Assembly (NCBI GenBank): GCA_964199315.1
Contig: OZ116703.1
Location: forward strand, 8,866,001 to 8,930,000
Direction: 5' to 3'
Source of the DNA: Orbicella franksi
Lineage: Eukaryota
Length of the DNA: 64,000 nucleotides
The translations under genes were made by a program, and so were the position numbers. This document shows, one piece after another, positions 1 to 64,000 of this stretch (positions within the stretch are counted from its first letter, which is position 1; each line of letters opens with the position of its first letter). Under the pieces are notes generated by a model. It was not told where the DNA came from and did no database searches. It saw only the letters and a program-made list of their open reading frames with translations.

Positions 1-3000
1 GTGGATTGAGCCGAACTTGAAGCACTGTCACTCAAAATAGCAGACGATGACATCAAATCTTGGGAAGATGTTGAAGGTGACTTTCTATTGTCAACAAATG
101 TGAATGACACGACCACATCTGAAGAGGGGCTCTTTACACTTGACGGCACACTTGAAACTGCATGAGGTAAAGTTGAAGTGCTATTTCCAAGCACTGCCGA
201 TGCGGATGGTTCCAGGTCCGAGGAGGATGTTGAAGGTAAAGTCCCATTATCCACAAACGAAGACGAGATTACAACAGCCACTGAAGAGCTTTGTACCCTT
301 GATGACTCACTTACAACTGACAGAGGTAAAGTTGAAGTACTGTTACCCAACGCCACAGAGGACGTCACTATGCCACGTGATAATGAAGAAGATGATGTAA
401 CCTTGGTGCTGAGCACAACACTAGTTGGTGATGGCGTCATTGTACCCACAACATTTGTTTCAGACAAATTAACATGGGCAGTCGTGCTTTTAACAGCTTC
501 TGACGCTTGTAATACGGAGCTTTCCTTGCCTGAAGATGACATAAGCACACTATGAGACTGCGTACGAGTTCCACCAGGCGTTAGGTCCACATGTAAGGTA
601 GCTGATGATGGGCTTTGTGTAACAGAACCAGTATGACTCCTTGTGACGTTAGCTTGTTGCGACGGTAATAAATGAAAACTGCTTGTTGCGCTCCCTGTTG
701 CCATAACAACTGCCGATGAAACACCCGTGGTATCAACAGTGAGCATTGGTTCTGAAGCAGAGCTGGTGCTCAGTAAACCTGAAGGACGCACAACAATTGA
801 AGTGGAGTTTCCCTGCGGCATTGAAAAAGATAAACTTGTTAGCAAGGCAAGTGTTGAAGAATGAACAACTGAAGTTGTGCTGTTTGTATCACCAACTGCT
901 CGTTTCTTTCGGCGCCTTTTACTAGGTAATGATCCGGATGACGAGGCCACCATTGAAGACGGAGATGATGATAGGTTTCCCACAGCAGACGATCTACTGT
1001 CTGCCTGTGAAAATGAACTTGACAGAGCAACGTGAATACTGCTGCTAGCTTGAGCACTACCCACACCTGTTTGAGATGGTGTTACAGACAAAGACAGTAC
1101 CATTGACGAGTGAGGTTCTCCAACGCTAGTACTCACACTAGACGGCATATGGATACTGGAAGATGAGAACGACTGTGCGCTGGAAGCAGACGTTTTGTTC
1201 TCTGCTTGTGAAAATGAACTTAACTCAGCAACTTGGGTTCTGGTGCTAGTTGGGCTTCCATTCTGAGAACTCACAACACTCCCTTTGGATACTACTGTTG
1301 ATGGTGTCAACATTGCTAGACTAGCACTCGGTGATGTCTGAATGCTTGTGGATGAGACTTTCTCTGCACTAGAAGCGGACGAATCCACTAGTGCCATCGT
1401 ATTGGACTGGACAACAGAAGAGTTCTGTGAATGAATAACACTTTCAACTGAGGCGCTAGCTTTGGTTGTTTCAGTACCACGCAAACTCACTTGTGAAGAC
1501 ACCGCTGTAAAAGTTCTGTCTTGACTTACTGTTGTCATTGAGCTCAGTAATACAGAAGGAGAGGAAATACTACTTGTCACAGTTTTGTCAGCAGCAAAAG
1601 AAAGATTTCCACTCGTGGTCGCAGATGACATCAAAGAGATTCTTGTGCTATTCATCATTAACACATCGGAAGATTCCAAAGCATTTGTAAATTGTGATGA
1701 ACTTGTCACAACATGACTTTCACTTGAAGTTCCAGAAAGGATTATTGTTAGTGTCTCAGATGAAGCGCTGGTTTGGACGATACTTGCAATCTTTGTTGGC
1801 AAAATAGATCCACTAGGGGATTGTGTGGTTACTGGTTTGCTATCACTGGAGATGACTAGCGAGACTGAGCTAACAGCCTCAGTAGAACTGACACTTTGAG
1901 AAGGAAGCGATTCGGCAAGAGTGGAGACAAATGCCGTCGACTCAGCTGAGCTTCTAGACATAACAGAAGAACTTCTAGGAGTGGATTGAAGACTCTCATG
2001 TTTAGTGGTGGCTTGTGTAATAATTGATGACGAAGTAGCAGTGATAGAAGGTGTGGTCACATTCTGCATCTTTGAAATACTAGCACTGCCAACTATTGGA
2101 GTGAAGCTATCAGACAAAGTCATTGTACTAGAGACCGAAGCCTTGCTTGTCAGGGATGTACTCTGCAATTCCAACACTGAGGAGGTGACACGAGGAATGG
2201 CTAATGTACCAGACAGTGATGGTGTAGATTGCACTTTAGTTGAAAGTATGCCTGTTTGAAATGTACTGACATCACTGGTATTCCTTCTGTTGCCTACGAT
2301 ACTACTGGACATAGATGGCATCACAGATGCTATACTCAGACTGTCTGTCTGTACAACTGTACTCGTGGCTGTAACCATCGCCTTTGTGACTGCTTCAGAT
2401 GACAAAAGAGATACTTTACTTGACTCGCGTTTCAATGTTGATGAGGGTGTGATCAAGCTACTGTCTGCCGAGACTCCCACCATGCTGGTTGAGGATGTTA
2501 GCGCAACAGCTGAACCAACCACCTGGCTCTGTGTTTCACTAGCTTGGGTTGGCATGGAAATGGTATGTGTTAATGTCACTGAAGGCAATCCTGACTGCAT
2601 TCTGGAAGCACTTGCAAAGTCTAACGTTATCTTAGGGGTGGTTGATGTTGATAAAGCTGCACTGTGATTAGCAGTTGCCACAGGAAAAACAGTCTTTTCC
2701 ACCACATAATAGATGTAACAAGGAGTAGAATAAGAAGTAACTATAAACCCTTCATCTGTAGATGTCTTGATTGGAGTGACAGATGCCACTGCAGATGTCA
2801 CTGTTTCGACAGATGACCTGGAGGGCATTACTGTTTCCAATGTGAGAGTGAATCCACCAGTCAAGCTTGATCGACTAGATCCTGAGAACAACAATCTTGA
2901 TGATGCCACAGATGGTGCTGAGCTTGGACTTTCGCCCATAGCTGTTGGCGTGGGTGATATGATTCCTTCTGTTACTGAGCTTGAAGAAGCCACTGGTAAT

Positions 3001-4312
3001 ACCAGCTGACTTGATGATACTGCTAACGCACTTGACACTAGGGTTGATTCTTTCCCTGAGGTTGTTGCTATGGGAGACAAAACTCCAATACTTGACACTG
3101 TGGCTGATGTTGATTGAATTGTGGTATTTTGGGAGACCATGACACTTGATCCTTCACCTACAGCTGTAGTTACGGAGGATTCAAGTCCTACACCAACTGA
3201 ACTTAAATTAGGTGCTGATGAAGTTTGTGAAGGAACAGTAGCAGATGGCAACAAGCCAGATGTTTTCACTGCAGTTTCATTAAGACTTGGAACACCTGAA
3301 GGTGAGACAGCTGATGAGTTGGTAACAGATCTTGTTTGGCTGACGAGTCCCATTGAGCTTGAAAATGATGAAGATTGGCCGGCAAAATTCACAGTAGAGC
3401 TACTGCTTTGCAACGCTGATAGAAGTGTAGAATCACCAGTATGTGTGGCAGATATTGTCGTCTTTATAGGTAAGACAGTTGTTGGCATTACAGTAGCATT
3501 AACTGTCTGAGCACTGGAATTCAAAGTCAATGCAACAGGATCACCTGCACTGAACATTTCACTTTCTGTGACTAACTTTGCAGTTGTACTTGCTAGGATT
3601 GTACGAGTTGAAAAGCTTTCAGCGGCAGTTTTTGAAGCGTTAGTTAACATGTTACTAGTTAAGGGACTTGTTGCCAATGTTCTGTTTGTTGCTATGGCAA
3701 TTGAACTTGATGAAACCATCAGAGAGTTCACCAGTTGAGGAGACGATGATCCTGCTATTGATGGACTGGGCAATTCTGTTGAAGAACCATTAACAGTCAA
3801 TGTGTGAGACGGCTGGCTTTGACTAGAAATTGATTTTCCTATTGCAGATGATGAGTGTGTCGACAACAATGTTCTTGTAGCGCTAACAACATTTGATAGG
3901 TTCGCTGCTGAAGAAACAACAGAGGTCAGATATGACATGGATGTTGATGTACTACCCTGCTGCAATGAAGGAGACATGTCAGATGTTTGCAGTTGTTGAG
4001 ATGAGGAAGCTGATGTCCTCGTGTTACTTAATATAAAAGCGCTTGAACTTTTTAGATTAAGAAATGAGGAAGATACTGATGAAGTATTTATAGAATGATT
4101 TGAACTAACAGTACTCAAGACAACATCAGTGCTAGTTTGACTAACACCAACATTTTGGGAACTTATTAAAGAAACTGTTGTTCCTTGACTATTGAACGTC
4201 CTTGTTCCTGAAATGGACAAAGCTGAAGTCTCTGTTTTTGTAATGCTGTTGCTGAACAGCAAACTTGAAGTGGCATCACTTGCCAGTTCCACAGGTGAAG
4301 TGGCATTATTTG
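1..4312 (-). CDS. Large exon of a Ser/Thr-rich mucin-like secreted or cell-surface protein (continues beyond window start)
   Basis: Acceptor ttcacag| at 4313-4314, then (A)NNATSPVELASDATSSLLFSSITKTETS... The same minus frame is open at the window start (DLMSSSAILSDSASSSAQST), and the plus-strand shadow ORFs in between all share one register. S/T/V/P-rich with NxS/T sequons. The ORF track misses it because it has no stop inside the window. Confidence 0.88.
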
Positions 4313-5699
4313 CTGTGAAATTAAAAATTTTAAAAAAATGTCAGTTTAAGACACTGTTGACGGTGTTTACTGTTACTGAAAAATCCTGCTTTATGGACAC
4401 CCACTTAATATGGGCTGCCTTATCATTACAAATGGTGGTATATCAGACGTCATAAATCCATACATGTACACGTAGGAGAATCAGTCAATACAGCCATATA
4501 CAGCACTGTCATTAACGTTTGAGTGACCTGTAGCCTTGTTCTCCACACCCATAGTAAATTTGTTACTCTGTGAGTAAATTCTATCAACAACAGGCAATTT
4601 CACCCATACAATCAAGGGAAAATGAAGCATACTCACCCATGACAGGTGTTATGGGTTACGGCCCTTAATGGCAGCTCTCATATATGTCAATGTGGTCCCC
4701 ACGATGGTCTCCCGTGACAAACATCTGATTGAATTTTGCATGTATAATGTACATGTATGTATATGAACAGTGTCCACACCAGATCAGTGTGCATACATGT
4801 ATGTGTTCTTGCATACACAGGTTTTGTACATGCATGGACAAGAAATTCTGGTGTGATTATCAATAAGGCACCCATTTAAGCAAGCATTCATTAAGCCGGA
4901 CCGAAATGACATATAACATGCAAATCTATAAAGTCTCTTATTAATAATCAAAATTCAATAACAGGTCAAATAGGAAACTTCTACTTTCTTTTGTTCATTG
5001 CAAGTACAAAACGTACAACGTAACTAGCAGCTACATGATCAAGATCGAAAAGGATTACAGAGCGGAAGTTGGAGTATTACTTGTGCAGTTTACTGGACAA
5101 TGTGTCATCATAATTAACAAGTCAGGAACCCAAAGTCATGCACAGCATAAATTGCAGTGTTATTTAACACCAATGGAGCAGAATTGAGAACATTGACAGG
5201 AATTTAGCAAAAATGAGCCAAAGGCAATCATTTCCCACATTGCTCAACTGTCCTCCAAATAACCAGGGAAAGAGGTGGGGGAGAGGGGGGGGGGGGTGGT
5301 GGGGTGATAGCTATAATTTGTCTACATGGCCTTGGTTTGTTTTGTTTTTTTTACACCTTACATGCATGACTTAGATTTAACATGCAAGAAGCAATATAAA
5401 ATTAACCATGGGCTCTGAACATATCTTACAAAACACTGATTGCTTTTTAACTCATCAGGCAAATGTGTGGAAAATGTAAACTGCATCATAATTTGCCACA
5501 TCAACTGCAAATTGCAACACATTAAATGCTCAGCACTGGAGCTGTACTTCAAGCAAATGTCCGATTTACATAAGGAACTTTCATAAAGCTTCTGATGAAA
5601 CATGTCAGTTATCTGAAATGCTCTTAAAACTGTGTATTACGTTTCACTTTCTTGTGTTCAAAACTTAACAGCAACTAGACCTGCATCAGGATCATACAA

Positions 5700-6110
5700 A
5701 CTTAAAGACTGTCGTCACAACTGGGCGGCGAAAAAAACTTTGAAATCCACTTGCCCAGTGGGCCAGTAATTTTCAGTTTTCACTTGCCCCCACTTAAATA
5801 TTACTAGCCGACGTGGCAGCGAGTATGGCAATCAGAGGACAAAAGTGAACAAAGTATGCCTGGATGAATGCTAACTAATCCATGCTTTCAACTCAATGGT
5901 TACTAATCCTCCAGTCTTAAGTTCCGAAATAGCTTCTGACTGGAAATTATCATTTATCAAGCTAACATTTTCATTCAGACAGATTCACAAGACTACTGAT
6001 GTTAATTTCACTTGCCCATCAGGCCACAGAACTTCTCTTTTCACTTGCTCAAGAGCACAATTTACTTGCCCTAGGCAATCAGACCTGGGTTTATTTTTTC
6101 TGCTCTGCAT
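5700..6110. repeat. Element with multiple cacttgccc subterminal repeats (possibly hAT-derived)
   Basis: Five to six ttcacttgcc(c) motifs clustered at both ends. Confidence 0.4.
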
Positions 6111-7229
6111 AATTTAAAAAAACCCAACTCTTTATAAATTTTCCATTTCAGTCTCAAAGTTGAAGTTACGTGTATTCTGCATGGTGAATTAAGTTAACAT
6201 TGAACATATGTTATTAGTAGCTTCGCTCAAACAACTGACACATATTTCAGAAAGAAAACATGAAATGGAAATTTTTAAACTCAATTATCACTTCATTTAT
6301 TGAAAATCCTTCGGGACTACTGCAGCAATTAGTTCTCAATTGTTTCCCAACACTTCAAAACAATATGAGGACAATGTGAAGATTTCAAATTTTTGGCATA
6401 GCAACTTTAATATAACAGTATTCCAGAAGTTCATTAAAAAGTTGGCAAACTCTAGAATCTGTCTATTTGACCTTAAATACTTATGTATATCAGGATCATT
6501 ACGCAACTGAAGAATCATCTAGAATTGAAACCTTGTGCTGTTGAATGACTTACGAAAACAAAGAAATTTGAATTTGAATTTCCGTACAGCTTAAGATACT
6601 AACAAATATCTTTAGAAGCTATAAAGTGCAAACTTGATCTTCAGATTTTCAGGTTGTTTTAATTTATCTTTTGTAGCTCTTAGCTACACAGATTTTTGAA
6701 ATTCCATGATTTTAGGGTTAATTATAAAGCGGCTAAAAAATCTAAAGCAAATAAAATTTCAATTGGTAGTACCGAACTCTAACGAGCTTATATAGCTCAC
6801 AGAATCAAGTTATGCGTGATCCGTCTGGCTGGACTGTCTCGTATTGAGCTTTTATAAGTAGAAAGCTTGAAACCATTAGATAGCGATCTATTCTGCCAAG
6901 GTGCTCCACGCGTTGCAATTAAAAATATACGCATGGGAGGTCATAGCTTTCTGGCAAATAACATTTGCAAATCAACGTGGTTCTTTCCGTTCGCGATGTC
7001 ACGTCCGAGAAAGCGATGACAACCAAACAGGAATGACATAGGCCTATATTTCACGAATGAAGCACTGACCTAACTTAGATATAAAATATTAAAACAGTAA
7101 CTACAAATATGAACAGGCAAATGTGGTTCAAGAACGTTTATAGTATTCGTGTACTCGTAAAATAATAAAGCATCTAAGCTTATATTGGCTAATTTGCAAT
7201 AAAAGCGTAAAATGGATAACGAATCTTAC

Positions 7230-7437
7230 CATATGTTGATGATAATTCTGCTGTCGAAACACCACCATTTGTCCTAGATGATATACTTTGGATTCTTGTG
7301 AACAGCGTACTCGACGATATACTTGGCAACACACTTGAAGCGAAGCCTGAACTAAGAACAGAGCTTGAACTGGTTGCGTCCAATTTCGCCGCAAACAAAA
7401 CAACTAACACGGCAAAACCTCTCCATAACAGGTCCAT
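7230..7437 (-). CDS. First coding exon (signal peptide) of the mucin-like gene
   Basis: ATG at 7437, MDLLWRGFAVLVVLFAAKLDA (hydrophobic signal peptide) followed by an S/T-rich segment. The donor G|gtaag at 7230/7229 is phase 1, matching the phase-1 acceptor at 4312 (G+CA = Ala). Confidence 0.85.
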
Positions 7438-8369
7438 ACGAATCCTTATTTCGCTCGTAAACTGCCACATTACGTTTGACTTTTTATCCGGTTCATCTGG
7501 ATTGGTAGTACAGCTATTCGTTCACTTGGAAATTAAATATGATCGTTGCTTTCAGGCTGTTTTGCGACCGCCATTTCCATAATTCCATGACAACCATGCT
7601 CTGTTGCATGCCGAAAATAGCCCGACGAGGTCATGTGATCTTTTCCGATATCTAGTTCAAAAGTGATTTATCGTATATGTTCCTTTGTGCCGTATCAGTC
7701 CCATATTACTATATTTCGGTATATCGAGTTTTATAACTGCAAGGATTCACTTTTTGTAGTTATTTCAAAGCACTTTATCAAAAAAAGAAAAAAATAATAA
7801 TTTCGACAGAAACAGTCACGCAACAATTCTTGCATGACGAATAATTGTAAACCTAATTCCCAGCTTTTCTCTCCTAGGCTTCAGATTGAAATGAATGAAT
7901 TGATTTCTCTCTTTTTCCAGCCGTTCTTGAGGGACAAACGCGCAGGGAACCATTTTGAAAGCACAGCTTTTGTATTTTGTGCTCGCACTTCACGTGACTG
8001 ATGCCAAATTGTCTATAAGTTGCATACCAGAGCAGTGACGTGTCATCAGTCACGCAAGGACAAAGTGATCGATTACTTGTGAATATTTTTTGCGGAGCAT
8101 CAAGATATTACATTGCCATTGTTCGCCGACATCAAACTAGCATTTAACAGGTGGTGTGACAAACTTCATTTTAGATCTGTTTTCACCTGCTCTCATCGGG
8201 CATAAATATTTACGCGGGTGTCTTCAATACAGCGCCACTACCGTAATCATGGGGATCGGCACAGGCAGATTGTTCATCCATTCGATTCGACCATCGATAA
8301 CGAAATGTCCTCAGTTCGAAAGCGTTTGAGCAGCTATGGACAGCCAAGCTAGTGGTTTTGGTCGACAAA

Positions 8370-11300
8370 ATGGAGATTTTCAAGGATCTAAGGATTCCTC
8401 TGCCAAAAACGTTCGAGTCGCCAAGCCTAACTCGCTTAGGAAAATTTCAACGCGGAATTTTGACAGCCGCGCTTCTTGTGATACCCACGTTGCAGGCGAT
8501 CTTGTGGCAGCGGGAGCAAGATCATTTTAGTTCTGAATTTCGTTGTGGAGTAAAGGATGGAGATGTCGATAGCGCTGTGAGCGAACGAGAGGACCTTACA
8601 TTTCAGTTCTTCCAAGACTACACGAACAAATACAGCGGCGTTTCGCAGGGAATGTTTGTAATTTTCGTTTTACTGAATCTAATAATCGTCCATTTCTACA
8701 TGTCCTTTGTCTCCGATCGATTTAATTCGTGGCTCAAGCTTAGGACGACAAAACAGCGTGGCAAAATTCTAGCCGAGTTGAAGGGTTCGACTGCTGTGTT
8801 TAAAGCTCACTCTATTCAACTCGGCCTGAGGTTGATGTGTGCCGTGATCTTTATTGTTTACAACTGCCTCGCGCACTCAATTGTCTTACCCACGGAGAGG
8901 GAATATCTACCTTTCGACGCAATCTCGTTCGCTACTGCAGTTATATGCTACGCTGATCAAGCTTTCGAATCATCAATCTTTAATATAGCTTTGTTGACCT
9001 TTGCGACATTTTCTGGCACTCTGAATTTGACTGAACTCGTCTATACTTGGCAAGAAACGAGCGCCTTCGAGCGAATCTCAGACTATTATTTCTGCACGCT
9101 TTTGTTACGGCACAATAGCGTGACAGAGTCCACTAATATGCTGATAGAGAAGGAATTGTTCTTGGAAAAACAAAGGGAAAAGATACGCGATAAAAAGAGG
9201 CCAACAGTCCAACTACCACTGATGAAGTCTAGTAATGCAACAGTGCACAGTATCCCTTGTAATTTATTCATCTCTCAGCAGAAACTGAAATATAGAGGAG
9301 TTAAGAAACAGAAACACAAGCAAGAATTATTCAGAACTTACAGCAGAACTAAAAAAATCCCAGTTCGTTCGCTTGAGGACTTGTTAAAACCGAATAGAGA
9401 CTCGGCGACACCGAAGAGAATCCTTGTAACCGGGGCAGCGGGAATTGGAAAAACGGAGCTCACATTGCAGCTTGTGGAGCAATTCAATACTGCAGAAAGC
9501 GGATTTTGCAATCTTAATTTTGTTTTCATTTTCAATTTCAAAGAACTCGCTTTTATCGATAATCTCATTACTTTGCAAGACTTTCTTAATCACTCGGCTT
9601 TTTGTTCGAGACTGGGGGACATTGTGTACCGGAAGATTGCGTCAAATCCAGAAGAGGTCCTCCTTGTTTTTGATGGCCTCAACGAGTGGACTGTAAAGTC
9701 GTTCGTACAGCACACCTGCACGGGAGGAAATGAAGAGAAAATGACCGTGTCTTCTATCGTCTTAAAGCTTCTTTCCGGAGAACTTTTACCGGAATCAACT
9801 ATCATTGTCACCTCGCGACCAACACCCTTGCTATCGGAGATAGTAGAAATGGTGGCATTTGACCGGTATGTAGAGCTTGGTTGCTTTAAGCCAGAGGAGC
9901 TCAAGATCTACATCCAAGAGTTTTTCCAGCACAATAAAGAGCTTATCGCCACAGTGAGAAATCGCATTTCCAGCGAACCGAATCTTCAAGTTCTTTGCCG
10001 TTTACCTGAAAACTGCCATCTACTTTGTTTGTACTTAGACTTCGTGGCCTCAACGAGAACGTCACAAGAAGTCCAATCTCTCGAGTTACCCTCCTCGACA
10101 ACAGAAATCTTCGGGAGATCAATTGACACAGCAACAAACGCAGAATCCGACCAAAGTGAACACAAGACATTCCCATCGGATCACGTTATTTTCTCAAAGA
10201 ACTCTCTAGAAGTCTTCGAAAAGCTCTCGTGTCTCGCTTTTGAAGGAATAATGAACGAAAGGTATGTCTTTAGAAAAGAGGATCTCTCCCATGTTGAACT
10301 TAGTGCATTCGAGGCTGACTTTCTTGAGGAAGCTGGCCTTTTATGTCGCTCACGAGGCAATCTACTCAGACAAGCGGACGTATATTGCTTCAGTTGCCTT
10401 TCAGTCCAAGAGTATCTTGCCGCCAGAAGAATTGTTCAGTCTTCCTCTATAGGCGATTTGCGGGATTTTCTGGAAAAAGCCAACGAGAATCACTGCGCTA
10501 CTTTGCAATTCGTGGCTGGGTTATGTAAAGATGGAAAGGAAGGCAGGGGCCTTTTTGTGTGCTTGATGCAGCACTTAACTGAAGCTATCAAAGTGAACAG
10601 CTTTGTCCACGAACCAGTGATCGATAACCAAGCAATCATTTTTCTCTGCAAATGCCTCTTCGAAAACGGGACTAAACTGGGCCATCCTTTCGCAAGAGAA
10701 GCAACCTCTTCCATATCGTCAAAGCCTATCGTCTTCACAGAAATTGGCACGGACCCACTGGAAACACAAGCGATTCTTTACTGCTTGAAAGAGGCCATTG
10801 GGAGCAATGTAAAGAGGGTCATCTTCGAGAGCAATGCTATGGAAGACGACGGGTTCCGTCAGGTGGCCACCTCCATCTGCGAGGAGTCCTGCAAGTTGGA
10901 CCAAGTTAATCTGACAAGCTCAGGTATCACAGAGGACGCTATGCTGTCGTTCCTGGAAATAAGCGCAAGCCACTCTTTTCTTGGAATAAAGATTCTCGGG
11001 CTGAGAGGCAACGACATCTCAAGCGAGGGGGCGAGATACCTTGCGTGTTTGCTCTTCAACGACTGGTGCCATTTGGAAGAACTCCATCTTGGCAACAACA
11101 GAATCGGCGATCTGGGTGTGGAATATTTCAGTGAAGCCCTTTGCAGCGGAAGCAGCAGAATTCACACTTTAGACTTGAGTTCCAATGGAATAACCCACAA
11201 CGGTGTTTTCCACCTGAGCAGGGCTCTCAGAAGTCCAGTTTGTAATGTCAAACGACTGTACCTTCAGAAGAACAAAATTCTAGACTTCGGCATGCAAGAT

Positions 11301-11684
11301 CTCTGCGAATCACTTTGCACGGCAGATTGCAATCTAAGGGTCTTGTTCGCAAGTTCCAACGAGATCACTGACGACGGAATCATGTTTGTGGAAAAGGCTC
11401 TGGCACACAAGTCTTGCAACCTACAAGAGCTCTACCTTGGCTACAATCTAGTAACTGACAAGGGTGTTAAGAGTTTGCTGCAAGCATTGCCTACTCAGCA
11501 AATCAACCTGAAGGTTTTGTCCCTGGCCAACAACCCAATAACGGATGTTGGTGTGAAAATGCTGGCCCATGCCTTGAGAAACTCAAGCTGCAATCTACAT
11601 CGTCTTTGCATAAGTCTAGGAAGGCCACAAGTGGCTGCCACCAAGGCTTCGAAGCTCCAAGTACGATACGTTAATGCCTTCTAA
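8370..11684 (+). CDS. Intronless NLR-like protein: N-terminal 4-TM connexin-like domain, NACHT NTPase, RI-type LRRs (1104 aa from ATG 8370)
   Basis: Uninterrupted ORF 8352-11684 with first in-frame ATG at 8370. Walker A GAAGIGKT (9432-9455), Walker B LLVFDGLNE (9660-9686), sensor-1 IIVTSRP, LCRLPENCHLLC, WHD FSCLSVQEYLAA, about ten 28-aa LRRs, and four N-terminal hydrophobic helices. Confidence 0.93.
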   Translation: MEIFKDLRIPLPKTFESPSLTRLGKFQRGILTAALLVIPTLQAILWQREQDHFSSEFRCGVKDGDVDSAVSEREDLTFQFFQDYTNKYSGVSQGMFVIFVLLNLIIVHFYMSFVSDRFNSWLKLRTTKQRGKILAELKGSTAVFKAHSIQLGLRLMCAVIFIVYNCLAHSIVLPTEREYLPFDAISFATAVICYADQAFESSIFNIALLTFATFSGTLNLTELVYTWQETSAFERISDYYFCTLLLRHNSVTESTNMLIEKELFLEKQREKIRDKKRPTVQLPLMKSSNATVHSIPCNLFISQQKLKYRGVKKQKHKQELFRTYSRTKKIPVRSLEDLLKPNRDSATPKRILVTGAAGIGKTELTLQLVEQFNTAESGFCNLNFVFIFNFKELAFIDNLITLQDFLNHSAFCSRLGDIVYRKIASNPEEVLLVFDGLNEWTVKSFVQHTCTGGNEEKMTVSSIVLKLLSGELLPESTIIVTSRPTPLLSEIVEMVAFDRYVELGCFKPEELKIYIQEFFQHNKELIATVRNRISSEPNLQVLCRLPENCHLLCLYLDFVASTRTSQEVQSLELPSSTTEIFGRSIDTATNAESDQSEHKTFPSDHVIFSKNSLEVFEKLSCLAFEGIMNERYVFRKEDLSHVELSAFEADFLEEAGLLCRSRGNLLRQADVYCFSCLSVQEYLAARRIVQSSSIGDLRDFLEKANENHCATLQFVAGLCKDGKEGRGLFVCLMQHLTEAIKVNSFVHEPVIDNQAIIFLCKCLFENGTKLGHPFAREATSSISSKPIVFTEIGTDPLETQAILYCLKEAIGSNVKRVIFESNAMEDDGFRQVATSICEESCKLDQVNLTSSGITEDAMLSFLEISASHSFLGIKILGLRGNDISSEGARYLACLLFNDWCHLEELHLGNNRIGDLGVEYFSEALCSGSSRIHTLDLSSNGITHNGVFHLSRALRSPVCNVKRLYLQKNKILDFGMQDLCESLCTADCNLRVLFASSNEITDDGIMFVEKALAHKSCNLQELYLGYNLVTDKGVKSLLQALPTQQINLKVLSLANNPITDVGVKMLAHALRNSSCNLHRLCISLGRPQVAATKASKLQVRYVNAF
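8418..9053 (+). other. Four-transmembrane connexin-like domain
   Basis: SLTRLGK, WQREQ..SEFRC, LGLRLMCAVIF and VICYADQAFESSIF..TLNLTELVY align by eye with Cx26 STSIGK, WGDEQADFVC, FFRVIFEAAF and VDCFVSRPTEKTVF..LLNVTELCY (Cx26 sequence recalled from memory). Confidence 0.75.
9414..10440 (+). other. NACHT NTPase with HD1/WHD subdomains
   Basis: KRILVTGAAGIGKTELT, FVFIFNFKEL, VLLVFDGLNEW, IIVTSRP, LCRLP, SVQEYLAA motifs in the expected order. Confidence 0.92.
10806..11620 (+). other. Ribonuclease-inhibitor-like leucine-rich repeats
   Basis: Repeats of the type HLEELHLGNNRIGDLGVEYFSEAL, NVKRLYLQKNKILDFGMQDLCESL and NLQELYLGYNLVTDKGVKSLLQAL, spaced about 28 aa apart. Confidence 0.93.
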
Positions 11685-12321
11685 ACGAAGGGTTCTCGTA
11701 GAACCAACAGGAAAACGGCTCAATCTTGAAACTTCCTGTTTGTAGACACTACGTCAAACGTTTTCCCAGTAAGCAGTGTCTTTCCGGATAAGAACCATTT
11801 TTGCCATCAGACCTTTCGTTTTTATTGGTCACCAAGGTTTGCATGCCCCACCAAATTGCCCCAGCCAAACGAATTTGGTGACCCTTTTTACCATTGTTGC
11901 TACGCGTTTGACAATACGTTATTTTGTACTATTTGTAGCCCGGCATAGATGTCATTTTGGATCACAGACGCTTAGCGTTTCGAATTTATTTTGATTAGTA
12001 AAGCCCTCGATTCAGTAATTACAGGTCATATTAGCGATACAACGAATTCTTTCAAAAAAACAGAATTTCTTTTATAGCTGAGGGTTTAAATGAATCTTTA
12101 GCAAATACCTTTAAGATACGCATTGTTATATCTTATCCTGAAGTATCGCTTAATTCAGTCACTGGAATTTAAAAAGCACTAGATTAAAACCAATGTCATG
12201 ACTCTAGAGTATTCAATAAATTATTTTTTGCTGCAGGTGAAGCTTCCGTTCCCCCGTCCTACTGCTAAATAAATAAAATAAAATAAGTTAACACGTTTCA
12301 CGGACGTTGTGTGGCATTCGT

Positions 12322-15300
12322 TCAGAAGTAATAAACGAAACCGTCGCCTTGAGCATCATTTGCTCCTGGAAATTAAGTTAGGTACAGATTAATTTTTGTT
12401 GTCATGAAGCTCTTTAGAGCCTCTGATTTCATTGGATCTTGTTAGCACGAAGCTCTATTGTTTTAAGCCTAGGGTCCATTGTTACTATTGCTCGTATAGC
12501 ATTTTCTCAGCCAATCCTGTGAGACGTTCCGAGGAACTTCGTTGCGATCCATGAATTCGGAAGCAACACCCCCTTCAGGCTAGTGTCCATCCGCCATCTT
12601 GAAATGAAGTTCGGATATCTTTGGGGAGAAACGCTGCATTGATTGTTAGTAACATTGATTGGCCGTTGAAATTACCCGAAAGGAATGCCCTCTGTTATCT
12701 TGCCTGACGGAAGGATTTAGGGCCTGTTTACAAGGAGAGAGGGTTACCCTAGCAAGCGGGTTACCCTAGCACTCAGACATTTCCTCTTTTTATTTCGTCG
12801 TGTTTACAAGGCAGCTAGGGTTACCCGGGTAGGCGGGTTACTCTATCTGCGTGCCTAGGGTTACCCTGGCAGGCGGGATAGCTTTTACCATTGTAAACAC
12901 TCCAGGTAAGGTTAACCCGCCTCTCCGGGTTAACTTTATAATTGTTTCTAGATCCTTTGAGTGTAACTGCGCACTAAGTTGTCCCGCGGGATGTAGGGTT
13001 ACCCTACCTGTGAAATTTCCTTGTAAACCCGGGCTATATTTTGCCCTCCAGCTAAGGTTAACCCGCTTGCTAGGGTAACCCTCCCTCCTTGTAAACAGCC
13101 TTTAGGGGTCCTCTGTTTTAGTGAGAAAACTGAAGAATCGGAGGCCGCGGCTGAAGGTCGCCTTCCGGTACAATCTCACTTACAGCTATGTTGAGAAGGT
13201 CTAGCTTAACTTACCAACAACAAGAACTTGAATTTCGACAGTGTCCTCTGTTTCTCTGGGTCTGCCCGCTTTCCAGACCACTGTGCACGAGTAGCTTCCT
13301 TGGTCGCCTCTCTCCACCCTAGCGATTGTTACAGAGCCACTGTAGAGATCAACAGACTTTCCTTCCATGGGGAGAGTCATGGGCTGACCACCTTTCCGCC
13401 ATTTGTATTTCAGCGGGGGGTAAGCGGATACCCCCAGTTCAATCACTCCAATCTCGCCGAGTTTCAGCTGTTGTGGTGTCTTCACACCATGACTTACAAC
13501 TGAAAAAAAGATGACAAATACTTTAAAGTGCAACCTCGATATAACGACTAGCCAAAAGACGGCATGGCAACTGACGTTCGCTATAACGAGGTTTTGTTAT
13601 ATCGCTGTTCTTTACCATATATTTACTATTCCTGGGGCGAAGAATATCGTTTTTTATACCGAGGATTTCGTAATGTAGAGGTTCGTTAAATGGAGTTTCC
13701 ACTGTAATTGGATCCAATGTACCAGGAATCACTTTGATTGCTTTCCCTTCGTGTAGGCAAAAAATATATAATTTAGAAGAGCCAGTCCCTTGACACGAGG
13801 AATAAATAATTAAAAGTCACTTTTTGAAGGAAATTTAGTCAGAATTCTACTATAAGTATCAGATTATTCGCTCTCAGTTTCTATGAGGTGATGGTTGATT
13901 TGGCCTTGAGCTTCATCATTCGCCTGCGTTAGAAATATCGAGCTCATAATCTAACTGTTTAGCAGGCCGTCCATCTTTCGCTATCGCTGCGAGCCTGCGA
14001 TGGCTTAATATCTTCCACTTACAGTCGACGTCAAGAGTGAAGCTCTCTGATTGCCTAGATCCTTTGCAGTAGTATTTTCCACCATCTCTGACTATCACGT
14101 CTCGAATTATCAAAATGTAGTCGTTTCCAGTCCTTTCGACGCTTAGTCGTCCAGAGCTCTGTTCCAGTGTAATATTTCTGCTCTCAATAGCTGGTTGTCC
14201 AAGACTGGCTTCCCTAGAGGGCGTTTCCCAGGCAAGAAAGGTCTCTCCTGTGACATTGCATTTGATCCTTCTGGTTCGAAACTGCTGTGCGGTGATTCTT
14301 CTGAACGGGAGGCTGACCTCAGCACCTAAAAGGTGAAGCAGTCTGCTGTTTGGAATTTATCTAAAATACGACTAGCACAGAGATACAGAATGGACGCGTA
14401 GGTCATTTATCAGTTCTTTAGCACATACGTCGATCGTCCGCAAACGGTCGCCATCTTAAGCTCATATGAAGTTCATGCCTTGTTCACTCTCCTTCGTCAC
14501 CAGGAATTTTGGGTATATTTCGCGAAAAAAAAACATAATTCACGAACAAAGCGAACCCTCTCCAAAAATTCGCCGAGTTCTGTACAGGCACCATGTTGTG
14601 ACGTCATGATGCTATCAAAAGTGGTAATTGTGCTGGACTGTTTAAAATTACAAAACGATAAAAGTGACTTAGTTGTGGCCAATGTACTATAGCCATTTTG
14701 TTATTACCACCTTTGATATTAATGTCAAATTTCTTTGTGCAAACGATATGCGGCAAGGCAATGAGCATTAAACAGAACTAAGATACTTTGTGCTGATAAA
14801 CCCCTTTACAACTCCGTACATTGCCATATTAAATATATGAACTTGAAACTCCATAACTTTTTAAATAATGTTGAGACGAATCTGCAATCGATAACTCTAA
14901 CCCCTGGTTTACGGTGAACGTTCAGTTTTCTTCCCATAGCCACCTCAGCTATATGCAAAAATATCCTACTTTAGTATATACCACACAAGTGAATAGTGCT
15001 TTTCGCCCACTCTGATTGGCTAACTCCGAGGTGATTACTATTCACCTCCACTTCGGTAAATAATTGTTAATGATAATCCATCGAATGTTCTTGCTCGCGA
15101 GCTATTGGTTTTAGGGACTGTGCAATAATTACCTGGGTGGGGGGGGGGGGGGGGCTGGGAAATGGCTGAAATATGCCCCAAAACTAAGTCATACCCCATC
15201 TCATTAAGTAAAAATTAACTTCAACCCTCCCTCACATAATGATAATATTAAGACTATCCCCCCCCCTTGAAAAAAGTCCCCTCCCATTGATTCCGTCATA

Positions 15301-15740
15301 CCTAGTTTACTTGTTGGAGTTCTTCCTCCGGTATAAACATCACTTCAAATGACTCTTCGACGTATGTCGAAGAGTCAGTTGAAGGGTCATCACCTTAGAG
15401 TTGATAAATTTGCCACTTTTATTCCAATGTTAGTATTTATGTTTGAACTCTAATAACTCTTCCACTACTTTTCCAGGTTGCAAAAAGGGATGAAAAAGTA
15501 ATGCCCCCCCTGTATGTATTAAATTTTACATCCAGCCCCCCTTCTCTCTTGTTGTCATTTTCTCCTATGCCCCCCCTAGTTTTACAACCCCCTCCCCTCC
15601 AGGTAATTATTGCACAGTCCCTTAACGCGTCAAGTGACTGAATATTCCTCAGCTAAAACTGGGGAATATCCGAGTGATATTCCTCAATTTACAAAACTGC
15701 GCACTTTGTGAAAAAGGCTTGAATAGCCTCCATTTAGCGT

Positions 15741-15774
<34 letters not shown>

Positions 15775-16377
15775 TCTGTTCGTCGAAGCTCACAGTTTAC
15801 CTCGAGCTTCACTCTCGGGAAACTGTTCAATTCTCGGAACAGATAAGAATGTTCGCGCTCAAATGTCCGAGCATATTTTCGCGCCAAATGGAGGCTATTG
15901 TTTATATATACAAATCAAATCAAATCAAACCATTTTTCGCACAATTTTGGTAACAGAGACAAAGAAAATACAGAAAACAATAGAAAAGAAATGTTAGTCA
16001 CATACAGTCGAACCTCTATTAAGCGGCCCCTATTAAGCGGCCAACCTTTATATGGCGGCCAGCGGCCAAAGTCCCGGAAAAATTGTCAGCTATACACTGT
16101 AATACTGAAAACTTCTATTCAACGGCCACCTCTATATTAAGCGGCCAGTTGTCTCGTCCCCGAGAGCAGCCGCTTAATAGAGGTTCGAGTGCAACTAAGA
16201 AATATAATGATGTGCGAAGTTAAATTCGTGTGCAGTAACTAGAGCTAATTGGAGCTGCTGTTTATTCAAAGACAAAGGAATTGAAATTAAAGAGTACATT
16301 TACAGCTACTTACTAGTGTTACAAGTGGTTATTACCAATAGCATCACGGTGATGGAAACTTTTGCTGCTGTAAACAT
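12322..16377 (-). CDS. Secreted two-Ig-domain protein (231 aa, 4 coding exons)
   Basis: Exons 16314-16377 (signal MFTAAKVSITVMLLVITTCNT), 14023-14325 (Ig1: IKC..LAW..DGGKYYC), 13215-13499 (Ig2: AYPPLKYKW..DQGSYSC) and 12322-12365 (GANDAQGDGFVYYF*). All introns are GT-AG and phase 1; total 696 nt, in frame. Confidence 0.8.
12720..13101. mobile_element. PIF/Harbinger-type MITE in the Ig gene intron
   Basis: TIRs gggcctgtttacaaggagagagggttaccctagcaagcggg / cccgcttgctagggtaaccctccctccttgtaaacagcc; TTA on both flanks; internally palindromic. Confidence 0.75.
13526..13704. mobile_element. Tc1/pogo-like MITE
   Basis: Degenerate TIRs aagtgcaacctcgatataacg / cgttaaatggagtttccactg, with TA on both flanks. 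Confidence 0.55.
15070..15910. repeat. Interspersed hairpin-forming repeat (host of the 15114-15621 MITE)
   Basis: ataatccatcgaat..cagctaaaactggggaatatccgag..atagcctccattt..aaatggaggctattgtttata; a second copy lies at 43780-44190. Confidence 0.7.
15114..15621. mobile_element. MITE with GGGACTGTGCAATAATTACCTGG TIRs and TTA TSD, nested in an older repeat
   Basis: Perfect 23-bp terminal inverted repeats with tta on both sides; it interrupts the repeat family also present at 43780-44190. Confidence 0.85.
16005..16191. mobile_element. Tc1/pogo (Tigger-like) MITE
   Basis: TIRs cagtcgaacctctattaagcggc / gccgcttaatagaggttcgagtg; TA on the left, CA on the right. Confidence 0.75.
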
Positions 16378-18453
16378 ATTGAGGCAATCGCAGACCTAGA
16401 CAATGTTCCAACCAAACATGAATTTAGTGCGAAAATATATAGAGAAATGCTTGAGTGACAGATGTGCTCAAAGAATGAGAGTTAACTAAATTAAACATTG
16501 CTTGTTGGTGCGAGGTTGTTAAAGTTCCTCCCCACTTTTGTCTCGAATTTAGTCTCCCTTGAGCTAGCATTAGAAGTCGTTCCCGGTTCGAGAGGGTGAG
16601 GAGTGCATGAAGGTCTGGAGCGCGAGTTCTTCTGGTTCTATTTCCTGACGCAAAAGACAACCGTACAAACTCAAGTTGAGGTGGCCACGAAACCTTGCCA
16701 GTACAAGGGTGTTAAAGCTTTGTTTTGATTTTGCAAGTTAGATCATAATTATTTGCGTTTTATTTCCGCGTGCACAGACTCCTTCCCGCCGGATCACTTT
16801 GTTCTTCGCCGCTCGCACGTGTGACTCAAAGCTGAGCCTGCTCGCAGGCTATGTGCAAGCCAAGCCGAGCCTGTGAAGTAATAAGGTTACAAAAGGGAAG
16901 ATTACAGGAAATTATATTTTTTTTCCAGAAAATAAATCCAGAATGCTTTTATTTCAAAAAGAAAATGAAGGAAATATAGCATTAAAACGACCTAGAACGA
17001 GCCCTCATCAGCTACGTATGGCACGTTGCATAGCAACAACGCACGGGACCGCGGGCTCAATTGATTCTGTGAAATGAAAAATGCAATGAGTTGATCTGAT
17101 GAAGGCAAAGTTAAGAAATCAGCATTTTTAATTTAGGAAACCTACGATAAGCTACAATAGCTGTCACTTTTGCGTACCATTAGTTCACTCGACACAACAC
17201 TTTTATGCCAAAGGAACCGCTTAAACGATTCAACTGTAAAGTCACCATTTGTTGAATTTTTCAGCTGCACTCAAGCCGTGTAAAACCAAAATCGTCAAGT
17301 CTTAAATTTCAAACTAGAACCACATTCATTTCCAACTGATAATTTAAAGCCAGTCATAATGAGATTTACTACACTAGCTATAGTAGCCTGATTTCAGAAA
17401 TAAATGAAAATTGCCCGGCCGCTTTTTAGTTCAAACGTTTCTTTCACAGTCTGCTTACCGGAAAAATAGCAACTGATGGCAAAACTAAACATTCGTAGTT
17501 CAAGTTAATTATAGATCCGCATTTTAATGAAATGTCAAATTTACTTGGTTAGCTGATACGAATAAGTCAAATTTCAAAAACAGAAGACTAACAAAATGCA
17601 GCCTTGTTTTGTCTCGAATCTGCATATTGCTTTGTGGCTGTTCTTTGCGGCTGAAAGTCGATCTATTTATTTAGGCAAGAAAGAGTATTCTCGCTAGCAG
17701 TTAAAATTCCTGAGATATAGTTTGAAATTTTAATAGTCTTATCTATGGAAACAAAGGATTTACTTGAAAATTTCCATCACTGAGCTATAAAACGTGGACA
17801 ATCGCAATCTGAATTGGGTTAGAGTTTTTTTACACAAAGCACATGCATGAATATACGATGTACGACTTCGTTTCGAACTTTCGTTGGGAAGTTGCCTTGA
17901 TACAATGTAGGCTATTTAAAATGGACAGAGGCATCGCTCGGTTTAATTTTGCACTGCCTCGCTAAGTTTGATCATTCATTTCGCGTTCTGAATATTAATT
18001 GTCTCAGATCATCATCTAGGCGCCAAATATATTAAAATACGTCGCCTCGCTAGACGCCGATGTACATAGATGAAGGTTCGAAAAGGTCACGCTTAAGATT
18101 TCAAATGAGCATGTGTTCATCCAGTTTGCTAGAAAATTTGATCACTTTTCATTTATAAATACTTACAAAAAGCGTCCTGAAAAAGTCCTCACTGCTGCCA
18201 GACTTGGAAATAACCCCGTTGTTTGATCATGTTCAGGTCACTTGTCACTCTGCAAAGTATGCTAATGTGGACGTTTAAACAAATATGTGAACAGGAAGGT
18301 TCAAGTTTTTCTAACAGAAAGCCCTTGGCTGATGAAAAAAATGCAAATCGTTATGAGTCTCATGAGCTTCTCGTGGCTTCCCTCCCGTTCAGTTAAGGTG
18401 AAAAGTGGGTACGTTATTTTAACCAATAGCGTGCGAGAAAGTGTTTCAACTTA

Positions 18454-18823
18454 GGCCCGGTCCACACTACACCGAAGGAATTTGAAAACGTAGTTTTATT
18501 TCTACGGCTAGCCCCACCGTCCACACTCCGTCACGAAAACGGAGCTTCTCGAAAACGTTCTTCAAACCGGAGGAATTTGAAAACGCCGGCTTTGCGTTTT
18601 AGTGTGGACGGAAAACATTATGAAAACGGAGCTTTTCGAAAACAATGAAATCGCGATAATAATAAAGTGATTTCCCTACCCGAGTTTTCCTCAAGCACAA
18701 ATCCAAAATGACCGGTTGCTGCGTTGTCAAATTTCTCTGGCGTAGTGTGGACGGAAAACATTTGATGCGGTTTCAGGGTGAAAACGCCGTTTTGAAATTT
18801 TTCTGGCGTAGTGTGGGCGGGGA
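18454..18823 (+). mobile_element. Harbinger-like MITE (ggcccggtccacac family), copy 1
   Basis: Internal gaatttgaaaacg and gtgtggacgg repeats with terminal inverted motifs; an inverted copy lies at 51469-51766. Confidence 0.75.
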
Positions 18824-19058
18824 GTTAAAACTGCCCGTAATCCGAAAATTTAAGCCGGAGCTAATCGCCAGGGAGAAGCCCTTCTTGGAGCAAATAATGA
18901 AATGCTAATGGTCAAAACGCTTCCCAAACGCGCGAAGGCGCTAAGTTCAACAATTAGTCTGACTCTGAAATAGCTCAATAGCTTTTTAAAACAGGTATTT
19001 ATTTCTCCAGACAAAAACCACATAGACATCAACATGACTCCCACCAATAAAAAATAAG

Positions 19059-19064
19059 TTTATT
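19059..19064 (-). terminator. Candidate HIPK polyadenylation signal (implies a 3' UTR of about 2.1 kb)
   Basis: AATAAA on the minus strand downstream of the HIPK stop at 21197; not verified by transcript data. Confidence 0.3.
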
Positions 19065-21196
19065 GAATATTCCGAGCCTTTATCAGGCTCCAAAATCAAT
19101 CAATGTTCGTTATAAACAGCGAGCACCATTCATAAAACGGTTGTTCTAAAACTCCTTGTGATTCATTGCCATCATAGAATAAAATAGACTTTTTACACTT
19201 GCCATACACAAATCACAACCCCAAGACTCTTCCACAGGGCCGAAGAAAAACGAATTTTCCCGACGGAGGACGAAGACATCCGAACAGTGAAGGCAATGAA
19301 GCAATAGCCCTTCGGGAGAGAGTCTTTCTAATTTGCATTTGTGTATGGAATAATTAAGTTATCGCCTATAAACTGATAACATATTTCAAAGGAGATTTTC
19401 GATATCAAGACCCACAACAATAATTCACACTCCCAAATGTTACAAATGGTGTCACTCAGTTAGAAATTCACGAGGATATACAAGGTCGTGTGTACCATTA
19501 GGTTCAAATTTCTTGAAAACACCAGGCCCGGATAAGGATCAAACAAACAATAGTCTTTAAAATATCTGGTTATTTCCTTGAAAAATATAACTGCCAACAA
19601 TTACCTGGTTTATAGTGAAGGGAAGCTATTAAGCCACTTTAGAAGAGTCATCGTGTTAATCATAATTCTATTATCTTCCATTCAACGACTTTTTTATTCT
19701 GGAGTAGTTGTAAGGCTTAACTATTGCACAATACAAATTTTTGAAGGTGGTTGCAGCAACACCCATTACTAACAAAGATATGACGCTTATTGTGTTCGAT
19801 TTACGTTCAATTCTTATAAAGAACAAAATATTCGCTTCAATGTCGATTTTCCCAGTTAAAATTACTCTCAAAAATTCTGTAGTAATATTCACGCCTAATA
19901 ATACCATAACTATGTAACTGTTTACATTATTTCACCACTCCTAATCTGATCCAATGAACAGTGAAAAAATAATGAATCGAATTATACAACACAGAAATTA
20001 AGCCTTTCACCTCAAAAACGATATCTTTTCTTATCTTCCAAGAGATTCTTAATAAAAAAAATGCTACATCGTCACTCATCGATTATAGGTCTGAAATGTG
20101 CTCATATCCCAGACATCAAGTCAATGATTAAAAGCTATACTCACTTCACTGTAACAATATCGTCACCAGCACAAACGTAATGAGAATACTGAAAACCAGC
20201 AGGTAACGAGAATGGTCTTCGAGTACTATAAGCCTCTTAGAAAGAATTACAAGCAAAATCAGTAAAGAATAAATATTCTAAGCTTGGCTGCAAGGTTATA
20301 AAGCAACCACTACCTACACGACACATGATACGGCCGTCTGGGTAATCTAGTCTCTACAACTCTTTATCTATTACTTATGTGCAAGAAGAAAAACTGTAAT
20401 TCTATTCAAAACGGAGATAACGGCTAAAGGTCACGCATTTAAATGACCACATACCTTCCCAACGTAACAAACAGCGGGTAATTGTAAGCTATTTGAGAAT
20501 TCAGTATAATTTAATATTTAATAGTTATTACCTGCAGAATGTCTTATCAACTTCGGTATAATTTAATATTCAATAGTTGTTATCTGCAGAATGGGTTCTC
20601 TTCAAATCTGATCCTGTATCTAACAACTACTTAAGAACGCACGCCAAACATTTGCCATTTACACTTTTGAAGTGCTGTATAATTTCAGTACGCTATTCAC
20701 TACCGGGAATAAAACCTGATTTAGACATGCCTAGGCCCTTGCGCATAATATAAATATCTTAGCTGCTAAATATCACGTCATTTAAAATACTAATATACAA
20801 TTAAAACCTCGCAATCTCACAGCTACAAGCACGGACCCGGGTTCGATAGACAATACCTCACCTCTTTGTTATAATTATAAATTAATGAACACAACAAATC
20901 GAGTATACCTTGATAAATTAAAATTGATTATCTGCAAATAATGAGTTCTCTGCATTCCTACACTTACGAATTCACAGTTCCTACGTTCGAAAATCTTAAA
21001 ACTGGTCAATTACCTCACTGTAATCTGAATCACAAAGCGCATTACTTGCTTCCAATCACTTCATTGTCACTCTTATTTAAACCTTTTTTTGTTTGTCTAT
21101 CTCATTCACGCATTTTTTTTGTGTGATTTTTTTCACTATTTTTCACTTCGACACACGACTCATTTCACTTCCCCACCGAAGACACTACTTGTGAAA

Positions 21197-35655
<14,459 letters not shown>

Positions 35656-46568: not shown

Positions 46569-49500
46569 TCACAGCAATCTACCACGACACTCCGCTGACC
46601 CACAGTAGCAGTGTAAAACTTTGCCTTTGACGCTGTCCACTTCGTACGCGTAGTCCCAGGTTAGCTCGGTTCCAGCTGCAACGTTTCTGGAGAGGAACGG
46701 GAAGAAAGAAGTTAATTTACATGATGACGCGATCAAATTAGACTTTAGCAGACTTTTTTCTCGAAGAGCGAGAAGATATAGACGCGAGATTTTACAAATG
46801 ACCCTGGACGTGTACCAACATGGCTGTTCCAGTTGGTTTGTACGGTGACAAAAACAAGGTACTTTCCACTTCCCTATGAAAAGTATAGGTAATCGTATCC
46901 GTGCGAGTGCAATTTATTATTTGCACTTCGAGTGATATTTGAGAATTCCCTCAAAACTGCACGAGCCTTCAGGTGAGTCCAATTTGGAAGGATCTTCAAA
47001 CATCACGAGTAGTGTATATCCTTTACTGGTCGAGCTTTCATACGATTGTCATTTATTATATGACTGAGAAAATTTCGAACACACCACCATTAACTTACAC
47101 TGCAGTACGAGGTAAAAATCATCGATAAATGGCCAATCAGCCTCTCAGCCAATCACAATGAGGTATATTTCTTAGTCATATAATAACAATCAAAACAACA
47201 TGGACTAAAATAACCTCCATGTCCACAGTCACTTACTGTTGAGTGAAGAACGCCACCCAAGGAAATCGGAGGTCATGAGTGTCTACAAACACATTCTGGA
47301 CAAACAGGTTTGGCGAGCAGCTATGCTGTTGAAGCAAACACAAAACTGGTTTATCAAACAGGTTTGGCGGGCAGTCGTGCTGTCCAGTCGCAATGAAAAC
47401 TTGCTTAGTTTCGTACATTAAAGAGATGACACATTTTTTTCGACGACGAACGCGTGGAAAATGGAAAACAATCGAATTCTCTTTTAGAGGGTAGACAGCA
47501 AATAACAGTATAGGATTTAGAAAGTGTTAGAAAACAAACAGTCGACACGTATCTCCACAAAGTATTAAATTGAAAGAACTAAGGTTAACCAAACAAAGCA
47601 GTAAACAACACATTATTTCATGAAAAACAGTAAGTTAACAAACTCACATTTAAATATCGCCCACAGTTCCCGTAAGCCTTTGCGTCGATGACGTAGCAAT
47701 GCTCTTCTCCAAACATCAACCTCGTGCTCAGTCTCTTGCTGCTAGCAGAGGACTGGCGTGACAGAGAGGGGCGTGAGGGCGAGGGAGTGTTGGGTGAGGC
47801 TTTTATCGAAGGACTGGTGCTAGTGGGTTGAGAACGAGAGTAGTGAATCTTGGGCTTGTTAGCTGAAAAAACAAAAAAGAGAAAATCCGGCACCACAAAA
47901 GTTACTAACTTAAAGAAATTTCTACAATGCAGAGCTATTCTAAGGATGTTTACTTGGGTAACTTAGGGTTAGGGTTAGGGTTTTTGAAAACAAAACTTCA
48001 GTTTGTTCGTCTTTATCTTCTTAATCTTACAGTGGATTCAGGTTGAGAGTTAAACGCTCTCAGGTGTCTCAGGTCGTTGTAATGGTTGATAGCGTTGCAA
48101 AGCAAAAAGTCCGACAAAACTTGGAGTTCTGTCCAGGAAAAAAAAGGCGTGTTCACTAAATAATAAACAGCGATTCCACAAATCGGCTGGGAAAATCATT
48201 GACGACGTCTCGCGCCCTCTTTAAAAGCATGAATCACAGCATTTCTTCGATCAGAAGATGAAGATTTTTCTGGCAGGTGAGAGTGACTACTCTTGGTTAT
48301 GGCCCACACTTGGAAACGTTCCAACGCGCCTTTTCCGAGACAGAATGTTGTCATCCCCGCAATGTCATTCCCACAATGCATCCTCCCAGATCCAAGATGG
48401 CGGACGACTTGAGAGGGGATGAAAAGTCGCTTTTGAAAGGACGAAATGGTGGTATTACATGTTGCGTCTCCACACGGTTTAATAATTCAAGGAGAAACGC
48501 TGAGTTTAATTATATTTTCCCGAAAGAGCCTGCATTGTGAGAGAAGTGGATAGAATATATCGAGAGACGAGGCACCCAGTATGTTCTGCACGCTTTGCAG
48601 GTGGGAAGAAAAGCTACGTGAATAATGTAGAAACCGTATTTGCTGACTGTGCATTTGAATTGTTGCTGTAGATATAATTAAGTGTGAGTTCCGAAACCAG
48701 CAGATTTCAGAGGGCAAGCCTCCGTCCGCACTGTCCGCTTTCTTGGACTGGACTTGATGAATACATCTGCCATGCAAGCGCGCCTCGTAGAGGGAAAGGA
48801 CCGTTGGTGTCATTATATGGATTTTGAAATTAAAAACAAGGTGAAACTTCTAAGAACAAAATAGTCAAAGACCTCAGACTTCAGTTCAAAGATAAAGGAC
48901 AAATCAGACAAATGAATCTTACTTTTTAACTTTTTCGCCGGCGGCTTTGACACCCCAGTGCTTCGTTTAGAGCTTCCGGTTGAAATCTCCGACTTCCGGT
49001 CTAAAGACTCGGGCTTTGAAACGTCCGAACGTAAACTAGACGGCGAAGGCGGAAAAGAATCCATGTTTTCTGTCTCTGGAGATGAAGGCTCCGATATAGG
49101 TTCAACCCGAATACCCAAAGCATTTTCTACGCTGGGGGATTTTTCAGTCGAACTTTTGTCGACATCATCCGCAATCGACTGGTCTAAGTCCATTGGCGTC
49201 GGCCCATCCGTTCCATTCACACTAGAGTCCGAAGAAGACGGATGAGCCGTGAGAACGCGTTTAGTTAACCGTGAAATCATGTCCTCTAGCGTGTTTGAAA
49301 CCCGACGAGTGGGATTCATTTTAGTTAATACAGGCGGTTCGTCCGCCACTGTCGTGTTCTTCGCAGCCAGTTTAGAGAGATCTTCTGCGGAGATGAGAGA
49401 AGGCGCAGAATCCGAATCCTCAACCGGTTTTGCAGCGCTCTCTGATTTATCCTGTTTATCAGGTTTTTCTGGTTCGACCGGTTCGGGTGTAACCCTTCCA

Positions 49501-52500
49501 TGTTTGATATGAGGCTGGAGATCTGTTTTCTGAGAAGCTGAAATTAAGTCTCTATCTTTGAATGTTGAAATTCCTTCAACATCAGCTTCTGTATCGCTCG
49601 TTAACACAATAATTTTCATATCGTTTCCTCCTGCAGAATAAGCAGGTCTGCCCTTGTGTGTATCGTCCTTGTCCGTTATAATCCTCGCCGTATCTGCCTC
49701 GTTGTCTACTGGTATGTCCTGGGAGGTGTTGTCCCGCATTTTCTGGCAAAACGACTCGTCGACTTCATCGAAATCAAAGTCACTGCTCTGACTGATGTTC
49801 TTTTCTTCGTCATCTACGAAAAAAGCAATAAAGTTACACATTTAGGCATTATTTCACCACAACAGGATAATTATAAAGAAAGCTTTCCCTTTGTCCACTA
49901 GATTCCCTCAATAACTCGCCATTTGCCACAGCCATTTCACTGTCATTTCTTCGTCTCTCAACCCAAACACTGAGTCTGGATTTCAAGCCTAATTTTATAC
50001 ACTTACATAAAAACAGGCAAAATAAAGTTAAGATGTCTTGCCACGGCATATGCTTACTAGCCAGTCTCCGATGCCATTAGCACGTATCTGGAGTTCAGTG
50101 CCCCAATCACCAGACCACTGCGCCCCACTAACGTGATATTTCACAATTAGATTATGAGCTTGATATTTCCATGGGCACCCTCGTCAACTAACACGCATAG
50201 AAATCGAGAGTGAATAATCTAATTATTTTAGTATAAATCTACTAGGCGTTCAGAATTATATCTAAATTCTCTTCGCAGACACTTTGAAAACGAAAAGAAG
50301 AGGCCGCCATTTTGTTAACAAGCGCACACTGCTGGGCTACTCGAATGGATAGTGAGTAGCGCAGCCAATCAGAGAACGGCATTCCTGATAGAACGCTAGT
50401 AGATTTATATTAAATATCTACAGAAATGCAAGCAAAGCAGCATTAATTTCCAAGTTGTTTATGAGTTCAATTTCCATACTATAAACTCGAATAGTAAGAT
50501 AAGGAGCCAAAAGCTCCTAGGAAACCTCATCCGTTCCCCCCCATCGTTAAACGACACCACATGACTCTAAAAACAACAGAAACAAGGTTGAATTTTCGCC
50601 GAGGTATTTACCTCTCAACTGCTTAACACTCTCCGCATCTTTCACATCTTTTTCATCCCTTTTTACTACAGCTTCTTTTGTCATCACGACGGTTTCCGCG
50701 CCTGACTGGACACTAATCTTTCCAGTCCCTTCACCCGTCATCTTTTTCAAAAAGGCGGCTGCAAGCTTCTGGTCGTCATGGTTACGCTTTAATGCTATGT
50801 AACACCTAGAAGGCAAATATTAGTAAAATGCAATGCAAGTCAGCGGATTTGGATGTAGAAAAAGATGTAGTTCGTTTACAAAATGTAAACAGAACTAAAT
50901 GCTGCAAGATTAAAATCGTTTAAACTAATCGTGGGAGAAATTAATGTAATAAACGATTTTGCCTTATTTAGTTTAAAATAAGCTTTTATCTCTTTAATCG
51001 CGGCTGGCGCTAGGACGGGGTTGAAACATGCCCTCATACAACATTTCACTTTCAACTTCTCTCCAGCTCGAATGCAAACTTGGTACCACTTAACGACCCT
51101 ACAAACGCCTGTTTTTTCGCTGTTCTCAAATTATTGAAAAGTTTCTCCTCTGCAAAGAAAGACAAACTTCTAACTGAAGAAAGCGTTTGTTAATAGAACG
51201 TGTGTCACTATCGCGATAACAATCCTGCGGCTTATATTTGGTGGGCTTGATATTATTTTCGAGAGGGTGACACTCGCTATCGAAAGGAATTTCCGTTTCG
51301 AAAATATTTGAGGTTAGATTTGGAAGGGATTAGTTTGCGTATGGAAAATTAACAGTATGTGGATATCGCCGGCGGGTTACTCTCGCCTGGATTTTACGGT
51401 ATGGACAGATATCTGTCACGACTAGAAAGGCGTTTCTTGGCGAACGATTATGTTCGTAGTAGTCTCTGAGGCACACTACGCCGGAGGAATTTGAAAACGT
51501 AACAATCACCGGCCATTTTGGACTTGTGTTTGAGGAAAACTCGGTCTGGGAAATCACATGATTCCCGTGATGCCATCGTTTTCGAAAAGCTATATTTTCA
51601 ATTGTTTTCCGTCCACACTGAAACGCAAAGCCGGCGTTTCAAATTCCTCAGATTTGAAGAGCGTTTTCGAAAAGTTCCGTTTTCGTTACGGATTAGTGCG
51701 GACGATAAGGCCTAACCGTAGAAATAAAGTTGCGTTTTCAAATTCCTCCGGCGTGGACGGAGAGGCGAACGTGACACAACAAATATCTGTCAAGAAATGG
51801 TTCTGGAGACTATATTTAATAAATACGAAAATTAAACTTGCCATTTTTCATCCGCAAGGTGTGATAAACAGTGAGCTTTAGACTCTCTTTCAACCATCAA
51901 CGTTTCCTCTCCTTGTACACCGCTGTCGTGGATATTAAACGCAAATAAATCGTGTTTACAATATGGAACTCAGTTTCAGGAGTTGCTTTCACAAATGAGC
52001 CTCTGAGAGCGGCAAAAGAGAACTGACTACACAATCACCGAGCATTCTGGAATTCCTTTTGATGTAATTATTACAAACCATGTGTAGTTCTAACCACCGA
52101 AGGAAAAAAATGTGCTGACTTAGCAAATGCTACCAGATAAACGAGTCAGAAATGGCGCGGGTAACTATGAAAACAAGGACTCTTTAACGGCAAGATAAAA
52201 GTAATATAGAATACGAAACGAAAGAAAACTAAAGAAAAGAAAAGAAAACAAGAGACCAACAAAAGAAAATTTTTCCTACCGTTTTCTCTTTTCGCTTTTC
52301 CTTCCAGATCTCTGTGGAATAAAAAAAAGCACAATACTTTGATCATTTTCTGATCAATAAGGCTTGTTTGCTAATTGCCTTTAAAAAGAGGTTGAGAACA
52401 TTTTCTTTTCAGTTCTTCAAGGCCCAATGTTTCAGTTAGACAAAACCAACCTTCATCAGGGACTTTGAATAAAATCTGATTCAAACATACTTTACTCTAA

Positions 52501-55500
52501 TAACCCCAGAGGCCGGTTATCCGTGAGTGCTAGGTTCAAAACAGACATTTAACTTGAACACAGTTAACAGAGGGCAATGGTTATGACACCCTACTAAGAT
52601 CTTTGCTCTAGGTTTTTGCTCGCTTTTTCGGCCTTGACCGTGCACAAAACACAATAGTTGTGTACTTTTCACTGAGGAACAAACCAATAGCAACGTTTCA
52701 GTTACGTAATTCATACATAGTGTTTGAGCGCAAAACAGAAGATTGTGCACGACCGTGGACCTTGATATCTTTGTTTGCTCCTTTGATGTAAGCCTAAAGG
52801 AGGGTTTATTAACCACTCCCCTCTATTAACCTCTGAAGAAGGAATTTGATCCCAAACCTGCATCTCGTCAGTTTTAACAGCAGAAACACTCTTACCTTTC
52901 GCTTGTTTCTCCTGGATGATTTGTGGCTGTTATGTTCACTATCACCGTGCCTCGAGTTTCGGCCTGAACTGTAACTCTCCTCACTCAATAGGGAATCCAC
53001 TTCCGAAGATTCATCTTCTGATAACGAACTGCAATTAAAATGATAACAATACGAGCAACAAGATTACTTTCAAAAAAGGACAAGTAACTAGGATAAGACT
53101 TATTCAAAATTTCAAAATCATTCCCTGGTTAAAATAACCAGAGAAGCGTTTAATTAAGATTACTTTGTTACCGTCTTTAGTGCAGAGTGCACTATTGGGA
53201 TGGTTTTGGGGGCGGCTGTTAGCTAAACCGCTAAGTTAGGCCTAGTTCACACTTGGGGCATAACGACATAGTTACATAAACACAACGACATAAGAAGGAC
53301 GTTGTGTCGTTATGTTTGCAGTGTGAACATCCTGACATAATGGCATGATAGCAACATAACAGTATGAACATACCGACATAAGGAAAAAACCTGATCTTTC
53401 CCTTATGTCTTTATGTTGATGTCCACATTACCAACATAAGCGTTTATGTCGTTATGTCGTTTCTGTCGCTACTGCGAACCAGGCCGTACTAACGAGCCAA
53501 GGTGTAAATTTTAATGTTGTTGTAATTAATTAATTCCTACTAATGCGGTAATGTTTTGGATACTTTCGCCATTCGCACGTCAATTCCTACNNNNNNNNNN
53601 NNNNNNNNNNNNNNNNNNNNNNNNNNNNNNNNNNNNNNNNNNNNNNNNNNNNNNNNNNNNNNNNNNNNNNNNNNNNNNNNNNNNNNNNNNNNNNNNNNNN
53701 NNNNNNNNNNNNNNNNNNNNNNNNNNNNNNNNNNNNNNNNNNNNNNNNNNNNNNNNNNNNNNNNNNNNNNNNNNNNNNNNNNNNNNNNNNNNNNNNNNNN
53801 NNNNNNNNNNNNNNNNNNNNNAGTCTCTCGGCAAGAATGTGGTAGGGCTGGGGGTGGGCCAGGTAACTGTGCGCACTACGTAAACCGAATTGCACCAACG
53901 CTTCTCTCTCCCTAGCATCACAAAATTACATCTCTGGTTCGGAAAACCCCGTGCTGTCGTTGTTGAGTACAGTGAAGGCTCTTACCTTTCGCCGCTATTT
54001 CCTGAAGCACTGGCTGAAGAACTGCTGTCGGCGCCCAGCGTCTGATAAATAACACTGTCATCTTCCTCAAGGTCCGACACATTGGACTCGTAGCCTTCCT
54101 TGGCTTTTTCCACGACCTCTGTAATAACAATCCAACAGATTACAAAGTTCACTAGGAGCTCTTTATAGAAGATTTCACTCGAGGAGCAATAGGGGACTTT
54201 AGCACGCCCGTTTTTGAGACGCGGACGGTAGCCGGAAGTGAGCTACTTTCACTTTTAACTTGTCCTCACACAGCCATATTCACATTGCTAAGTATCTTTT
54301 CTTCATTAGAGATGAGTAGTATAAAAAATCTGGGAGACAATACGGTCCTAGCATGCGAAATCTTCTCTTCCGGTTGCCGTCCGCGTCTCAAAAACGCGCG
54401 TGCTAAAGCTCCCTAATGTCAACGTCATGAGGAGCAATGTCAAGGCATTCTTTTTTAACTTGAACATTGCCTTAAAAATGTGTATACTCTTTTTCTTTGG
54501 ACATTGCCTTCAAAAAGGATTTTCTTGTTTTAGAAATTTGGACATTGCCTTCATTTTTTTTCCTTCAAAATTGGATATTGCCTTGAAAAACAAAAAACAG
54601 AAATATGCAACTAACTGGATTCACAAGTTGAAAAATTCACTTTACCTCTTTCAAGATTCGCTATTTAAGGCATGAAGGCTTCAGGCCTATTATACTCACT
54701 ATGACGTAAGCAGTTAGCATTATGTGACACTACGTTAATTTATGCAAGAGTGTCATTGGTTCTCCTCTGTTGTAGCCTCACCTTTACGTCTACATTGGGA
54801 CTTGGATTGAATACATTCTACTCACCGATATGGTCCAACTCCGCAAGATACTCGTCTCCAAAATCTCTTCCCTCCTGCCAACAAGAAGGGGAAAAAGGTT
54901 TAACAACCAGCGCCAGCAAGTAAATTATCTTTATTGGTCTCTTCCTTATAAGTGATGCTTTGGAGGATCGAAAAAAACTTTAAGTTGAGGGCATTCTCAA
55001 ACAATCGCTTAATAATATTTAAAAAGTGCGAAAACGAAAAAAGAAGAGACAAAACAAGCAAGCAAACAAACGAAAATCAAGGTCATGGTTAACCAAACCG
55101 AAAGACGAATGCCTAGCACTGGAGAATATCTTGAAGAATTGCAAACCGTGCTTTTCAAATCGTAATAGGAATACGGAAATTGATGTCATGTTGTCACCAC
55201 TTACTTACATCTCCTTTGAAACCTTTTTTCTCCTCTTATAAATCCAAAGCGAAATATTTCTTTTCTGTTTATGTAGTCCCCCAGTCTTACGGATATCTCA
55301 CGTTTAAAAAATATAAGCATTTTTAAGACAGAGTGAAATGAAATCACGGATTCCAACCTTGTTAGCCATGTCCTCGTTCAGAATTTGCCCAGCATACGTA
55401 CAGACGAAGGTTCCCATAGGAATGTCATCCAGAGATCGCAGTCCCCATCCCCTGAAAAACCAAACGCGCAAAACAGTAAGCACAAGAGTAAACACAAGAG

Positions 55501-58500
55501 TAAACAATCAAACAACAAACAGCAAACAATGTGACGAGGAAAAGTAAATAATCTGTTTTGATGGCATCCATAAACACAAGAACGATCGATAGAATTGTTC
55601 CAAACAAAGTCACATGCATCTTTCTCTGAGATCTTCTTATACAGGGCTGCGAGGAGTTTCTCTTCAGTCAAGCCTGGTTTCCTTATATACCTGTTTTCTG
55701 TCTTGAAGACTTGCAATCGTAGCTGGATGCCGTTTTGTACTACTCGGTTGAAACACTGGCTTCCGCACGCGCAGTTCTGATTGCACTCGTAAATCCTGAG
55801 AGGAAATAATATACCAGGTAATAACAGTTAGAGACAAATAGCATTTGTTTTAGGTCTTTCCAGAATGAGCTCGGAAGTGCGGGAAAAATGGCGTGGCTCA
55901 AATCACGTGATTAGTCTGAAAACATGCATCGCATTTCTGATTGGTTACTGCACGACTGCTCGTGTGGTTACATCAGTCACTGACGAAGATACCTCCAGTT
56001 TTCTAACACTTGCGTTGATTCAAATAAGACAGAGATAAAAACAAGCTCCACTTATTTAATAATAACACTGTGCATTAAAAAGGCATTATTCCGTTAAGTC
56101 ATGGGAGTGATTTATAATTTTTCTCTCTGAAAAGAAGCATTCGCTACAAATTGCTACAGAAACCACCGACTGGAAAAACCGCCGTCACTTTTTTCCCCAC
56201 ACAGCGATGTAACGAAGGGCTCCTGCGCAGTTTCCTTCAAAACTAAACCGCACATTCCACAGCTTTTGCGCCTCTCATTTTGCTCAGTTTTCACCGTACT
56301 TTTTACAACGTTGTTTTTTCCTACAAACCTCTCGAACATTACGTTAAGACAATTCAAACACCGAGAGGTGTTGAGCTTTCGCGGTTGACAGCTCACTCAC
56401 CCTGTTTGCACACCTTCCCTGAGCCTGCGATACTCATAGCCAATGGTGGGATCCTCTTTGCCTCCAACTGCAGCAGATGCCTGGATGGTCAACTGCGCGC
56501 ATGAGCACTTGGACTTATCCTTTATTTGGTCAAGAATAGTATTTACACAAATTAGTAGCTAAGAACGAATGTGTTCAATTGTGTTATTGTGTTGAATGAA
56601 AAATGTTCGTACTTGCGTCGTTATTGAAGTTTATAAAGTTAATACTTTGCTATACATAAATGCATGTTTTGTGTACCACTTTTTGCAAAACAGACCTCAG
56701 AACGCCAGTAAGAACAACACTTAGATCGGATTAGCTAAACATAGTCACAGATGGCTTAAACTCTGTTACTTGCCGTTGATATTAGGATTAATTTCAACCG
56801 CTCATTGAGTCCTGTGTCAGTTCGTCTTTCCCAAACAGTGTATGGTAATTAAGCCTTAGCTGATGTTAGTTCCGATATTAGTTTCTGTGAACGTAAACAA
56901 GACTGACCCTCACAGGGCTTAAAAGGAGGTCCTCATCGGTCCGGCTAAATTAAGGTACGCATTTCATTACCGGGAAAGTTCCTGCCTTTTATCTGGTTCG
57001 CTTCCGATTTCTCTGTTGTGTCGATGGTGACAAGAATCAAGGAAAGAGTTACCAAGGAATTATTTTCATGGAAATTAATATTTTGATTATGGAAAGCGTA
57101 AAAAGACAAGTCACCTGACAGTTGTCCGTGCAGTCACAACACGCCAAGAAGCCTGGGTCCAGAACCATGTTCACTCCATCAGCTAGAATTCGTCTGGAGA
57201 CGTAGTCGATTGGTGGAGGAAAACACGTATCCACTTCATTGACAACCTGACAAGTGTCAATCAACATAACAAATGACCAATCAGGCTAGGTATTGTTAGA
57301 AGAATGCAAACATTGATTGTATTCAAGTTTTAGCATGCAATGTCACATGTAAAGACGCAGACATCTAATTTTTAACGCGATTTTCAAACCTAATAGCTTG
57401 ATTTTGTCCAGCAGTACTAGGAAAATGAACATTTCGACAAACTTGACGAAATCAGGATGACATTTTCCAGTGTGACCCAAGTTTGAAAATACCTACCGAG
57501 ATTTGAACGGCTTCTGCACCGCGCGATATGTCAGGACATATGGGTTCCTACGGGAAAACAAAACATAACAAAATTACGCGTTTATAACGGGTCTCAGTAA
57601 AAGGAACACAAGAAGTCTGGTCATAGTCATACTTTTGCACCTTTTGCTTCATTTTATTCCGATTCTGAATTGAAAATCAAAAATACACTTGCTGTCAGAA
57701 GAAAATCAGAATTTATTCCTAGCGTGAAAAATGCAACAATCATTCTTAGCATTAAAAATTGCACAGTTTATTCCTAGCATAATGAAAAAAGAAAACAACG
57801 ACAACATCAGGGTTACTTTAAGGAGCAGGGATGGCGCAGTGGTGAGAACGCTCGCCCCCCACCAATGTGTCCCGGGTTCGATTCCGGTCTGGTGCCATAT
57901 GTGTGTTGAGTTTTGTTGTTGGTTCTCGCCTTACTTCGAGGGTTTTTCTACGGGTTCTCCGCTTTTCCTCCCAGCGCAAAACCAACATCTCTAAATTCCA
58001 ATTCCACCGGGATAGAGGATCCGCGTGAAAACCAGGTAAGGCTGATATGGCTTCCTCTCTAACTATTGTAATTTGTTTGTTCTGAGCTTACTACCCAATT
58101 GTATTGTACATCTACTACATGTAGTTGTGAGTGGTTGAATGCTGTTTGCCAGCTGTAGAGATCAGCTTTGCGACTAATTTGCTTTTAGTTTTATATGACA
58201 GACCTAAACATAGACAAACAGCTACTACACAACGCTCACCACATCTCGGAAGACAGTATCTTGACAAGAGATATCCGGATCAAATGTGAACTGATCTATG
58301 GACACATTGTCAGCTTCTGTTATCGTCACTGAAGGCAAAAAAAAAAAAAAAAATTCTGAATGAATACTTGTCAGAAATGTCACATTGTCTTTAAATAACA
58401 AACCCTTCAGTATCTCCACCAAAATAGTGAAAGGTTTGAGGCTTCCAGCAATGATAGAGGGCAAAAAAGTAAGCAAATCATAAAAATTGCTACAAGAATA

Positions 58501-61500
58501 TAATGACTGCAAGGGAAAACGTCCTACTTACAGTAACTAGCCACCTCCAACATAGACCTCTGAAAACAAAAATAAAATAAAAGTATACAAAGCAGAAATC
58601 AGGACTGTAGTTAGCATCATAAGATTTCCAACAACGGTGTGTTTTTCAAACAATTTTCAACTGGTATGTCCGGGATCGCGCCCTGGCCGGGGACATTGAG
58701 TTGTGTTCTTGGGCAAGAAGACACTTTACTGTCACAGTGCATCTCTCCACCCAGGTGCGTAACTGGGTACCGGAGAATTTCATACTAGGGGTAGCCTTAC
58801 GATGGACTAGCTGTAGTACCCCATTCAGGGGGGAGAGGAAATATTCCAGGTCGCTTCATGCTGCAGAAACCAGGATAAACTCCGGCCTGATGGGCCCCTT
58901 GGCTAGTAGGCAAACTTTAAGGCAACTCATCCGTAACTTACCAGCCTTTTGTTGCACGGAGTACGGTAATAGACAGTCTTTTTGTTGCCAGGGTGACGCT
59001 GAGCAATTTCTCTGCGAGAAGAACAAACAAACATTCATCAGTAACAAAAATGACAAAATATCAGCCATGTTCACATTGCTAGAAAGATATTGATGGTTCA
59101 GTTTTGACTACACTACTCAGCAGATTTCTGTTATTCCTATCTTTTACAGCAGGAGTTTTAAGTTTACAGCTTCACGAACTGAACTTTCCAACTACAGCTC
59201 ACTGTGAGTTTACTAGTCAAGGCAGCGAGTTGAAGTTGGTGAATTTTGATCACTGAGTTAACGCCTTTTCTTTTCTCCCGTTTCACAAGGCTAAGTTTCC
59301 CAGATAAAATGAAGTAACTTTAACTTCAACCTGAACAGGTTCGTCCAAACATAAATACTGATGATCGAAAAAGAACCAAAAGGATATTTTAGATATATCC
59401 ACAGCGTAAAAATCGAGTATTCAATTAGTTACGCCTATTCCCTTCTATATAAGGTATGCGTGACGGATAGAAGCCAATGTAAACTTCACAGTAGACTCGT
59501 AGCCCGCTTCGCTCGGCCAGCTATTTTACCCTGAAACTCATGAGTTCAACTTGCAGCAAGTCTAACTTCACAGGTCAGGTTTGAACAGGCGGAAGAGCAA
59601 TGTGAACAGTGATACAAAGAAAAAGGAATTAGAGTAGTAAAATTATTTTATTATATAACTCAAAGAAATATAACCTTTTCCACTTCAACAGTAGAGGGAT
59701 CGATCTCGGATTGTGCTTCACGCTTTCTCCTTCTTTTAAACTTAACGGTGGATTGCACGAGTTGTTGCATTTGTGAGGCCCTGCAATAGAACCAAACGGT
59801 TAACAAACTGTACAATTTACTTTTCTGCTCAAATGGTCCCCGTCTCGAAGGAGCCCGCGGTTTTTAGACGGAGCAATACTTAGCTGAGCAACGCTGCCGA
59901 GTTGGATTCGGGAATGACTGCATGAAAGAAACAAGGGGTGGGGTGAAAGATGATAGAACCTTATTTTGCGTTGCAGGGCCACATTTCTATGTCATTTTGT
60001 TTTCAAGTCTTACCCAATAGGACTGGAGGAAATTGTTGAGGACAATTTCCCTGATGGCTTCGACAAAGTTCACGCGTCAACACTGAGTTAATATTGAGAT
60101 CAAGAGAAAATGGGGGTTAGCCCTTTACATTCTCCTAACTAACAACTTACAGCACGCTTGCTTTAAAGTGAAGAGAATTTACATATTGACACTACTTTCC
60201 AATTGTTTCACCTTTAGGAGCTGGTTTGCTTAGCACAGGCAGCCCAGGAGTCTCACACTGTCCCCCAGAAAAGTTGCCCGCATCGTTCTGTTTCAGTCTT
60301 TCTTCGATCAGCGATGCCACGTCCTGTTTCCTCCGGTTGTTAGTTGGGAATTGGAAGGCTGGGACTCGATTATAGCCCGTGCTTCTGACGTCACGTCGGT
60401 TCGCTCGTAACCATGGAGCTTCCCACGTCTGAAACAAGAGGACAGTTTAAAGATCGAATGCTACTGTAGTTGTTCACTCACCCCATGATTTTTTATCTCG
60501 AGCGGGATTTTCGTTTACATAGGGTTGTGAGATTTCGTAACCAAGTATGAAAAGAAGAAGGAGCATATGTAACAAGGATTTTACGTTATCAAAAAACAAA
60601 ACAGAACAAAAAATCAACAATCGAATTATATTGCAAATGGCGATAGTATATCAGTATTGCAGTGTAAGAAGTGTTAATTAGTATTGTAAGCAACATGAGT
60701 TATCGTACTGCACTGTAAGTAGTGTTAATTAGCATTGTTGGTAGCGTAAGTGACCGTATTGTATTGTAAGTAGTGTATGCACTGCTTTGTAAGTGATACA
60801 CGTAGTGTAAGCCTTAGCATTGTAAGTGAAGGAATTAATCATATTGAATAAGAAGTATTATAAGTAATGTAAGTATATGTATTAGCCTTGTAAGTAGTGT
60901 AAGTAGCTGCTTAAGTATCGTAACCAGTGTGTGTAACAATGATTAAACAACAACAACAACAACAACAAGACGGAAATGAGTTACATAATTTACGAGACCT
61001 TTCCTACACATTCTGTTAAAAATCCCAAATCACCCGTTGCCATCCGCCTAGGCAACTGCCGACTGGCATAACCTGAGTGTTCAAAAATATTGAATAACGC
61101 TCGCCTTAAGTTGCTGTCCTCACAAGAGATTTAAACACATCAGGAGGCCAATCAGAGTAGGGCATTATATCTTGAAAGAACTTAGTAGTATTATAATTGT
61201 TGGGGTAAATAATGATGGCAAAAGTAATGTGTTTGCTCGAAATAATTGACGAAACCCGTGGCAGCAATTTAAATTTCTGTAGTAGCACTAGACACCAGAC
61301 ATCAATAATCTTAAGAAAAGTGATCATACGTTTTGAGTGTATACATGTTAAGGTTGTATGGATTCCAGTCAGTGTGATAAATATACCATGATATGGAATA
61401 TTGACGGGAAATTAAAGCATGAAACGATAAAAAGCGAATAACGATTGTAAAAAAAAAAAGAAGGAAAACCGATATAAGCTAAGCGAACAATAAAAGTCAA

Positions 61501-63757
61501 AAGCAAGGTAGTAAATCGATATGATAAATTTGTTATTTTGTCGAGCAAGAATTTTTCCTATCCTTCAAATAACACCTCCTTGACTTTGAGATGGAAGCGC
61601 GCAGAGGTTGCTGTCAATGAATAGAAATCAATCTTCTCAAACTCATTATTATCAAAGGAAATCTAACCTTGACGGTATTTCAATCAGCATAGATGTTTGC
61701 GATTTCATTTCTCGGTTTTCGCCTTAGTTTTAGTTTCAATTGACAGGTTATATCGCTCGAAAACACTCGAGACCGTGTTTAACCACATTTCTAAACACCT
61801 CGACGTTCGTCAAAAACACTCCGCTGCGCGTCGTATTTTGAACTCTATTCTCGGTTGTTTGAAAATGTTTTAGGGCACGGTTTTTGTGTTTGAAACATTT
61901 CGTCCTACTTCAAGACGTGGCCGATTACCTTTGAGGTGTTCAAAGACATGAATACTTGTCAGATGATCAGAAAGTGTATATAATAAACGTGTGTATTAAA
62001 ATAGAGCATTGGTACATTACGGGACATAACGTGAGGCGTCCGTTACGGAATCAAGCCCGTTTTCATGCTAAAGAACGTAAAGTACTAACATTGTAAAGTT
62101 CATCCAGGATCGACTCATCCATGCTAGGACCTAAATGCTGAAAATTAAAGTTAAAAGCATGAAGAGGTAAAAGAATATTAACCGTTGGGTCAAACTTTCA
62201 TTTTCTGTTCTTGGCAGGTACAAGAACAGAGCAGTCACTCACAACAATTTATACGCGCCCGTTCTACCATAGTTTATCGGAAAACAATTAGTGCAAGCTT
62301 CGACAGCTTTCGTGAAAAAAGAGTGGTGCTATGATTTTTACATCAACTTCGACAAGGTGAAAACAAAAAGGGAGACTTCAAAATATCACCAACATACCGA
62401 TAACAGTAAATTGCGAACAGTTATTACAACTATCTAACTGAACATGCACGCTTGATGAACAAATAAAAAGCAAACTTTTCAACCTTTTGAGGCTATGTAT
62501 AAAACCATGCAGTTTAACAAATTGACGCCAGTTTATCATGTGTCTGTCCTGTTACTGATCATGAATGTCATAACATTGCCAAAGTAGCTGTGGATCCGCA
62601 GACTACTTTGACAATGTTATGACAAAATTCATTGTCAATAACAGGGCGGACGCATTGAAAACTGCTGTCAATTTGTTTTTTTACGATAACAAATTGTCAA
62701 ATTGTCCGCTCTCGCTCGTTGACGTATCACACAAACTACAAATTCATGTGTCTGTCCGCTTATTGACAATGAAAATTAGCCAACGAGCGCGCGAGAATTT
62801 CTGCAGTTCCGTAAAAAAGGGTTTCGTTACTTATACTTTTTGTTTAACGAACAAATGCACGTTCAGAGCGATATACAAAACCAAAAGATTCCAAATGAGC
62901 TCAAAGCCACCTAAAGAGGCCATTTTCATCCTGTATACATTATGCAACACGGCAAATTTAACATACAACTGGGCTATTTTTAAATAACCTAGTTGGTCAG
63001 AAGCTTAGAAGCTTCTGAATAATTTAATGCCAAAAGTGCGAAGGCACTTATTCCGGTCAGGGGAGGGGACGTAATTGAAACAATCATTACACATGTCACA
63101 CAACGGAGCTTTCTCCTTAAAACAAAATTAGAACAGTCAAAAAACAGACGAAAAAAGAAGGTGGCTCTGAAACGCTTTGGTAGACACGGGCAGATCTAAA
63201 TTATGGCGAGCACTGTCTTGTGAAGACGGTCTTTCGTTAAATGATCAGATCGTCAATTCTCTCGTCATGTATTATCAAAGCTGTTATGGCACAGTAAAGA
63301 GAAGTCAGATGGTGTGTATAATAGGATTAGCACAATTCAATAGACTCGCTCCTTTAGCGAGAAGCCATGTGGCTCTATAGATAGGCGTGTCAACTTTACT
63401 ATATTGCCACCCTATTGTTACTTCAATGGGCTCCATTTTGATTTTTCAGAGGCACACCTTCAACAGCTGAAACTTCAAAAAGTGCCCCTGAAAAAGATAC
63501 ACACAGATTTGCGATCTGCTATCCGAAAAAGTAGCATCTGAATCTAATTGAATTATAGGCAGCTGTACTTGCAGGAAAGAGTAATGGAAGAGAAAACATT
63601 TAACAATTTAAAGTTCTTACCTCATTCTTGTGCGCTGTCAGAGAATCCATGATCTGATCTGGCACTGTAGGAATGTGAAGCATCGTCGCCGTACCATCTC
63701 CATCTAAGTCAATCACTTCAATGCCATTAGGTCTTTGTAAATGATCTTTCGGAATGA
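46569..63757 (-). CDS. SETDB1: Histone H3K9 methyltransferase SETDB1/eggless, partial (MBD, pre-SET, bifurcated SET, post-SET; 5' exons outside window)
   Basis: Exons 63621-63757, [63091-63115 tentative], 62090-62130, 60212-60428, 59675-59780, 58942-59011, 58532-58559, 58240-58328, 57497-57547, 57115-57246, 56401-56519, 55691-55795, 55358-55451, 54826-54874, 53986-54118, 52896-53028, 52717-52793, 51842-51922, 50612-50805, ~49899-49988 (donor uncertain), 48923-49813, 47648-47862, 47237-47325, 46569-46686. Motifs: [95 protein letters not shown]. Confidence 0.94.
50232..50409. mobile_element. Small TIR element
   Basis: tataaatctactaggcgttc / gaacgctagtagatttata. Confidence 0.6.
51469..51766 (-). 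mobile_element. Harbinger-like MITE, copy 2 of the 18454-18823 family
   Basis: Ends in the reverse complement of the copy-1 start (ccgtagaaataaagttgcgttttcaaattcctccggcgtggacgg). Confidence 0.7.
53239..53485. mobile_element. Harbinger-like MITE in a SETDB1 intron
   Basis: TIRs ggcctagttcacact / actgcgaaccaggcc; internal gacataa and ttatgtc repeats. Confidence 0.65.
53591..53821. other. Assembly gap (231 N) in a SETDB1 intron
   Basis: Run of n. The flanking exons (53986 and 53028) are phase-compatible, so no exon needs to be missing. Confidence 0.98.
54191..54414. mobile_element. MITE with TIRs of about 45 bp and AAT TSD
   Basis: aggggactttagcacgcccgtttttgagacgcggacggtagccggaag versus cttccggttgccgtccgcgtctcaaaaacgcgcgtgctaaagctccct; aat on both flanks. 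Confidence 0.85.
57822..58075 (+). mobile_element. tRNA-derived SINE
   Basis: A box TGGCGCAGTGG (57832-57842), B box GGTTCGATTCC (57875-57885), a non-tRNA body and a (ttgt)-like tail. Confidence 0.8.
58668..58920 (+). mobile_element. Second SINE family, 5'-degenerate
   Basis: Contains the core ttcttgggcaagaagacactttactgtcacagtgcatctctccacccaggtg..gggtagccttacgatggactag..gcttcatgct, which I recall as a conserved metazoan SINE body. Confidence 0.6.
60640..60930. repeat. Degenerate tandem repeat (..agtattgtaagtagtgt..)
   Basis: Recurrent ttgtaagt(a/g)gtgt units of variable spacing. Confidence 0.55.
62500..62820. repeat. Interspersed non-coding repeat
   Basis: Short inverted motifs (attgtcaata / tattgacaat, ttgacaatg); resembles a repeat I recall from coral genomes. 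Confidence 0.4.
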
Positions 63758-64000
63758 CTGTTAGATAAAAGATCACAGGATACTGAATAAAGACATACGA
63801 GCGTTCTCAATCGAGAAAAAAAAAACTACTAGCCATCACAGTTTAGCGTTGAAACCTTATTTCTCCCTAATAATTACAGAATCCGATGATACACAGGAAA
63901 GGAAAAATAATATCCCTTAATAAGAAATAACCCGTAATAAAATGATTACTCTCTTTGCTGTCGTAAAGTGTCTGCTTCAGTGTCTCAAAGTTGTAAGAGG

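Follow-up and report, generated by a model that had tools for sequence, protein, structure and literature searches.

A predicted connexin-like hemichannel domain joined to a NACHT–LRR receptor in one stony-coral gene, a probable member of the CxL-NLR family

The window, i.e., the whole 64-kb stretch of DNA that was analysed, carries a gene that probably encodes a stony-coral CxL-NLR, in which a connexin-like (CxL) hemichannel domain is fused to an NLR, and an orthologue of this gene belongs to the published CxL-NLR set. Anthozoan NLRs with N-terminal CxL domains were reported by Butler, Aniol, Hillman, Nijjar, Dale and Smith (bioRxiv, June 2026; 10.64898/2026.06.13.731801), and Supplementary Table 1 of that preprint retains the orthologue, A0AAD9QQB8, with IPR038359, NACHT and LRR, a length of 1107 and Filter N. 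The connexin assignment of anthozoan NLR N-termini is already published and the gene family is already known. A0AAD9QQB8 (P0020 in our set) comes from Acropora cervicornis and is 56% identical to the window protein over the N-domain.

To our knowledge, connexins have long been regarded as a chordate invention and NLRs as soluble cytosolic sensors. Neither view survives the fusion of a connexin-like pore to an NLR in a coral, which also hints at an old connection of large-pore channels with innate immunity; the preprint has already made this point with sequence, structural and electrophysiological evidence (10.64898/2026.06.13.731801). The present analysis independently confirms the fusion for one orthogroup that is divergent and well conserved, provides transcript evidence that it is genuine, and brings out traits relevant to construct design, namely a single cysteine pair, the proposed CO2-sensing lysine position being lost, and very conserved LRR and juxtamembrane parts.

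The gene, its transcript and its domains

The features of the locus, with the evidence for each in brackets, are as follows.

8370..11684, + strand: CxL-NLR coding sequence, single exon, complete, 1104 residues plus stop codon (ORF list)
8075..12154, + strand: unspliced mRNA, about 4.1 kb, minimal extent (polyA RNA-seq contigs)
8370..9065, + strand: CxL four-TM domain, residues 1–232, with a charged N-terminus, TM1 (30–46), loop 1 (47–92, with C59), TM2 (93–114), cytosolic loop (115–147), TM3 (148–171), loop 2 (172–200, with C193) and TM4 (201–226) (Pfam, hhalign, PDB profile matches, AF2, Foldseek, VIA, hydropathy)
9048..9404, + strand: juxtamembrane segment and linker, residues 227–345 (conservation in the orthologue alignment)
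9405..9932, + strand: NACHT NTPase, residues about 346–521 (Pfam NACHT and motif search)
10212..10316, + strand: NOD2-type winged helix, residues 615–649 (Pfam NOD2_WH)
10809..11681, + strand: about 10 ribonuclease-inhibitor-like LRRs of 29 residues each, residues about 814–1104 (Pfam LRR_6, LRR_4)

The window ORF 8352..11684 (+) contains a 3315-nt uninterrupted frame from the ATG at 8370. This start codon, with A at −3 and G at +4, lies in a strong initiation context and is the same as in the NCBI/RefSeq Acropora orthologues. Residues are numbered from this methionine; the first-pass annotation of the window used numbers higher by 6. A polyA RNA-seq contig of 4080 nt from run X2 maps to 8075–12154 with 2 mismatches and 0 gaps, and a contig of 4124 nt from run X5 maps to 7921–12044. 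These contigs span the membrane domain, the NACHT and the LRRs colinearly with no splice, bearing out the first-pass claim of a fusion within a single ORF and answering its question of whether the TM region is spliced away from the NACHT. The uninterrupted ORF and the gapless transcript–genome alignment also give the single coding exon that characterises the CxL-NLR family. The coding sequence is flanked by at least 295 nt of 5′ UTR, with three out-of-frame upstream ATGs (8249, 8305 and 8336), and by at least 470 nt of 3′ UTR. First mates of the stranded raw reads map to the minus strand, showing that the RNA comes from the + strand.

It is hardly credible that the locus is a pseudogene, or that a wrong assembly or gene model has artificially joined a membrane domain and an NLR that are separate proteins. 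No positive support for this reading was found, with the proviso that DNA carry-over is by default beyond what ORF lists and RNA contigs can exclude. However, besides the intact frame, 25 homologues, most of them about 1100 aa long, share the same architecture and come from independent assemblies, including RefSeq models in three Acropora species. In addition, the RNA contigs extend past the ORF by about 300 nt on the 5′ side and 470 nt on the 3′ side, and the X2 read depth is near zero in the flanks (7674–8047 and 12162–12348). Within the 64-kb window no second CxL or NLR copy was found, i.e., there is no tandem array here.

Downstream of the membrane domain, Pfam NACHT matches residues 350–521 (E = 3.8e-21), and a motif search places an intact Walker A (GAAGIGKT) at 355 and an intact Walker B (LLVFDGLNE) at 431, so that the NACHT NTPase is apparently competent. 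NOD2_WH (E = 3.1e-6) exceeds its own cutoff, LRR_6 matches in 5 stretches (E = 3.2e-19), and LRR_4 is matched as well; the count of about 10 LRRs derives from a regular expression and the 29-residue period starting at residue 814. The complete NACHT and the roughly 10 LRRs proposed from the first reading are in agreement with these results, and the defining parts of an NLR, a NACHT with Walker A and B, a winged helix and C-terminal LRRs, are all present. PF27087, considered as a dedicated model of the membrane domain, was rejected, being the LRR family LRR_TMOD-LMOD, and occurs in all homologues. A search of NCBIfam returned nothing informative.

Topology and connexin relationship of the membrane domain

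Hydropathy places hydrophobic helices at about 30–46, 93–114, 148–171 and 201–226, of which three are clear and TM4 lies under the threshold used. The AF2 model has helices at 22–50, 93–126, 142–168 and 198–232, with beta strands in both outer loops. Lysines and arginines together number 6 in the N-terminus, 8 in the middle loop and 25 behind TM4; with the acidic outer loops, this distribution fits an N-in/C-in orientation. The predicted topology is thus four TM helices with two extracellular loops and both termini cytosolic, and the four hydrophobic helices first noticed between residues 23 and 234 (earlier numbering) are recovered at about 22–232.

In sequence searches, Connexin (PF00029) is the only Pfam family matched by the N-domain at E ≤ 10, with 18.2 bits (E = 0.0022) over residues 138–226, colinear with positions 138–223 of the 225-column profile but under the gathering threshold of 31.3 bits. 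Among 19 orthologues, 10 also match Connexin at E ≤ 1, none of them above threshold. A single-sequence phmmer search of the N-domain against the PDB gave no match, and a profile of the orthogroup only found no solved connexin there, the single hit being a chance photosystem peptide (E = 1.1); the connexin signal emerges only with the broader alignment of coral CxLs. Searched against 1.84 billion protein representatives, the same profile gave only 6 matches at E ≤ 1e-3 and reached no chordate connexin directly, showing that the orthogroup is isolated in sequence space. It does, however, match P0030 (E = 1e-5), many relatives of which are standalone coral CxLs carrying PF00029. By hhalign, the orthogroup profile aligns to the standalone coral CxLs over 216 columns (92.3%, E = 5.5e-7), and the latter match Cx31.3 in the PDB at 7e-5 and otherwise only connexins. 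When both were joined in one coral profile, all 32 PDB sequences matched at E ≤ 10 were connexins, the best being Cx31.3 (2.3e-4). Language-model neighbours were likewise connexin clusters (score 0.94).

HMMER alignments to Cx43, Cx36 and Cx31.3 place four stretches at homologous positions: the FRC of loop 1, the A-Y/H..Q-L..R stretch of TM3, C193 followed by (E/K)..F from loop 2 into TM4, and the L-x-E-L-v-Y of TM4. These are among the connexin landmarks listed in the first-pass annotation; its pairing of SLTRLGK with STSIGK is statistically unconfirmed, since this stretch aligns weakly (domain E about 160). The only extracellular cysteines are C59 in loop 1 and C193 in loop 2, rather than three per loop as in connexins, and these align to the first loop-1 and the last loop-2 cysteine, respectively, of the coral CxLs and Cx43/Cx36. 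Reduced cysteine counts also occur in epsilon-clade connexins (10.64898/2026.06.13.731801). At the lysine position of the published cnidarian KLFxAY carbamylation motif, the window protein has an alanine (A142), from which it is predicted to be insensitive to CO2.

A first AF2 model, built from 19 close orthologues, was poor (pLDDT 56.5, pTM 0.38), its Foldseek matches being already large-pore channels but with E ≥ 5e-3; it was replaced by a model based on the joint coral profile alignment (pLDDT 70, pTM 0.62), in which the N-terminal 24 residues have pLDDT < 50. This second model has 77 Foldseek matches in the PDB at E ≤ 1e-3, and the 50 listed are all large-pore channels, while the best 30 matches of a Swiss-Prot fold search are all connexins. 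The structural comparison with connexins suggested earlier thus gives a match to the large-pore fold. However, at the model pLDDT of 70, the VIA Z values for LRRC8, Cx32 and pannexin are all about 12, so that structure by itself cannot tell a connexin from LRRC8 or pannexin.

The membrane domain might instead come from the pannexin/innexin/LRRC8 lineage, the connexin signal having arisen convergently within the large-pore fold. Query TM-scores are highest for LRRC8 chains (0.53–0.56), which also have the best VIA Z (12.5), pannexin 1 ranks second in Foldseek, and LRRC8, too, joins a four-TM pore to cytosolic LRRs. Nevertheless, this lineage is very unlikely: Innexin (PF00876) and Pannexin_like (PF12534) are matched neither by the window N-domain at E ≤ 10 nor by the 19 orthologues at E ≤ 1, and the sequence matches of the joint coral profile in the PDB (E ≤ 10) include no innexin, pannexin or LRRC8 chain. 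Clustering in the preprint also ties CxLs to connexins rather than to innexins (10.64898/2026.06.13.731801). The assignment of the membrane domain as a divergent connexin homologue therefore holds, and the profile comparison with connexins proposed in the first reading comes out in its favour, Pfam Connexin being the sole family, though subthreshold.

Conservation and a candidate mechanism

The orthologues are alike in overall length and 51–98% identical across the N-domain (residues 1–260). The most conserved region is the LRR part, with 83% mean identity, which suggests that its partner is itself conserved, and possibly endogenous, and not a pathogen ligand that evolves fast. Juxtamembrane residues 227–265 are 80% identical among orthologues, with W227, E229, T230, Y239, C242, L245, L246, N249, V251 and E262 invariant, making this segment a candidate coupling element between pore and NACHT. 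The N-terminus, the cytosolic loop and TM4 have mean identities of 72–75%, vs. 61.5% for the NACHT. In connexins, the N-terminus lines and gates the pore; in this orthogroup it is 72% identical, carries four charged residues among its first eight, and has an invariant ESPSLT motif right ahead of TM1.

The single unspliced mRNA encodes a protein with the four-TM domain at its N-terminus and with the juxtamembrane segment, NACHT, winged helix and LRRs predicted to lie in the cytosol. By analogy with preprint experiments on other family members, the CxL domains would form a plasma-membrane hemichannel, probably a hexamer or heptamer, that is predicted not to dock into gap junctions. Such oligomerisation of the pore domain would gather the NACHT–LRR modules beneath the membrane, where the ligand or nucleotide state of the NLR and the gating of the pore could influence each other, as the cytosolic LRRs of LRRC8 do. 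In HeLa cells, several CxL proteins had hemichannel activity, with permeability to ATP and glutamate; CxL proteins gave no dye coupling, and ATP and glutamate were also released with the NACHT attached, so that fused domains do not block CxL channel activity (10.64898/2026.06.13.731801).

The connexin-derived domain might instead have lost its pore function, its sole role being that of an oligomerising anchor by which a conventional NLR is tethered and pre-clustered at a membrane. The domain is divergent, being Pfam-subthreshold, with one cysteine per loop and without the published carbamylation lysine, and its membrane helices are less conserved than the LRR and juxtamembrane segments. We nevertheless consider the loss of pore function unlikely, as the conserved, charged N-terminus with its invariant ESPSLT would be needless in a plain anchor, and three NACHT-bearing or otherwise fused CxL relatives still conduct (10.64898/2026.06.13.731801).

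For a retained hemichannel, we tentatively put forward the NACHT–LRR as a candidate cytosolic gate, a speculative possibility in which a ligand of the unusually conserved LRR or NACHT nucleotide exchange might open or close the connexin-like pore. If true, the protein would unite sensor and channel in one polypeptide and convert an intracellular danger or metabolic signal directly into the release of ATP or glutamate.

Comparison with known systems

The published CxL-NLRs share with the window gene the order of an N-terminal CxL, a NACHT and LRRs, the single coding exon and the anthozoan origin. However, the window orthogroup is outside the set expressed in the preprint, i.e., pmCxL30, pmCxL62, edCxL50, plCxL60 and dpCxL52 (10.64898/2026.06.13.731801). 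The standalone coral CxLs, to which the orthogroup is about 20% identical, differ from it in having 2 + 2 rather than 1 + 1 loop cysteines and at the KLFxAY lysine position, which is alanine in the window orthogroup.

Vertebrate connexins, such as the hemichannel-only Cx31.3 (GJC3, PDB 6L3T) and Cx43 (GJA1), resemble the window protein in the four-TM N-in/C-in arrangement, the beta strands of the outer loops, the homologous first loop-1 cysteine, TM3 stretch, last loop-2 cysteine and TM4 L-x-E-L-x-Y, and the single-exon coding. In contrast, the window protein lies under the PF00029 threshold, has one cysteine per loop instead of three and a longer loop 1 (about 46 residues), carries an 870-residue NACHT–LRR in place of the regulatory C-terminal tail and, by analogy with its relatives, is not expected to dock into gap junctions.

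LRRC8, the volume-regulated anion channel, also combines a large-pore four-TM domain and cytosolic LRRs in one polypeptide, is the best structural match (Z 12.5, TMq up to 0.56), and provides a working model of a pore modulated by cytosolic LRRs. However, LRRC8 has no NACHT, and no sequence-level relation to it was detected in the Pfam, orthologue and PDB profile searches; its pore domain is pannexin-like, and LRRC8 is known only from chordates. The plant CC-NLR resistosome (ZAR1) and the fungal HeLo/HELL-NLRs likewise couple an NLR to a membrane-permeabilising N-terminal module, with oligomerisation being central. In these systems the N-terminal helices enter the membrane only after activation, rather than forming a permanent polytopic membrane domain, and we know of no homology between these effectors and connexins.

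Gene structure and transcription

The CxL-NLR gene, at 8370-11684 on the forward strand, lies in eukaryotic DNA whose best protein matches all come from stony corals, the named ones being Acropora and Desmophyllum. Its start ATG at 8370, which has a strong initiation context, gives the same initiator methionine as that of the Acropora orthologues in RefSeq and GenBank and a protein of 1104 aa.

Open reading frame and NLR domains of the CxL-NLR (E-values from Pfam)
8352-11684, forward strand: ORF, from the ORF list
Residues 350-521: NACHT, E 3.8e-21
Residues 615-649: NOD2-type winged helix, E 3.1e-6
LRR_6 repeats: E 3.2e-19
LRR_4 repeats: E 1.3e-12

The Walker A (GAAGIGKT, residue 355) and Walker B (LLVFDGLNE, residue 431) motifs are unbroken, and the LRR region comprises about ten repeats of 29 residues each from residue 814 (PF27087 is LRR_TMOD-LMOD). 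Together with the Pfam matches, these bear out the complete NACHT and about 10 LRRs that the first-pass annotation had placed in one ORF. Most of the 25 homologues from independent assemblies are ~1100 aa long with identical architecture; within the window the gene is single-copy.

The locus is near-completely present in many RNA libraries. In the polyA library X2, one 4080-nt contig corresponds to 8075-12154 without gaps and with two mismatches, and depth is about zero to either side of it (7674-8047 and 12162-12348); another library yielded a 4124-nt contig corresponding to 7921-12044. No joints were found within the gene, and the sparse stranded raw reads agree in orientation with a forward-strand RNA. 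The 5′ UTR contains three upstream ATGs (8249, 8305 and 8336); none is in frame with the main ORF, and they may be regulatory uORFs. Directly upstream, at 7300-7862, lies another, separate contig (6772 nt, RNA-seq run X5, depth 25.8), which ends at 7862 and has an 18-nt insertion polymorphism near 7603-7607, so a neighbouring expressed gene continues past the examined stretch.

Other features of the window
12714-12860: short element ~1 kb downstream of the CxL-NLR, very high word depth (266 to 1360) in RNA libraries, numerous loose ends on either side and rearranged internal joints; resembles a dispersed repeat or a piece of some abundant RNA
21197-22834, reverse strand: ORF of 545 aa, no Pfam match at E ≤ 0.001
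34810-35634, reverse strand: ORF of 274 aa, probably a single exon from a kinase gene, matching positions 1-164 of the 263 in the Pfam Pkinase profile at E 2.4e-31
48813-49841, reverse strand: ORF of 342 aa, no Pfam match at E ≤ 0.001
53591-53821: 231 consecutive N, either an assembly gap or masked sequence

Connexin assignment of the membrane domain

Connexin (PF00029) is the sole Pfam family matched by the N-domain at E ≤ 10, with residues 138-226 colinear with profile positions 138-223 of 225 (E 0.0022) and a score of 18.2 bits, below the 31.3-bit threshold. At E ≤ 1, 10 of the 19 orthologues match this family and none matches Innexin or Pannexin_like. A profile of the orthogroup on its own found no solved connexin and, when 1.84 billion representatives were searched exhaustively, returned just six proteins at E ≤ 1e-3. 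Among the six is P0030 (E 1e-5); it comes from a coral family of short standalone proteins, and PF00029 is present in many members. The orthogroup profile aligned with that of the standalone proteins (92.3% probability, E 5.5e-7) across 216 columns, which run from the start methionine through TM4. The standalone profile matched Cx31.3/GJC3 (6L3T, a hemichannel connexin) in the PDB at E 7e-5, all other matches likewise being connexins, and a joint coral-only profile matched 32 PDB sequences at E ≤ 10, every one a connexin (best E 2.3e-4), its positions 25-229 aligning with residues 30-235 of Cx43. Protein-language-model neighbours of the domain are connexin clusters (score 0.94).

Several connexin landmarks named in the first-pass annotation lie at homologous positions in the profile alignments: FRC aligns with the first cysteine of loop 1 in Cx43 and Cx36, and the TM3 stretch with AYVAQLGARL in Cx31.3; in Cx43, C193 and the (E/K)..F after it align with VDCFLSRPTEKTIF, and L-x-E-L-v-Y of TM4 with NIIELFY. 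The proposed N-terminal correspondence of SLTRLGK to STSIGK was not established, as this stretch scores weakly.

Four hydrophobic helices, at about residues 30-46, 93-114, 148-171 and 201-226, emerge from hydropathy and the structure models; on hydropathy alone three are clear and TM4 is under the threshold used, and no segment past residue 300 is comparably hydrophobic. Basic residues number 6 in the N-terminus, 8 in the middle loop and 25 after TM4, while the remaining two loops are acidic, a distribution that fits predicted cytosolic N- and C-termini. An AlphaFold2 model built on a 37-sequence coral alignment (pLDDT 70, pTM 0.62) comprises four long helices, with short beta strands in both outer loops (58-61, 176-179 and 191-194); C59 and C193, the sole outer-loop cysteines, each lie within a predicted strand. 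Foldseek with this model returned 77 matches in the PDB at E ≤ 1e-3; large-pore channels make up all of the best 50, led by Cx36 (5e-5) and followed by pannexin 1, LRRC8, Cx31.3 and Cx43. Among the AlphaFold models of Swiss-Prot, connexins take each of the top 30 places. Since VIA-align Z is ~12 for LRRC8, Cx32 and pannexins alike, the model shows a large-pore fold without telling these three families apart, and the connexin assignment rests on sequence.

The published family and a proposed mechanism

Whether this assignment had already been published was left open in the first-pass annotation; it has, as the Acropora cervicornis orthologue A0AAD9QQB8 (UniProt; 56% identity across the whole N-domain) stands in Supplementary Table 1 of a preprint on anthozoan CxL-NLRs, listed at length 1107, annotated with IPR038359, NACHT and LRR, and kept by the filter. 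The observation is confirmed, its interpretation supported and the finding already described, striking as the biology is. The authors reported connexin-like (CxL) domains in anthozoans, an annelid and a brachiopod, NACHT in 92% of the anthozoan CxL proteins, typically single-exon genes in anthozoans and an HHpred probability of 99.95% for an anthozoan CxL profile against 6L3U, and credited prior annotation of connexin domains at cnidarian NLR N-termini to their references 32 and 33 (10.64898/2026.06.13.731801). Expressed anthozoan CxL proteins, NACHT-bearing ones included, were at the plasma membrane, released ATP and glutamate upon depolarisation (some also at raised PCO2) and did not form gap junctions (10.64898/2026.06.13.731801).

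The identity and architecture of the present gene are directly observed. By analogy with these relatives it would function as a channel, most likely a plasma-membrane hemichannel with a ring of NACHT-LRR modules on its cytosolic face. As the chief alternative, the connexin-derived domain of this divergent orthogroup would be solely an oligomerising anchor. In the hemichannel reading, NLR state may, hypothetically, be coupled to gating.

Features of the orthogroup

Mean identity over 18 orthologues
LRR: 83%
Post-TM4 segment: 80%
Cytosolic loop: 75%
TM4: 75%
N-terminus: 72%
NACHT: 61.5%
Loop 1: 47%

The slow evolution of the LRR is atypical of a pathogen-facing receptor and suggests a conserved partner. 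Of the first eight residues of the N-terminus, four are charged, and an ESPSLT motif ahead of TM1 is invariant; charged N-termini have been tied to voltage gating (10.64898/2026.06.13.731801). In the species of the window, loop 2 at 8885-8900 (residues ~175-178) is missing six to eight residues (consensus R-KQWTP) relative to all other orthologues, and the same short loop occurs in the RNA contigs and in the partial protein P0026, which shares the sequence. P0027, a divergent 1092-aa CxL-NLR encoded on a 4-kb scaffold from an ENA metagenome assembly (L001:240-3518, forward strand), is 29% identical to the window protein in the CxL domain. With it, the orthogroup or a sister group is seen to reach past close relatives.

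The lysine of the cnidarian carbamylation motif (KLFLAY, KLFIAY; 10.64898/2026.06.13.731801, supplement) aligns to Ala142, an alanine in 15 of 19 sequences, so that CO2 gating through this position would not be expected by the preprint's own criterion. In the alignment with the standalone coral CxLs, which conserve two cysteines per outer loop, the orthogroup retains a single one in each: C59, equivalent to their first cysteine in loop 1, and C193, equivalent to their last in loop 2. At the second loop-1 site it has Phe, His or Tyr, and the first loop-2 site aligns to a gap.

Follow-up and report, generated by a model that had tools for sequence, protein, structure and literature searches.

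On contig OZ116703.1 of the Orbicella franksi genome (assembly GCA_964199315.1), a gene encodes a NOD-like immune receptor (NLR) whose N-terminal part resembles a connexin but carries only one cysteine in each of its two outer loops. This raises the questions of whether the domain is genuinely related to connexins, whether its two loop cysteines correspond to a bonded pair of connexins, and whether a protein built in this way would join cells or open to the outside. The stretch of DNA that was analysed, hereafter the window, comprises 64,000 nucleotides (positions 8,866,001 to 8,930,000 of the contig), and all coordinates given below are counted from its first letter.

Part of the answer is already known. 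Butler et al. described, in June 2026, connexin-like (CxL) domains in anthozoans, an annelid and a brachiopod (bioRxiv 10.64898/2026.06.13.731801). According to this preprint, the anthozoan CxL domains are found mostly at the N-terminus of NLRs, usually encoded by single-exon genes; when expressed, they are located in the plasma membrane and show ATP and glutamate release on depolarisation or CO2; and three of them (pmCxL30, edCxL50 and plCxL60) form hemichannels without gap-junction coupling. The architecture, the connexin homology and the idea of a hemichannel rather than a junction have consequently been published (10.64898/2026.06.13.731801), together with the statement that the anthozoan domains have two cysteines per loop, like the epsilon connexins. 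Some of the proteins considered here appear in that work. The Acropora protein P0019, which groups inside the clade of the window protein, is A0AAD9QQB8 (Supplementary Table 1 of the preprint), and its 90% cluster contains XP_029210463 (Supplementary Table 4, with Cx26 as the top fold match). The sole new element of the present analysis, absent from the preprint (10.64898/2026.06.13.731801), is the presence of a single cysteine pair in this clade.

Gene, transcript and domain order

Two contigs of polyA RNA-seq (4080 and 4245 nt) are colinear with positions 8075-12154 and 8052-12262, respectively, without gaps or joints and, thus, the coding sequence of the connexin-like NLR consists of one exon. 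RNA depth is zero at 7770-7963, just upstream of the gene, and the raw stranded reads, which are few, are all oriented as expected for plus-strand RNA. Additionally, between 94 and 99% of the words sampled from the gene were found in RNA runs belonging to at least eight studies. The coding sequence, taken from the list of open reading frames, starts at the first in-frame ATG (8370), and the coral homologues begin at the same MEIFKDL/MDIFKDL. Residues are numbered from this ATG; the initial annotation counted from a GTG at 8352, so that its C65 and C199 are C59 and C193 in the present text. The main features of the gene are the following:

8052-12262, plus strand: unspliced transcript of the connexin-like NLR gene, 5′ leader (about 318 nt) and 3′ UTR included
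8370-11684, plus strand: coding sequence in a single exon, 1104 amino acids and stop codon
8370-9140, plus strand: connexin-like four-TM domain, residues 1-257 (Pfam, family profile against the PDB, AF2, Foldseek and VIA-align)
9417-9932, plus strand: NACHT NTPase domain, residues 350-521 (Pfam PF05729, E 3.8e-21)
10809-11620, plus strand: LRR region, with approximate limits, about residues 814-1084 (Pfam LRR_6, LRR_4 and LRR_1)

The Walker A motif of the NACHT domain, GAAGIGKT, begins at residue 355, and a NOD2-type winged helix was also found in the protein with Pfam. The order of the domains (N-terminal connexin-like, NACHT, LRR) within a single exon is that of the anthozoan CxL-NLRs.

Topology of the N-terminal domain

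Hydropathy reveals four TM segments, at residues 28-46, 93-115, 149-174 and 203-225, and the AF2 model places helices at 23-51, 93-126, 142-168 and 198-231. The outer loops (residues 47-92 and 175-202) have a net acidic composition, and the N-terminal and middle-loop segments a net basic one, so that both termini are expected to lie inside and both loops outside, with the NACHT-LRR portion in the cytosol. Hydropathy, charge and AF2 therefore agree on the topology of connexins, namely four TM helices, cytoplasmic termini plus two extracellular loops, termed EL1 and EL2:

8451-8507, plus strand: TM1, residues 28-46, with no basic residue in its core (hydropathy; AF2 helix 23-51)
8508-8645, plus strand: EL1, residues 47-92, acidic, with the lowest conservation in the domain (hydropathy and charge; column identity)
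8646-8714, plus strand: TM2, residues 93-115 (hydropathy; AF2)
8814-8891, plus strand: TM3, residues 149-174 (hydropathy; alignments)
8892-8975, plus strand: EL2, residues 175-202, shorter by 6-8 residues than that of the orthologues (alignment; hydropathy)
8976-9044, plus strand: TM4, residues 203-225 (hydropathy; AF2)

The deletion in EL2 is also present in the RNA contigs, which have no indels relative to the window. Inspection by eye of the surroundings of K138 and K145 revealed no obvious match to the carbamylation (CO2) motif.

Relationship to connexins

The match of the window protein to the Pfam Connexin family (PF00029; IPR038359) covers residues 138-226 with an E-value of 0.0017, and its 18.6 bits stay below the gathering threshold of 31.3. 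When the family is considered, the evidence is stronger: Connexin is the top Pfam match of 20 of the 24 members (best E 1.4e-7), and neither Innexin nor Pannexin_like is matched at E-values up to 10. Searches of the PDB followed the same pattern. A profile built from the window clade by itself found no connexin, whereas connexins were matched after adding its sister clades (described below). With the profile of the three clades, 23 distinct sequences were retrieved at E-values up to 10, all of them connexins (best GJC3, 2e-4, followed by Cx36, 0.004), and innexins, pannexins and LRRC8 gave no sequence match in the PDB profile searches. The features extracted with ESM, which we regard as a lead only, also point to connexin clusters, at 0.83. 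At a more local level, the window domain and TM3 of connexins have in common a conserved motif, F144-x-A-x3-Q150-L151 ... R154.

The depth of the alignment also mattered for the structural model, as the AF2 prediction obtained from the window-clade alignment alone was poor (pLDDT 47.7) and that obtained with the sister clades reached a pLDDT of 76.8 and a pTM of 0.70. The best Foldseek match of the model is the Cx31.3 hemichannel (E 4e-5, TM 0.61), with LRRC8, PANX1 and other connexins mixed among the top matches. With VIA-align, Cx26 and Cx32 obtained a Z of 14.0, 189 of the 199 residues of Cx26 being aligned, and LRRC8 a Z of 14.8 over 230 residues. Since the match to LRRC8 is tied with those to connexins, the fold alone does not separate them; the sequence evidence does.

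These fold comparisons might be read as indicating that the domain is a separate branch of the large-pore-channel fold, to which LRRC8, pannexins and innexins belong, and not specifically a connexin. LRRC8, pannexins and innexins have two cysteines per loop. The ancestral state of the coral family, with two cysteines per loop, is that of innexins and, moreover, LRRC8 also joins a domain of this kind to LRRs. We nevertheless consider this possibility very improbable, because Pfam, the PDB profile search and the ESM features all point to connexins alone, because not even at an E-value of 10 is an Innexin or Pannexin_like match obtained, and because the local motifs around the cysteines and in TM3 are common to connexins. 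In agreement with this, the preprint reported an HHpred probability of 99.95% for GJC3 versus 80% for Pannexin_like (10.64898/2026.06.13.731801). The true homology to connexins that was initially proposed from the cysteines is, consequently, supported by comparisons of a different kind (connexins alone among the PDB profile matches, Pfam Connexin in 20 of 24 members and Cx31.3 as the closest structure), and the sequences support the window domain as a true connexin relative.

Conservation of the two loop cysteines

As the initial annotation had stated, there is one cysteine per outer loop: in the frame of the ORF and with the limits given by hydropathy, C59 is the only cysteine in residues 47-92 and C193 the only one in residues 175-202.

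8544-8546, plus strand: C59 (TGT), sole EL1 cysteine, equivalent to the first EL1 cysteine of connexins (140 of 140 domains; AF2 strand 57-62; aligned to FVC of Cx36)
8946-8948, plus strand: C193 (TGC), sole EL2 cysteine, equivalent to the last EL2 cysteine of connexins, Cx26 C180 (139 of 140 domains; AF2 strand 190-195)

A search with the N-terminal 300 residues retrieved 25 full-length proteins with the same architecture and 49-98% identity, including those of Acropora and Desmophyllum, and an alignment of 18 of these 25 proteins has C59 invariant and C193 in 17. The conservation of the pair, suggested initially as a check, extends to a larger set of full related domains, where C59 is found in 140 of 140 and C193 in 139 of 140. 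Both cysteines are among the only 12 invariant columns across three clades (the window clade and its two sister clades), which are 20-35% identical. The conservation of C59 is not a reflection of its surroundings. EL1 has a mean column identity of 0.59 and only 5 of its 46 residues are invariant, C59 among them; as this cysteine is kept where the domain is least conserved, the pattern of loop cysteines goes beyond chance. By contrast, conservation across Scleractinia is strong (mean identity of 0.71-0.82) in the TM helices, the N-terminal stretch preceding TM1 and the cytoplasmic loop, and 7 residues are invariant among residues 1-27.

The three cysteines per extracellular loop of connexins are not found in any of these clades, the number being one in the window clade and two in its sister clades. 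Within the window clade, 19 of the 23 full domains have one cysteine in each loop (1+1), three have one extra cysteine and one lacks the equivalent of C193. The latter is P0018; P0021 has a cysteine at position 80 without a partner, and P0017 and P0022 also have odd numbers of loop cysteines. These odd counts indicate that unpaired thiols are tolerated in the relatives.

Equivalence to the connexin cysteines and the probable remaining disulfide

In the alignments, the last EL2 cysteine of Cx31.3, Cx36 and Cx26 is the counterpart of C193 and its equivalents, and the Porites clade, one of the sister clades, also matches the Arg and Lys-Thr that come after this cysteine in the motif of connexins. 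C59 aligns to the first EL1 cysteine of Cx36, a stretch that is weak when taken alone (1.2 bits, not significant). The extra cysteines of the sister clades fall on other connexin positions: the one in EL1 aligns to Cx26 C64 and the one in EL2 to the first EL2 cysteine of Cx31.3 and Cx36. In connexins, the first cysteine of one loop is bonded to the third of the opposite loop (PMC8773650, which cites Foote et al.). Given this pattern, the retained C59 and C193 correspond to residues that are partners of each other, and the lost residues to the other partner pair. The initial proposal that the two cysteines correspond to the partners C53 and C180 of Cx26 therefore holds for C193 by its alignment to three connexins, and for C59 through an alignment that is weak on its own; on the whole, the sequence comparisons support the equivalence.

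C59 and C193 most likely form the single inter-loop disulfide that remains in the domain. In the AF2 model, the loops contain strands at 57-62, 176-179 and 190-195, and both C59 and C193 are central in theirs, with moderate confidence in the vicinity of C59 (pLDDT of about 56-64). It is rather unlikely that the two cysteines are not bonded to each other and are, instead, free redox-sensing thiols or engaged in bonds between subunits. The odd-cysteine relatives mentioned above (P0018, P0021, P0017 and P0022) would be compatible with such a situation, and it has been suggested that the extracellular cysteines of connexins sense redox state (PMC4729916). However, C59 and C193 align to a pair that is known to be bonded in connexins (PMC8773650), each occupies the middle of a predicted strand in its loop, and 139 of 140 domains retain the two together, whereas the other pair has gone as a unit.

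Two further elements of the initial proposal fared less well. The description of the retained pair as membrane-proximal is doubtful, as in a Cx43 model the pair matching Cx26 C53-C180, namely C54-C198, lies next to the residues involved in docking (N55/T56/Q57 and D197; PMC8773650). It had also been suggested that the TM1 Arg and the TM3 Glu (R32 and E147 in connexins) were lost together. Both are indeed absent: basic residues are missing from the core of TM1 and acidic ones from TM3, with A158 at the position of the connexin Glu and R154 aligned to Cx26 R143. That the two disappeared together in this lineage is not sustained, however, because the sister clades likewise have neither the TM1 Arg nor the TM3 Glu.

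Loss of a second pair in the window clade

An exhaustive profile search adds to the window clade two more distant groups. One is a small clade formed by P0027 and P0032, which share about 33% identity with the window protein; the other is a large expansion in Porites, with 475 matches at E-values up to 0.01, that hhalign links to the window clade with a probability of 94.8%. An exhaustive HMMER search with the window-clade profile retrieved 7 proteins, with no free-standing four-TM relative among them, and a search with P0027 yielded one further protein only.

The domains of the Porites and P0027 types have two cysteines per loop (2+2). Their extra EL1 cysteine aligns to F80 of the window protein, and their extra EL2 cysteine is found directly after TM3.

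8607-8609, plus strand: F80, site of the lost second EL1 cysteine (Cys in the sister clades; aligns to Cx26 C64)

Position 80 is a cysteine in 118 of the 140 domains and varies between F, H, Y, R and L within the window clade, and the extra EL2 cysteine is absent from every row of this clade with a full domain. The middle pair of connexins is missing from all these coral domains. In a tree of the full-length proteins, the Porites clade is outside, followed by P0027/P0032 and, then, by the well-supported window clade of 26 rows. It looks, from these sequences, as if the second pair was lost as a pair and only once, at the base of a scleractinian-wide orthologue group. Such a joint loss is a single evolutionary event and is not given statistical weight.

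The genome of Orbicella franksi itself contains both types of domain. With the Porites-type profile, at least 15 paralogues were found, arrayed in tandem on two further contigs, a figure that is a lower bound on the copy number. All 12 of those that were read are 2+2, and no 1+1 copy other than the window gene was found; when the window domain was used as the query in its own genome, it retrieved itself alone.

A further observation concerns TM2. In Porites-type domains, a Pro occurs some three positions away from the aligned connexin Pro, in a register of TM2 that is too uncertain to score. At the site of this Pro, and with the same uncertainty of register, the window clade has an invariant Asn.

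Probable channel function without docking

Taken as a whole, we consider it probable that the domain has one inter-loop disulfide and forms a non-junctional large-pore channel holding the NLR at the membrane, with the second pair lost once. In this model, the gene product would be a membrane-bound NOD-like receptor, in which the 257-residue CxL four-helix domain precedes a NACHT NTPase and LRRs located in the cytosol. The C59-C193 disulfide would staple the EL1 strand to the EL2 hairpin, while the second pair (the equivalents of Cx26 C64 and C169) would have disappeared once, at the base of the scleractinian-wide group. By analogy with the anthozoan CxL proteins that have been tested, the domain would assemble into a non-junctional channel, that is, a hemichannel, and it is this hemichannel that would place the NLR at the membrane. 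For the window protein we infer the disulfide, the oligomerisation, the channel activity and the lack of docking. A four-copy complex prediction with residues 14-250, in which no alignment and no controls were used, had a score of 0.00 and is not evidence either way.

Whether a channel with one pair would open is a separate matter. In Cx46, single Cys-to-Ala changes at the extracellular cysteines close the hemichannels (PMC9266770), so the opening of a one-pair channel is not guaranteed. The domain might then be a non-conducting membrane anchor or scaffold for the NLR, in which the single disulfide would keep the loops folded. The permanently closed state of the Cx46 single mutants (PMC9266770), the loss of two of the three connexin disulfides, the absence of the equivalents of R32 and E147 and the poor conservation of EL1 would all be consistent with this function. 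We consider it unlikely, though, as the strong conservation of the TM helices, the N-terminal stretch and the cytoplasmic loop (0.71-0.82) would be needless for a simple anchor and other NACHT-bearing anthozoan CxL domains do conduct.

The initial annotation derived non-docking from the number of cysteines, and suggested a channel that might open to the outside or to an organelle lumen. The argument from the cysteines is weak by itself, because zebrafish Cx23, with two pairs, still forms gap junctions (PMC4729916). Non-docking is, in any case, the likeliest outcome for the window domain by analogy, and it is favoured for other reasons: the sites of the docking Asn and Asp are variable, and three anthozoan domains produced neither plaques nor dye transfer. 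Within the window clade, the Asn site that follows the first cysteine varies between T, G, D, E, V and R, and the Asp site that precedes the last one between H, I, T, V and L. It is, consequently, most improbable that the protein still docks head-to-head to form gap junctions between coral cells. Apart from the two-pair Cx23 (PMC4729916), this idea could invoke the protostome CxL domains, which form junctions, and the loops of the window clade, which are short (28-34 residues in EL2) and not elaborate; the shape of the loops is, in fact, the published reason for the non-docking of anthozoan domains (bioRxiv 10.64898/2026.06.13.731801). Against it, in addition to the three anthozoan domains and the variable Asn and Asp positions, cysteine-less Cx43 yields hemichannels only (PMC4729916).

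The non-junctional channel that we favour would also be compatible with a more specific role, in which the C59-C193 bond acts as a redox- or ligand-sensitive switch on the outside that changes the state of the channel or of the NACHT domain inside, with the variable EL1 as the sensing surface. This role is improbable; were it true, extracellular chemistry would be linked directly to NLR signalling.

Comparison with known systems

The closest known systems are the anthozoan CxL-NLRs, which have the same succession of CxL, NACHT and LRR in a single coding exon, and hemichannel behaviour would be expected for the window protein by analogy with them. The window clade differs in having one cysteine per loop (19 of 23 full domains are 1+1) versus the two that have been stated, and in its short loops, which are not "elaborate"; the members that have been functionally tested belong to other clades. 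The one-pair state therefore implies a slight correction to the statement of two cysteines per loop for anthozoan domains.

With LRRC8/SWELL1, which belongs to the pannexin lineage, the window protein shares a very similar fold of the pore domain and the combination of a large-pore four-TM domain with cytosolic LRRs. However, LRRC8 has no sequence-level match to the window domain, no NACHT domain and a different pattern of loop cysteines.

Vertebrate connexins such as Cx26 (GJB2), Cx31.3 (GJC3) and Cx36 (GJD2) have in common with the window domain the four-TM topology, the protomer fold, the single coding exon, the TM3 motif (with R154 equivalent to Cx26 R143) and the first EL1 and last EL2 cysteines with similar neighbours. 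By contrast, the window domain has one cysteine per loop instead of three, lacks R32 and E147, does not conserve the docking Asn and Asp, is fused to NACHT-LRR and falls below the Pfam threshold. Among connexins, Cx23 (GJE1) is a natural example of a reduced cysteine set, in which the middle pair is missing as in all these coral domains (PMC4729916), but it keeps two pairs and the window clade keeps one. One coral genome and its relatives thus provide a natural series of disulfides, in which the number of pairs goes from three in vertebrate connexins to two in Cx23 and most coral domains, and to one in the orthologue group of the window protein, an old group that has maintained this state across stony corals. 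Such a series constitutes a ready test of how many loop disulfides are needed for the folding, trafficking and gating of the connexin fold.

Variation in the extracellular loops of the window clade

In the second extracellular loop (EL2), the window protein lacks 6-8 residues that are present in other orthologues, and the missing residues correspond to the KQWTP and FV stretches. Among orthologues, this deletion is shared only with P0001, which is 98% identical, and with the fragment P0026. As the RNA contigs contain no indels relative to the window, the deletion is real.

8892-8975: EL2 of the window protein, with the deletion

Uneven numbers of loop cysteines were also observed in some members of the window clade. 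For instance, P0021, from Desmophyllum, has a Cys at position 80 (the site of the lost second loop-1 Cys), its former partner Cys being gone, and in P0018 C193 is replaced by Tyr. P0022 and P0017 each have one additional Cys, at a distance of two or three positions from a Cys that is retained.

The 5′ leader and other features of the window

8336-8530: 64-codon frame from an ATG at 8336, overlapping the main start at 8370
7230-7605: transcribed block, from RNA runs
34813-35634, minus strand: open frame for a partial protein kinase domain, its N-terminal two thirds (Pfam Pkinase, E 2.4e-31)

The ATG at 8336 falls within the transcribed 5′ leader, out of frame with the main start that its frame overlaps, and may thus open an upstream ORF. 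The transcribed block has a loose end at 7230 that is common to three RNA runs, and in one run the block belongs to a 9.7-kb contig; it looks like a terminal or internal exon of a separate, spliced neighbouring gene. The open frame at 34813-35634 probably represents a single exon within a kinase gene, and the long minus-strand frames at 21200-22834 and 48816-49841 gave no Pfam matches.

Porites-type relatives

In the O. franksi genome (G000), Porites-type connexin-like NLR paralogues (loci L004-L015) form tandem arrays on two contigs, one of which has four of the copies and the other eight.

G000:C7:3.32-3.42 Mb and G000:C12:25.11-25.48 Mb: paralogue arrays

All of L004-L015 have two Cys per loop, and three further, more divergent matches lie at C12:8739787, C10:14329331 and C2:1087514. 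In two predicted Porites-type proteins, P0034 and P0036, one connexin-like domain follows another, giving eight TM segments N-terminal to NACHT; these proteins may be true tandem fusions or merged gene models.

At locus L002 (L002:8001-16633), an insertion of ~4.5 kb separates TM3 from loop 2 in a Porites-type connexin-like NLR gene, and the remainder of loop 2, TM4, NACHT and LRR continue downstream of it. As the insertion codes for a reverse transcriptase and a tyrosine recombinase, it looks like a DIRS-type retroelement.
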